A program made the position numbers and the translations under genes. Positions 1 through 64,000 of a stretch of 64,000 bases of DNA are shown in pieces. The notes beneath the pieces are model-generated. The model was not told where the DNA came from and ran no database searches. It was given only the letters and a program-made list of their open reading frames with translations. Source of the stretch: Neophaeotheca triangularis. Its lineage: Eukaryota. Each line of letters starts with the position of its first letter. Positions within the stretch are counted from its first letter, which is position 1. The DNA lies in contig BAAIJX010000019.1 in assembly GCA_054600435.1 (NCBI GenBank), positions 248,001-312,000 of the forward strand, written 5' to 3'.

Positions 1-1816
1 TGGCTGGTTTGAGGGGGAGGGAGAGGGCGGAGGGAATGAGGGTGAGAGTGTCTGAAGCGGTGGTGGAGTAGCTGAGCACAAGGTCGACTTTTGGCTCATC
101 AGCGTCGTCGGTGACGGTTATGAAACCTGGAGTTTGCGGGTCGATGCCTAAAGACGACAAGGTTTGGGGCAGGTTGTCTTCGAGATCGGGGTCGTAGATG
201 AGACCGGCCGAAGTGGTGATGGAGAAGTCTTCGTAGTTAAGATGGTCGCGGAGGAGGGTTACGAGGGCTTGGAGGGTTGGCGGGGTGGCGGGGGAGGGGA
301 GCTGAAGTTTGGCGTACACTGGGGAGCAAACAGGGCAGTGCGGGTTGGGGGGCGAGAGGTTTTCGGTGGCGATCATGCGCTCCGTGTGTTTGGAGGTTAA
401 GAAGACCATCTTGGAGCCGCCTAACAGGGCGCCGCCGAGTTTGTTAGTGCTGAGTTGGGCGGAGGCGTTCGGGAGGTGGTTGTTTGCGGTGGCTTTGGCC
501 ATTGCGCCGTTGGCAATGGCGGTCTGGGAGCGCAGGATTTTGAAGGACTGTAAGACGCAGAGGCTGGCTGTGAGGGCGTTGGAGGTGGCTATGGCAGGGA
601 TGATGTTGCCAGCCATTTGCTTGATGCTCCATTCGCTGTGGAGAGGGATGCTGAAGATGAGGGAGCGCAGGTTGGCGGCGGAGGCTACAAAGTCGAGAGT
701 GCCCTTGTCGTCCTTGTCGAATTCGATAACGCTCTCACCAGCTTGCATGCGGCTGCTGAGGATGTCGAGGCTGTAGCAGAAGACTGCTAGGTTCTCCTGT
801 GGTGTCCACGTGCTCTGATCTTGCGAGGAGAGAGCTTGGCCCGCCCTGACGAGATCACTACCCGCACCCAGCTCCATGAAGCGCAACGAGTTCGGTGGTG
901 TTCTACTCTGCCACATCTCCTCCATAGACCGCAGACGCTCGATGTCGTCGTAGAAGACCTTGTCAAACACCGCCTCCGCGAACCCTTCTGTACCCATCAT
1001 GCTCCGTATCTTCTTCAAAGCCTGCGACTCTTCCTTCAACTTGGCCACCTCTTCGGCATTATCGCCCTCCGTCACACTCATGTCCGCAGAATCCTCCTCG
1101 CTAGTCCCAAATAGCTCCGGGAAGAGATATGATTTGGCCCAAACTATGCAGTGAATCGGCTGGCTTGGGGTGGAACGGATAGTGCAGATTGGAAAAGACT
1201 TCTGCACTGGTTTCGGGTTGCAATCATAGCACTCTGTCACTCCCTTCTGAATTGCCTGAACCTGCCCGTTGAAGCCTGTAGTCCCGCTTTCGATCAACGG
1301 CACGTTCGCAGCAAGACACATCTTGTTGACGTGACGCCTGGCCGCGAGATTGTCCAGCGCGTTGAAAACGACATCAAACCCCTCGAAGAACTCCACGTCG
1401 TATTCGTTATCGAAAATAGAGCCATGGCGCGCATCGATAGTGACGCTTGGGTTGAAGCGCGACGCAGTCTCCTTTGCGACTGTAGCCTTGGGCTGCTTGA
1501 TGTGCTGTTTGCGGAAGAGGAACTGACGGTTGAGGTTGCTGAGATCGATGGTATCAAGATCGACGACTACAATTTCCGGTTTGCGCGCGGGAGGCGAGGC
1601 TGCGAAGCCATTCTGAGGAAGAGGCCCATTGTAGGGGCTACCGAAACCGCAGCAGACAAGGTTCTTGAGTACTTCACAGCCAATCCCACCAGCACCAACG
1701 AGCAGAACCCGACTTCCGTGAACTTGCTGCGTCAAACCGGCACCGAGTGTCCTGTTCAGTCCTTTGGTACGGTTTGATATCGGTTTCGGCTGAGGGGGAG
1801 CGGAGTGGGCGTCCAT
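1..1816 (-). CDS. UBA2: SUMO-activating enzyme E1 subunit Uba2 (3' end runs off the window)
   Basis: Manual minus-strand translation from ATG 1816 gives MDAHSAPP...VLLVGAGGIGCEVLKNL...DLDTIDLSNLNRQFLFR...ALDNLAARRHVN...ESGTTGFNGQVQ...CYDC...FPICTIRSTPSQPIHCIVWAK. These are the Uba2/SAE2 adenylation and catalytic-Cys motifs. It is absent from the ORF track because there is no stop inside the window. Confidence 0.95.
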   Translation of the reverse strand, partial: MDAHSAPPQPKPISNRTKGLNRTLGAGLTQQVHGSRVLLVGAGGIGCEVLKNLVCCGFGSPYNGPLPQNGFAASPPARKPEIVVVDLDTIDLSNLNRQFLFRKQHIKQPKATVAKETASRFNPSVTIDARHGSIFDNEYDVEFFEGFDVVFNALDNLAARRHVNKMCLAANVPLIESGTTGFNGQVQAIQKGVTECYDCNPKPVQKSFPICTIRSTPSQPIHCIVWAKSYLFPELFGTSEEDSADMSVTEGDNAEEVAKLKEESQALKKIRSMMGTEGFAEAVFDKVFYDDIERLRSMEEMWQSRTPPNSLRFMELGAGSDLVRAGQALSSQDQSTWTPQENLAVFCYSLDILSSRMQAGESVIEFDKDDKGTLDFVASAANLRSLIFSIPLHSEWSIKQMAGNIIPAIATSNALTASLCVLQSFKILRSQTAIANGAMAKATANNHLPNASAQLSTNKLGGALLGGSKMVFLTSKHTERMIATENLSPPNPHCPVCSPVYAKLQLPSPATPPTLQALVTLLRDHLNYEDFSITTSAGLIYDPDLEDNLPQTLSSLGIDPQTPGFITVTDDADEPKVDLVLSYSTTASDTLTLIPSALSLPLKPA

Positions 1817-2271
1817 TGTCGCGGTTGTCGCGTGAGGTGGATAGGTAGGAGGCGAACTCGGAGGAATGGAAGTTGGTGGGTTGGGTGATGTTCGAGGGTG
1901 TTAGGAAGAAGGCACAGGCGCCGAGTGAAGACCTGGTCCAGGCAGCTACATGTCAGCATTGTGAGCGTGTCGCATGTGAAGGTGATGGGTGGGTGGGTGG
2001 GTGTCTGTACAGTTTGCGCTCGAGTGAGTAGAGTTTATGGGCGCGCGGTTGTCATGTCCAGTTGGCTTCGCTTCTGTCTGATTTCAATTAGCATCGCTGC
2101 CTCACCATGCCCGAGAATAGGAAATAGGAGCAGGCGATAATGACAGTGAGGTGGTGGTGATTGGTATGCGGGCGTAGCTCGTCGCAAGGTCGGAGAAACA
2201 GCTTCAACTACTTCCAGGCCAGGTTCCCTTCCAGGTTCACTTCCTGAGAAGCTCGGCTTGAAGCTCGCGTC

Positions 2272-2360
2272 AGGCTGTCTCGGTCAACCTGCCTCTGATG
2301 GAAGAAATTGCTTTCTCATGTTGCAGCCTCAGGCAGCCACGACCTCGAAAGGGGCAGTCA
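2272..2360 (+). repeat. Diverged direct repeat, copy 1 (partner at 4572-4672)
   Basis: AGCCTCAGGCAGCCACGA (2325-2342) and AAAGGGGCAGTCA (2348-2360) are shared exactly with copy 2. The upstream 29 nt match at 23/29. Confidence 0.8.
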
Positions 2361-2967
2361 GTAGTGTTGCTCACGGTTCACCAAGCTTCTGTTCGATATA
2401 AATGAATAATCGACATGTATCCGCATACCTGTAACCTGGTCCGCCGTTTCGAAAGCTTGACTGCCTTTGACGACCGGCTAGGCAAACATAAGCCGCCCTG
2501 GTGTAGTAGACACGATATCAAACCCGAGTGTTGAAGGCAAACCTACATAGGCTAAGGTACTGCTCGAACACTCTACCATCGACAAGAGAACGACAACAAT
2601 GAGATAGAAGCCTTCGATCCCCGCTGCTCTATCCCCGCTGGTCGTTGCGCCTCCGAAAAGACCCTTGTAATGAGAAGTGTAACCGCGTAGTTGCGCCGAT
2701 CGCAAGTTGACGAGGCATCCACAATAGCCCGTGTGCAATACCTTTGGATCGAGAGCCATCGCCGAGTGACACGCGCGCCGGGCCCTGAACCCCGTGGCAA
2801 TGCTTGTCTTTATAATGCACGGCCATCTCTGGCCCTGATCCTCTTTCTTGACCAACCCATCTTTTGTGAAGACCAGCGCTCTGTTCTTTCTGTTCTCTTC
2901 ACGCCTTTCAATTCTCTTTCGCATCCAAGCTTCGCGCCTAGTCGGTCACTACAATCTTTCATTCACC

Positions 2968-4208
2968 ATGGTTCAGAACTATATCAGCGCTCTTCTCATC
3001 GGCGCTGGCGCCTCTCTAGTTGCTGCTCGACCGGCTCCCCAGACGCTCGTTCCTAAGGCTGCGGTATCGGCCTCGTCCGACTGCACTTTCACCGACGTCG
3101 ATGCAGCTGTAAAGGGCAAGGGCAACTGCGATGTCATCGAGCTGAAAGGCATCTCCGTGCCGGCTAAGGAGACCCTCGACATGTCCGACTTGAACGACGG
3201 CACCACCGTGCGTCCCCAATGTCCACCAACTCAAATACTCGAGGGCATAAACTAACCATCCCTCAGGTCATTTTTACTGGCACGACAACCTTCGGATATG
3301 CCGAATGGAAAGGTCCTCTGATCCGCTTTTCGGGCAACTCCATCACAGTGCAAGCGAAGGATGGGGCCATTATCGACGGCAACGGCGCCAAATGGTGGGA
3401 CGGCGAGGGCTCCAACGGCGGCAAGACCAAGCCGAAAATGTTCTACGCCCACGACATGACGGACTCGACCATCCAGGGCTTAACAATCCAAAACTACCCC
3501 GTGCAGTGCATGTCCATTAACGAGGTCAAGAACTCACATTTCATCGACCTGACCATCGACAACTCTGCGGCCGGCGAGGACGGCCACAACACAGACGCTT
3601 TTGACGTCGGCGAATCCCAGGGCGTATACATCTCCGGCGCCAAAGTGCAGAACCAAGACGACTGCTTGGCCGTCAACTCCGGCAGCGACATCTCTTTCAC
3701 GAATGGCAGCTGTAGCGGCGGCCACGGCCTCTCCATCGGCAGCGTTGGCGGCCGCGACGACAACAAAGTCAGCAACGTGTAAGACAGACCACAGCTTCGA
3801 CCAGCAACCAACTCTCTTCCCGCGCGAAATGCTAACGCAAGCCGTCCCAGCTACATCGCCGACTCCATAGTTTCCGACAGCGACAACGGCCTACGCATCA
3901 AGACCGTCTACGACGCCACAGGCAGCGTCAACAACATCACCTACACTAATCTGCACCTTGACGGCATCCGAAAGTACGGCATCGTGGTGCAGCAAGACTA
4001 CGAGAACGGCAGCCCGACCGGAACGCCCACCGACGGTATCCCCGTCACCGATGTCACTTTCGACGGCGTCACTGGCGATATGAATGGTGGTCAGTCCATC
4101 TACATTCTTTGTGCCGCTTGCTCTGATTGGACGTGGACGGGCGTTGACATCACGGGCGGTAAGACCAAGAAGGAATGTGAGGGCATACCGGATGGGGCGA
4201 CTTGCTAG
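2968..4208 (+). CDS. Secreted endopolygalacturonase (GH28); introns 3208-3266 and 3779-3850
   Basis: Signal peptide [20 protein letters not shown]. All four GH28 motifs are present: NTD, QDD, GHG and RIK. Both introns are GT-AG with CTAAC branch sites and restore the frame. The C-terminus is Cys-rich. Confidence 0.96.
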
Positions 4209-4571
4209 AGGGTTCGAGTGTAGGTTGAGCATACATAGTAAGGGTTGAAAGCGCCGCGGCCGTTACTGTAAGACGGAAGAGATGGAAATACCGCAATTCT
4301 CGATTCTTTTGGATCGCATATACTCGCGCATTACGAATCGCTTTTAGAGCAGAGACATTTCGAGCTTGATTGCTTCAAGCATCGAAGGACCTCTTAACCT
4401 CTTACAAGTCCTTTTAGAAAAGGACTACACTGACCTCGCGTTCTTTCTAATCACCTCTCCCGTCCCCTCGTCACGCCTGAAATTTACGAGTGTTATGCGG
4501 CGCACATGTGATTTAAGGGAAACCCTACTGACCGTGTGCACTGTGCAAACACCTTGCTGTGTTTGTCAGCA

Positions 4572-4672
4572 AGGCCGTCTCGCTTGACCTGCCTCCCATG
4601 CAGAATGCAGGTGCCTTTTCAAGATTCAAGCCTCAGGCAGCCACGATCCGGCCGTATCAAAAGGGGCAGTCA
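4572..4672 (+). repeat. Diverged direct repeat, copy 2 (partner at 2272-2360)
   Basis: AGCCTCAGGCAGCCACGA (4629-4646) and AAAGGGGCAGTCA (4660-4672). The copy lies immediately upstream of the queuosine-salvage gene ATG. Confidence 0.8.
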
Positions 4673-4744
4673 CCGTCTCTTCCATTCCATTGTAGAAACA
4701 CTATCTACGAGACATCATCACTCAACTCATTGCCAACCATCACA

Positions 4745-6696
4745 ATGAGCGACGATGAGGCTGATCCGGAGTTGCTGGAGCTCTTGCGGCAAACTCTGGG
4801 CACATCTTCCCAGCCGAAGAAAGTATCAAACGATACCGGTATGTGCCTACTTCCGCCCAGCGATGGCAAATCTTTCTTTGGATCACAGACTCACTCGAAA
4901 CTTTCACAAAGGAGTCCTCGAAGATGCCGAGTTCATTTACACAAACGCGGTAGACGTAAACATCGACATGCAAGGCACCAAATCCGCCGCCATCGCCATT
5001 GCGACAGCCATGCGTGAGCGCAACTACTCGACTCAAGCCTGGTCGACACATCCTTTGCATCCGAGGATCGGGCTTGATTTTGGCGAAATCGACATGGTCA
5101 ATTTCATCTTTACCATGGACTTGTTGAATTTCTCCTTTTGGTCTGACTTGCCGGAAGAGGAAAGGTTCTGCATTGAGTATAGAGGTAAGCGGTGGACAGG
5201 CTACAATAGCCTTGTTGCGGCTTTGAGGAGGGGTTTGGACGAGGGCGTGCCCATCACTACGCCTCGGTTCTGGCGGAGTGGGGACTGTACTGACGAGGTG
5301 TTGAAGCGTGTCTTCCGAAGTGCTAGTGGCGAGGAGATGCCGTTGCTTCGGGAACGTGTCAGGTTTCTGAGAGAAACTGGAGATCGTCTGCACGAGGTAC
5401 TTTGCTCCGATGGTGGGCTCGGAGATTTTCAATGCTGACTGCTAAGTGCTCCGGTGATGCAGAGGACTGGTCCAACGACGAGACGGCTGTTGACACCCCC
5501 GCAACTGAGCAAAGCGACGAGGCTGATGCAGCGGTCGTTGTTGATGAGCAAGCAGCATACCTAGCGAGCGCTGATGGTAATGTAGAACAGCGTGCATCAG
5601 ATGCCTGCCAACATGAGCAGACAAAGAGCGGCGTGGCGAACAACCACCCACCGAATTTTCCAGAATTGCATAGCAATCCTGGCCGTCGTTTATCGCAAAC
5701 TTCCAGTAGTACGGCTGCCACGCAAGAGCAAGCGAAAATGCCCGGCGCCGACGAGTCGGTTGGCTTCGGCCCTACAGAATTTCCTGCAGAAACTACAAAC
5801 CCAGACATGACCGTTATTCGCCTTGTCGAAAAGGCCGGCCACTCGGCCGGGAAGCTGGTGAATTTGCTCGGAAAGCATATACCTGCCTTCCTAGACGAGA
5901 CTCGTTTCGAAGGACGACGCGTGCGACTGATGAAAAGAGCGCAGATCTTCGTCGCCGATTTGTGGGCAGCCTTCAATGGGACCTCGTACGGTGATTTTCA
6001 CGATATCCGCCATTTGACCATGTTCGCAGGTGCGTACATGATCCGTCGCTCGGATCTCGCTGTTGCTCGGCTTACACGTTCTCCGCGACGTTCGCGCTGA
6101 CACTTGACACTTTGGTTCATGCAGACTATCGCGTGCCGCAGATGCTGCAATCGCTCGGCGTACTGGCCTACTCCCCACCGTTGCTGGCCAAAATCTCAGC
6201 GCATCACGTTTTGCCATCCGGCCACAGCTGGGAAGTGCAGCTGAGAGGCTGTTCCATCTGGGCCGTCGAGCTGATGCGCCGAGAAATTGTCGCCAGAGAT
6301 GCGACGGCCGAAAACAGCGTCAACGCCGTTCTCATAGACTTTTTCTTGTACGATCTGGCCAAAGAGAAGGAAGCGCGAGAACGGAACAGAGGTGAGTGAG
6401 TGGTATATTCTTCCCATCCAGCCATGCCTTATACCTGTCAGAGGCGTTCCGAGCCCCACCTCCCGTCATCTTAAGGTAAAGTGCAGTAGGTACGGATCCA
6501 AGGCAAGGCGTCCGAGCCGAGGTGCCCGTCATGCCCGTCTTCTCGGCGCGTGCTCGGAAGGTGGGGCAGTGTCGCTGAAGCTTCCATGCACAATCCTGCA
6601 CGGCAAGAACCTTAAAAGTGTGACAACATCAGCTGATTGGTCGCTGCAGACGTCGCAGCACTTCCACACCACAGAACTAGGTCTACGGCCTACTAA
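4745..6696 (+). CDS. QNG1: Queuosine salvage protein / queuosine 5'-phosphate N-glycosylase (Q_salvage, DUF2419); introns ~4839-4911, ~5397-5446, 6030-6124, 6392-6649
   Basis: Motifs MSDDEADPELLELLRQ, HPLHP, FTMDLLNFSFWS, KRAQIFVADLW, LTMFADYRVPQ, EVQLRGCSIWAVE and NAVLIDFFLYD. Terminal exon 6650-6696 supplies LPHHRTRSTAY*, the family C-terminal motif. The intron-2 acceptor is the least certain boundary. Confidence 0.9.
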
Positions 6697-7303
6697 CACA
6701 TTATTGCATGACGACCAACCGAAACCACTGCGCCATGTCCGAACAGCTGTTTCTTTCGTTGTCCCTTCGTTGGTGGGGGCGTTCATGCATGCGACCAACG
6801 TCTTAGCCAACGTCTTAGAGCATGCAAGGGCAACCTACCTTACACTCCCAGCCTACGCCGCACGAATCCTTCGTTAAGGTTGAACGATGCGAAGGAATAT
6901 GCCCACGCCAGATCTAGTAATTCGTCCAAGTCGCCATGTTCCAACAGGGCCGTCGAACTTCACCGTGACCTCGCCTGCTCCTGATCTTCGCGTTCGCCGA
7001 AGCAGTCCGACGACTACAGCGCAATGCAGTCGTAACCACCCCAACCACAACATATTCAGGCAGGTCGTGCAGTCCTATAAAGCCACTCTTCTCAGCTGTT
7101 ATCACCCACTCATCTCAATCGTCTCCCCGATCACCGTCCTCGAAGCTTCAACTTCGAATCAACACGCCCCCCTCGGGCATACACTCGTTCCTACGAACTC
7201 CTCAAACACATTCGTTGCCTAGTGACCCCTCCTTACAACTCCATTAAGACCCTGTCGTCTTATCTCTCCTTTTGCAAACCAATCGAGAACCAGCTTCTTC
7301 AAG

Positions 7304-9518
7304 ATGCGTTCATTCATCCTATCCCTCACCACCTTCACCGCCTTCACGGCTGCCCTCCCTCGCGCCCTTGACACCAACTCCCACGAGGCCCGCTCCCTCG
7401 TTCCCCGTCAAGGCATCACCGAAGACGGCCGATGTGGTCCCTCAAACGGTCTAGCTTGCCGCGCGGGTTTCTGCTGCAGGTACACCTCCCCATCTCTCCC
7501 TTTCCATCTCTGCCAACTCCGACTAACATCTCTCTTCAGTCGCGAAGGATGGTGCGGTCTCGGCGAGCCCTGGTGCGGCGCCGGCTGCCAACCAGGTTTC
7601 GGGCTCTGCGGCACAGACACCAGTCCCGCTCCTACTACTGTCCCAACGACCCCGGCGACTTCCACGACAACTAGCACTTCCTTCGCCAGCCCCACGGGCA
7701 TCACCCAGGACGGCTCTTGCGGTGTCGAGAATGGTCAAGCGTGTCGGGAAGGATCCTGCTGCAGGTAAGTGTCTATCTTCAATTCTTCTACTTTGTCTAA
7801 GGGGCGGTTTTCGCTGACTTTTTTTGCTAAAAAGTCGTTTCGGCTGGTGCGGCGCTTCCGATCTCTACTGCGGTGTCGGTTGCCAATCGGGTTTTGGGCT
7901 TTGCGCCGATGATGAGGTTGTCAGCCCTGTGCCTACTACGAATTCGACGGTCGAGGTGCCGCCGACTGAGACTGCTACGGATGTTCCTGAGGTTACGACT
8001 TCGACGGTTGAGGTGCCCACTGAGGTCACTACTTCTTCCATTGAGGTGCCTGTTGAGACTACTACCGAGGCTCCTGGCGTTCCGGATCTGACCACTTCTT
8101 CCATTGAGGTCCCCACTGAGGTTACTACCTCCACTGAGATCAGCGTAGGGCCTACGCTCCTCCCTCCTTTCCCAAACACCACATCCAGCTTCGATGTTCC
8201 GGGGCCAACTCTCCTTCCTCCTTTCCCAAACACCACTTCGAGCTTCGAAGTGCCGGAGCCAACTGTACTGCCCCCTGTTGCCGATACCACTTCTAGCGAG
8301 GCCGTCCCTTCCCAGATCTACACGACTTTGACTACCACTTCTACTTTCCTTACTACCACCACCGCGTTCACGGACGTGACTGGTGCCCCAGTGCCCACGG
8401 AAACAGTCATTACCTCTTCCGTCGTTGAGATTACTTCGACTATGTTGGAACCTTCGCTCCCTCCTTTTGGCACCGAGAATTCTACGTCCCAAGCAACTGG
8501 GGCGCCCAGTACAGTCACTATCCCAGATTTGCCTACGGATCCAGGGACACCTTTCCCCACAATCACTGAGACGGTCGTGCCTCAGCCCACTTTCGAACCG
8601 GAGCCTACTACTACTGTCTCCACCAACACTTTTGTGACTATCTCGGGAGGCACACCTGTCGAGCCGACTCTCACTACCAGTGTTCAAGTACCCACACCGG
8701 TCGTGCCAACTTCCGCTTCCACTACCGCTACGCTCGACCCCAGCACTTCGGTCGTAGGAACTACCCTTCCCGGATCGGAGCCCGCTCCTGAGCCCACCAG
8801 CACTGAGCTCACCCCTGCGCTCCCCTCCACCACTAGCGCTGCCCCTCCAGCTGAAACCTCCGCCCCCGACGACAGCGACGATGACACCATCGGCACAGAC
8901 TCCTACACAACCTACACAGGCACCGGCTCCGTATCGGACGGCTGGCCCGCGCAATCTTCCTGGGTTTCCTTCGAGCAAATGTGGTCCGACTACCTGCCCG
9001 CGCTCTCCAGCTCGTGTGACCAATTCTTCGTCGCCAACAACTTCAACCAAGAAAACAACGACCTCCGCAACGCGATCCTCGACACCGCCTCAAGCAGCGG
9101 CGTCGACGCCCGCTTCATCCTCGCAGTCGTCTTGCAAGAATCCAACGGCTGCGTGCGCGCCCCGACCACGGTCGGCTCCCACCCCAACCCGGGACTGATG
9201 CAATCGCACAACGGCGAAGGCAGCTGCAACCGCAACAGCAGAGTGCAAGTCCCCTGCCCGATGAGCGAAATCGAGCAAATGATTGCCGACGGTACCGAGG
9301 GCACTGATTCCGGTGACGGGCTCGTGCAGATCCTGGAGGAAGCCGGCACCACCGATGTCAGCAGGTTCTACCGCGCCGCTAGGATCTACAACTCGGGTTC
9401 TATCGCCGACAGTGGGGACATCTCGCAGCCTGGTTGGGTTGCTACGGATTGCTATGCTAGTGACATCGCTAACAGGCTTACCGGATGGTTTAGCGCCCCT
9501 TCTACTTGCACTTTGTGA
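7304..9518 (+). CDS. Secreted modular protein: 2x hevein/CBM18 chitin-binding domains, Ser/Thr/Pro linker, C-terminal lysozyme-like (SLT/GH23-type) domain; introns 7480-7539, 7765-7834
   Basis: Signal peptide, then two 8-Cys CG..NG.AC..G.CCS..GWCG....CG.GCQ.GFGLC modules. The C-terminal domain has AVVLQES, NPGLMQ and RIYNSG, matching the SLT ES/GLMQ/YNxG motifs. Confidence 0.8.
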
Positions 9519-10048
9519 GTTTGAGGATTTGTGATGGGTCGGTTACGGGGGTGTTTTGAGGTTTTGGAGTAGGGGTTTTGTGGTGGGTTGAAATGTATTT
9601 ACACGATTGGGTCTGTTGATATATACTAGAGTATGACTTTTATGGTTGATGTGTTTTCTTGAGCGATTGAATCTCGAATTTCGCAACTGCACCCTGCTAT
9701 AGCAAAGTCATTTGTGAGTGCTTAAGGGTCTGTCTGGTGCAGAGAACAACTTGCCAAGACATCTCCGGACAGTATCTAGGCACTGATCAAACTCACCCGT
9801 CATAAGATCATGAGCGTCGATGTCGGGGTGTTTTGACTGCTACACAAGGTGCATTGTGCCTTAGGTTAGCAATTGTCCGCTTTCGGAGCAATACGACTTT
9901 AGACACACATTTAGAGTTCCTGTACATATCTTGGCATTGACTACATCCACCTCTTCACGCAATAAATCAACAAGGGACATCGACCCTATTTGTACCTTAT
10001 CTTTACCACGCGCAATCTAACGTCATTTTTTCTTTGCTCGTTTGATTG

Positions 10049-11038
10049 ATGCTGCCGCACACCATCCTCCGACGGTCCATCGTCATTCTCCCACTAACGA
10101 GCAACTTTCTACCCGCCTCCCGCTCCCTTGCCACCGCAACAATGACAACTCCAAAATCACCTCCCAACTTCACCCTCGACAAAAACATTTTCAACGCCCA
10201 ACTGTACGCCCGCCTCCACGACTTCTGGTTCGAAGGTCTGACCCCCACGACTCTCCCCGGCCCCCAACACTTCACACGCTGGTTCGGCGCCAACGCCACG
10301 GACTCGGAAAAAGCCGCCTTGGACGCGCAATGCTACGACAACTTCGGCACCGCGCTCGAAGCCCTCGGCCCCTCGCACCTCCAACTCCCCGTCCCCCAAA
10401 CCGCCAACGAAAGAGGAGTCCCAGACCCCACCACCGACGTAGAAACCAACATAACGGCGCCCTTGATCCCTGAAATCACCTCCGCCCCCAACCCAGCCCA
10501 CACCCTCCTCAGCCTGATCATCCTCCTCGACCAAATCCCCCGCAACACCTACCGCTCGCCACAAACCCTCGGCCTAGTCTACACCCACTACGACCGCCTC
10601 GCACACGCCCTGGTCCTGCACCCCGTAGCCCAGAACCTACTAACCCCCACCCACAGCACCTCGCCTTTGACGCCGGTGGAAAAAGCTTGGGCGCTGATGC
10701 CGCTGATGCACTCCGAGCACCTGCCCTCGCACAATCTCTACGCTCAGCTTATCGGTGACGAGAAAGCTGAGGCCGAGGCACGGGGTGAGGAAGGCTGGAA
10801 GGGGTATTTGCAGCGTAGTCTTGGCGCGGCTGAGAGCCATCGCGGCATGGTCGAGCGGTTTGGGCGGTATCCGTATCGGAATGAGTTTGTGGGGAGGGTT
10901 GGGACCGAGGCGGAGGCGGAGTATTTGGCTAGTGAAGGGGCGGAGAGTTTTGGGGTTGTTGAGGGGATGAAGGGGCAGGGGAGTAGGGAGAGGGAGGAGA
11001 GCGCGAGGGAGGGAAGTGGGGGAAAGAGTGAGTTGTGA
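10049..11038 (+). CDS. DUF924-family protein (possible mitochondrial presequence; alternative start 10142)
   Basis: Motifs DFWF, LSLIILLDQIPRN.YR, MPLMHSE and ERFGRYPYRN are typical of DUF924. Confidence 0.85.
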   Translation: MLPHTILRRSIVILPLTSNFLPASRSLATATMTTPKSPPNFTLDKNIFNAQLYARLHDFWFEGLTPTTLPGPQHFTRWFGANATDSEKAALDAQCYDNFGTALEALGPSHLQLPVPQTANERGVPDPTTDVETNITAPLIPEITSAPNPAHTLLSLIILLDQIPRNTYRSPQTLGLVYTHYDRLAHALVLHPVAQNLLTPTHSTSPLTPVEKAWALMPLMHSEHLPSHNLYAQLIGDEKAEAEARGEEGWKGYLQRSLGAAESHRGMVERFGRYPYRNEFVGRVGTEAEAEYLASEGAESFGVVEGMKGQGSREREESAREGSGGKSEL

Positions 11039-11371
11039 CGTTTTTGGGGTCAGATTCTCATTCGGGGCCATGCTGGCAGGGCGTTAGTGTTTGGTGGTCT
11101 CGGGAAAGCCCCCGGTTTCCGAAGCGGTCTAAAACTTCTAAGCGGGAGTCTCGATATGAAATCGGCTGTTATGTTGTCTATTTTTTAGATCATGGAGATT
11201 CGTGCCGGAAACATATCACAAGACGAAGGAATTCAGGGTTCTCGAGCAAACGTTTTCATTTGTCAATCTCTCGCCGCGGCGAGCACACGCAAACAACGCC
11301 AGGAACGAAACAATCTCCACACGCCTTCCACCACCAGGAGCGCCAGGGACGCCGTGATACCCCCAGTCCAC

Positions 11372-12475
11372 TCACACCCCCTTCCAGTTCCTAAACCCCA
11401 TCATCGTCGCCAGATCTTCTGTCTCCCCACGCACCCTCTTGAAGGCCCTCTCCTCCTCAGCCAACTCCTCCTTTTCCCTCTCCAACTCCTCCACCTCCTC
11501 CCTCCTCTTCCTCTTCCTCTCCTCCGCCGCCTCCTCACTCTTCCTCTTCCTATACTCCTTAGCCTGCTCGTCCGCCACCGCTTTCACCTTCTCCCACTCC
11601 GCCTCCCCCTTCTTGGCAGCCCCACTCGGATCCATAACCCCTCCCTTGACCCACAATCCCTGCTTTCCACCCGGGTACTGAACCCCCTTTACCGCTCCAA
11701 TTCCCAGCTTCCTCTGCTCGAACGAGCTGGAAGCCAGGGGATCCCGGTTTCGCTGCGCGTGATGCCCGAGTCCCACGCCATTCTCCGCCGTCGAGCCCAT
11801 TTTCTTAGCTGGCGTTGGGCTTGCGAGGAAGTTGGAGCGGATTGGTCCCTTGGGGGCAGTGGTGGCAGTAGCGGCGGCATTGGCGATAGTGGTGGGCCTG
11901 GTGTTGGTGGCCGCAGCGGAGACCTTATTGTCGACCGGAGCCGGCGTGATCGCGATCTCCGGAGCAGCTGGGCGTGGAGGTAAGGGATGGGTGACAACGA
12001 CCGTGCTCTTGGGGACCTTTGGGATAGGCGTTGTCTGACGCATGGCGACAACCCCTGTGAAGGCCGGGCGAGTGGTAGTGGCGAGAGGGGTGGCGACGAC
12101 CGCGCTCTCGGGGACCTTGGGGATAGCCGGAGCCTGTTGCGTGGTGACGAGCCCTGTGAAAGCCGGGCGAGTAGTGGTGGCGAGAGGGGGAGCAACCACC
12201 GCGCTCCCAGGAACTTTAGGGGTGGCCGAAGCCTGTTGCGTGGCCACGTACCCCTCAGTGGCCGGGTGAGTAGTATTGACGAGAGGAGTGGCGACTACCG
12301 CGCTCTCAGGGATCTTAATATTGGCCCAAGGCTGTTGCGAACCCACAGGCCCGCGAGGCGCCGGGCGAAGGGCGAGAGCGATGTTGTTGGTGCCGCGGGA
12401 GCCAAAGGTAGGACGCAGGGCGAGGACGACATGTTGGGCCTGCCGGAGGCTGCGGGTGAATGTCTGCTCGGCCAT
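11372..12475 (-). CDS. Hypothetical protein with 33-aa tandem repeats and a charged coiled-coil C-terminus
   Basis: 367-aa ATG ORF. The repeats stay in frame (99-nt unit). It has an E/K/R-rich tail with an NLS-like RKRK. Confidence 0.65.
   Translation of the reverse strand: MAEQTFTRSLRQAQHVVLALRPTFGSRGTNNIALALRPAPRGPVGSQQPWANIKIPESAVVATPLVNTTHPATEGYVATQQASATPKVPGSAVVAPPLATTTRPAFTGLVTTQQAPAIPKVPESAVVATPLATTTRPAFTGVVAMRQTTPIPKVPKSTVVVTHPLPPRPAAPEIAITPAPVDNKVSAAATNTRPTTIANAAATATTAPKGPIRSNFLASPTPAKKMGSTAENGVGLGHHAQRNRDPLASSSFEQRKLGIGAVKGVQYPGGKQGLWVKGGVMDPSGAAKKGEAEWEKVKAVADEQAKEYRKRKSEEAAEERKRKRREEVEELEREKEELAEEERAFKRVRGETEDLATMMGFRNWKGV
11990..12320 (-). repeat. Coding tandem repeat, 99-nt unit, ~3.3 copies
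   Basis: GGGACCTT recurs at 12012 and 12111. The protein unit is K(V/I)P(E/G)SAVVA(T/P)PL..TT.PA..G.V...Q....P. Confidence 0.85.
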
Positions 12476-13619
12476 GTGGAATTTGAAGAGCGCTCTGCGC
12501 TGTGGGCCAGGTGGTCATATTAGTGGGGTCTTTGGGGTGAAGGGTTGGCGTTGTTCTTGGTCAAACCCTGGGAGAGGTATTAGCTGGCTGGTGAAGGGCG
12601 GTGGCTGGTGAAGGATTTTGCTTACTCTGCGGCGATCTCTTGTAGGCGACGGTTCGTCATGATGCTGACCTTATTGCTGTTGCGATTGTGGGGATGGTAT
12701 TGTTGTGGTGCTATTGCTGTGATGGTGTTGTTGATGTTGCGGTAAAGAAGGTGAAGGAGAGAAGGTGGCAGAAGCGGAGAGCTTTATGTAGCCGCCAAGG
12801 TGAGTTTTGTGTGCCAAGACCTTCAACACCTCGACCTCACCTTTCGCCTAAGGCAAGTCCGGACTAGACGGGTCTGTGCTTTATATCGGTTGCTGGTATC
12901 AGGAAGATCGGAAGTGCCAGAGAGGTAAAGCTCTTCTTGACTACTTATACCCTGCTGGTCGTCTTGGGCAGAACCTAAGAACGTTCTAGTCTAGCCCCTG
13001 GCCCCCCGTCATCTGTCTTCCGACCATCCTCCTGAATGCTTTTACCCAGTGGAGTTCTTCTACTTCGCTGGTAGTACGCTAGGGGCAACAACACAGTCAC
13101 GTAATGATAGCATTGAAGCGCGGTCCCCGGCAAACAGAGCGAGAGTTCCCAGTCGACCCCTCGCCACTCTCTCGCAATCTCTAAAACTCTCTTTCAAGAG
13201 TGGCACCAATGACTTGGAACAATCTCTCGAGCCACGGGAAGCCGCAACTCCCTGCCCATGAGCAGGGAGTTTGATCCCACGTCGAGAACGCCGTGGAGAC
13301 GGGCAGAAGGAAACACCTATACCATGATATTCCTACCTGGTAACATCTGAAAGATTAATGGGAACACCTCAGTCAATCTCTTGCTATCTACCTGAACATG
13401 TCTACGAAACGAATTGCAAGCTGAAAACATGTCCAAGCTCCCCTAGACCGCCAGAGACAGCCAAAGAAAGCAGCAAAGCGTATACCACCGTCCCCTCAGC
13501 AACGTGTTAAAGCCCTCGAGCCACTCCCGTCGCTATTGCGTTGACCTCTCCTTGCTCCGCCCCACAAGGCCAATAGCATGCATGAACGGCACTCCAATGG
13601 AACGAACCTGACCGGATAA

Positions 13620-15007
13620 TCAAACAAAAGTATCACTATTCTCGTCATCCTCGCCATTAGTCATGACAGAGTCTTCGCGCTCCCGATCACGCTTGTACAT
13701 CTCTCGATGCTGATTATACCTCGGTGACGTCGAGGACCATAGACTGTTACCAGCAGCAAACAGACCAACAGCGACAACATACTTACGAGCATCTTCGCTG
13801 GCGTCAGGATGCCTGTCGATGGTCAGTTGGTGGGACTCCGAATGCGTCTGTTCTGAGGGTCGACTTACTTCATCGCCCACTCGGCTCTCAGGGACAGATA
13901 CTCCTTCTCAGCCAGAACGGCAAGGTGCTTGATGTGCTCTCTCGCTTCTTCCTCACTGAGTCCTAGCCCCATGGCGAAAGAGACGCCGTTCATGAGCCTC
14001 ATACCCCTGGCTTCCAACCCCTTGATCTCTTTAGGCCAGCTCCAGTAATCGTTCGTAAGCGCCGCGCTCAACAACGCAGCACGCGACAGCAGCTCCGCAC
14101 TCTCCAACTCTTCTTCGGATAAGTGCAGGCCCATTGCGTACCGGATCATCACTAACCACGGTCCGGACCCGAAGTCCATTATGCGGTAGGGTAGGTAAGC
14201 GTCCAGGTTGGCGAGGTCGGCAGCGGACTTGGTGTCCACGCTGTTGTAGTAGGCACGCCAGGCTTTTAGTACTTGGATGCCGAGGTCTTGGTCTTCCGCC
14301 AGGAGGCGTTTGACTAGTGGGGAGAGGAGGCGGTGCATGGGTGTGATAACAGTGGAGTTGGAGCGCTGGCGTTGGAAGTCGGGACGGCTGGTGGTGGAAG
14401 CTGATGTGGGTTGGGTATGAGAGGTTTGACGGCGCGCATTCTCGGGGCGAAGGTGTTTTGGTGGTGAGCGTTGGCGGGACGGTGGTGCGGAGGTGGAGCT
14501 GCGGTTGATAATGCCGAGGGCGGCGTTTTCGTAGAGTCCGGCGATGAATTGCGCGTTGAGCGTTTCGTGAGCTTCCTCGAGCGAAACTGCTTCGGCTTTG
14601 TCGTCGTGGAGGAAGACGACGTTGGTTAGGAAGGTCATGAACCCAATACGTTCTGGGAGTGCTTCGGGGATGGTGAGGGCAATCCAGTTGCCGGAGATGG
14701 GGTTCTCGATACCGTGGGTAGTCTTTTCGCGATTATCGCGCATCCAAGAGCTCCATTCCTTCTGTAAGATGTTCATTGCTGAATCGCAAAGACCAACGTG
14801 ATTAGATGTGCGGACTGGAAGGGAAGTGTAGCAGCCGTATTTGGAAACTTCTGCGGTTTGAACAAGCTGCGAGTGCGGATAGGTAGATACCAAGTCGGTC
14901 GCCTGTGGCGATTTGATCCGCTGCGTGTCATTGAGGAGTGGCGAGGCCGACCCTCTACGTGGCTTGCGGCCACAGCATCGAGTCAGCCAATCGAGCAAAG
15001 CAGCCAT
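13620..15007 (-). CDS. Stand-alone class I terpene cyclase (aristolochene synthase / fusicoccadiene-synthase cyclase-domain-like); intron 13813-13868
   Basis: Asp-rich FLHDDKAE (DDxxE), YLPYRIMDFG (effector Arg), NSE motif NDYWSWPKE, and WSSTSPRY (WxxxxxRY) in exon 2. No prenyltransferase domain follows. Confidence 0.9.
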
Positions 15008-15786
15008 GGATTGGAGCGACGAGGCCGTATTCACTGTAATTGCGAAGATGCGAAGAGAAGGATCATTCAACGGCAAACGATAAGGACCGCAAAACAGAAC
15101 TATTATAGAGCTAAGTAAGGGGCACACTGGAGGCTTTGAGGGCGGTTGGCGTCGGCCGACCGATTGCAACCTACTTGGATGAGATAGAGACAAAGGGAGA
15201 TCAAGGCTTCACCCGCGCGATGCACACATCGTCAAGAAACGTGGGCATCGCGAGTGTCTCAGCGCCACTTGTGATATGTCTCCTTTGGGCCGTAGTGTGA
15301 ATGCCTATCCGGTAATGCGCTGCTTTGGTGTGGGTCACTCGCCCGAGACGGACTTGGGTAGAGCGATAGAGCGACTGAATCCCCTTCTGTGGGTCCGAGC
15401 GAGGAGGATAGTGAGGATCGGGCACCTGATCTGCTGGCAAGTGTCAGTGTTGATGCCATAGTGGCGTTCAAGCGACGGAGCCAAGCTTTAGCTAACTGCA
15501 TTGACACATCTTGCGCAGGTGTCTCCGCAATCAACCTAGACGGCCTAGATGCTTGCTCGGTTACTTCTTTGTTTTCACCGTGCACCACGTTGAAGCTGCA
15601 TCGTCTCTTGAGCTGTCAATATTAAGCCACCGGAGCCGCTTCGCCGGAATATAAGAGTATTCGAAATGACCGAGGATGGCGTTGCTCTGGAATAAGCAAA
15701 AGTGTCTAATCGAGATTGCTTGACGCCTTCAAGTCGTACACCAACACCACCTGTCTGTCTCACCTACCTGCTAGGCTCCATTCAAG

Positions 15787-16179
15787 ATGTGCCAAGATCT
15801 GACGATTTTATTTGCATGCGGACACACTTCTCGCGGACCGCTACTGCAATGTCAAAGAGCGGTTCAAAGCGTGCCACGCGGGCCGCCACACGACAACGGG
15901 AGGATGGTGTCTTGTAATCATCGCGACGAACTATCAATATGGCAGAATGTATGCTGCGAGCCATGCTTCACCGCCACCATAGCTGGGGCGCTGCACGCTA
16001 ACTGTCGGGATTGCAGGCCGGAGACAGCTCAACGGATAATGTCGGCAATATTGGAAATGTATCATCGGCAAGAGGCTTTGAGGCGTATTTTCGAATATCC
16101 AGATTCGGACTCGGACGCGGTATCTGACGGTTCAATAGTGGGAGAGGAGATGGCGCCAGACCACGAGCATTGGCCCTGA
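15787..16179 (+). CDS. Small Cys-rich hypothetical protein (MC-x-CGH type, putative Zn-binding)
   Basis: MCQDLTILFACGH...C...C...CCEPC...CRDC with an acidic tail. A TATAAG lies upstream at ~15649. Confidence 0.6.
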   Translation: MCQDLTILFACGHTSRGPLLQCQRAVQSVPRGPPHDNGRMVSCNHRDELSIWQNVCCEPCFTATIAGALHANCRDCRPETAQRIMSAILEMYHRQEALRRIFEYPDSDSDAVSDGSIVGEEMAPDHEHWP

Positions 16180-16805
16180 GGCGTTTCTTCTCCATAAGCA
16201 TCAGAGATGGAACGGGGCTTTAGGATTCGACATTGGCAGCACCATCAATTGTGTGGTGGCAAGAGGCTTCCACGCTTGGTGCCACGGAATGAGTTTGTGG
16301 CATGGTAGTAGCGAGGCTTCCACGTGCGGCTCTGATGTGGTCGTACGGTATGGCCGGCACTAGTTACCACGTTTGCAAGGGCGCAGAGCCAGAACGAGCG
16401 AGGGTGATCGGTCTGGTTTTTGTGGACCTCAACTGTCATTGTAGCGGAGGGAAGGTCGTCTCAATCTGGCGGTAGTGCTGTCCGGTACAACAAAGGTCGG
16501 AGTTATCTCCCATAGTTTGTATATGGCAGTTTTTCGATGAGACTATGCTGTGTTCAGGTCAAAGACATTATTTGTCATACATACCCTTGAGAGAGTAGGT
16601 GGCTTGTTGAGGCAGCAGACTTGAGGGCAGACAAGAGACCAAGAGATGTGGTTGGGTCCACTCGCTTAACCTTCCTCGTCGTAGGAAGCCCGAACACTTG
16701 CCGGCGAAACGGGCATGCCTTCCCGATCCAGCTTTCCGGCCCGGTAGAGCTAGCTCTGATGGTCTCGTTTCGTTTCGTCTTGAGAAGAACAAACCATGGC
16801 CGAGA

Positions 16806-19369
16806 ATGTCTTCAACATCAAATCGTATCCAAGAGCTTCTCACCAAGTCGGATCAGCTCGTCCAGGCGAATGAGCTGCAGAAAGCGGCTGAGGCGTTGAG
16901 GGAGGCTTCTCATCTCGACGCCAACGATCAACGAATCAAAGATGCCTGGCTGGGCCTACAGAAACGTGACCAAGGCGGTGGCAGTCCAGTGCAACTACTG
17001 AATGACTATGTCATAAGCAAGAAGGACGACGACGGTGAGAAGGCGCTTCAAACTTTGAGGCAAAAGTCTTTCTCCCAGGATGAAGTGAAAGAGATCTTCA
17101 GTATCCTCCAGAAAGCCGACGACGATCTCTCCCTCCTTGATCGCCTCACAGGGACGGTGCTTTCGTCCAGCTCGCAAGCAAAACAGCATGTTGCTGCGCA
17201 GATGCTCGATCGAGCTACGGACACCTTTGAAGAGTTCTCTTCGCGTGGCAAGGAAAGCTTTACAGCTTTTGTCGCATTGATCCTCGATGCTTCCGTATGG
17301 CAAGACAAGCAAGCCCACATTACGGCGCAGAAAGATCTCTTCCGGCTGTGCGTGGCGTCTGTCATTGAGGCTGGAGAAGAGCATCCCGAGTACTCGATGC
17401 GTGCCATCGCGCGCCAGCTTGCAGCCGCCCCGGAACCTATCAGGGACATCCTGGATCAGGATGTCTTTGATGTCGTTCTATCTTCTCTCGACATCAGACT
17501 TGAGCAAAGCCTTAGAAGCCAAGCCATGTTGGCTACGACGAAACTGCTCGAGATCTCTCGCGACAAAGGGGAGAGCATCTTCTCAAACTTCGTCGCTGGT
17601 AGAGTGGCCAAGCAAACCAACGACGATATGATCATCGCGTTCTCGGCGGCCTCCGCTGCTTTTCCTGTCATACCAGCTGTAGGCTCGAGGTTGTTCATGA
17701 CGGATGGTTTCGTACAGCAGCTGGTACCAAATCTGGAGAAGAACTCGGAAGCTGCTGCGTCTGGGAAGAGGTAGGTCTTACGAATCGAAGCATTATATGG
17801 GTTTAGGTACGTGCCGTGAGGGACACCAAAGCTGACGCCGATTTTAGAAAGAGCCAGCGTCTTGAGCAGGCAGCTCTCGAGCTCCTCAGTGCAGCATGCA
17901 TCGACAAAGCATCGCGCGAAGCTATCAAGAGATACTGCGAATCGTGGCTTCAAGACCTCATTCAAGAGCGCGAGGGTCATCATAAAGCCCTGGCAGCGCT
18001 TGTTCTAGCCAAGATTCGCGACCCATCAGAGCGAAGCGACATCTCGAAGCAGCTCTCCGATCTTGTTCTCAGCGGCAACGACGAAGAGACCCAAGCGGTT
18101 GAAGGTCTGGCATACACATCATTGGAGCCGAAGGTGAAGGAAGAGTTGGTAGCCAACAAAACGCTAATGGAGCGTCTAATCAAAACACTCCGCGAAGAGC
18201 CCAGCATGGCATTTGGCTGCCTAACCGTCTTTGCAAACCTGACAGCCTACCGACCAGCTCTTTCCGCCGAGCAGAAAAAGATGTCCGACCTCAAAGCATA
18301 CGCCAACTCCCAAAAGCCCACAGCCCAAGACCCTCTAGACAACAACGGCGTAGTGACAGCCCGATGCAAAAAAGTCCTCGACTTCGACATCGTACCCGCT
18401 CTCGTACACAGCTGCAAACAAGGCACATCCCCCTCCACCATAGCCCTAGTAGTGCGAGTCCTCCTTTCCCTCTCCATGGAACAAAAACACCGCGCCAAAA
18501 TGGCCCAACAAAACGCCATCAAACTGCTCCTCCAAATCCGCGACCGCGTCTCCAAGACCGACAAATCCACCCCGGAAGCCGCGCAAATCGAGCGCACAGC
18601 GGCGCACGCGCTAGCACGCCTCCTAATCTCCCTCAACCCCTCCCACATCTTCTCGCCAACACTGCCCGCCACATCCGCAGTCTCGGCTCTCATCCCCTTA
18701 CTCTCCGACACGCCGCCAACCACGACCTCGACCCTCTCCGCCGACACCCCGACCGACCTCCTCCCGACCTTCGAAGCCCTCCTGGCCCTCACAAACCTCG
18801 CCTCCCTCCCCAACGACCCCAGTCCACGAGACCTCCAACTCCGCCTGGCCTGGCCCCGCATCCAAGACCTCCTCCTCTCCCCCAACACGATGCTGCAACG
18901 CGCCTCGATGGAACTCGTCTGCAACCTAATGGCCTCGCCAGCCTGCATCGCGCACTTCGCAGACGGCTCCGCGCCCGCGAGCAACAGGATGCACGTGCTG
19001 CTCGCGCTCGCGGACGTGCGGGACGCGGCGACGCGGCGCGCGGCCGGCGGCGCTCTGGCCATGCTGACCGAGTGGGACGCCGCGGTGACGGCGGTGCTGG
19101 ACAAAGAGCGCGGGGTGGGGATTCTGCTCGGGCTGGTGGAAGAGGGGGATCCGCGGCTCAGGCATCGGGGCTTGGTGTGTGTCGCGAACTTGTGTTTTGC
19201 GCCGGGGGCAGTGGGGGAGAGGGCGCGGGCGGCCGTGGTGGCTGCGCGGGGTGTGGAGGTTGTGAAGGCTGCTGTTGTGGCTAGCTCGGGGGAGGAGGAG
19301 GTTTTGGCTGTGGGGGTGGAGGTTTTGAAGAAGCTTGTGGGTGATGGGGGGGAGGGGGGGCGGGGTTGA
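16806..19369 (+). CDS. SHE4: UCS-domain myosin chaperone She4/CRO1/UNC-45; intron 17771-17847
   Basis: Motifs ALELLSAACID, AVEGLAYTSL.PKVKEEL, LKAYAN, AAHALARLLIS.NP, FEALLALTNLAS, ELVCNLM and RRAAGGALAMLT. Confidence 0.93.
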
Positions 19370-19908
19370 GGCGTCTCTTGTCTGCTTGTTGCTTTGCTCG
19401 GGTGACTGTGGTTTAGGGCACGTTCGCTTTCGAGGATGGGTACGTGTACATTGTCTTTTTCGTCTGCGACTGCCATGCCCAAGCTTAATGAATGAGTCCT
19501 GTCAAGCTCGGTTTAGCACGTAGCTCCCTTTTTATTCTAGACTGTGAAGGAGATGGCTGCTTTTCGATCCCCACGATTATCGCCAGTACATCGACAAATG
19601 GCGTATCGACATCCAATCGCTTTCCGGGATCCATTACTGAGTCCCCTAAATCGTACGTAGTAGCACAGCTACGGTTTCAGTTTCCACATTTCCTCCATCT
19701 CCCTGGCCCATAATTGCCATCAGCCGGCTCGCGGGGACACGAAGACTATCGCCCACTGCATCCCGATGCTACCTTTCATCACCGCGACCATCACCACCAC
19801 CAGCGCCGCCGCCACCATGCTAAGTCCAAAACCCCCCACCCAAGCAACCAAGCAAGACAGCCACCTCCTCCTCCCTCCCTCCCTAACCCAAACCTCTCCC
19901 ACTCACCC

Positions 19909-21454
19909 TCACCTCCCCCACACCCCGGCAACCAAGCCCAAAACGACCGCAACCACCGCCCCCAACCCGAGCCCCAGCGCCCCCAAAACCGCAAAACCCC
20001 CTCCAACCCCAGGCCTGCCCCCAACCCCCAACTTCCCCATCCTCACAACCTCGCCCTCAATCTCGCGCCCCATCTTCTCAACCCCAAACTCCCTCACGAC
20101 CCTCTCGCGGCCCCTGTCACCCATGGCCAAGAGGCCCTGGCGACTAGAAGGGATGAGCGGTTTCCGACAGACATCGGTCCAAGCGGAGAGGGCGGCGGGG
20201 GAGCGGAGCCAGCCGGTGCGGCCGTCGTAGATGGTTTCCAGGGGCCCGCCGGTGTTGGTTGCGAGGACCGGGGTGCGGGCGAGCATGGCTTCCAGGGGGA
20301 CGATGCCGAAGTGTTCGTTTGTGGGGGTGTATAGGAGGAGGGCTGCGGAGTGGAGGAGGTGGGTTTTGAGCTGGGCCGGGATGGAGCAGAGGAAGAGGAT
20401 GTCGGCGGGGTTTGAGGTGGGGAGGGAGCTGGCGGTGGGGTTGTGCAGGGTGCTGTGGGTGAGGGAGAGAGTGTCGGCGAGGTTTTGGAGTTCGCGGAGG
20501 GTCGTGGCGTTTTCTGCGTTGCGGGGGTCGTGGCCACCGGCGAGGATGAGCGTTGCTTGGGCGCGCTCGGAGGCGGTGAGGCCCGCGTAGGCTTTGATGG
20601 CCAGGGCAAGGTTTTTCTTGCGCTCGAACCGGTTGATGCTTAGGAGGACTTGCCTGCCGGGAAGGAGGGGCGGCGTCTTGTCAGCAGTGGTGTCCTCGGC
20701 GATGCTGGTGTCGACGCAGGGGTAGATGACTTTCAACTCGCGCTGGCGCAGGTTGGTGAAAGTTTGCCGCACGACGCTGCGCGTGTACTTGCTATTCACG
20801 GCGACGCTGTCGGCGCAGCCGGTACTCCAGCCCTCGAGCGCGTCGAAGGGGAGGCGGTAGACGGACTTGAGGAGTTTGCGGAGAGGGTCCTTTTCCGGTT
20901 GCACGAGGAGATGGTCCGGGTAGTGGCAGTAGAAGAGAACCTTGGCGCGGGAGTAAAGGACGCGGAAGAAGGGGATGCAAGCGCTGAGCTGGTCGACAAA
21001 GATGACATCCGGTTGCAGTTGCGCCAACTCGGAACTGAAGAGGGCAATCGACAGCACCAAATGCAATTGCCGCAGAATACTCATGAGAATGCTGAACCTG
21101 CCCGCCAGCGAGGGGGGAAAAAGCCGATCCCCTCGAACCCGCACATCCAGCGTCCCTTTTACACGGTAAGAAGTCTCAGCCTTTTTGCACGCTTGCTTTC
21201 AGCACTAACATTCCCGGCAACAGAAAAAGTGTAGTAGTAACAAAGGAAAAAAAGAAAAAAAGAAAAAGAAACTCACCATCTCGTGCCTCCTCAAAACAAT
21301 GCCCACGATCACAATAAGACGTGAAGACGGTGACTTTGTGACCAAGATTCTGCATAGCAACGGCAGCATCAATCACCAACCTCTCGGCGCCGCCGATACC
21401 CAAATCCGGGTGCACGAAGACGATGCTCTTGGGCTGCTCTTTGGAGTTTGCCAT
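19909..21454 (-). CDS. ALG2: Alpha-1,3/1,6-mannosyltransferase Alg2 (GT4); intron 21156-21276
   Basis: Motifs [39 protein letters not shown] and [11 protein letters not shown], plus a C-terminal TM helix. Confidence 0.96.
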
Positions 21455-21529
21455 GATGGCGGGCGCGTGATCAACACTGCTTGTCGATGGACGGTGAATT
21501 GTAGAGCTCGGGTGTTTGCTGTCGTAGTT

Positions 21530-21553
21530 GGTGTAGGTGTAGGTGTAGGTGTA
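21530..21553. repeat. (GGTGTA)4 microsatellite upstream of ALG2
   Basis: Read directly from the sequence. Confidence 0.8.
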
Positions 21554-22088
21554 GATAAGTACCTTGATACTTGGAGTGAGGTTGCAGGTGTTTACGGCCG
21601 TAGCAGCGCGGGGAGGTTCCAGTATGAGGTGGAGTGGAAGAGGTGACGTTGCGGGTCGGGCTTCGACCTTTGCGCGTGCGTGTAGGTCTCAGCACTACGC
21701 TGGAGTTGCCTTACGTCCGTACAATACATGGATGGCTGTGCTGCCACAGAGGTTACGATGGGTGTTACTACATGACAACACCAACAACAACTCACTACTG
21801 AGGGGTGATCGTGACCATATATTTACTTGCACGGCATGCACAGCCTTGGATGATCGACAGGTTTCATGGTCAACCCACAGCTTGCAAGACGGGTGGGAGT
21901 CGTTACGTCCGTAGTGTAGATGAGATATATACAGCATTGCTAGTCGCAGGTGCTATATGGTCCAACTTCCCTCTTCATCCGATATAAGTCATACCAACAA
22001 ATCGCAATAACGAGAGCAGTCTAATACTATCGGGACCTCGCAGCATCGAATGAGCCGATCCAATCACCGCCGAACACACAACCAAACC

Positions 22089-23060
22089 ATGGCCCCCCAC
22101 ACCCCAAACCCCAACCCTAACGCCCTAGTCCGCCAACTCCGCAAAGTCTACAACCCAGCCGGCTTCAGCAAAGGCTACAACTTCGCCCTCTTCTTCATAC
22201 TCGCCGGCGCCCTCTTCGGTTTCGCTCTCGCCCGCCTCTCCTACCTCGACATTACCAACACCTACTACACCTCCACAGCACCGGGTGAAGCCTACTGGCC
22301 GCGAAACTTCTCCCACTACCGCATAGGCATAACCCTACACCTCGCTTGCATCATACCGGCAGCGGTGTTGGTCGTTTGGCAGTTTCTACCGGTCATACGA
22401 CACAGGGCGTTGATACTGCATCGTGTCAATGGCTACGCGGTAAGCCTGCTGCTGCTGGTGTCGAATGTTGGGGCGTTGATGATAGCGAGGAGGGCTTTTG
22501 GCGGCGGGCTGGAAACGCAGGGCTTTGTAGGGGTATTGGCGATTATGACTACGACGGGGACGGTGTTGGCGTGGGTAAATATCAAGCGCTTGCAGATTGA
22601 TCAGCATCGGGCTTGGATGCTTAGGACGTGGATTTATGCCGGCTGTATTGTCACTGTGCGGCTGATTATGGTTTTGGCGACGCTGGTGGTTAGTCGGGTG
22701 GGGAGTTATTGGGTTGCTATGCCTTGTGAGGTGGTTGCTGATGTTGCGGGGACGCGGGAAGGGTATGCCGGTTGTGAGAATGGTGGGAGTGGGATGGCGG
22801 CTGTTCATGCGGATTTTGAGGGAAAGATCGAGGAGATTGCTGCGAGCCTGCAAATTACTTTTGGTATGGCTTGTTGGATGGCTTTGGCGCTGCATGCGGT
22901 AGGGGTGGAGGTGTATTTGGCCTTCACGCCTGTTGAGGGGGAGAGGCTGAGGCGGGTTAGTTATGAGAGGCAGCTGGAGAGGGGGTTCGAGGATCCGGGG
23001 AGTGCTGGGTTGACTGTTGAGCGATTTGGGGATGCCGAGGCTTGGAAGCCGAAGAAGTAA
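22089..23060 (+). CDS. DUF2306-like multi-pass membrane protein
   Basis: Several hydrophobic helices with the motifs GF.KGYNF.L, LHR.NGY and QIDQHRAWMLRTW.Y. An alternative upstream ATG lies at 22050. Confidence 0.8.
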   Translation: MAPHTPNPNPNALVRQLRKVYNPAGFSKGYNFALFFILAGALFGFALARLSYLDITNTYYTSTAPGEAYWPRNFSHYRIGITLHLACIIPAAVLVVWQFLPVIRHRALILHRVNGYAVSLLLLVSNVGALMIARRAFGGGLETQGFVGVLAIMTTTGTVLAWVNIKRLQIDQHRAWMLRTWIYAGCIVTVRLIMVLATLVVSRVGSYWVAMPCEVVADVAGTREGYAGCENGGSGMAAVHADFEGKIEEIAASLQITFGMACWMALALHAVGVEVYLAFTPVEGERLRRVSYERQLERGFEDPGSAGLTVERFGDAEAWKPKK

Positions 23061-24001
23061 GAGCCAAAAGTCGAGGCTGGCGCTTGATAGGTAGGTAGGT
23101 ATAAGGTAGGTACTAGTAGTTTTGATGTCAGCGTGAACGGTAGCGCTCATATTAGGACCATGATTTTTCGAACACAACTTTTATGTTCGCTTCTGCCTAT
23201 CGAAAATGTGATGAGATGGAAGCAAATGCGGCCAAAGAAGCACATGAACACCGTTTTCTGCGAATCGTGTGCAGCTACTGTCAAAGTCGTCTAGCCAGCG
23301 TGCCAGCAAGGCCATGGCCTACCTCCCTACCTACCACATCTCCACAAATCACACCGCTCCCAAGGAAGTGTAAAAGCTCGACAGGGAGTCAGAAAAGAAA
23401 AAGAGGTGGCCAGTAATGCGTCGCGCCGATGAACCAGTGCTGGCCCGCAAAAGTCCGGTCGGGGATGCGTGGTCGACAAAGCAAGAATCCTGGGGGTGAT
23501 ACAAGGATGCTATTATGCCAACATGTACCGCGAAGACTTTGTCATGTAGGCCTCACGTTCCTCGTTGATAGGTGCTGGTGGCGAGGAGCAAGCAGTGTGA
23601 GATGGAGCGTGCCGGGAAATGGTGATGCATCTCGACGCACACGTTGTGTAGTTTCCAGACATGATGAGGCATTTTTAATAGAGTTGGCCAATTGGTTGCG
23701 GTTGGCCACCTTAGCTAGGTATTGGTTTTGGTATGTATCGTATTGGCTAGGAATAAAGTGTGTGAGGAGGGAGGAGGGAGGAGAGAGGAGAGAGCGAGAG
23801 TGGAGGGGTGCCTTACCTAAGGTGGTACTTAGCTCAGGTCTCGTCTCATCTCGTCTCGTTAGAGTTGCCGGGGCCGAAAGACAGCACAGTGGACTGGACT
23901 ACAGTGTGACGTTCCTCCATCAATCTTCCCTTCCATTGCTTGACTCGTGCCTCTTTCGTCCCCAATCACCTTCACCCGCCCGAAACGTGGGCCAACGACT
24001 T

Positions 24002-24023
24002 TCTCTCTCTCTCTCTCTCTCTC
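24002..24023. repeat. (TC)n microsatellite in the KCS1 5' region
   Basis: About 11 TC units, read directly. Confidence 0.9.
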
Positions 24024-24263
24024 GCACTAAAACAACACCACTAAGATCCTCGCAAACCATATCACTGCCAACACCGCCTCCGGCAGACCACAAACCCAAT
24101 CCCCCACCAACGCCAACGGCTACACAACGCCCAGGCACACTTATCAGCCGCATCTGCACCGCGTTCAAACGGCTGTGCTTGCTTGATTGCACCACGCTAC
24201 ATCCTTCTCCGCCCCCAATTGGACCGTCGCTCTACCAGCACAGAGAGGTCCAATGTTAGCCTC

Positions 24264-27200
24264 ATGTCGCCCGCTCCTTCTGCGCCACCAAGGCCGCAGT
24301 CTTCCCACGGCTTGAGACGGCATTCCAAAGAGAGCAATCTCTCACCCTCAACCCACAATGTCAACTACATTCCCTCCTCGACCGAAACCTCCACAACCTC
24401 CTCTTCTTCTTCGGCCGCTGCTGACGACGACGACGACGACGACGACGACAAGGTCGTGACCAGCGCTGAAGTGGTACCGTCCCGCTCCCCAATAACCCTC
24501 CCCGTCGCTCGTGCCAAGCGCCGCTCTCCAAACTCCAAGACCGCTCCTCCGCCTGTAAAACACTCCTTCTCTTCTCCCGGTCGCTCTCTCAAAGATGCTA
24601 CCCAGCCCATTTACGACGAGCGCGATAGCATCTTTGCCACACATTACTTACCCAGCGATAGTCCCGTGACGTCCCCGATTTCATTCCGGAAGAGTCGAGA
24701 AGGAACCTCCACCGAGATTGCCAAAGCCGATCAAGAAGCCTCGAGCATGGCAACTGCTACAGAGACCCGAACAAACAGCGCCGCGTCGGCGTCACATCGC
24801 CGCAGTGAAATAAAGATGCCGCAACAAACGCAGCGCCATTCACTATACGATCTCCACGAGCTCGAAGGTTTCCCGATCGCGAGTTTGCTACGCGATGTGA
24901 AAAATGACGACCCGCCCTTCTCCGCCGCAAGCGAAGCCTACGAACGTCAAAACACCCCGACAACACCATTGGCTGAACAAGAAGCACCGTCAACGCCCCA
25001 GGATTTGACTCGAAGTGCAGAGAGGCAGCAGTATCGATCTTGGAGAGAAGGAAAGGCCAAGATTAATGGTTTATCCATTATGGCTTCACAACGCCGGCAG
25101 AGTAGGACCGAGCTGGGAGTGGATACCAAAATCGACGCGCAACTTCCCCCATCTGAACCACCAATTGCGAACGTGAGGAGTCGCAAGGCTTCTCATTACC
25201 TCGGTCTGTTCAAGGAAAACGAAGTCGAAGAGCGGAAACAAAAGGAGAAGCATACCAGCGGGCTGCAGCAAGATGCCATCCCGGAAACTAGTGAGCAGGA
25301 AGAGGGAGAGGAGCGTTCGCGCTCCAAGCGTCAGCGTACTGAAGACCACGCTGAAGTTGAAGAAGACATTACGAGCATCAACGTTACTGCGGGAAGAACG
25401 GCGCATCGAGTACCCTTGGACCTGCTTGAAGAGATCCGCAACCACCACCACCTAGCACCAGGTCGCGCCCGCAAAATCTCCTACGCAAAGGACGTACCTA
25501 CGCGCAAAGAGCATCCTGCAGTCGACAAAATCCGAAAGGCATCGCTGGACGAGGATGAGGAATCAGACGGCGAACACATTTCGTCCGCTACGTACTTTCC
25601 GCACAAAGGCGTCACCATAGGCGACTCACCTATACAAGAGGCTATGCAAGAGCACAAGATCCCTGCGAAGCCCGTCATAACCAAACAAGAGGCTATCCCT
25701 GATGAAAATGCAAAAGAAACGGATGATGTGCAGATTGCATTGCGTTCCGAAGATGCCAGCGATTGCCTCCATGGAGACATGACCATGTCGAGAACAGCTT
25801 CTACCCATGACGCTGATGCCGAGTACAAACCACCTCCAGCTGCCGAACGCTATCTGTCTGATTCGGATTATGAATCCGGCTACGATACTGCCGGTGAGTC
25901 GCTCGTCTCTGAGGAAGAAACAACCCCTACAGCCACACCGAGAAGCAAGTCATACATTGATGAGCACAAGCGTCGTCGATCGCAACACAAACATCAACCC
26001 CCAGCACCGGTCGGAGCAGTGGAACTCAAGCCCTACAAACATCAGGTCGGTGGTCATACTAGAGTCTATCGTTTCTCGCGTCGCGCAGTTTGCAAGCAGC
26101 TCAATAGCAAAGAAAACGAATTCTACGAGACTATCGAGCGCAGTCATCCAGAGTTGCTAGGTTTCATGCCAAGGTAAGACTGACATTTGTTCTCTCGAAT
26201 GGTGGTGCAACCACATGCCATCTCCACGCGCCGAAATTTCGTCTGTCGAATCATCAAGCTAACGTGCGCGACAGGTACATTGGTGTGCTCAACGTCACTT
26301 ACCGCAAAGCTCCCAAGAAGCGCCGACCAACTGTGACAGAGGTTGGCGGCAAGGATGGTGTCTCGAGCGCTGCCAAAGCAGATGGCCATGATTCTGCAGC
26401 GAATGGCAAGCAAAGCGACGGCGAAAATGGGGAACGAGGCAAACGCGAGGAAGAGGAACGTGTCATTAGCCACTCTCAACAAGACCCAACTTCCATCCCC
26501 CAAGTCATCTTTGAGAACAACCGCCACATTATCCCAGAGGATCTCTTTCGTTTGCCACCGAGACAACGCACGCCCATGAATAGATCCGCAACTTCACCCG
26601 CAAGGCAGCTTCTTGGGCTTGGCGAGGATGACAATGAGGAGCACAGCCCAGATGACCGTCGTCCGTCTTTCCGACAATGTTCAAGCTGGGGCTATACTAC
26701 AGTCAATCAAAAGCTGCAGGCAGAGGTTCTCAAGGAGGTTTTTTCCGCGCCAAAGATTCATCGCCACGATCGTCGAGACCGAAGCCATCATACCCGCTCG
26801 CTTCGCAAGATACCAAAAGACGTGGCCGACACTCTCGTCGACAGCACAACCCTCGAGCGGCGTAACAGTGCTGCGGATGTCTCGACCCTGCGCGATACCA
26901 TAGCTGACAGCTCCGATACCCGCAAGCTAGCTATCAAAAACCAATACGCACGTCGACAAATTGCCGGCAGCGATCGGGCCACTACAGATTTTGACCGGCT
27001 ACTGCGGGCCAATGCCGAAGGCTTGAGCAAGAGTGCCGAGACATCCGAGGCTGAACAAGCCCACGCAAACGCACATGGCCGAAGCCACAGACGTAGGCAC
27101 TCTGGTAGCGGCCTCGTGAGAAAGCCCGCAGGAGTCGACGGTAGCAGAGGCGACCTCGAATACCATGAAGACGATGCGTACGGGGCCGACGCCGAAGACG

Positions 27201-28303
27201 ACGTCTTCTCCATGGACGACCTCAAGCAAGCAGCGCAGCCCTTCACCGCCCCGGCAACCCCCGTCAAAGACAACACGGGCGGCACCAACGACCACGACCC
27301 GGGTGCCCTTGAGACCACCCCCTCCCTCGACGCCCCCTTCCCCCTCACCACCGCCACCGAACCCCGCAATCCCGAAGCATCCCTCGTCCAACAAGATGAA
27401 CGCGTCGAGCACTTCCTCCTCCTCGAAGACCTGACCGCGGGAATGTCCAAACCCTGCGTCCTGGACCTCAAAATGGGCACCCGCCAATACGGCGTCTCCG
27501 CCACGGCCAAGAAGCAAGCTTCGCAGCGCCGCAAATGCAAAACCACAACCTCGCGCGAATTAGGTGTCCGCGTCTGCGGCATGCAAGCCTACAATGTGCG
27601 CACCCAAACCTACGCTTTCGAGGACAAGTACTTCGGACGCGACCTCAAAGCCGGCGCCGAGTTCCGCGACGCCCTGAAACGCTTCTTCTTCGACGGCATC
27701 GGACACGCACAAGCTCGCAAACACATCCCCTCCATACTGGAAAAAATCCTCTCCCTCGAAGCCATCATCCGCCAGCTGCCCGGGTACCGACTCTACGCCA
27801 GCAGCCTCCTCATCATCTACGACCGCGGCGACGCCGACACGGCCGGAAAACTGCGGCCCCCGTCTCCCGCCGCCACAAACACGACTACTCCCCCCTCGGC
27901 TCCCCAACAACCATACCCAGACATCAAGCTCAAAATCGTCGATTTCGCAAACTGCGTAACTTCGGAAGACTCGCAACTCACGTCTACGAAACCCTGTCCG
28001 CCCCACGACCCGACGGGCGTCGATCGCGGCTACCTCCGTGGGCTGCGGACGCTGCGCATGTATTTCCAGAGACTGTGGCAGGAGTTGCGGGGCGAGGAGG
28101 GAGAGGCGGGTCTGATGGGGGGTTTTGGTTTCGGGCGCGGTGGCAGCAATGGCGGAGAGGGTTTTGTCGAGAGGGGGGAGGGCGAGGGCTTGGTTTTGGG
28201 TGCCGGGGGCGAAATGGGCGGCGTCGGTGGTTTGGAGGGCAGTGTTACTCGTGTCGGCTGGGGGGAGGAGGATGAGGGCGGGGCTGGGTGGGTTAGTGTT
28301 TAG
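24264..28303 (+). CDS. KCS1: Inositol hexakisphosphate kinase Kcs1 (IPK family); intron 26174-26274
   Basis: Motifs [45 protein letters not shown] (PxxxDxKxG), SSLL and IVDFA. The N-terminus is long and disordered, with a poly-Asp (GAC)n tract. Confidence 0.94.
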
Positions 28304-28855
28304 GGTGTTTTTTTTTTAGCTCCTCGCTTGTTTTTTGGTTTTGGGGTTGGGGGGGTCTGTTTGGAAGGGGTCGGGGTGGGTTAGGCACTGGGGTTCGGGA
28401 CTAGGTTTGCGTGCGTTTTCTTTGGGCCGATGGGTTGAGGACTACACGGGAGTTTCTTCTGACCAGGTCTTGGGGCTCGAAAAAGTGTAGCAGTAGGCAC
28501 GGCTTTCCTCCTTTTTTCTTCTTCTCCCTTCTTCATCTCTTTTCTTTTGTCCCGGCTGCAAAGAACTGCACGAGTCCATCTTGTTCTTGAACCCGGGCTC
28601 AGGTGCTTTGACTGGGGCTTTGGGTCGCGACTTTTGACCTTGTGTACTGATATCTGACCATTTATGCTGTGGAGAATGCAAGCTGGGATGGCTGACTCTG
28701 AGCACGACCGCGCGGTTGCTTGGGCTTTTACGTTTTCCTTCGTGAACAGCCGACTTGGTAGTTCTTTCTTTGCTCTCTGGCGAGTAGATGGAGATGGAGG
28801 GGAGGGAGCGGTGGAAGGGATTAGGGAGGGAGGGAGGGGGGCATGGCGTGGTTAT

Positions 28856-28925
28856 CGAGTCGAGTCCAGTCAAGTCGAGTCATGTCAAGTCGAGTCATGT
28901 CAAGTCATGTCAAGTCAAGTTCAGT
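28856..28925. repeat. Degenerate pentanucleotide tandem repeat (CnnGT) x14
   Basis: cgagt/ccagt/caagt/catgt units, read directly. Confidence 0.85.
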
Positions 28926-29835
28926 CGCTGCATAGCACTACATTGCCTTGCCCGCTCTTCACTACTCAGGTACCTTACTTATCGATTCCCTCCAACGCCG
29001 TGCCTGCCATCTCATCTAGCCTTGGGTAAATCCCCAGCACCTGCACCAGCTCTTTTCGCTTTCGTGCGCCCGCCGGCATTCCATTGCATTCAACCAACGG
29101 AGCTATTGTGCACGCCTTCTCCCACACCAAAAAAAAAAAAAAGGAAAAAAGAAAAAAAAGAAAACCCACGTCAATGATACACGAGACTTGATACATTTCC
29201 CCGACCGCAAGGAGGCAAGCAAGCATCCTCCCGTTTTCGAGCAGAGAGCACGCACGAACAAACGAGTGCGCAAACTGAAAGGCCCCCGTCCACCGCAACT
29301 GCCAGGCCAGACCAGGACAAGAAAGAAAGAAACGAAACACACCCCCCCTCCCTCCCTTTTCCGCTGCTTCGAGCAAAAACCCCCGCTCTCGTTTTCCAAG
29401 CGCCGACCAGACCAGTAGACCGCCCATGCTCTCCCATCATCAGACCACCACCCCCTCAAACAACATCCATTCCCAAAAAAAAACCAGACGGATCCCCAGA
29501 TCCATCCAACCCCAAAGCCACCCCGGTCCCCCCCAAAAAAGAAAAAAAGATATTCTCCCGAAGTCACTCCCACCCAATCTTCCCAATCCTCTCAGCAAAA
29601 ACCACCCGCCTGCCCGGATGCGGGACCTCACCCGGATGCGTGACGAGACCCCTCGGCAGCGAGCCCGAGCCCGAGGGGGTCTCAGCCTCATGAGCGAAAT
29701 CAGCACTGGTGGTGTCGCGGGAGTCGATGCCGTACGAGCCCCGGGGCAGCAGGATACCGGGGACGCGACGACGACGACGACGACGAGAAAGGGAGCCGGG
29801 GCCGGGGCCGGGGCCGGGGCCGTCGCTCGTTGCCC

Positions 29836-29867
<32 letters not shown>

Positions 29868-30134
29868 TTGTCGGCGGCGGAAGAGTAGATGGAAGAGCCG
29901 GCACGGCGGTAGGGAGCATCGGTTTCTGCGACCCCGTCCTGCTCGGTGGAAGCAGCAGCGGGAGCGTTCCCACCAACGCGAGAAGCGGTGCGGAGGTTTA
30001 TCTTGGACCTGGGCACATTGGAAAGATAGTTGGGGTTAGTGGGGAAGATTTTAGCATAGCACGTCAGAGAGAGGGGAAAACTGGACGGGAAATTGGGAGG
30101 AGTTAGAAATTTCGTGGTAAAAGTCCTGCAAAGC

Positions 30135-33100
30135 TCACATGAACCGTCTGAAGCCCTTCTTCTCCTTTTCCTTTTCCTTGTCGTTACCGCCGGCGCTATC
30201 GGCCATGCTGCTACTGCTTCCTCCGCCACCGCCGCCATTCTTGTTGCCATCTTTGTTCTTGAGTTTGACGTTTTGCGCGCCGCCTGTCGTTTTCAAATCA
30301 ATGGTTTCATCGTTAGCGCTCACGAAACTGCGTCTGCTTATTCTCTCTTTTGCGTCGCGCTTTTCGCGTCTGGTTTGCCGCCTTCTCCTCACTCAACCGC
30401 GGAAAGAACATGAGATGAGGTGGGAAGCGCGACGCAGGGAGTTGCGAAACTTACCACGACCGAAGACGCGGACTTCGCTCTTGGGGGTGATTTTGTCCGA
30501 TTTCTTCTTGTTGTTGCTGCCGTCGCTGCCTGCCTCGCTAGGAGCGGGTTTGGCGTTGTTGTGGGAGCTTGCGTGCTGTTGCTGGCCGTCTTCGGGCAAG
30601 GGCGCAGTGCGGTTGAAAGTGCTGCGGATGCCACTCGAGGCTGAAGAGACCATGCTCGGGTTGCGGCCGGGCATGTGGTGGTGGGGCGTTTGGGGGTGTG
30701 AGTGGGATTGTTGGGGAGGGGCGCTGTGGTTGCCGATGCGACCTTGAATTGGGAGACCGGTGGAGCCGAGAGCTGGGTGGGTGGGGAAGCGAGGGGGATT
30801 GGCGCTTTGAGATTGGTATTCTTGGAAGCGGTGCGTGCTTGTGGGGTCCGAGGTGGAAATATTGGCGGGTTGGTAGTGGTAGTCGGAGGTTTCGGGAAGG
30901 GTGTTGTGGGTGCGAGGTACGATGTCGGGGGAGCGCAGGTCGCGGACTTGGAAGTCGTCGGAGGTGATGCGCTGATTTGGGCTTGTCGTGCTGTCGGTCG
31001 GCTTGAAGACGTAGGACTCGTTGCCGGGATTGTAGTCGATCTGGCGAGGCGTGTCGAGCTGCGCCTTCAGCGACTGGTATTCGAGCTCGAGATCGGTGTA
31101 CTTCTCCAACAAACGGGTGTGCGCTTTCTTCATCTGCGCGAGCTTGGTCTGACTTTCGGCCACGGCGGTCTGAACAGCAGCCTGTACGTTTTGCTGGTGC
31201 CCGGACTGACCAAAAGGCTCGAGAGCTTCGTACCGCGCCTCAAGGTCAGAGATCTTGTCCAAGTGCGCCACGCGAGTACGCTCTAGATTATCGATGCGCA
31301 ACTCATCCGTCTTCTTCTCGCTCGACAAGATGTCGGCCTCGCGTTTCGCCTGCGCAAACTCAAACTCACGGTCTTCGTAATCGCGAATTCTGTGCTCGGC
31401 TTCCTCGATCATGCCGTGCATCTTGTGCATCTGATCCACGTGACGCTGCATGATTTCGAGATTGTGCGAGTTCTCGAGCTCGCGGGCTTCGCTCTGGACA
31501 AGAAGTTCCCTATACTCCTTTGATTCTTCGCGAAGACGGCGCAGCTCATCCTTTTCGCTCAAGAAGATCTCCTGCTCTTTGCGCAATTTGTTGTACCTTT
31601 CCGAGAGGTGTGCTTCGAGATGTGTCGAGTTGTTGCGGGTCAGCCCGGCGTCCCTACTGGTCTTTGAGCGGGAATCCATGAGATTTTTCAGCCGCATCTG
31701 GAGCCTGCGGTTCGAGTGAATGAGATTCAGATTCTCGGCATCGGCTGTACAATCCTTGGTGTTCTTGCGAGCAATTTGGCCAATGCGTTGCGAATACTGG
31801 GCCTTTTGCCACTGCTCGAAGTTGAGTTGGCTGCGCAAGAGGGCAATCTCGCGCTGAAGGTACTCGAGGTTGGTGATAGGCTCGTCGTTCATGGCATCTC
31901 CTAACATCTTGGAACTGTCGGGTCGAGGAAAGTCATCCAAACTCGGTCCATCCTTGGAGGGCGCGGCGAACTGGTTCGCAGATGGACGACCCCCTTCCGT
32001 ACCAAACCCTTCGCCAGACTCATTACCAAGCTTTTTCAGGCTATCCACATCGACGCCGGTAGGAGACTGCACGGCTGTAGATTGAGTGTTGCGCCAGCTA
32101 TTTCCTGAACGGAGGCTCGCATGGCTCTGAGTAGGAGACACACCGCGGCTTCCCGAAGAATTAATAGTAGGTGGGTCTGGGAGCTTGCCAGTAGGCGGAG
32201 GGCCCGGTGGTGCTAAAGCGGGCTTACCGTGAAGGCATAGTGAGTGGCACTCAGCGGCGACTTCAGCGGCCTCCATCTTCGTCCACTTTGGGTCCGTAAG
32301 CTCCTCCTCAATGGTGACGCTGTAGAAGTTTGGGTGCAGCAGATGCTCTTGGCGGAACACCTCGCTGCGGCTGCGAATCACAACCTGATTCAAATCGAAG
32401 TCGTCGGCACCCGGAAAATCAATGTTCTTGAGGAACTTTCTGGACTTGCGGATGTAGCTCATGAAGTGCAGCGGGTAGAGACCGTAAAGGTAGGTATAGT
32501 AGGTGCCGACTTCAGGTCTCGGGGGCTGGACAGCGTTCTCCGCTGCTTCCATCCTCTCCCATTTGGCGTCGAGGCCCACCTCGCCCGAGTCCGACGCAGA
32601 GTGAACAAGCCTGTCGTCGAAGACCACCTTCCTTTGCTGGTAAGTGTTGGGTGGGTTGAATCTCTCCCAGCACAGCAGGCGGCTGTAGATGATGAAGAGC
32701 TGCGGGAGATACGGCCCAAGAGAGCTCGGGACGTGCGGTAGCAGCATAACGAGCGATGTGAGCGCGACGGAAAGGATCGGCGTGACAGTATCGTTCATCA
32801 AACACTTGACAACTTGTTCGACGATGGGGGTCTGCGCGGCGAGATACAAGCGCGGCGATTGGTGGCGCAGAAACGAAGTGAGTAGCGTCAGGCCCTGCAT
32901 GCGAGTTGCGCCAGCCTTGATGAGATCGCTCAGTCCGTGGAAGAGATTGTTAGGCTGCTTCTGACCGAAGGCGCACAGGATGTTCTCCACCTGCACCGCA
33001 ATCTGCTGGTTGTCGCGCGCGGAGTAGTCGTCGTTCTCGGTCACGTCCTTGGTGCGCATAACGTAGATGTTCAGTAGCTCCTTGCAAAGGCTAGCCACCA

Positions 33101-33701
33101 GCACGGTATGTCCGGGCTCAGCCTCTCCATCCTCTTCTTGAACCATGACTCCCACTATGAAATCCTGCGCATCTTTCAGGGCCGTCTTGGAGTAGCCGAC
33201 GTTGCTGACGATTGGCTTCACCACAAATTCCCACCATGCTACGATGTTGTCTTTTCCCTCAACCGCGAAACTCAACTCCTTCAAGACACCGGCGAAGATT
33301 CCAATCTTCTGTGGGATGTCTCCGACGTATTTATCGTAGAAAGAAGAGAGCTCATGAGCGGCCTGGTCGGCTTCTTCACCCGTGAGGTTGCCGTCGTGCT
33401 GTTCGACGAAGTTTTGGAGCTGGCGTCTGGCGTCGTTGGGTAGCGACTGCGGGAGCTTGGGGGTGGTAAAGTGGATTTGGAGCGCCCTGGTGACACTGGT
33501 GATGCTTCTGTGTTGGTGAGTGAGGTTAGCGAGGTTGAGCTGGGAAAATGGTTTCGCTATGCGATCCATGTTTGCGCAGGTCCAGCAGCAGTGTATGGAC
33601 GCGATTGTGTAGCAGAAAGCGTAGGCCAGTGTAGATCGCGTGAAAACAAGTCAATCACATGGCTAAGAAGGGGGGGTTTTGGCGGCTTACCTCGAGCCCA
33701 T
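30135..33701 (-). CDS. TSC1: Hamartin (Tsc1); 11-nt first exon, introns 33508-33690 and 30284-30454; possible extra exon 29564-30008
   Basis: CLMNDT...VMLLPH.P..L..YLPQLFIIYSRLLCW, YTYLYGLYP.HFMSYIR and HLLHPNF, then a long coiled coil and the spliced C-terminal motif SEVRVFGRGGAQNV. ATGGGCTCGAG|GTAAGC joins in frame to RSITSVTRAL. Confidence 0.92.
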
Positions 33702-34871
33702 CTTGGCCCCGGATCTCTAGTCTGCGCGGACTGGATCAGGGGTGCGAGAGTGGGATGTTGCTGAGCCGACTCTTCCTGGTGAGCCGACTGGTGCGGAAGT
33801 GTCGGTTTGCCGGGCGAATGTTCAAGCGTGGTGAATGCAGGTGGTAGTAGTCAAGTGCCGGCTGCGGTTCATGACTTTCCAAAGTAGCGGACCAGAGTGG
33901 TGGGTGAGCTTCTCTTGTAAGCGAGGTTTAGAAGCGAGGTGAGGTTTTGGGGTGAGGAGTCAAGGGTGAGGGGGGGAATGCAGGTTCAGGCAGTAGGGTA
34001 AGGTCTAAGTGAGAAAGGGGACGAGTGAGCTGAAGAACGCGAAGAGCAAGGATTGGTAAAAGTGAGGGAGTGAATGGTCAGGTCAAATGAAGCAGCTTAC
34101 TACTTTAGGAAGCACACCAAGCCACGCTTCACTCGATGCATTCACTTCGCTCACTCACTTCAAGACACGGACTAGGTAAGGTAGTGGTAGTGGTAGGTGG
34201 AGGAGAAAAGAGTATGCGACTCGACCTACTCTGCAACTATCTCAGCCGTGCTCGACGCAGGCTCGTCCGCATTGGGCTGCCCCAGGCTGTAATGAGTGTC
34301 TCGTCGCGCGCCCGGCGTACAGTATCGTGGAATCTGGCCTCTGCCTATGATGGTTTCCTGCTAACAATCATGATAGCCTCGTTCGCGCGTCTTGTTATCT
34401 CCGCCTGAGTCGCAAAAGTAAAATAGGAGGTAAGAAGTAATAACAAGCCGCCGGATGCAACTTTTTCTGCACGGCGCAACTGCGTGACAGGACGGTGGGA
34501 TCGCGCCGACGAGCCAAGAAGCCTCCCAATCCAAGCTATCGGGTCGACTGACAATTCCGAGCAATAATACCAGACACCTCCTAGGTAGGTAATACAGTAT
34601 TATTAATATCAATAATAATGCTGCCCAGATGGTGGTTGTTCGATGAAGATGAGAGCACGACTGTCGATTGGATTGGAGCGATTGCAGACGTCAGATAACG
34701 AAGGCTGACGGCTCCTCCCGAAACGGTTAAGCTCCCGCAACTGACCTCAGGATGCTTCCGACAACGACTTCCCTATCTCCCATCCTCCTCCTTCCAACAA
34801 CCACCCGACCTGACTCTCCCTGACACAAGCCTCGTGAACCAAACCCCCTTGTCTTTGATAAGATGAGAGCC

Positions 34872-35290
34872 GTAAGACTAGTGAATTCCTGAGCATCCAA
34901 TCAACCGCACATTTACTACCTTCTCGTGCTAACGACCTACCCGGACGAAAGCCACCCATCTACCGAGAAAAGCCCCAGACCACACCGTCCGAGAGCACCG
35001 CAAACACCCAAACCCAGAATGTTTAGCAAAAACCGCGCTAAAGCCATAGCAAGCGGCCGTGCTATCAAGCCCCCTGCAGAACCCCCCGACATCATTACGG
35101 GTAACTGTGTGGACTGTAAACCCATCTAGGTAGACGATGGGTAACGTGAATTGTAAAAGCGCGAGAGCGCTACTGAGACCCACCGTGCCTTGAACTTGAG
35201 GGGGAAATTACATGCCGCCAATTTGACTTGGAAGTCTGCATCACGTTATAGGCAACGCATTGTCGGCGGGCCTGGGGGGGTGGGTCTCCA
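34872..35290 (+). ncRNA. Candidate structured non-coding or micro-ORF transcript (unassigned)
   Basis: Intron-like GTAAGA(34872)...GCTAAC(34928)...AAG(34951), followed by at least five hairpins including a GAGA tetraloop. There is no long ORF and I recognise no family. Confidence 0.25.
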
Positions 35291-35555
35291 ACACTGTCAT
35301 CCTAAATGAGATGTGTATAGTCCTGCGTGTAGAGACGGCGGGTTTGGGAGAGTAATCGAGATGGCGAGAGTGCGAGAGTGTAGGGAGTGAGCCGAAAATA
35401 TAAAACTTAGCCGTTGGATTCCGTGGCAAGCAGTCAGAAGAGCAATCGTGACACCATGGTGGTAGACAAGACAGTCATTCCGAACGAAAAAAGACAACAT
35501 CAAAACAGCTAAACAGCCAAACCTCCCAAACCCACCCAACCCCACTTCGAACAAC

Positions 35556-36680
35556 CTACCCCCCACCACCCTCCCCCTCCCTAGCGGAAAAAAGCCCCTC
35601 AAAGACCCCATCAGCCCTCTCAACCACTCCAACCGCCTCTTCCCACTTCCCATTCCCCTCAACACCAACCACCAGCCCCTCCAGCAACCTGACCAGCTGC
35701 CTCAACTCCCCCTTCAAAACTCCAATCTCCTCTTCCACTCCCCCGCCCTCGAGACCAGCCACAGAACCCCAAGCCCCGCAGACCGCGTCCAGGACTTCGA
35801 CCCACCATCCGCTTTGTCCCCGATTGCCATTCCCAGCCCCGGTCGCGGCGACAGCGATGCGCGGCCATGCGTTCAGAACTACGGCTTGCAGGGCTTTCGT
35901 CGCGGCTAGCAGAGTTGGAAGCGTGGTTTGCGTTGAGCAGAGGAGGTGTTTGAGGACTGGGACGAGGGTCTGTAAGTGCGGGGTTGTTGCTAGGGCTAGG
36001 TTGTCCACGAGGGGAGTGAGGTGGGTGAGGAGCGCGGTCTGCAATGGCGCATAGGGCGTGAGGGCGTGGAGATTGGTGATTGTGCGGTGGAGGAGGATGG
36101 TGAGGGATTTTTCTTTTCCTTTGGAGGCGGTGGTAGGATCGGTTGTGGACGTTGAGGTGGAGGGAAAACGGGCGGCGTGTAGGGCTAAGAGAGCCGGGTA
36201 GGTTGCGTCTTGGAGGGCGAGAGCCTCATGTTCCGGGGTTATGGGGGGGATGAAAGTGGTGCAGGGGAATAGGGCGTCGTGGAACACTTGGCCGAGACCG
36301 GTGCGTGTGAGGAGCGAGGGAGGCGTTACTGCCAGAAGGAAATGCGTAAGTTCGGCGCCGAGGGTTTTGTATTTGCTTTCCCAGTCATCGAGGAGAGTGA
36401 GAAGAGGTGGTACTACGAGCGGCCAAACATCTTCTACGGTTGCGGGAGAAAGATTTTGCAGACTCCAGAGCAGTAGATCTAGTACGTATGCCTCCTTCTC
36501 GCTCTTCCAGGGTTTCGTTTCCGCCTCGCTAGCACTTTGTATCCCGATCTTTGGCGGTGGTACGGTTTTGATGTTTTTGCGTCCTTCAGTGGTCACGCTC
36601 TGCGGCTTGGCCTTTGCGAATGACGGACGAATGGTAAGCTTCAGAAAGTGACTCACGAGGGCGCGGGTGAGCTCACCATT
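35556..36680 (-). other. TTI2: Tti2 (TTT complex, DUF2454)-like HEAT-repeat domain within the CCA1 reading frame
   Basis: IRPSFAK...T.EGRK...KPWK...LLLWSL...WPLVVPPLLTLLDD...LLTRTGL.QVF.DAL.PC...PP.TPE...NAWPRI match my recollection of fungal Tti2 motifs. Confidence 0.75.
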
Positions 36681-38630
36681 GCAGTCTTGATCTTGGTGCG
36701 CCTTGACCGCTTCTATGGCTTCTTCTGCTTTGGCTTGGTCTGGGTGGCGGAGTTGGTAGGCCATGACTACATCTAGCGCATCCTTCATCCAAGGGCCGGG
36801 CTTGGTGTTGAGAGCTTTGGCAAGAGCTTTGCCATCGAGAAGAGGCTTGAAGTTGTACGCTTCGGAAAGGTTTAGCTCGAAGATGCGCTTGATCGTGGTG
36901 GAGAAGTCACTGTAGACACCTGGGAGACGTTAGGCTCAACTCATAATGCTATTGCGGTACATGAACTCACGATCTGCATTCTCGGTTTCGAGAGTGGCGA
37001 CGAGGAAAGCGTAAAGGCATTGAGTCTGCCAACTGGGACCTAAGTGGCGAATGACCATGCCTATACGCGCGCGCTCGCTTTCAAGCTTCCCCTTCTCTTC
37101 CGTCGATGTCCTGTTCAAAGACACGATCTCATCGACTAGAGCCAGAATGTCCGCACGGTTCCGAATAGAGGAAGTAACAATGTCGCAAACTTTATTCGTG
37201 GCTTTTAGGCCCTCCCTAGCAACCTGAGTTGCAGCTGGAGGCGGTGCTCGACGGCCTGGTTCAGAAGGTTCCTGCTGCGGTGCGTCGCAGTAGGGCACCA
37301 GAGCGCAAATGTGCCATGCAAAGAAGCGTTCTTCGGCGCCATTGGCGAGGTTCGCAATCTGACTCGCCTCATCTTGGAGCTCGTCCTGTAGGATATTGAC
37401 CGACTTGCCGAAACCTTGTGTGTCAGGCTCGAAGGAAAGCTTTTCGGTGTTCGTGGGGTCGCAAAAGATGGTCTCATAAAGGTCGAGGTCGTCTACCAGC
37501 TGCAGCGCCATGTGCGGGTCCGGACCTCGCAAACACTTCTCCATCTCAATGCCCACACGCTCTCTGCTGATCTTGCGTTGGAGGGCATCCTTGATTTCAG
37601 CGTTCCGCATTGCTTTCAAAGCCTCGTCTTCGATGCGATAACCGAGTCTGCTTGCAAATCGAATGAGGCGCAGAACCCGCAAAGGGTCGTCTCGGAACGT
37701 TTGGTACGGCTCGAGCGGAGTTCGAATGATCTTCTTCTGCATGTCTTGATGGCCAAGATTTGTATAGTCTTCAATCTTCTCTGTGTTAATGTTGTAAAAC
37801 ATTGCGTTGACAGTGGCGTCTCGACGGAGGGCATCCTCCTCGGCGGTGCCAAACTCCATCTGTGGGTTGCGACTGTCGTCGGTGTAGGTCTCTTTTCGCA
37901 AGTTGACCAGATCGATGTCTAAGCCCAGGATAGTGGTGGTCACCGTTTCAAGATGCTTTGACTTTTCGGGGTTCGCTTCGATCTTGTGAAGGCCACCAAC
38001 GGTCTTTGATTTGTCGGTGGTGCCGGCCTTTTGGCTCTGCTTGTCGTTCTTCGCTACACCGTCCAGGCCGTACTTCTCGGGGTTGCCGGGATGCTCAAGG
38101 TATTCCTTCAGCTTCAGGCCGAATTGGTAACCGGTCATCTTGTTGATGGCGACGTCGATATCGTGGCTTGGAACGCCAAGAAGCTTGTCGCGTACCCAGC
38201 CGCCAGTAAACCGAAGAATGATGTTCTCGTTCGCAAGCTCCTCTGGCAAGGAGACTTGGCTCTCAGCAGAGGAAGACGGCGGTGATTGATCGATGTAGCT
38301 AGCCACATCAAGTAGCATTCTGCGCAAAGTCGCTTCCACGGGAGTCAGTCCCAGGGTCGTGGGTACCTGGACATCGTCCTCGACCTCCTGGATGAGGGGA
38401 GACATGTTTGCCTTGGGAATCTCGCGACTTGGAGAATTTATGCTGAATTTTCGCCTTTTGTTGTTCCTTTCTTCAAGTGGTGCAGTAAAGGCGGAGCTGG
38501 GAGACATGCAAGACCGTTGTCGACATTGAATTGTTGTCTTCCACGTGACGCTGCAAAGTGAATGTTTCGAAGTCGAAGTTGTTTGCAAACGTGAAGCCGC
38601 TCTGTGAGTCAAACGGGCGCTAGGAAGCAT
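35556..38630 (-). CDS. CCA1: CCA tRNA nucleotidyltransferase fused in frame to a C-terminal Tti2-like domain (predicted 1007 aa); intron 36920-36970
   Basis: Class II CCA motifs GGWVRDKLLG, DIDVA, DLVNLRKETY, EEDALRRDATVNA, DDPLRVLRLIRFASR and KISRERVG. Exon 2 gives the CCA1 tail KPLLDGKAL...PGPWMKDALDVVMAYQL and continues with no stop to 35556. Confidence 0.9.
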
Positions 38631-39007
38631 CCACACTCTGATTCCAAGAAGCTCGAGAAGTAGTGGCTCAGTATAACTTTCGTAATGCCCTCGTCTCTAG
38701 CTACTGGGTCTTTGAGTAGTATTAGATATCAGGATGAAGGTTCCAATCAATGCTACGCTACCTCCCATATGTGAGAAGCCGCATGGCAAGGCGTGTTCCT
38801 GGCCGAAGTTCAGCCGCTCTCGGCTGTTCCTGCCTCGTATGCTTGCGACACTTCGTCTGAATGCCCATTCGCCATGTAACAGTTGATCACGAGCTGAATT
38901 ACACTCTCTCCTTTCCAAGTACACTCTGGATCTTCACCACTGGACACAGATGACCCGCGCAAAATCAAACTCTTTCACGCTTGATCGCCGAAGACCAGGC
39001 CTCTCTG

Positions 39008-41446
39008 ATGACATCGACGCCTCCTCTACAACCCGGCCAGGACACCATCGTCTTACCTCGGACCAGACACCCTGACGAGAAAGAGAAGGAGAAGCCGTCG
39101 CCTCTGTCGTCAGTCGCCAACCTTCCATATCGCCGCTCGAATGCCTCTCTATCCACGCTTTTCGCCTCGACTAGCTCGCTCCCGACGACGGCGGATCATG
39201 GCCACTCTGGTAGCGATACGCAAACGGTGACCCCTCCCGTAGGGGGTGTCAATGGTTCCCTATTCAGTCCTCCGGCGCCTGCGAGCACCAAAGCCTCATC
39301 GCCGGCTCCTCTGGGGAAAGCGGGCAATGAGACGAGGGATGTGATATTGCAGGCTTTCTCCCCACATGTTTCCATACTGGCGTCGCCAGATACGGAGGAG
39401 CTCATACGGCACAAAGGGATTCACGGAGGGTTGTTGCAGCTCTTAAGACCTTATGGCGAGCACATACAGGGAAAGGTTACGATTCGAGATCACACAGGCG
39501 TTAGCAGATCATGGGATGATTTTGCGGTACGGTTCACTGGAGTCAAGGATGGGTTGGATAGTCCGAGGCTGGCAGACAGGAGTAGTATGGACTCCTTGGG
39601 CAGCCAAAAACGCATGTCTCTGCAGGAGTACTTCCCGGCTAGGTTGCGGACTGGTGGCGATGTTCAGCAGATTGAGGAGCTTGTTGAGCGGCATCTTACT
39701 TTTGCCGAGGAGAACTCTGGACCTGTCATGACGGATTACATGAATCACAAAGAAGAGTTGAACAAGGGTCCCGGATCAGTGTCGCCCTTCCACCTGCTAT
39801 ACATGCGCCGATTACTGTCCGGTCTTCCCCTGGTCCCCTCCGAGACGTTCTCACATCCTGTCGCATCCGTTATAGCCATATCATCACGCTCGCCAAATCC
39901 GATTGAAGAGCTTAGATCGCTGTACGCCTCTTCGAACAGCGGCGAAGATCGATTGCCGCCATGGGTGCACAATGAATTTTTACGGTACTATATCCTGATA
40001 CATGACGAAGATTATGACGATATTCGCAAATCAATGAGCCTTTACGACCAGATGAAGAGGCATTTCGGCCTTCATTGTCATTTGTTACGCTTACGAAGCA
40101 CGCAGTGCGTGCCCACGGACGACGAAGCCGTCAAGCTCCCGGGTTGCGAGTGGACTTCAGCTGCAGAGGAACTTGCTGAAATCGTGCGGCGAGAGTCTAG
40201 TGACGACGACTTAGACTCTACGCCATGCGTGTTCGAATCAGACGCCAACGCACTGAAAGCTTTAGTCCGTGAAATGGTAACCCAAAGCATCATCCCAAGC
40301 ATGGAACGGGCTTCTGCCACGTGGAACGACCAAGTAGCGTCCCGTCGAAGAGGCATCAGCGGCCGCTTCATGTCCCTGTCCAAACGCTTCACAACGTTTG
40401 GCAACCGTGGAGCTAGCGGGCCCTCTCTCGGGGGAGGCGGCGGCGGCGGCAACTACGACGGCTTGCAAGGAGTATACCGCCCCGACGCCCCAGAATCCAT
40501 TCTACGAAAACTCGCAGACTACGCCATGATGCTCCGCGACCACAAACTGGCTCAAACAACGTACGAGATCCTCTGCCAAGACTATAAGACCGACAAAGCC
40601 TGGCGGCACTACGCTGGCGCCAACGAGATGGCCGCAGTGAGCACGCTGCTAGCCACCAACAACATGTCCAGCAAAACACGAGTTGAAAGCGTCGACGCCT
40701 ACCTCGAAGCCGCCTATTACTCTTACATAACCCGCGTCAACGCCCCGTACAACGCCCTCCGCACTCTCATCTTCGGCACCGAGCTGCTCAAACTCCGCGG
40801 CGGCAGCGCCCTCGATGACGCCGCCCGCTGGTGCACCAAAATCCTTGACGACCGGCTCATTGGCCCCACCGGCCATGCTCTGCTGACAGAACGTATCGCC
40901 CTCTGCTTCGCAGAGCGCAAAGGTGTCGGCGGCCTCAAAACGGGCGAAAGAAGACGCAAAGCCGCTTTCTGGAACCTCCTCGCCACAGATGCCTGGCTAC
41001 AGCAAGACAAGACCAGCCAAGCGGAGAAATGCCTCGTGGAAGCCACAAAACTCTACGGTCTCGACGATGGCACCGTTGCCTTTGAGCACATTGCAGCCTT
41101 CCTCGCTTCTCTCCGGGAAACGGTCCGCGTCAATCGCCCAGGAATACAGCATCTCGACGTCGAAGCCGCAGCTGCCGCCGACGAGGAAGCAACTGTCGTC
41201 GAGGCGCTGCAATCAGAGCAGACCGCTCCGACGTCGCCCCTCCACTCGCCCTCTCTGCACCGCAAGAGCCTGAGTCTGGCCGCCGGGCAAATGCCGGCCT
41301 CTTCGCCAGCGCAAGCGAGTTTCGACCCCTTGGGTGCAGTGCCAAGCGCCTACGCCGAGGACGAGGAGCGCGTGCCCATGAGCCCTGTGCCGGCTAGCCC
41401 GAATGCTGGCGCGAGAGGGCGTAGCGAGGACGACGGGTTCGAGTAG
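39008..41446 (+). CDS. TRS85: TRAPP III-specific subunit Trs85 (TRAPPC8)
   Basis: Motifs ETFSHPVASVIAISS, LRYYILIHDE, MKRHFGLHCHLLRL, REMVTQSIIP.MER, WNDQVASRRRGISGRF, LRKLADYAMML.D and DKAW.HYAGANEM. Confidence 0.92.
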   Translation: MTSTPPLQPGQDTIVLPRTRHPDEKEKEKPSPLSSVANLPYRRSNASLSTLFASTSSLPTTADHGHSGSDTQTVTPPVGGVNGSLFSPPAPASTKASSPAPLGKAGNETRDVILQAFSPHVSILASPDTEELIRHKGIHGGLLQLLRPYGEHIQGKVTIRDHTGVSRSWDDFAVRFTGVKDGLDSPRLADRSSMDSLGSQKRMSLQEYFPARLRTGGDVQQIEELVERHLTFAEENSGPVMTDYMNHKEELNKGPGSVSPFHLLYMRRLLSGLPLVPSETFSHPVASVIAISSRSPNPIEELRSLYASSNSGEDRLPPWVHNEFLRYYILIHDEDYDDIRKSMSLYDQMKRHFGLHCHLLRLRSTQCVPTDDEAVKLPGCEWTSAAEELAEIVRRESSDDDLDSTPCVFESDANALKALVREMVTQSIIPSMERASATWNDQVASRRRGISGRFMSLSKRFTTFGNRGASGPSLGGGGGGGNYDGLQGVYRPDAPESILRKLADYAMMLRDHKLAQTTYEILCQDYKTDKAWRHYAGANEMAAVSTLLATNNMSSKTRVESVDAYLEAAYYSYITRVNAPYNALRTLIFGTELLKLRGGSALDDAARWCTKILDDRLIGPTGHALLTERIALCFAERKGVGGLKTGERRRKAAFWNLLATDAWLQQDKTSQAEKCLVEATKLYGLDDGTVAFEHIAAFLASLRETVRVNRPGIQHLDVEAAAAADEEATVVEALQSEQTAPTSPLHSPSLHRKSLSLAAGQMPASSPAQASFDPLGAVPSAYAEDEERVPMSPVPASPNAGARGRSEDDGFE

Positions 41447-43166
41447 ATACAGTGCTGAGGTAAATTTGACTTTTTTTGCATTTAGCGATGGCGCGGTGGG
41501 AGTTGGGGTGGGATTTGATCTTTCCCGTGGCCCATGGCCGTGTGGCCCATGGTCGTCTGCAACTGGACTGTAGCAGTAGTAGTATAGTAAAGTTGTGGCA
41601 GGCAACAGATGGCTAGAACACACGCTTTTGCTTTGACGTCGAAAAAGTTCCCCTGGATCGGACTTGTTCGGCCCCCACATCTAGTCGCGCAAACTCTCCC
41701 AGCCATCCATCATGTCCTTCCTCTCGCTCGACAGCGTGTCCGGGCCGTTGCCATGTGAGCTGCTTCGACCGTCGTCGTTGCTAAGCACGCGGGGCTTTCC
41801 CACTCAAGCAACGACGCGTCTTCTGTTAGACCTCCACTTTGCCGTGCCGTGCCGGTCCTCCCGATGTCAAGTTGGAAGTCTTTTTTCCTTCCCCCTGAGG
41901 GTGGCTTCTGGCTGCTGGTTGCCGAACCTGCTGGCTACCGACTACTAACGAAGACTACTACTAACCGACCCTGACTGACAGTGGAAGCTAAGGTAAAGCT
42001 GGCTACCTTTTCCAAGATAACTACCGCAGACGCCCCGACGTCCCACCACCAGCACCACGAAACGGAATCGCCCCACTCCAGCTCCAGCTGCGATCAGATC
42101 TCGCGAAGCTCGCTCGAGCGTCTTTTTGTGGAACCGTCACCGCACCTTACCGTGTCCTTCTGGACTACCACTGTCCCCGTCGCGCGAGTTGCGTGGTAGG
42201 TAAAGTGAGACGACGGGGCTGAAATTACGAGCGTCAAGGTTTTTCTTTTCCTTGCGTGGGAAGGCTGGTGGGATGAGCAATTGAGCATGTATGTTCGGGC
42301 GGAGCTAACGGGGGGAGTGTTTCGAGGACGCGACGCGCGGGTTTCCGGGATTTTCGGGGGTTTTCTTGACACTAACAATACGATTCTTTTCAGCCTGGCT
42401 CGATGGCGGAGACGGGACATGTTGTTAGTAATTATTTTATATATTTACCTTGATGGTGGTGGTCTATGTAGCAGTCGGGTGTTGTTATTAAACGGCTACC
42501 GCGCCTGGGGCGGAGAAGAAGGAAAACCCCTAGGGTCTCAGTCAACGGGCGCAATGATAATAATAATAGTGCCATTGTTACTAGTCAGTCACGGACCCGT
42601 AGATCTCCATGTTGCCCTTGAGACTTGTGGAGACGGGTGGAGAGAGCAAAGACGGGCGGTGGCCAGCTTGGTGAGCTTGCTTGCGTCGCTTCTGCGCTTG
42701 TCTTCACCGCCACCGACTTCGTCAACACTGTGAGTGTGAGTCTGTAACGGTACGGAAGTTAGCTGGGCAGCTCAGCTCATGCAAGTCATACGCGCATGTT
42801 TGCCTTTAGGCATGGCGTAGCTGCTGTCGATCACTGACGAGAGGAAGTAGGCAGGGCTGTGGTGGGTATCTGCGGCCAGCCATCTCTGCCCCCTACTGTG
42901 GGCGGTGTTGCGTAAGTCGTACTCTTTGTAGGATGGTCAATGGCTGGGAAGTGGTGCTTGCTTCACGCCGGACAGGATACTTAAGGCAAGGGCTCTCTGC
43001 TTGTCCAACGGTGCTTTACCCTTGATATCACATCTTCACTTTCTCCCTTTCCCTCTTCTTCATCGATTTAATACAACCAGTAATCTACTTCATCCATTCA
43101 TCGCCGTCACACCGCAAAAAGCAAAGCAGCCAGCCACCACTCCACAACCACATAGCCTCACCAATA

Positions 43167-43896
43167 ATGCATCTCTCCACCACCCTCGTCGCCACCACCA
43201 CCCTCCTCACCACCGCCCTCGCCCAAGCCACCGTCAACACAACCGGAACCCGCACTTACTACCTACGCACCTGCGTCCGCGACGGCCAAGAAGACAAAGC
43301 CCAATTCGACAACCTCTACCTCCAATCCTACCACACAGGCGTAAGCTCCCTCGCCAATCGAAACCCACCCTACCCTCCCCTCCAAACTAACCACCCAATC
43401 TCCAGGCCGGTCTGGGCGACGCAACCCTCTCGACCTCTAACAGCAGCGAAGCCGCCATCGGCTACCTCACACCCCTCAACATCACCAGCGACGACGGCAC
43501 CCCGCTCTCGCAACAGAACCTCGATCTCGGGAACCCATTCCCCTGGACGCTGCTCCCGCAGCCCAACACGGTGGCTTACACGCAATGGCAACCGGTGCGC
43601 ATCAACGCCGCCGGATCCCGCGCGACGCTCGCGAACACGGGATTCTACATCGACGAGGAGACGGGTTTGCAGTGGGCTTTTGAGGGCTTCGCAGGGTGGA
43701 GGGGTAAGTTGCTTTCATATCCCTACAGTTCCTTTTTCTGGGGGGTTTGGCTTGGTTGCTGACTTTTGCCATTGTAGTTTGCGAATGGTGGCACGGCGTT
43801 CCCCAGCTGTTCTTCAATGTTCCCGGCTTCTCTGGCAGCGAGCCGAGTGAGCCGGAGAGTTGCGCGGACGTTGACCTGATGCCGGAGTACATCTAG
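43167..43896 (+). CDS. Small secreted uncharacterised fungal protein; introns 43341-43405 and ~43704-43778
   Basis: Signal peptide MHLSTTLVATTTLLTTALA. The spliced product reads YLQSYHTGAGLGDATL...Y.QWQPVRINA...CEWWHGVPQLF...SCADVDL, a pattern I recall from a conserved fungal family. Confidence 0.8.
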
Positions 43897-45108
43897 ACGA
43901 GGTTGGGAGTGTATAGAGGGAGGGCCGGTCCGGACGGCGGATGTTTGGATCGGACACTATCGGAAGGGGGTCGTGTAATATTATGTGGTGGAGATGGATG
44001 GCAGGCTTTGGGCGCCGAATGGCGATGCTTGTCTCAAGGGACACTTTTGAGGTGATGCAGCGATGGGATTCATGACTTACTATACCTAATGACCAAAAGT
44101 ACTAGTAGATAGTACCCTAATAGAGAAGACGTAGCTGTCAACATATAACAACTTGCCCGCTATTGCGTATTGACCCTACCTAGGTATCGATTCCGGAGTG
44201 ATAATAATTCTGTATTGAAACAGATACGTTACGTTAGTTGAGAATTCGAGTGGGAAGGCTATATACTTCAAACGCCACGCGAGCGGTCGACTTTGTCTTT
44301 ACCCTTAAAAACCAGCACCTACCTACCTACCTATCTTCTAGACCTCGCCCGAGTCGCCTCTCCCACGTTCAAAAGCAATCTCACAGTCCACACACGCCTC
44401 CATCAACGCCTGTAATCAGCTCCAAATTTCAAACCCTCGCACGAGCTGTTTCCCGTTTCAACATACCGTGTCCATGCCCAATGGGAACTTTCACATGCGC
44501 CCTCCACTGAGCAAGCACACCCTTCACCTCACCTCACCAGCTGCTCATACCTACCTAAGGTACTAGTAGGTACCCCGCAAAGCACCTCACCTAGGTAGCT
44601 ACCCCACATTGTCCACCCCCGCAATGCTTGTCCCAGACCACCTCACGGCTCAAGATGCAAGGCCAAGCCCCCCTTGAAGTTGAAGCCCAGGTTTCCGTCG
44701 AGGCGGACGTCATCACTCTTGCTCTCCGATCGCTTCAGTCGGTCTCGACGTGTCTGTCTGTGCCCAAGATTGTCTTGAGGAGTTTGGGTTGGTTGCGGGA
44801 GGGGGGTGTAATCAGCTGTCCTGGCGAGAACATGGAGCTCGTAGACTTCTATGGTGCGGGGAGCAGTGGGGAGTTACGTAGGTGGGTGGGCGTAACGTTT
44901 AGAAGGTACCTAGGACTGGAAGGTACCTAGAGAAGGTGATCGCGTGTCACTACTGGGTGTGGGACGGGAAGGTCACACCACAGCTGAGGTACCTCCTACC
45001 TAGGTACTGTCCTTCTTCTCCCTCTCGCTCTGCTCCACTCTGCTCAAGCTCTCCTCTCACCATTATCCACCATCGTCATCTCCCCATCTAGGTAAACAGC
45101 AAAACCTC

Positions 45109-45135
45109 CCATCCATCCATCCATCCATCCATCCA
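45109..45135. repeat. (CCAT)n microsatellite
   Basis: About 6-7 units upstream of the con-8-like gene. Confidence 0.85.
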
Positions 45136-45218
45136 TTCCACTCCACTCCAACCCCAACACCCAAGCCAACCCACCACCCAAACCACCCCCAACCTGAAAC
45201 GAAACCAAAACAAACACC

Positions 45219-45765
45219 ATGTCCTCCCCCACATCAAACACCTGGCAAGACCGCCGCGGCCTCTTCCAACGCGGCAAAGAACTGCACGAACCAGGCAAAC
45301 CAGCACGCACGAGCGGCGAGCTTTCCGAAACCATGCGCCGAGCCTCGACGACTTCCAGCAGCGGAAGCGCGGCCGCCGGCTTAGAAAAGACAATGAGCGG
45401 CAGTTCTGCCGCCGGCGGTGCTACTGCCGCTGGGAACAGGAGGAGGGTGAGTTCTTTTTCTCAAAAAAAAAAAACCCCCCCCTTCCTCATGTCCGAGGGG
45501 ACTTTTGTCACAAACTAATACTTACCCCCCTTATCCTGAATAGTCTTCGAATCAGAACGGTTCTCTCTTTAATAACCTCAATCAGCAAAAGCGCGGGAGC
45601 CAGGATTACGGTGAGCGGCGGGCGAGCTGGGCTGAGATGCAAGGGAGTGCTGGACAGGGTGTGGTGAGTGGGTGGTTTAATAAGACTTTTAGGGGGGTGC
45701 AGCCGGGGTCGACGGCGGCGGCTGGGGCTGAGGGAGGGGCCGGGTTGAATGAGGGGAAGAAGTGA
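45219..45765 (+). CDS. Small hydrophilic protein resembling conidiation-specific protein 8 (con-8-like); intron 45447-45543
   Basis: The spliced product has RRRSS...LFNNLNQQKRGSQD...RRASWAEM...GVVSGWFNKTFRG, with several RRxS PKA-type sites. Confidence 0.65.
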
Positions 45766-46194
45766 GAGAGGGGGGGAGTTGGTTGGGCTTCAGTTTCTTT
45801 GGAGGGGCTTGTGTGGAAGTGGTTATTAGAGAAGGGGGTTTGCGGTCATGGGGTTTGTTGTTGCCTTGAGGGAGTGGAGGGCGCTCCAGACGGGGGTTGC
45901 GGGGCTTGTTTTGTGATTTGTGCTTTTGGGTCTAGCACATGTAATTGTATTTGTTTTCCCTTCCGTTCCTTGCACTACGTACAAGATTTCCATGAACGTT
46001 CGTCTGCAGTCTTTCATGCGTGCGTGTGTGGTCCAATACACTTTGCCCTCCAAAACTCCGTGTTTGATTTCCAGAGATGGCAGCGCCAGTGCAGTGCACG
46101 CCTAAGCCCGCATCTCCCAAAGCCCATAGCAATCATTTCGTCGTACCTACGTTTCGTTAGCTGAACCGCATCCAAGACTCCACCACCCCCGAAA

Positions 46195-47681
46195 TCACTC
46201 CAAAGGCTTCTCTTCTACCCTCTTATTCGCGCTCCGCTCTGTCTCTTCCGTCGTCCCCCCCTCCCCCTCCCCCTCAGCCTTCCTCTTTTCCCCAACCTGA
46301 TCCAACGCCTCAAACCGCTTCCGCACCTCTTCAGCTCTAGCCTCATCCTCCACGGCCTCGACCTCCCTCTCCTCAGCCTCCCTAACCGCCCTTTCCCTAG
46401 CCTCCCTAGCCTCCCGCTCACTCTTCTCCAGCGCCTCAAGCTCATCCTCCACCTCACCCTCATCAACCGCACCACTCGCGCCCTCGTTGATGACACCCGC
46501 AACCTCGTCCACTTCTCCCATCTGCTCCCGCAACCCCTCCATCACGTCCTGCACCCGTTCCACGCCACCCGTGCGCTCGTTCAAACTCCTCAAAGTGCTG
46601 CCGGCCGCTTCCATGACGTTGACGACTTCCACTTGGTCGCGCGCTTGTTCGATTTTGGCGTAGACTTCTTCCAGCTGGAGGAGTGTGGCGGAGCGGGAGG
46701 CGAGAGTCGTTTCGGCGAGTTTTTTCTGTTTTAGGGAGGTACGGGCGCTGGCGAGGTTGTTGCTTTTGACTGCCGTGCGGGTTTGGGCGTCGAGGGCGTT
46801 GACGCGCGTGCTGAGGGTGGTGGTTTGGGATTGTAGGGAGTGGATTAGGGAGCGTAGGGTTGCTGTCGTTGTGTCTTCGTGGGTTATCGGTTCCGGGGTG
46901 GAGGAGTTGGGGGCGTGGAATTTGAGGGTTGTGGTTGTCGAGGAGGTTGTGAGAGTTTTGCGGTCGCGCGAGAGGTGGGTGAGGAGGACTGAGAGGTCGG
47001 TGGGGGTTAGGGGAAGGTCGAGCTGGGTTTGCAGGTGTTGGGTTAGGAGGTCGGGAGTGAAGAGGCGGGAGGTCGGGGTTGGGCAGTCTTTTGCGATAAT
47101 GTCGAGGACGGCTTTGGCGGTGCTTTCGAGGTTGGCGATGAGGACGAAATCACCGGCGACTAGTTTGTCGGAGGCTGTGCTGCCTTCTTCGCTTAAGACG
47201 CCGAGTTGGCGGAGTCCCCACGAGACGACGTCCCAGGCGCTAGGGACCCAGGATTTGGCGTAGAGGCTAGTCTTGCTTTCGAGGAACTGCTTCAGCGGGA
47301 CTAGTTGTTTATTTTTGACCGCATCTTGAACTACTGCGTTCAATGCCAGCGGTCTTCCAAGGTCTGGAGCCTGCAGTGCCCGGACAAGTTCCTCGCCTGT
47401 GTGTAGAGTGAAGCGGTCATGTTGCGCACCGGCGCCTGTTTGAGCAGGCAAAAGGCCTTCTTTGGAGGCTAGAGAGAGAGCCCGCAGCCAGGCGATACTA
47501 TTCGCGTGGTATCCATCGGGGTTGGTCACTTTCTGGGAAGTGAAATCGCTGTAGAGGGAGGCCAGACGAGCGCGGCTGAGAATGGTTGTGTCAGTTTGGT
47601 CGTTGCTGGGTAGGGACAGGGGAGGGCTGACCTACGGAACGCTTCATCGTGCGTTTGAAGAAATTCAAGCAGGGATGCCAT
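46195..47681 (-). CDS. CHMP7: ESCRT-II/III hybrid Snf7-family protein (CHMP7/Chm7/Cmp7); intron 47576-47631
   Basis: N-terminal RARLASLYSDF...NPDGY.AN..AW winged-helix region, followed by a C-terminal Snf7 domain (KIEQARDQVEVV, GGVERVQDVMEGLREQM, VDEGEVEDELEAL). Confidence 0.88.
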
Positions 47682-47969
47682 TTTGCGCGTCGATTTGTAG
47701 ATGTCGTAGTCTTCGTTTGTGAAAGAAACGAGGTATAGCCTCGATCTCTCCCAAAGCGGTAATCTTCGTAGAGAGCTAATATACATCTCGTTAATAGACA
47801 GCCCAGCGTTAGCGTGCCATTTCTGTGGCCAATCAGTGGCATCGAATCTACACCTGCCATCGCGTCACTTACCACTCACGCGTCGAGCACTTTAGAGCCA
47901 AAACATTCTCGACCTTTACCTCGACCCATAGCGTCGGCAGACGCATACCACAAACACGACGAACACCCC

Positions 47970-49757
47970 ATGGACGCCGGCAACAATATCCCAGACCCAA
48001 CTGACTGGCTCCAAACGCCCCTCTCAACCCTCAGCTCTCTAGAATCAGCCCTTCACTGCCAGATATGCAAAGAATTCTACGACACTCCGATGATAACATC
48101 TTGCTCGCACACCTTCTGCTCGCGATGTATCCGTACCAGTCTGAGCGCCGAGGGCAAGTGTCCTGCTTGTCGGGCGAGTGATCAAGCGAGTAAGCTGAGG
48201 AACAATTGGGCTGTGGAGGAGGTTGTGGGGGCGTTCTTGACAGCGAGGCCGGATGTGTTGGGTTTGGCGAGGAAGGGGGCGGAGGAGAAGGCTGATGGTG
48301 ACGGCGAGGTGAAGGGTAGGAGGGGAAAGAGGAAGAGGGTGTCGGGTGGGGGTGATGGTGGGGGAGAGACGGCAGGGAGGGATACGCGAAGGAAGAGTAG
48401 GAGGATTGCCGCTAGTCAAGGCTCCCAGCCTGAGGAGTTGGTCGAAGTTGTAGACTCGGAGGACGAGGAATTCCAACCAGAAGGGGAGGACGAGATGGAT
48501 GCTGAGCCGAACGATGGCTTAGTCGCTTGTCCATTGGGATGTGGCAAGCGCATGAAAGAAGAAGCGGTCTTTACACATCTCGATCGGTGTGAAGATGAGC
48601 AGAAACAGGCTAAGAAGGAGAAAACAAAACCACCTCTGACGAATGGGAAGGGTGCAAGGAACGCGCGGCGACCTGAGGATCGCATAGCTGAATTGAGTTA
48701 TAGTATGATGAAGGAAAATGCGCTACGAAAGAAGCTGGCTGAATTAGGCTTACCCAACTCGGGCAGCAAACAGCTCATGGTGCGACGGCATACTGAGTGG
48801 GTGAATTTATGGAATGCGAATTGCGACTCAAACGCTCCCCGGACGAAACGCGAGCTCCTTCACGACCTGGACACGTGGGAGCGAACACAAGGCGGCCGAG
48901 CCCCTCATGGGGGTTTAGGCAGAGCATCAGCACTCATGGAAAAGGACTTTGACGGTGCGAGATGGGCTAACAAGAATAAAGACGACTTCAGCCGTCTCAT
49001 CGCGGACGCCAAACGAAAGAAAGGTAGTCCGGCTGAATCAACCTCCCAACCTAAAGGCCCCGGCGAAAACACCAATCACGACCGCCCCTTCCGCAAGTTC
49101 TCCGAACCAGCCTTGAATGGTGACGAAAGCAGCAGCCACCACTTCCCTTCGAGTTCAGTAGCAAGACAAACGTCCCCGCCGACCACACGCGCCGCCCCTC
49201 CAACCCTTCACCACCAACCCTCCTCCTCAGGCGACCCTAACCCCTATGAAAACAACGAGAAAGCAATGACCTCGATCCGCGCCAAAGTCGCCGCCGCCAA
49301 CCACAACGAACCGATCAGACCGCTCATGAACGCCGGTTTCGAGCGGCCAGAGACAACACAAGACATGTCGCCCGCCCAAACTGAGCACCCCTCCATCGCG
49401 CCCCCTGACGATGCAAGCAGACTCGACACCTCAACCACCCCTGCGCCCCCCGAAGGCAACCATGAACCTCTGATCGCGCAGTCCCATTTCGGCCTGGAAA
49501 CTCCAAACGACGATCCACAACCACAGGACCCTCAACCCAAAATCCATTCATCTCCTGATCACCCCCTATCTCAACCCCCCATCGACCCCAACACAATGGG
49601 CGGCATGGGCCACAACCACTCCTCCGGCTCACACCCCACGCACCTCCACCACCCGAGCCGGAAAGTCCCAATGTTCGCTGTGCCTCGTGATCCGGTTAGT
49701 GATCTTGATGGCGTGGAAGCTGGGAGCGCGGGTGGGGAGATGGGAGGGGGGGATTAG
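47970..49757 (+). CDS. RAD18: Post-replication repair E3 ubiquitin ligase Rad18
   Basis: IPDPTDW, RING CQICKEFYDTPMITSCSHTFCSRCIR...CPACR, UBZ CP..C...HLD.C, SAP LRKKLAELGL...GSK, and LWNANCDS. Confidence 0.96.
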   Translation: MDAGNNIPDPTDWLQTPLSTLSSLESALHCQICKEFYDTPMITSCSHTFCSRCIRTSLSAEGKCPACRASDQASKLRNNWAVEEVVGAFLTARPDVLGLARKGAEEKADGDGEVKGRRGKRKRVSGGGDGGGETAGRDTRRKSRRIAASQGSQPEELVEVVDSEDEEFQPEGEDEMDAEPNDGLVACPLGCGKRMKEEAVFTHLDRCEDEQKQAKKEKTKPPLTNGKGARNARRPEDRIAELSYSMMKENALRKKLAELGLPNSGSKQLMVRRHTEWVNLWNANCDSNAPRTKRELLHDLDTWERTQGGRAPHGGLGRASALMEKDFDGARWANKNKDDFSRLIADAKRKKGSPAESTSQPKGPGENTNHDRPFRKFSEPALNGDESSSHHFPSSSVARQTSPPTTRAAPPTLHHQPSSSGDPNPYENNEKAMTSIRAKVAAANHNEPIRPLMNAGFERPETTQDMSPAQTEHPSIAPPDDASRLDTSTTPAPPEGNHEPLIAQSHFGLETPNDDPQPQDPQPKIHSSPDHPLSQPPIDPNTMGGMGHNHSSGSHPTHLHHPSRKVPMFAVPRDPVSDLDGVEAGSAGGEMGGGD

Positions 49758-50334
49758 CGAATGTAATGATGAATATTGGGAGACGAGTGGGTCTGAAAGG
49801 ATTTGGTGGGTTTAGGGAATGGGTGCGGTCTGCTCTACTCCTCTTCGGGTGGGATTGGGGTTCTGGGTAGATTGCGAGGGTTAGGCATTGGATTTATGAT
49901 AGTGGTGGGGGTTGGGATGGCGAGCGGTTCTTTGAAGAGTGTGGCTTTGATGTTGCTTGGATGTACTTGGGCCACGAGACTTGCGAAATGGGACATTGAG
50001 AGCGCGGAAGGGTGGGCCAGGCCAGTGTATGTAGGCTTGTCGCTGTCTCTTGTCACTATCGCCCACCTTTTACAATTCCGACGCGGTCACGCAGCTATCG
50101 CTTGTCCATCGAACTGGTAAAGCTTTACATACTCTAATATCTATACACACTCCCTTCCAGCCCTTCGCGGCTACGATGTGGCTTGGGCTTTTAGAATCAT
50201 ATTCTCGGAAAATTGCAGTGTATTAGCAACAAGACAATGCGATAGCCCTTCCCACCACGTGTTCTCTTAAACTCCAAACGCCGCGCTAAGCCAACTAAAT
50301 AATTTCACATGCCCATCAACATCGTCTCTCGCGC

Positions 50335-50954
50335 TCAGACTGTTCGCTTCGTCAGCCATACATTTTTCACAAGACAGAGGGGGTTAAGGGGCGGGGGACT
50401 CTTACTCCCAAGATAATCCGCCGCCATTAGCAGTTCCAAACACAACTCATCCGGCAGTTCCAGATCGGCGACGTCTTTGCTATTGGCGTTTTTCTCCTGC
50501 GCGGCGGGATGTTAATTGAAAAGGGACTTCCGCCTAAGAGACGGAGGTGGTGGCAAAGGCTGGGTCGGAGAGGAGAGGGCGTACGTTGTAGTAGAGGTAG
50601 AGGCAGACTTGTTCTAGCACCACACCGCTGTGTGGTAAGTCAGTAGCCGTGGTGCGGTTGTGGTGGTTGATGTTAGTTTTGGGCCTCTTACGTGATGGTC
50701 TCGAGGCGGATGATGTTGGTTTTGGATTCGGCGAAGCCGCCTGTGAGGGTGGATCTTGTCAGCTTTCGCGGGTTGCTCGATGGGTGTTGTAGTGGTTGGC
50801 GGTGGTGGAAGAATCGGATGGTGTGATTCTACGTACTTGCAGGGTTCAGCATCTGTCGTATCACTTTGCTGATGCAGGCCGCGGAACGCGAGAGGACGAA
50901 GGAATAGCCGTCTTCGGAGATGATGGTGACGAAGTCGGATAGGTTGTCGGACAT
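50335..50954 (-). CDS. ELC1: Elongin C (5 exons; last exon is 5 nt)
   Basis: VTIISEDGYSFVL.RSAACIS..IRQML, FAESK, VLEQVCLYLYYN and ELCLELLMAADYL, assembled across four introns. Confidence 0.9.
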
Positions 50955-51821
50955 TGTGGTGGTGTTGAGGGGATTTGTTTGGGTCAGCAGAATGGTTGAT
51001 GGCGGTTGCAGAGATATCGTGTACTTGGAAGTGTTGGCTGAGGTGAGACGACCCGCGTTGCCGAATGCGACTTGCTGCCAAGGCGTGATGTCCTCCAAGT
51101 GAAGTGCTCGCGTTAATGTGGAGGCGACTCGATGGCGGAAGGTGTGCCGAGTCTTCACCGACGACATCAACACCTAGATCACGTCCAGAATCTCTTGACA
51201 CCTCGTGCTCTCGTCCGCCAAGTAGGCGCTGTCCTAGATCATCTTCCATGATCCACCATGGGACCGCCTCAGATACACCGACAAGAGTGCCGCATATGGT
51301 CCCTTACATCAAAGACTAGCTGCGCCACGTTCTCAGCAAACACTACGGCCGTAAGAGCTTGCCCAGGTGGTTACGCTCGAAAGAAACAGCCCAGATCGAG
51401 TTGTCCCAGGCAGCCACCCGCAACATTTGCTTAAGACCCGTCTTACGCGCAGCCTTGGATATTCAAGATGACGCCGTACAAACAAGCCTGGCTGAACATT
51501 CGAGCTGGCGTCTGCCCCGATGCCACATTTGATTCGGCGGGTTTGCGATGTCCCGCTCACCTCAGACGGACATGCGGACTTGGCTGGAACGTTCCAAGGT
51601 TGGGTTCGTCAGCATTTACTCGATGCAAGTAAGCACTAGCACTTGCACTCTCCCATGAGCTGCTCGAGGTAAAGAACGGGACCAGTCCGCACATTGTCCG
51701 GGTACCTAGCTATCTATCTCTTTCTTCCCATAGATCAAAGGATACACCAAATACTTTTCTCCCGCTGGTAGTTCAATCCACTCGCTTTTCATTGCAAGCC
51801 TGCTCAACACAACTTGCAACA

Positions 51822-52824
51822 ATGGGCGAGTTTAAGAGCCTCGTGCCTCCTGTCTCGAAGCGCCCCCGCTCCAATTTCTTCGGCCCAGCTAGCAATTGGA
51901 CGGTACGCATTCCCCCAAGCCATTACATTTCCATAAAACAAGCCTCATCAATCACGTTGCAGCTCCTGCGAGATCAATTCACAATCCCCACCTGGCTCGC
52001 AATTGGAGGAGCGCTCCAAGGCTTCTGCTTCCTAACCATCGGCCGCATCTCCTTGCTCCCGGCTTTCATACTCCTTCTCTACCGCGTCCTCGACACCTAC
52101 GCCCAATCAGTCGGTCTCAAACACAACAGCTACATGGACAATGTCGACCCACGCAAAGTCTCCGCTCAACCCCCGGACGAACTCGGCAACTACGGCTCCC
52201 AACCAGCCTCCCAAGACATGGTGGTTTTATTGATTGGCGCCCGCAGCAACCACGCCTACGGCGCCCTGGCCCCGCGCTTCAAGGACATTGGCGACTTCTT
52301 CCGTGCCATGGCCGAGGACCTGGACTCCCACGCCGACGAGTTCGGCTTTCTGGGAATGACGTCTTGGCTCAACATCACCGACCGCACCAGCAACAACGAG
52401 TCCATGAACGTCGCCTACTTCCGTAGTGTCGAGGGCTTGCATGCCTTCGCTCATTCCAAGTATCACCGCGTGGGCTGGGATTATTGGAACAAACACGCCG
52501 CCGATTGCAAGCACATTTCCATCTGGCATGAGGTCTACCACGCGCCCAAGGGGCATTGGGAGAAGTAAGTCAGACCGTGCGAGCTCTTCGTAAGCGGGGT
52601 TGTTTGCTGATTGTGCTAGTATCTACATCAACTCTCATGAAACGGGTGTTTTGAGCACGACTTATTCAATCACGGATAAGGAGACCGGGGGGACCATGTA
52701 TGCGAGTCCGATCGTTGATGCGAGTAAGGGTTTGTTCAAGACGTCCAGTAGGCGGATGGGAAGGCCTGAGTCGAGCGAGTATAAGAAGTTGCCGGCGGCG
52801 GATCCGTATGATGTTAAGGTGTGA
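51822..52824 (+). CDS. DUF4188 / af470-like monooxygenase-family protein; introns 51903-51962 (in-frame, weak branch site) and 52565-52619
   Basis: Motifs VVLLIGARSNH, FGFLG, YFRSVEGLHAFAH..YHR.GWDYWN and ISIWHEVY.APKGHWE.IY.N. Confidence 0.82.
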
Positions 52825-53709
52825 GTGGTCCGCTTTGGAGTTCGCTGTTTCTGAAGCCCCGGGAACCCGAGTCAAGCTCTCAATGGTGAATTCTTGTGCA
52901 GTAGGTCGCGGTCAGGCGCTGGCTTGCGAATGTTCTGTGGTGCTTTCCACTATTCTTCTGGCTGCTATTGGTTGGCTCGGCACATTGCGAGGCTTGAGAG
53001 ATTTAACTAGATCGCTCGCTCGCTCTCACTGGTCTGCTTTTTTCCTGGTCAGACTTTTTGTTCTCCCATGTCTATTCTTTGGTCTAATTCCCGCAGTTCA
53101 GAGGCCGCGGTCATGAACTTTTCCAGGAGAGCAACCTGACTCCAGCCCTTGCTAAACTTACGTCCTCGCGCGAAACCATGCAAAGCAGGCCGTGGCTGCT
53201 AGTGCAGTCAACTGAAGAGGCGTACAATAGAGGTCGAAGAGAACAGAAATAATTCGCTACTCGCTATTTGAGAACCCCGAAACCTCGGAAATACCTACCG
53301 GCGTCCGTGGAAAGAAACAGGACTCCCTAAAAGCCCAGGGGCGCCTGCCTGCCTCTGTCCCCCAAAAAAAAAAAAAGAGAATATAAGGAGTCTAGAAAAC
53401 ATGGAACACAAGCTCATCGCACCCAAGTAAATACCCCCTTCCTTCCCTATACGGTATCAACACAGCCCGGCGTGCTGATCCAGAGGCTACTGCAGAAAAG
53501 CAAGCCCTCACTGGCCGTTGCATGGCTTCTGCCTATGGTCAGTAGGAACCGAGATGAGCTCTTGGGCGAAGACGATTGCCGCTTGTAGAGCTGGGATGTC
53601 TCCAATCTCCGTGGAACTGGAAGAAAATCGGTCAGTAACTTGTACATATGCGGCCGAAAGTCGATGATTTCGCCAGGGTATAACTCGCACAAATGAACTG
53701 CCGCAGCTC

Positions 53710-55522
53710 TCATGCCACAAGGACACGAGCCAGAATTTCTTCGATGTCTTGCCACTTCTTGTTCTCGCCCAGATTGTCCGCAGCCCAAGCAAGGCTCTCG
53801 TTGATCCCGGGTCCGGCAAATTCCAACCGGAATGTTCCTCTCCATGCCTCCATATCGCCTTCCCGTCGGCCCCACTTGAGGTGCGAGTTCCTGGTGCAGT
53901 CACCTTCCTCATGGAATAAAGTCCATGGCGGAAGGGAGTGTTCATTTGCGACCTTGTAGTATCCGAAGTGAATCACCAGTAGCTCCAGAGCTCCGAAGTC
54001 GAGATTGGCAAAGAAATGCAGGTTTTCCTTCAGATTCTGCATGACGGCTTCAATTTTCTCCCCGTTGGACTTCTCCAATGATTCGAGCTCAAGCTTCTTC
54101 AAGGACTTGAAGCCTGCCTCGCCTTCCACCATTGAGTCGCTCAGCATCATGCTGTCGATAGTGAAGTGCTCGAGGGCTGTCAAGTTCGCGAACCAGCCAA
54201 GAGGGCATGAACTGGTAATATCGTACTCAGTGCGATTGAGTAACTTTAGTCGTTGCAGGGTAGGTGCGTGTTGGTGGAGTGCTTGACACAGTTCATGCCA
54301 CATCACGTACAGCTCGTATTCGCTTCCGTAGGGACCGAAAGTGAAGCCAGTATCTCCGTACGGCTGACTTAGAAAATCTAGCCTTAAGTAGTGCCAGTGG
54401 ATGATGATTTTGCGGAGACCTGAGCAGCTTCCGATGATACATGCAGCATGGTCGCCGTCCAGGTAGCCCTCATGCAAGACCAGCGTGGATAGCGAGTTGC
54501 CTGCCGACTGAGCCAGAGGAGCATATAGTACTCGCACCTGCTCTGCTGTCTCTCTGGCTTCGAAATTCCAAGCGGCCATGCTTTCGCCAGTGAAGGTTTT
54601 CACAGATGGCAGACGGATGAGGGATGAAGACAACGATACCATTTCATCGGCAGGGTCATCCGGGAACGAAGCAAAGAAAACTGGGCCCTTCATTTCGATC
54701 TCGTCGAGTCTGGAGTAGCGAGAGCCATCCTGGCAGGCTGGCTGTGAAGTACACGAAGTAGCGTTGGTAGCTGGGGGCAAAAGATGCAGTGGGGTAGCGC
54801 TAATTTCGAGAAGCCTTTGTTCATAGCCCATTCGTAACACGAAATCCGAAGAAACTCGATATTGGGAACGAGCCAGAGGGCAAGTAGCAGTTCCGACGAC
54901 GCACATGCGCGCTCTAGGCCCACGCGTATCGCATCTCGAACAATTTTGGGCTTCACCAACTTGACTGTATTGAGCAGCAGATCGAGCTCCTGTCCTTCCG
55001 GGATCTTCGATGCTTCCAAGGTATACGGCAATGGGTAGAATAAGAAGTTCTTGACCTTTGCTGCGAGACGCGGGTGTCTTGCGAGGGTGAGAAGAAACGG
55101 CCTGATGATTGGCTGCGGAGAGAACTGGTAGATGCTTTCGTCTTTCGCTTGGCGTGAGGAGAAGGTCTCGTACAAGAGGGGAGTCGAGATCCTGTTGAAT
55201 CGCTTAGAAACCTTTGCAAGAGGAATCATCGCGCTTTGGAGGCCAAGTCGCTCGGAGTGAAGCAGGACTTCGAAGATGTCGCAGACCAGCTCATCAGGGA
55301 GCCGTTCAAATTGGTTGGTGGGTTTGGTAATAGAGGAGGTAACCTTGGTGACGAATGTTGAAGCGAGACTGCTGGTGATGTCGGAGATCCCAACCTGAAT
55401 ACACGGTCAGTGGTGCTGTACTAGAAGCGATATGAACAGCCTCTACTCACTTCAGTCAACTCGCTGACATGTACCTTGTTGGAGGTGCTGGCGCCGTGAG
55501 GCAGGCCTTGTTCGTCCGCCAT
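53710..55522 (-). CDS. F-box protein with LRR-like C-terminus; frame discontinuity near 54730-54840 (frameshift or weak intron), possibly a pseudogene
   Basis: ATG 55522, intron ~55395-55450, then the F-box FERLPDELVCDIF...LAKVSKRFNRISTPLLY. The C-terminal half (L..LVL..., LQRLKL, LTALEHFTID) is in a different frame. Confidence 0.6.
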
Positions 55523-55559
55523 TTCACTGAAGATGGTATTCTCTTCGGTATTGGTATAG

Positions 55560-56160
55560 CAGTAGAAGTATTCAAGGAGTAAGGGTGCCGGTATGGGAAG
55601 AGAAAAGTGTAAGTAGGTAAGCTTCGGTGTTGGGTACCAGTGGAAATATCCAAGTAGCAGGAGTGTGAGAATGGTTAGAAGAAAGTGTAAGTAGGTAGGT
55701 AGGTATAAAAAGGAGATTGTAAGAAAGAAGCCGAGTAGGTACCTTTTACCTACTTTATAAGGGGGGTTACGTGCTCTTAGTCACCAGTTACTTAGCACGT
55801 AAGGTAGTCGCGCAGTCACTTGGTCGTGCTGGACGTGAAAACTTTTTACATGTGAAGCAGAAGAGTGAAGTTGAAGATAGCGGTCTAGTAACCTACAGAC
55901 GATAAAACATATCTTAGGGGCTCTTTAGATGTGGCATGTCACAGGTCAGTTGCTTAAGTAGTATATATTAACTTAAAAGGCATTGATAAATTAAGTCGTA
56001 AACATTACGCTGCTATTTACCTACTATGTTATTCAACAGACATAGGATTATTAATCGCTTTACTAGGCATAACGGCGATAAGTGTGCGAAGAGCGTACTG
56101 TTTCTTAAGACAGCAGACATTCATAAAATTGTGACTCTAGGAAGGGCGGTTATGCCGTCA
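55560..56160. other. AT/TpA-rich tract, possibly a RIP-degraded repeat remnant
   Basis: Visibly AT-rich with abundant TA/TAG/TAA compared with the GC-rich flanks. No ORF. Confidence 0.35.
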
Positions 56161-58488
56161 ATACCTACGTTCTTTGTTTCACTCGTTCTGAAGTAGTCAG
56201 CTCTACATGAGGACAAAACAAGTAGAAAGGGCCGCACATGCTTGATGCCCCGGGTCTACATCCACAACACCTTTTGTAAGTCACTAAATCATCGAGAAAC
56301 AAAATAGAATTGCGCAAAATGTATATTATTATAGCGAATGTGTTTACAGTCTCTCTGATTCCTCCCCCATTGTCATCTCGTATGAGTGCACTCCTGCTCC
56401 ACTCAAGCATCACGGCAGAAGAGGATGCCAGGGCAATACTTCTCATAAAATCCGACAACTTTCCACACCGGAAAGACGATCGTGTCCTCTGGCATGTAGA
56501 TAATGCCTTCATATTTAACCGCATGCCCCTGACACTCTATCTACCTCATCTCCCGTATCCCCCGGGGGTTGGATGGTCAATTTGGACCCATGAATCCCGG
56601 TCTCTTCGACGGATGCAGTAGTCGACGGGTGTTTCACCCATATGGATTCTTTGAAGCTGACTATAAGCATAATAAGCTCGAAAACAATAGGTCCTGTGAT
56701 ATTATTGTCGTCTAAGCGAAGATGGCGAATTCCCGTGAAGACCACTTCCGAGGTTGGAGCAGGGGAGAAGTCTTGTGGTGAGACCGACCTTCGACGGGGT
56801 GTTCCTGTTGAGCAGCGTTTGATGGCTCGAGGTTTTGAGAGGTATAGGTGTCGTCAACTGCACATCGCCTGTTGCTGATTCACTATCGCTTGTCATCGAG
56901 GCCATAGAGAAAGCGCGTGTACTTGGTTTCTTCTCTACCTACCACAGTACCACTGAAATTCAACTCGCTGACTTCGCAACGAGCATGCTATCTAAGGAGT
57001 TCCCAGTCTCGTGTCACTTCCGGTGAGGGACCGAAGCCAGGTTCGATGTCCTTCCCCTGCTCAAGTGGAAAGCTCGTGTTTCAATCAATACAGCGCCGGA
57101 TGCTACGCCGAAACGGGTCCAGTGCTCGCAAGACCTACTAATTGCAGCATTGACAAGTAGCACTTCTCGTGCGGCGGTCGTAGCAGCGTCTGATGTGCCA
57201 AACTGGAAGCAGAGCTGCTTCATCGATGACAGTTCCATCTGCGCAATCGAGAGCTCCATGTGCCGACGCCTCGTCCAGTAGAGTCGAGGAAATCCACCGT
57301 GATCTGGTGTAGGGGATTGATGTTGTCGGGTGGTTAAAAAAACGGACGTGGAAGGAGTCCAGGTAAAGAAGTAGGGTTGATGAGATGTAGTGGAAAGTAT
57401 AGCATGTGGGAAGCATGTATATTTCGATAGCCCGGAACGTGGTGTATTGATCATGCGGTCCCGCTCCGGCGATGAGTGAAGAACGAGCCTTGCGCGGCCA
57501 GAAGAATCGTTCTGAGCTGCAACGTGTGACTCCGAGACTGAGGGCACCTTCTCAAAGCGCTACTGAGGCTCGTGATAGATCGACTCGCGCAGCACGAGAC
57601 TTTGAATGAGCTAGAGAATAAAGTCGAGTGGGTGTCGTTTCGAAGGCTGCATTCGGTGGAGGCATGAATCGGAAGAGGGAGGGGGATAGTAAGTCTATAG
57701 ACGCTTAGGAGGACGGCAGGTGGACGGTCGATGCACGAGAGGGTTGGAGATTAGAACTCGAAAGGGCTTCTATTTCGCTATCATACTCATTCCAATACCT
57801 CATAACCTCGCTGTCGAGTCGGATGTAAGCGTCGTGCTCTCCGAAAGGCCATTGATGAAGCCAAAGAGCTGAGGAGAAGCGGCTGCTGCGCTGTGACTGG
57901 GGAAGGTTGCCAACGAAGCATCATTTCAGGACTTGAACTTCGGAGAAATCTTGCAAAAACACGCATGTACGACAGGGGGGTTGTCATTGAATGCTGAGAG
58001 CAGTAGAGGTGAGGTTGAAGTTGAGACGCCACCGGCGGCTTGGCATTTGCCCATCCGCTTCGGCCGTCGACCACTTCCATGAGTATACTCTACATCTACC
58101 CTTTTTCTTGACGTGTCGGTTTATGCCAGATCGAGATGTCTGCTTTGGTACTATATCCATGGCATTGCTTGGGCTCCATGTCTCCTGAGCGCAGACCCCT
58201 TGAGTAGGCGGCATTCTCGTAACATGGCCATGGCAGCGACTGATCAACTAGTAGAGCGTCGCTCGTGAGATGCTGTGGTAACAAGCCTCGGTGGCCGGAC
58301 GAGGCATTCAAAACGATATCAACGGCGACGAAGAATACACCGTTGTTGCGATTGCTAATCCATACATTACAGCGCTTGGGAATTACACCGAACAACCCGA
58401 GCAAGCAAAGACAAATTGCCAATTCCGAACAGTCGGCAACGTCCTGCTGAAACCTGTCCAAACCGTTCAAACAACCAACAGCACATCC

Positions 58489-59737
58489 CTAAGCCCATTT
58501 CCCAAGCAGCGCCATAAGCCCCGCCCCAAGCAAAACCGAACAAACCATAAAAGCCAACTGCTTATTATCCCTAGTCCTCTGCGGATTATACAAAAAGTCC
58601 CTAGCCAAGAGCTCCACCAAGCCCGTATAGATCAAGATGCCGGCGGACACGGCATCCAGCACGCCACTCACGACATTAGCGGTGTAGCTATCGCCATTGT
58701 ACGTCGTCCGCACTCCAAGACCTATAGCGATGGCGATGGGGGTCGTGAGCCCGTAAGCGGCGCACAGTACCCAGGGCAGCCAGTTGAGACGTTTGGGGAA
58801 GGGGATCGATGACATGCGGGCGCCGATGCCGAGGCCTTCGAAAGCTTGGTGGAAGACGATGACTGGGTAGAGGACGTTGAATTCGTCGCCGGCGGTGCCG
58901 AGAGTCAGGCCGATGATGACGGAGTGGAAAATCTACGGCAGGGTTGGGGGTTAGCTAGGTTGGTTTTGTGGGATCTGAGGGTGCGGAGGGGCCTACGACG
59001 CCAAATTCAAGGATGAGGAAACCGGCGATCTGCTGTTTGAAACCACGGTCTTCGAGGACCGAGTCGGTTTCGTCACTGTAGGCGTCGGCGTCTAGTTCTT
59101 TTTTGCTCTGGCTTTGAGACCTGTCTTGGTCGCCGGAGTGCAGGGCTTGGTGTCCCACGCTCTGGGAGCGGGACTCTGTGTAGCGGAGTTGGCCGGGGTC
59201 GATATTGCGGCGGTGCGTGGCGCCTTCTTCGTCGCCGTGGTAGCTGCCGTATTTCACCTCGACATAACGTTCGGCCGCGAAGTCGAGGAGGAAGACTACC
59301 ATCACGGAGGTCAGGATGATGCAGGGGACCCAGTCGTAGAGGGCCCAGCCGCCTGTCATCCCTACGCAGGTGTCTCCTCCGATTGACTCGTAGGCTGGGG
59401 CGAGGAGGCTGAGGAGCGGTCAGCAAATCGTTGTAGCCAAAAGGTTGTGATTTGGGGCGCCTTACTGCATGAAAGCGGTCGCGACGATCACGCCACTGCC
59501 GAAGTATCGAGCGAAGAGGTAGACATAGTGCGGGATGTGCAGCTTTCGCACCCTAGTCGCTGCAACGGGAAAGAATGTGACAGCGCTTGAAGTCACGAGA
59601 ACAACGAAGATGGCGGAGACGCGGGCGCCCAGCATGCCATTGTACTCATTTCCGCCTTGATTCAGGTAACAGATAATGTCCCTAGCGTCAGCAGTGTTGA
59701 GGTCGACAGCGGTTGGGACGAAATCGGAAGACGACAT
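58489..59737 (-). CDS. ZIP-family zinc transporter (Zrt1/Zrt2, ZrfA/ZrfB type); introns 59409-59465 and 58933-58996
   Basis: Motifs NEYNG.LGARVSAIFV, YFGSGVIVATAF.HLL.PA, FLILEFGVIFHSVIIGL.LG, FHQAFEGLGIGAR, GILIYTGLVELLA.DF and MALLGKWA. Confidence 0.95.
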
Positions 59738-59978
59738 GGCCGATGGTGTCCGATGAAGAAGTAGTCCAGCGATGGGATGGATTGCTGGGAGACGTTCGGA
59801 GGCCCGTTGTCCAGTGGTAGTTATGAAACGGAGACTGCCAGGCGCAAGGAGGTAGCTCCACGGGCGAATAGCATGGCTTAAGTAGGTAGACAAGCCGCGA
59901 CAAGCCCACCCAAGCCTTCGCTAGTAGCACCAAGCACTGCCTTGCCATGGGGGGAAAGTCTTCGCTTCCCATGCATCC

Positions 59979-60323
59979 ACCTTGATGGGTATTTGCCATC
60001 GACGTTAGGCACCTAGACACGAGGGCCCGATAGCCCCGATCAGTAATAATCTTTCCTTTTCCAAGTCAGGTACCTCACTATTCGCATGTCCTATTATCTT
60101 CTTCTAGCGGAACAGGACTGACTAGCAAGCATGCACCCGTCAACGCAACATGAGCTCAACGAACCGATCCAACGTCCAGGCATGCACAGGGCAAACTTCG
60201 GCGTCATTTGGCCTGCGAACTCTGAATGGTTCTGCCGGGTCTACCAACGATGCATGCCACCAAAATCCTACATTTACGGTGCACATTCGCTTGTAGAATT
60301 TTCCAGCTCGACTACCTTGATGG
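59979..60323 (-). promoter_or_regulatory. Two identical CCATCAAGGT elements, putative Zap1/ZafA zinc-response sites
   Basis: ACCTTGATGG at 59979-59988 and 60314-60323 (CAAGGT core on the minus strand), upstream of the ZIP transporter. A partial third copy lies near 60399. Confidence 0.6.
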
Positions 60324-60703
60324 ATGAAAAGCGGGACCGTTGTCTCCTGCCGGCCGCGTCTATCGGAAAAAGGGAGCGGCGGGCCCACGCTCGATTTCCT
60401 TGATGAGAATGCCGCTGGAGCTGTTTGACAGTGATCTTAGTGTTTGTGCTGTTGAATGGGGGCCAGCAGTCGCGTGGAAAACATGTGGACGAGAAGTCCA
60501 ATAATACTAATGTCTGCACGAGATTACCTTATTATTATTAACGTTAGTCCTGGTCGGCAACTTCGGCACTGGAACCATGTACTAGCAAACTTCGCAACGA
60601 TATCGAAACTTTACCCCTCTATATCATATACTGCTGCCTTGCGACAGGTCTACACTCGTTAAATTCGTATTTATTTCGATGGCGAGCACCTCCCACCCTA
60701 GAA

Positions 60704-61522
60704 TCAAAACTGCACCCCAGTGCAAAGCGCCCCATCGACAGTCATATTTGCGCCACTAACAAAACTCGCCCTCTCACTGGCCAAAAAGGCAACAACATCC
60801 GCAATCTCCTCCGCCTTACCCATCCTACCCATGGGATTCAACTGCATCTGCTTCTCGAAAAGCTGCGGGTGATCTCTCTCGATACCACCCCAGATTCCAT
60901 CCTCAATGTAAATATTCCCCGGTGACACTGTGTTTGCCCTGATACCCTTGGGCGCAAGCGTATGAGCGAGCTGAGCTATGTAATGGATTATAGCGGCCTT
61001 CATGGCGCCGTAGGGGCCCGGGGCCGTGAAGTCCACATCGCGGCCGCTGACGGAGGAGATGGCAATGATGTTGCCTTTGGATTTCTCTAGGTGCGGCTGC
61101 GCGGCTTGGATCATGGTGACTGTGCCCATCATGTCAATGTCGAAAGCGCTTTGCCAGGGGGATGGGGCACCGGGGGTGGAAATTGCTGACACGTTGGCGA
61201 TGATCACGTCGATGCTGCCGCTTTGGGTGGCGCTGTTTTCGACCCAAGTCGTGAGAGCGTCGGTCGAGGAGATGTCGACGCGGGCGCCGTAGGCTTTGGC
61301 CGAGGGGTACGCCGTGGCGAGGGATTTGTTGGCGGCTTGGATGTCGTCTTCATTACGAGAGCAGAAGTGGACGGTCGCGCCTTCGGAGAGGAAGGTCTTG
61401 ACCAACGTTCGACCGATGCCTTTGGTCCCGCCTGTAGAGGGTTAGTGCTGCTCGGTGTGGTTGTCCACGGGATGAAGCCTGCCTGTGATCAGGATCACTT
61501 TGTCCTTGAGATTGAGATGCAT
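60704..61522 (-). CDS. Classical short-chain dehydrogenase/reductase; GC-AG intron 61432-61482
   Basis: TGGTKGIG Rossmann motif (formed only after splicing), ISSVSG, YGAMK catalytic motif, IRANTVSPG and VDGAL. Confidence 0.92.
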
Positions 61523-62549
61523 GATGGGAGAAATTACGGGGGGAGGCCTCTTTTCGTCAAGAGCGTGTTGGATCAGTGAAGATTGCTAGACTCGGCGTGA
61601 GGAATGAAGACTCGCGCCGTGTCAATATAGCAAGGAATATGTACACAACAGGTATGATAACGTCTAGGTGTTTCTGAGTAACTCACGGTAGCAGCTACAT
61701 GTATCTGGGCCGAGGGAGTACCTCACGTAGGTAGGTGGTATCAAGCTGCCAGTTGACGTCATGAGGACATACCGAAGCTACCTTAGGTGGAATGGAGTCG
61801 AATTCAAGGACGATTTTCGAAGGCGTATGCCGGCTTGAAACGAGAGAATTTCAAAGAGCAATTCAGAGGGAAACCAAGCGGTGTTCCGTTCTCAAGATCC
61901 TACAAAGTACTAGAGAGTAACATTGGATTCTCTAGCCTCCGGGGGGCGAGGAGCGCTACTCTGCAGTTATTCTCTAGCCAAAGAGATAGTCTTCTGTGGC
62001 TCCGTCAGGCCCGCGAGTAAGGATGCGAAAGTGAAGCTTCAAAGTAGTGAAGCTGTAACGAGAGGATATCATAGCTGTGTAGCATCCGCCGCGCAACCTG
62101 ATGATGCCGTCCTCGCAGATCGTGCTGCACAATTGGTCCTTATGTCAAGGTTGGTGCGTGTCGCGGGGTGACATCTTGAATTTGCAATCATCAATACGTA
62201 AGAAAAGGCCGTCCGAAGACTAGGTAGATTCTGCATCGTTCGTTAGTGACGTTTCATATAGTCCTCATGCTTATCTCTTTCGAAGAATCTCGTCCGGCGT
62301 TCTCGCGAATTGTCGAGGGTAAAGGAGATAAAGAAAGCTAGAGCCTCAACTTACGATCCTGATGTCTTTAGTTGGGCGATGGCTATCATGCTAACGTGCC
62401 GTTTTCGTCTCTCAGGGGAGCCAGAAGGCTTTATGACGGCGACGATGACCTTCTATCATCGACGCACAGCTTTTATCATGCTTCCGGGAGCACTAGCAGA
62501 TCACTTTGCTCGGATGCGCCAATATTATCCTGTAGCTTCCTACTCGTGC

Positions 62550-62888
62550 TCAAATGTAGCGAAATATGTTGTTCCTTACGCTCCTCTTGCCCAGCCCAGA
62601 GACAGCCTGCCCATCCTCAAACTCAAGTCCTGCTTCGCCACCTTCTCCGGAAAGACCGGACATCTTCTGCTTGAGTTCTTCGTCTGCTTGAGCCATAGAC
62701 TTGCGGGGCTCCTTTTTCGGCTTTTCCTCTCCCTCGTTGCTTTCGTTGGCGTGCTGTTGCGGGTTGGCTGTCTTTTGCTCCTCTGTTTTGGAAGCTGCAG
62801 TCGAGTCTGTTGCAGCGGTACGAGAGGCTGCCAAGCGCGAGGCTACAACATTCGGTCGCATCACGTTACGAGCAACGGTGGAGGCCAT
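62550..62888 (-). CDS. Small conserved fungal hypothetical protein, probable mitochondrial presequence
   Basis: Arg/Ala/Ser-rich N-terminus. The C-terminal ADEELKQKMSGLSGEGGEAGLEFEDG...KRSVRNNIFRYI motif is one I recall from other ascomycetes. Confidence 0.75.
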   Translation of the reverse strand: MASTVARNVMRPNVVASRLAASRTAATDSTAASKTEEQKTANPQQHANESNEGEEKPKKEPRKSMAQADEELKQKMSGLSGEGGEAGLEFEDGQAVSGLGKRSVRNNIFRYI

Positions 62889-63116
62889 GATAATGAGGTC
62901 AGACCTTCGGGTTTGAGATAACCCAAGTAATGGTAGTGAAGAAGTTGTACCTGTTGTACATCAGCAAAGGCGAAGCATTAAGATGTTGAAGCTCTTATCG
63001 CCCAACATCACGTGTTGATAAGAGCCTGGCTTGGCATTAACTTTGTTACCTCGACTTTGAAGGCAAGCAGCTCCCTTCGGTTCAACGCGACGACATTTAA
63101 CTCTCGCACCACTTGA

Positions 63117-64000
<884 letters not shown>

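Follow-up and report, generated by a model that had tools for sequence, protein, structure and literature searches.

Results

One reading frame joins a CCA-adding enzyme to a Tti2-like domain

The window analysed here is a 64,000-nt stretch of the Neophaeotheca triangularis genome (assembly GCA_054600435.1, contig BAAIJX010000019.1, positions 248,001-312,000 of the forward strand). On its minus strand, two exons separated by a 51-nt intron form a single open frame that runs for 1007 codons up to its stop (Table 1); the uninterrupted frame and the exon and intron sizes are those given in an initial annotation of this DNA. Retention of intron 1 introduces stops into the translated frame. Methionine residues are encoded at positions 1, 42, 76, 105, 165, 258, 277, 297, 341, 363, 374, 525, 598, and 606, and the 1007-aa frame holds no in-frame AUG beyond residue 606. 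Downstream of the CCA tail the Tti2-like part thus lacks an AUG from which to start, in agreement with the earlier proposal.

Table 1. Features of the CCA-Tti2 gene, in positions of the window.
Feature	Position	Strand	Description or basis
Exon 1	36971-38630 (1660 nt)	-	N-terminal leader, then class II CCA-adding enzyme head, neck, and body
In-frame AUGs of the exon 1 leader (n = 3)	38628-38630, 38505-38507, 38403-38405	-	translation
Intron 1	36920-36970 (51 nt)	-	GTGAGT...CTAAC...CAG
Exon 2	35556-36919 (1364 nt)	-	translation
Exon 2a	36677-36919	-	CCA enzyme C-terminal tail, ending at the Gly codon of the joint; contains Met598 and Met606
Alternative 65-nt intron within coding sequence (exitron-like)	36612-36676	-	donor G/GTGAGC, acceptor AAG
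Putative branch point CTTAC of the 65-nt intron	36634-36638	-	sequence
TGA stop of the spliced form	36586-36588	-	frame after removal of the 65-nt intron
Rest of the Tti2-like part (predicted alpha-solenoid)	35556-36611	-	read only if the 65-nt intron is kept
Stop of the fusion frame	35556-35558	-	translation

Both Pfam domains expected of the spliced protein, PolyA_pol and Tti2, were matched, at a level far above chance. Exon 1 scored 86.8 bits against PolyA_pol (PF01743; cut-off 23, E 1.9e-24) and 27.1 bits against PolyA_pol_RNAbd (PF12627; cut-off 22, E 3.5e-06). The annotated protein for this gene (P0001) aligned over head, neck, body, and tail with the solved structure of Schizosaccharomyces pombe cca1 (9ns2_A, E 7.3e-80), query residues 140-544 corresponding to chain residues 91-486 of 502, and with a second solved S. 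pombe chain, cca2 (9ns4_A, E 1e-79). The exon 1 translation contains the strings GGWVRD...DID and RRD, which align with S. pombe cca1 and which we take to be the catalytic carboxylate motif (GGxVRD...DxD) and the nucleotide-selecting motif, respectively, of class II CCA-adding enzymes. The alignment with cca1 leaves the last 16 residues of that chain uncovered and, on the query side, breaks off 16 residues ahead of the joint, indicating that a canonical CCA enzyme would terminate at the joint. Judged by sequence, exon 1 together with exon 2a is a class II CCA-adding enzyme (tRNA nucleotidyltransferase).

The Tti2-like character proposed for the C-terminal part was borne out by a strong match of exon 2 to the Pfam Tti2 profile (PF10521; 199.6 bits against a cut-off of 25.2, E 9.7e-59). 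Residues 63-331 of exon 2 match profile positions 16-277 of 279, leaving only 15 N-terminal and 2 C-terminal positions of the profile uncovered. AlphaFold2 (AF2) predicted an all-helical fold for the Tti2 part (mean pLDDT 84.9, pTM 0.83), including a helix at exon-2 residues 82-101 (pLDDT 92-95) that comes first among the conserved helices of the Tti2 part and is encoded by the 65 nt when these are retained. The nearest ESM Atlas clusters were all Tti2. With the model as query, Foldseek returned no match at E <= 0.001, and VIA-align returned generic ARM/HEAT solenoids with Z scores up to 16.8, TTI2 chains being absent among the matches listed; this outcome does not count against Tti2 membership. 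At the sequence level the human TTI2 chains matched weakly (E 0.042-0.2), and human TTI2 could be aligned only from its residue 219 of 508, to query residue 75 onward.

Stand-alone Tti2 proteins carry a median of 166 unrelated residues ahead of the matched part (50 of the 150 best representatives), and this N-terminal region is missing from the fusion, as expected if, as had been suggested, the CCA enzyme took its place. The yeast study PMC4889661 describes N-terminal truncations of Saccharomyces cerevisiae Tti2 as not viable, so a Tti2 without its ancestral N-terminus needs explaining. The same study states that a low level of Tti2 suffices for viability in S. cerevisiae; a minor retained isoform could therefore be enough.

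The fusion is widespread in Dothideomycetes

The gene is already present in NCBI as a hypothetical protein of N. triangularis (P0001, 932 aa) that keeps the 65 nt in exon 2, and relatives have likewise been deposited as predicted proteins, which answers the question of whether databases hold the fusion. Both PF01743 and PF10521 were found in 74/74 homologues of at least 794 aa, and those long homologues that carry species names come from Dothideomycetes and one Arthoniomycete. The fused frame, described earlier as lineage-specific, is real and is found across Dothideomycetes, with one Arthoniomycete, rather than being peculiar to one genome.

Of 277 pattern matches in a metagenome scan, 103 could be confirmed, and the 80 best of these were carried forward. 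In all 80 of these best loci the CCA tail and Tti2 lie in one open frame, in a search whose pattern sat in the CCA tail and could thus find only fused loci with that tail. Five of the 80 lack intron 1, so that the fusion is a single ORF in which 642-657 open codons precede the joint. From the joint to the stop, the Tti2 frame spans 277-382 codons in 68 of 81 sequences and runs off the contig in the other 13. The fused arrangement recurs in independent assemblies from dozens of species. Existing gene models of the locus conflict, being fused, CCA-only, or with arbitrary pieces removed.

Tti2 matches were classed by local BLAST to both halves of the protein together with the nearest named protein. 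Short matches (380-490 aa) initially looked like stand-alone Tti2 proteins, but 7 of the 9 best begin inside the CCA tail, as do 33 of the 150 best Tti2 representatives; we treated such matches as ORF-caller fragments of the fusion and not as separate genes. A near-length search with the Tti2 part gave 17 matches, among which the only named stand-alone proteins were from Coniochaeta ligniaria (548 aa) and Zalerion maritima (476 aa). That search returned no second N. triangularis protein, weak evidence given the limited sensitivity of its word index. No paper on a CCA-Tti2 fusion or its splicing was found in the literature outside subscription journals and supplements.

Splice signals at the joint are conserved

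What is new at this locus is that the coding sequence contains a GT-AG intron of 65 nt where CCA enzyme and Tti2 meet. The donor GTGAGC is kept in 81/81 sequences. The acceptor AG is present in 77/81, and the other four have a CAG displaced by 3 or 6 nt, giving a 62- or 71-nt intron. Because these 81 sequences are related, the counts are not independent, and the argument from synonymous sites rests on internal control columns. In the 69 distinct junction sequences, Gly just before the joint is always encoded by GGT (49/49; background 25% of Gly codons) and Ser at that position by AGT (20/20; background 14% of Ser codons), and the codon that follows is GAG in 69/69 (56% of Glu codons in the background). 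Of the 51 conserved-residue columns, none but this Glu column is restricted to a single codon. CTT ACC, the codon pair with the putative branch point CTTAC, is conserved in 65/69, CTT making up 17.5% of background Leu codons. At the last intron codon, Lys changes to Gln through AAG to CAG, and the AG is thereby preserved. The splice signals of the 65-nt intron are thus conserved against synonymous drift.

The 21 residues encoded by the intron are also conserved as amino acids, and adjacent codons vary freely at synonymous sites (for example Leu+2, His+9, Pro+17, and Phe+19). Because of this amino-acid conservation, we infer that the intron-retaining form is translated as well.

RNA from the joint

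RNA sequences came from two metatranscriptome runs of one sample, which contained an organism near-identical to, but distinct from, the sequenced strain. One contig (X1 record 2; 261 nt, at least 99% identity) covers 36676-36919 and then continues with 16 letters equal to 36595-36610, a sequence unique within the window. This jump means that 36612-36676 was skipped, with GT-AG ends on the gene strand. The spliced joint was seen in this one contig from the one sample at a depth of about 4. The fit of the same record to the window ends exactly at 36919, followed by one extra letter that does not continue into intron 1, which hints that intron 1 is spliced. No record in the two runs of this sample spans an unspliced joint or the 3' end, most of the gene being uncovered.

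Removal of the 65 nt shifts the frame to a stop 8 codons past the joint and yields a 642-aa CCA enzyme counted from Met1. The initial annotation had the frame run on past the end of the CCA enzyme. The open frame does so; that description is incomplete, because the intron seen in RNA restores a CCA-only enzyme. Separate products had been named as an outcome that would contradict the fusion, and half of that outcome was observed, in the form of a CCA-only mRNA in one RNA contig. Across the alignment, removal of the 65 nt leads to a stop within 1-29 codons in 81/81 sequences. We dropped the nearby stop as evidence for splicing, since the other shifted frame stops within 5-57 codons, with a median of 8. 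Other gene models agree with the splice: the C-terminus of P0255 from Cladosporium halotolerans (631 aa) equals the spliced tail predicted for Cladosporium-like loci, and P0264 from Teratosphaeria nubilosa (632 aa) and P0288 stop shortly past the joint. The spliced mRNA would carry about 1 kb of 3' UTR past its stop, and could be a target of nonsense-mediated decay (NMD) rather than a productive CCA message.

Candidate products of the locus

The observations are probably best explained by a single gene whose two products differ at the C-terminus: a CCA enzyme on its own, or the same enzyme fused to Tti2. An ancestral TTI2 would have lost its 5' part and start codon and become attached, in the same frame, to the CCA1 3' end, an arrangement that Dothideomycetes and Arthoniomycetes would share. 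The weak 65-nt GT-AG intron at the joint would then decide the product. When it is spliced, the frameshift and the stop after 8 codons would give a CCA enzyme of canonical length (642 aa); when it is retained, the first conserved Tti2 helix would be encoded and translation would continue into the 1007-aa fusion. The retained form would be the sole AUG-initiated route to Tti2 from a full-length mRNA. The fusion polypeptide would presumably be the working Tti2, and splicing efficiency would be expected to set the ratio of CCA-only enzyme to fusion.

A possible but rather unlikely alternative is that the locus consists of two overlapping genes and no true fusion, with the CCA mRNA always spliced and Tti2 made from a shorter transcript that arises at an internal promoter, keeps the 65 nt, and is translated from Met598 or Met606. 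Such a Tti2 would be about 400-410 aa, comparable in size to the shorter of the stand-alone Tti2 proteins, and would have its first 30-38 residues in common with the CCA tail. No in-frame AUG lies beyond Met598 and Met606, whose equivalents are kept as Met in 73/73 and 71/73 sequences, respectively (74 fused proteins were examined, one without the tail motif), but both sit in the conserved CCA tail, where conservation needs no second role. Continuity of the frame across the joint does not separate this reading from one gene with two products, as overlapping genes would need it too. The T at -3 of Met598 is a poor initiation context, and no internal transcript start was observed in the parts of the gene that the RNA covers. 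Gene models do start in this region (the 33 of 150 best Tti2 representatives noted above), but they are mostly contig ORF calls without transcript evidence.

It is very unlikely that the locus encodes a plain constitutive fusion of the kind first proposed, in which the splice signals at the joint would be incidental, the RNA joint noise, and the 1007-aa protein the only product. In favour of this reading, the 65 nt are retained in P0001 and in the majority of annotated relatives, and the spliced joint was seen in a single contig. Incidental signals would nevertheless not account for a GTGAGC held in 81/81 sequences through the change from Gly to Ser as GGT to AGT, for a Glu column confined to one codon when the other 50 conserved columns are not, or for the conservation of CTTAC and the 3' AG. 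Moreover, the spliced product terminates where canonical CCA enzymes do, and the C. halotolerans and T. nubilosa models adopt the splice. Least credible of all is an untranslated relic of Tti2 (3' UTR or pseudogene) following a normal CCA gene, or a joint that is an assembly or annotation artefact: an always-spliced intron would indeed leave the Tti2 frame unread from the CCA mRNA, but 68 loci keep the frame open for 277-382 codons past the joint (the remaining 13 reach the contig end first), amino acids are conserved with synonymous variation along the entire Tti2 part, the Pfam Tti2 domain is nearly complete, and the arrangement recurs in independent assemblies from dozens of species.

Discussion

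Over a large fungal class, the fused gene places two unrelated housekeeping functions in one transcription unit: completing the 3' ends of tRNAs and maturing TOR/ATM/ATR-type kinases. Both functions are essential in yeast, and Dothideomycetes count many species of plant pathogen, black yeast, and rock fungus among their members. Should Tti2 come from the retained form alone, one small intron would control how much of a limiting chaperone subunit is made, and these fungi would offer a natural test of the need of Tti2 for a free N-terminus. For annotation, the conflicting models of the locus should be replaced by models carrying two isoforms.

The suggestion that tRNA maturation and PIKK assembly are physically coupled is speculation. 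The combined proposal that Tti2 exists in Dothideomycetes and Arthoniomycetes only as the intron-retaining isoform of CCA1, that the efficiency of the intron sets the CCA:Tti2 ratio, and that the fusion tethers a PIKK co-chaperone to the tRNA 3'-end enzyme is doubtful as a whole. If it were true, the fusion might follow the compartment sorting of the CCA enzyme through alternative start codons, and tRNA or translation status would be linked to the biogenesis of TOR, ATR, and Tra1.

Comparison with known systems

The head and RNA-binding domains are common to the fusion and to class II CCA-adding enzymes such as S. cerevisiae Cca1, S. pombe cca1 and cca2, and human TRNT1. Unlike these enzymes, the fusion gene reaches the canonical C-terminal stop only after removal of a 65-nt coding intron, and about 370 residues of Tti2 follow when this intron is kept. 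In yeast Cca1, multiple AUGs sort the protein to mitochondria, nucleus, and cytosol; the three in-frame AUGs at the 5' end of the fusion gene resemble that arrangement. With the Tti2 subunit of the Tel2-Tti1-Tti2 (TTT) co-chaperone of PIKK kinases (PF10521; human TTI2 in 7f4u, 7ole, and 9wjy) the fusion has a near-complete domain in common, but unlike stand-alone Tti2 this part lacks its own start codon and is placed behind another enzyme.

The 65-nt intron itself is closest to exitrons, alternatively spliced introns within protein-coding exons that have been described in plants and humans. Like exitrons, it is coding when retained, has GT-AG ends, lies wholly inside an annotated coding exon, and has sub-optimal signals (in the window, a CTTAC branch point and an AAG acceptor); its length is likewise not a multiple of three, so that splicing alters the C-terminus. 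The event differs from exitrons in that it falls on a gene-fusion joint, would toggle between a one- and a two-function protein, and is conserved over a fungal class; no example of a fungal exitron at a fusion joint was present among the literature matches listed, and those listed for exitrons in fungi dealt with plants, humans, or general topics. Fungi also make C-terminal isoforms through alternative splicing or read-through, as for the peroxisomal forms of glycolytic enzymes. There, too, one gene gives two C-termini with different fates by a small regulated event at the RNA level, but those isoforms add a short targeting signal, whereas the 65-nt event would add or remove an entire essential protein.

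A CCA-adding enzyme and Tti2 in one reading frame

Translation of the minus strand showed that exons 1 and 2, once joined, form a single frame of 1007 codons, as the initial annotation had described, and that stops arise in frame when intron 1 is left unspliced (see the table of features). The final in-frame Met codons, residues 598 and 606, both lie within the CCA tail; the annotation had also placed no Met beyond that tail, and its structural statements are all correct. It had proposed a CCA-adding enzyme fused to a Tti2-like domain and an HMM scan of the spliced protein; Pfam searches with the exon translations returned both families: exon 1 matched PolyA_pol (E = 1.9e-24) and PolyA_pol_RNAbd, and exon 2 matched Tti2 (PF10521, E = 9.7e-59, profile positions 16-277 of 279). 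The annotated protein aligned head to tail with the solved S. pombe enzymes cca1 (E = 7.3e-80) and cca2 (E = 1e-79), and the strings GGWVRD...DID and RRD, which we take to be the catalytic motifs, are readable in the exon 1 translation. An AlphaFold model of the exon 2 product was all-helical (mean pLDDT 84.9, pTM 0.83). Structural searches with this model returned only generic ARM/HEAT solenoids and human TTI2 chains matched the sequence weakly (E = 0.042-0.2), so the basis for placing it in the Tti2 family is the Pfam profile together with its ESM Atlas neighbours, all of which are Tti2 clusters.

Features of the CCA-Tti2 locus and its neighbours (window positions)
Feature	Position	Length	Strand	Remarks
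Hamartin frame	30396-33650	1085 codons	-	Pfam Hamartin, E 1.2e-19
Exon 2	35556-36919	1364 nt	-	frame analysis
Stop of spliced form	36586-36588		-	TGA, 8 codons after the joint
Alternative intron	36612-36676	65 nt	-	GTGAGC 5' end, AAG 3' end; spliced joint in one contig
Intron 1	36920-36970	51 nt	-	GTGAGT, CTAAC branch site, CAG
Exon 1	36971-38630	1660 nt	-	frame analysis
In-frame AUGs at gene start	38403-38630		-	residues 1, 42 and 76
TRAPPC-Trs85 frame	38954-41443	830 codons	+	E 1.4e-144

The TRAPPC-Trs85 frame and the CCA-Tti2 gene are transcribed divergently; only about 320 bp separate the open frames, and the two genes probably have a promoter region in common. About 2 kb past the Tti2 end, on the same strand, lies a frame that matches Hamartin, the TSC1 family, which regulates the TOR pathway; its position beside a gene for a TOR-kinase chaperone subunit may be a coincidence.

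A frame-shifting intron at the joint

The joint is the point in exon 2 where the CCA tail meets the Tti2 part. RNA was available from two metatranscriptome runs of one sample, which include contigs with 99% identity or more to the gene and do not derive from the sequenced strain. One contig of 261 nt follows the window over 36676-36919; its next 16 letters depart from the adjoining sequence and match 36595-36610 exactly and uniquely, and the contig therefore skips the alternative intron. No retained joint was found among the contigs of these runs. As 65 cannot be divided by three, removal of the intron changes the reading frame, and the predicted product is 642 aa from Met1. The spliced mRNA, with a 3' UTR of about 1 kb, might be unstable. 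The fusion proposed initially stands; the picture of a plain run-on frame is incomplete, and a purely constitutive fusion is very unlikely.

The alignment with S. pombe cca1 (502 aa) reaches its residue 486 at a point 16 residues before the joint; with 16 residues left, the joint is where a canonical CCA enzyme would be expected to stop, and the spliced product ends there too. Among 137 proteins with the tail motif, 4 stop shortly after it. The last residues of Cladosporium halotolerans P0255 (631 aa) are the spliced tail predicted for Cladosporium-like loci, and stops shortly past the joint occur in Teratosphaeria nubilosa P0264 (632 aa), in P0288 and in the partial model of Cercospora zeae-maydis P0294. 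Other models (P0063, P0302, P0064 and P0085) remove different pieces at the joint, which indicates that gene finders see the signals there and disagree about them. One Dothideomycete has two transcripts, of 882 and 776 aa, that share a donor and differ in their in-frame acceptor; elsewhere, parts of the conserved helix are missing from the models. Annotation of the locus is inconsistent across Dothideomycetes.

Conservation of the splice signals

A metagenome scan, by which only sequences with the conserved tail pattern could be found, gave 277 pattern matches, of which 103 were confirmed and the best 80 kept; with the window these made 81 sequences, each encoding a CCA tail and Tti2. A strict pattern located the joint block in the window and in 75 loci, and a looser one found it in the other 5 loci. 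The donor GTGAGC is present in 81/81. The 65 nt end in AG in 77 (AAG in 50, CAG in 27), and the other four have CAG 3 or 6 nt away, so that the intron would measure 62 or 71 nt with its phase unchanged. After splicing a stop is reached within 1-29 codons in all 81 (median 4); this was dropped as evidence, as the other shifted frame stops within 5-57 codons (median 8).

Shared ancestry was controlled for with 69 distinct junction sequences and all 51 columns holding a conserved degenerate residue. Two to six synonymous codons are used in 50 of these columns, the exception being the Glu after the joint.

Codon choice at the splice signals, with codon use within the same ORFs as background
Position	Codon	Occurrence	Background
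Gly before joint	GGT	49/49	25% of Gly codons
Ser before joint	AGT	20/20	14% of Ser codons
Glu after joint	GAG	69/69	56% of Glu codons
Intron Leu	CTT	66/69	17.5% of Leu codons
Intron Thr	ACC	59/69	30% of Thr codons

The GT thus survives an amino acid change before the joint, and the final intron codon likewise changes from Lys to Gln as AAG becomes CAG, with AG retained. The intron Leu and Thr codons spell CTTAC, 23 nt upstream of the acceptor, which fits a putative branch point. Nearby intron codons (Leu+2, His+9, Pro+17 and Phe+19) are fixed in residue and free at synonymous sites. Fixed residues with free synonymous sites, together with fixed splice signals, argue from sequence comparison that the 65-nt stretch is selected both as protein and as intron. 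That the arrangement is a relic or artefact is the least probable reading of all.

By nearest named relative, the loci fall into Cladosporium-, Friedmanniomyces-, Aureobasidium-, Myriangium- and Pleosporales-like lineages, and a further group shares no more than about 40% identity with any named protein; given this breadth, the intron looks about as old as the fusion. In this last group (L028, L031, L034, L039-L045, L048, L049 and L080) the spliced frame continues for 22-29 codons, and at its end stands a conserved basic motif (PPRKVRRG, RPAKVRK[CR]) that looks like a nuclear localisation signal, in an alternative frame over Tti2 coding sequence. Intron 1 is absent from L004, L009, L030, L038 and L073, where the fusion reads through as a single ORF with 642-657 codons ahead of the joint; most other loci are interrupted about 78-108 codons upstream of it, as in the window.

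Distribution of the fusion and of stand-alone Tti2

The exon 2 translation is 100% identical to part of an NCBI hypothetical protein of Neophaeotheca triangularis (Dothideomycetes, Neophaeothecales), MBLNU230_g2313t1, whose 932 aa correspond to a start at the third AUG, Met76. PF01743 and PF10521 were both present in 74/74 homologues in a search limited to proteins of at least 794 aa. Taxon names were available for a minority of matches; the named fused proteins come from many Dothideomycete genera, of orders that we take to include Mycosphaerellales, Cladosporiales, Dothideales, Myriangiales, Botryosphaeriales and Pleosporales, and one comes from the Arthoniomycete Coniocarpon cinnabarinum, of the same clade dothideomyceta. 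Two plant-labelled proteins we infer to be fungal contaminants. One record is auto-named with both domains, so the architecture already exists in databases as predictions; the fusion, initially held to be lineage-specific, is class-wide. We found no paper in the searchable literature on the CCA-Tti2 fusion or its splicing, and a fusion with a conserved frame-shifting coding intron appears to be undescribed there.

With the Tti2 part as query, 1.84 billion representatives were searched exhaustively and without a profile; 682 matched at E <= 0.001, and the best 150 of these were sorted by local BLAST against the two halves. Ten carry full CCA plus Tti2, 4 partial CCA plus Tti2, and 33 start within the CCA tail and go on into Tti2; 53 without a CCA match are short or fragmentary. 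The remaining 50 lack a CCA match and have at least 100 unrelated residues ahead of the Tti2 match (median 166; median length 543.5 aa). These 50 are genuine stand-alone Tti2 proteins; among the matches of our searches, species names for such proteins were limited to two Sordariomycetes, Coniochaeta ligniaria and Zalerion maritima. Their extra residues indicate that the fused form lost an ancestral N-terminal region, in agreement with the earlier proposal that the Tti2 N-terminus had been replaced.

One gene, probably with two C-terminal forms

A splice-switchable CCA / CCA-Tti2 locus is the better description of this gene, which combines a gene fusion with alternative splicing of the exitron type, and we think it fairly probable that both a CCA enzyme and a CCA-Tti2 fusion are made from it. 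One transcription unit would yield two C-terminal forms: the spliced form would be a canonical CCA enzyme, and the retained form the fusion, which in this species would be the sole way to reach Tti2 from an AUG on the full-length mRNA. An inefficient intron would leave both forms; a branch point that departs from the consensus and, in the window, an AAG acceptor are consistent with this. The main alternative, that the genes overlap and Tti2 alone is translated from Met598 or Met606 on an internal transcript, seems rather unlikely; in-frame continuity and the kept Met598 and Met606 are expected under both this and a fusion. Of the nine best short Tti2 matches, 7 open with the CCA tail motif and 2 start just after it; those opening with the tail were considered as separate genes and taken instead to be ORF-caller fragments of the fusion.

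In S. cerevisiae, one study reports, the three TTT proteins are essential, cells are viable on very low Tti2 levels and N-terminal Tti2 truncations are inviable (PMC4889661). Sufficiency of low Tti2 fits a minor isoform as its source, and the inviable truncations make the missing N-terminus of the fused Tti2 notable.

At the other end of the gene, P0255 and P0264 show the same three-AUG layout as the window: a leader, an MSP...KRRKL stretch and a third Met before IQEV. Three AUGs and two C-terminal forms could give up to six products. Yeast Cca1 is sorted via multiple AUGs, which the start of the window's gene resembles.
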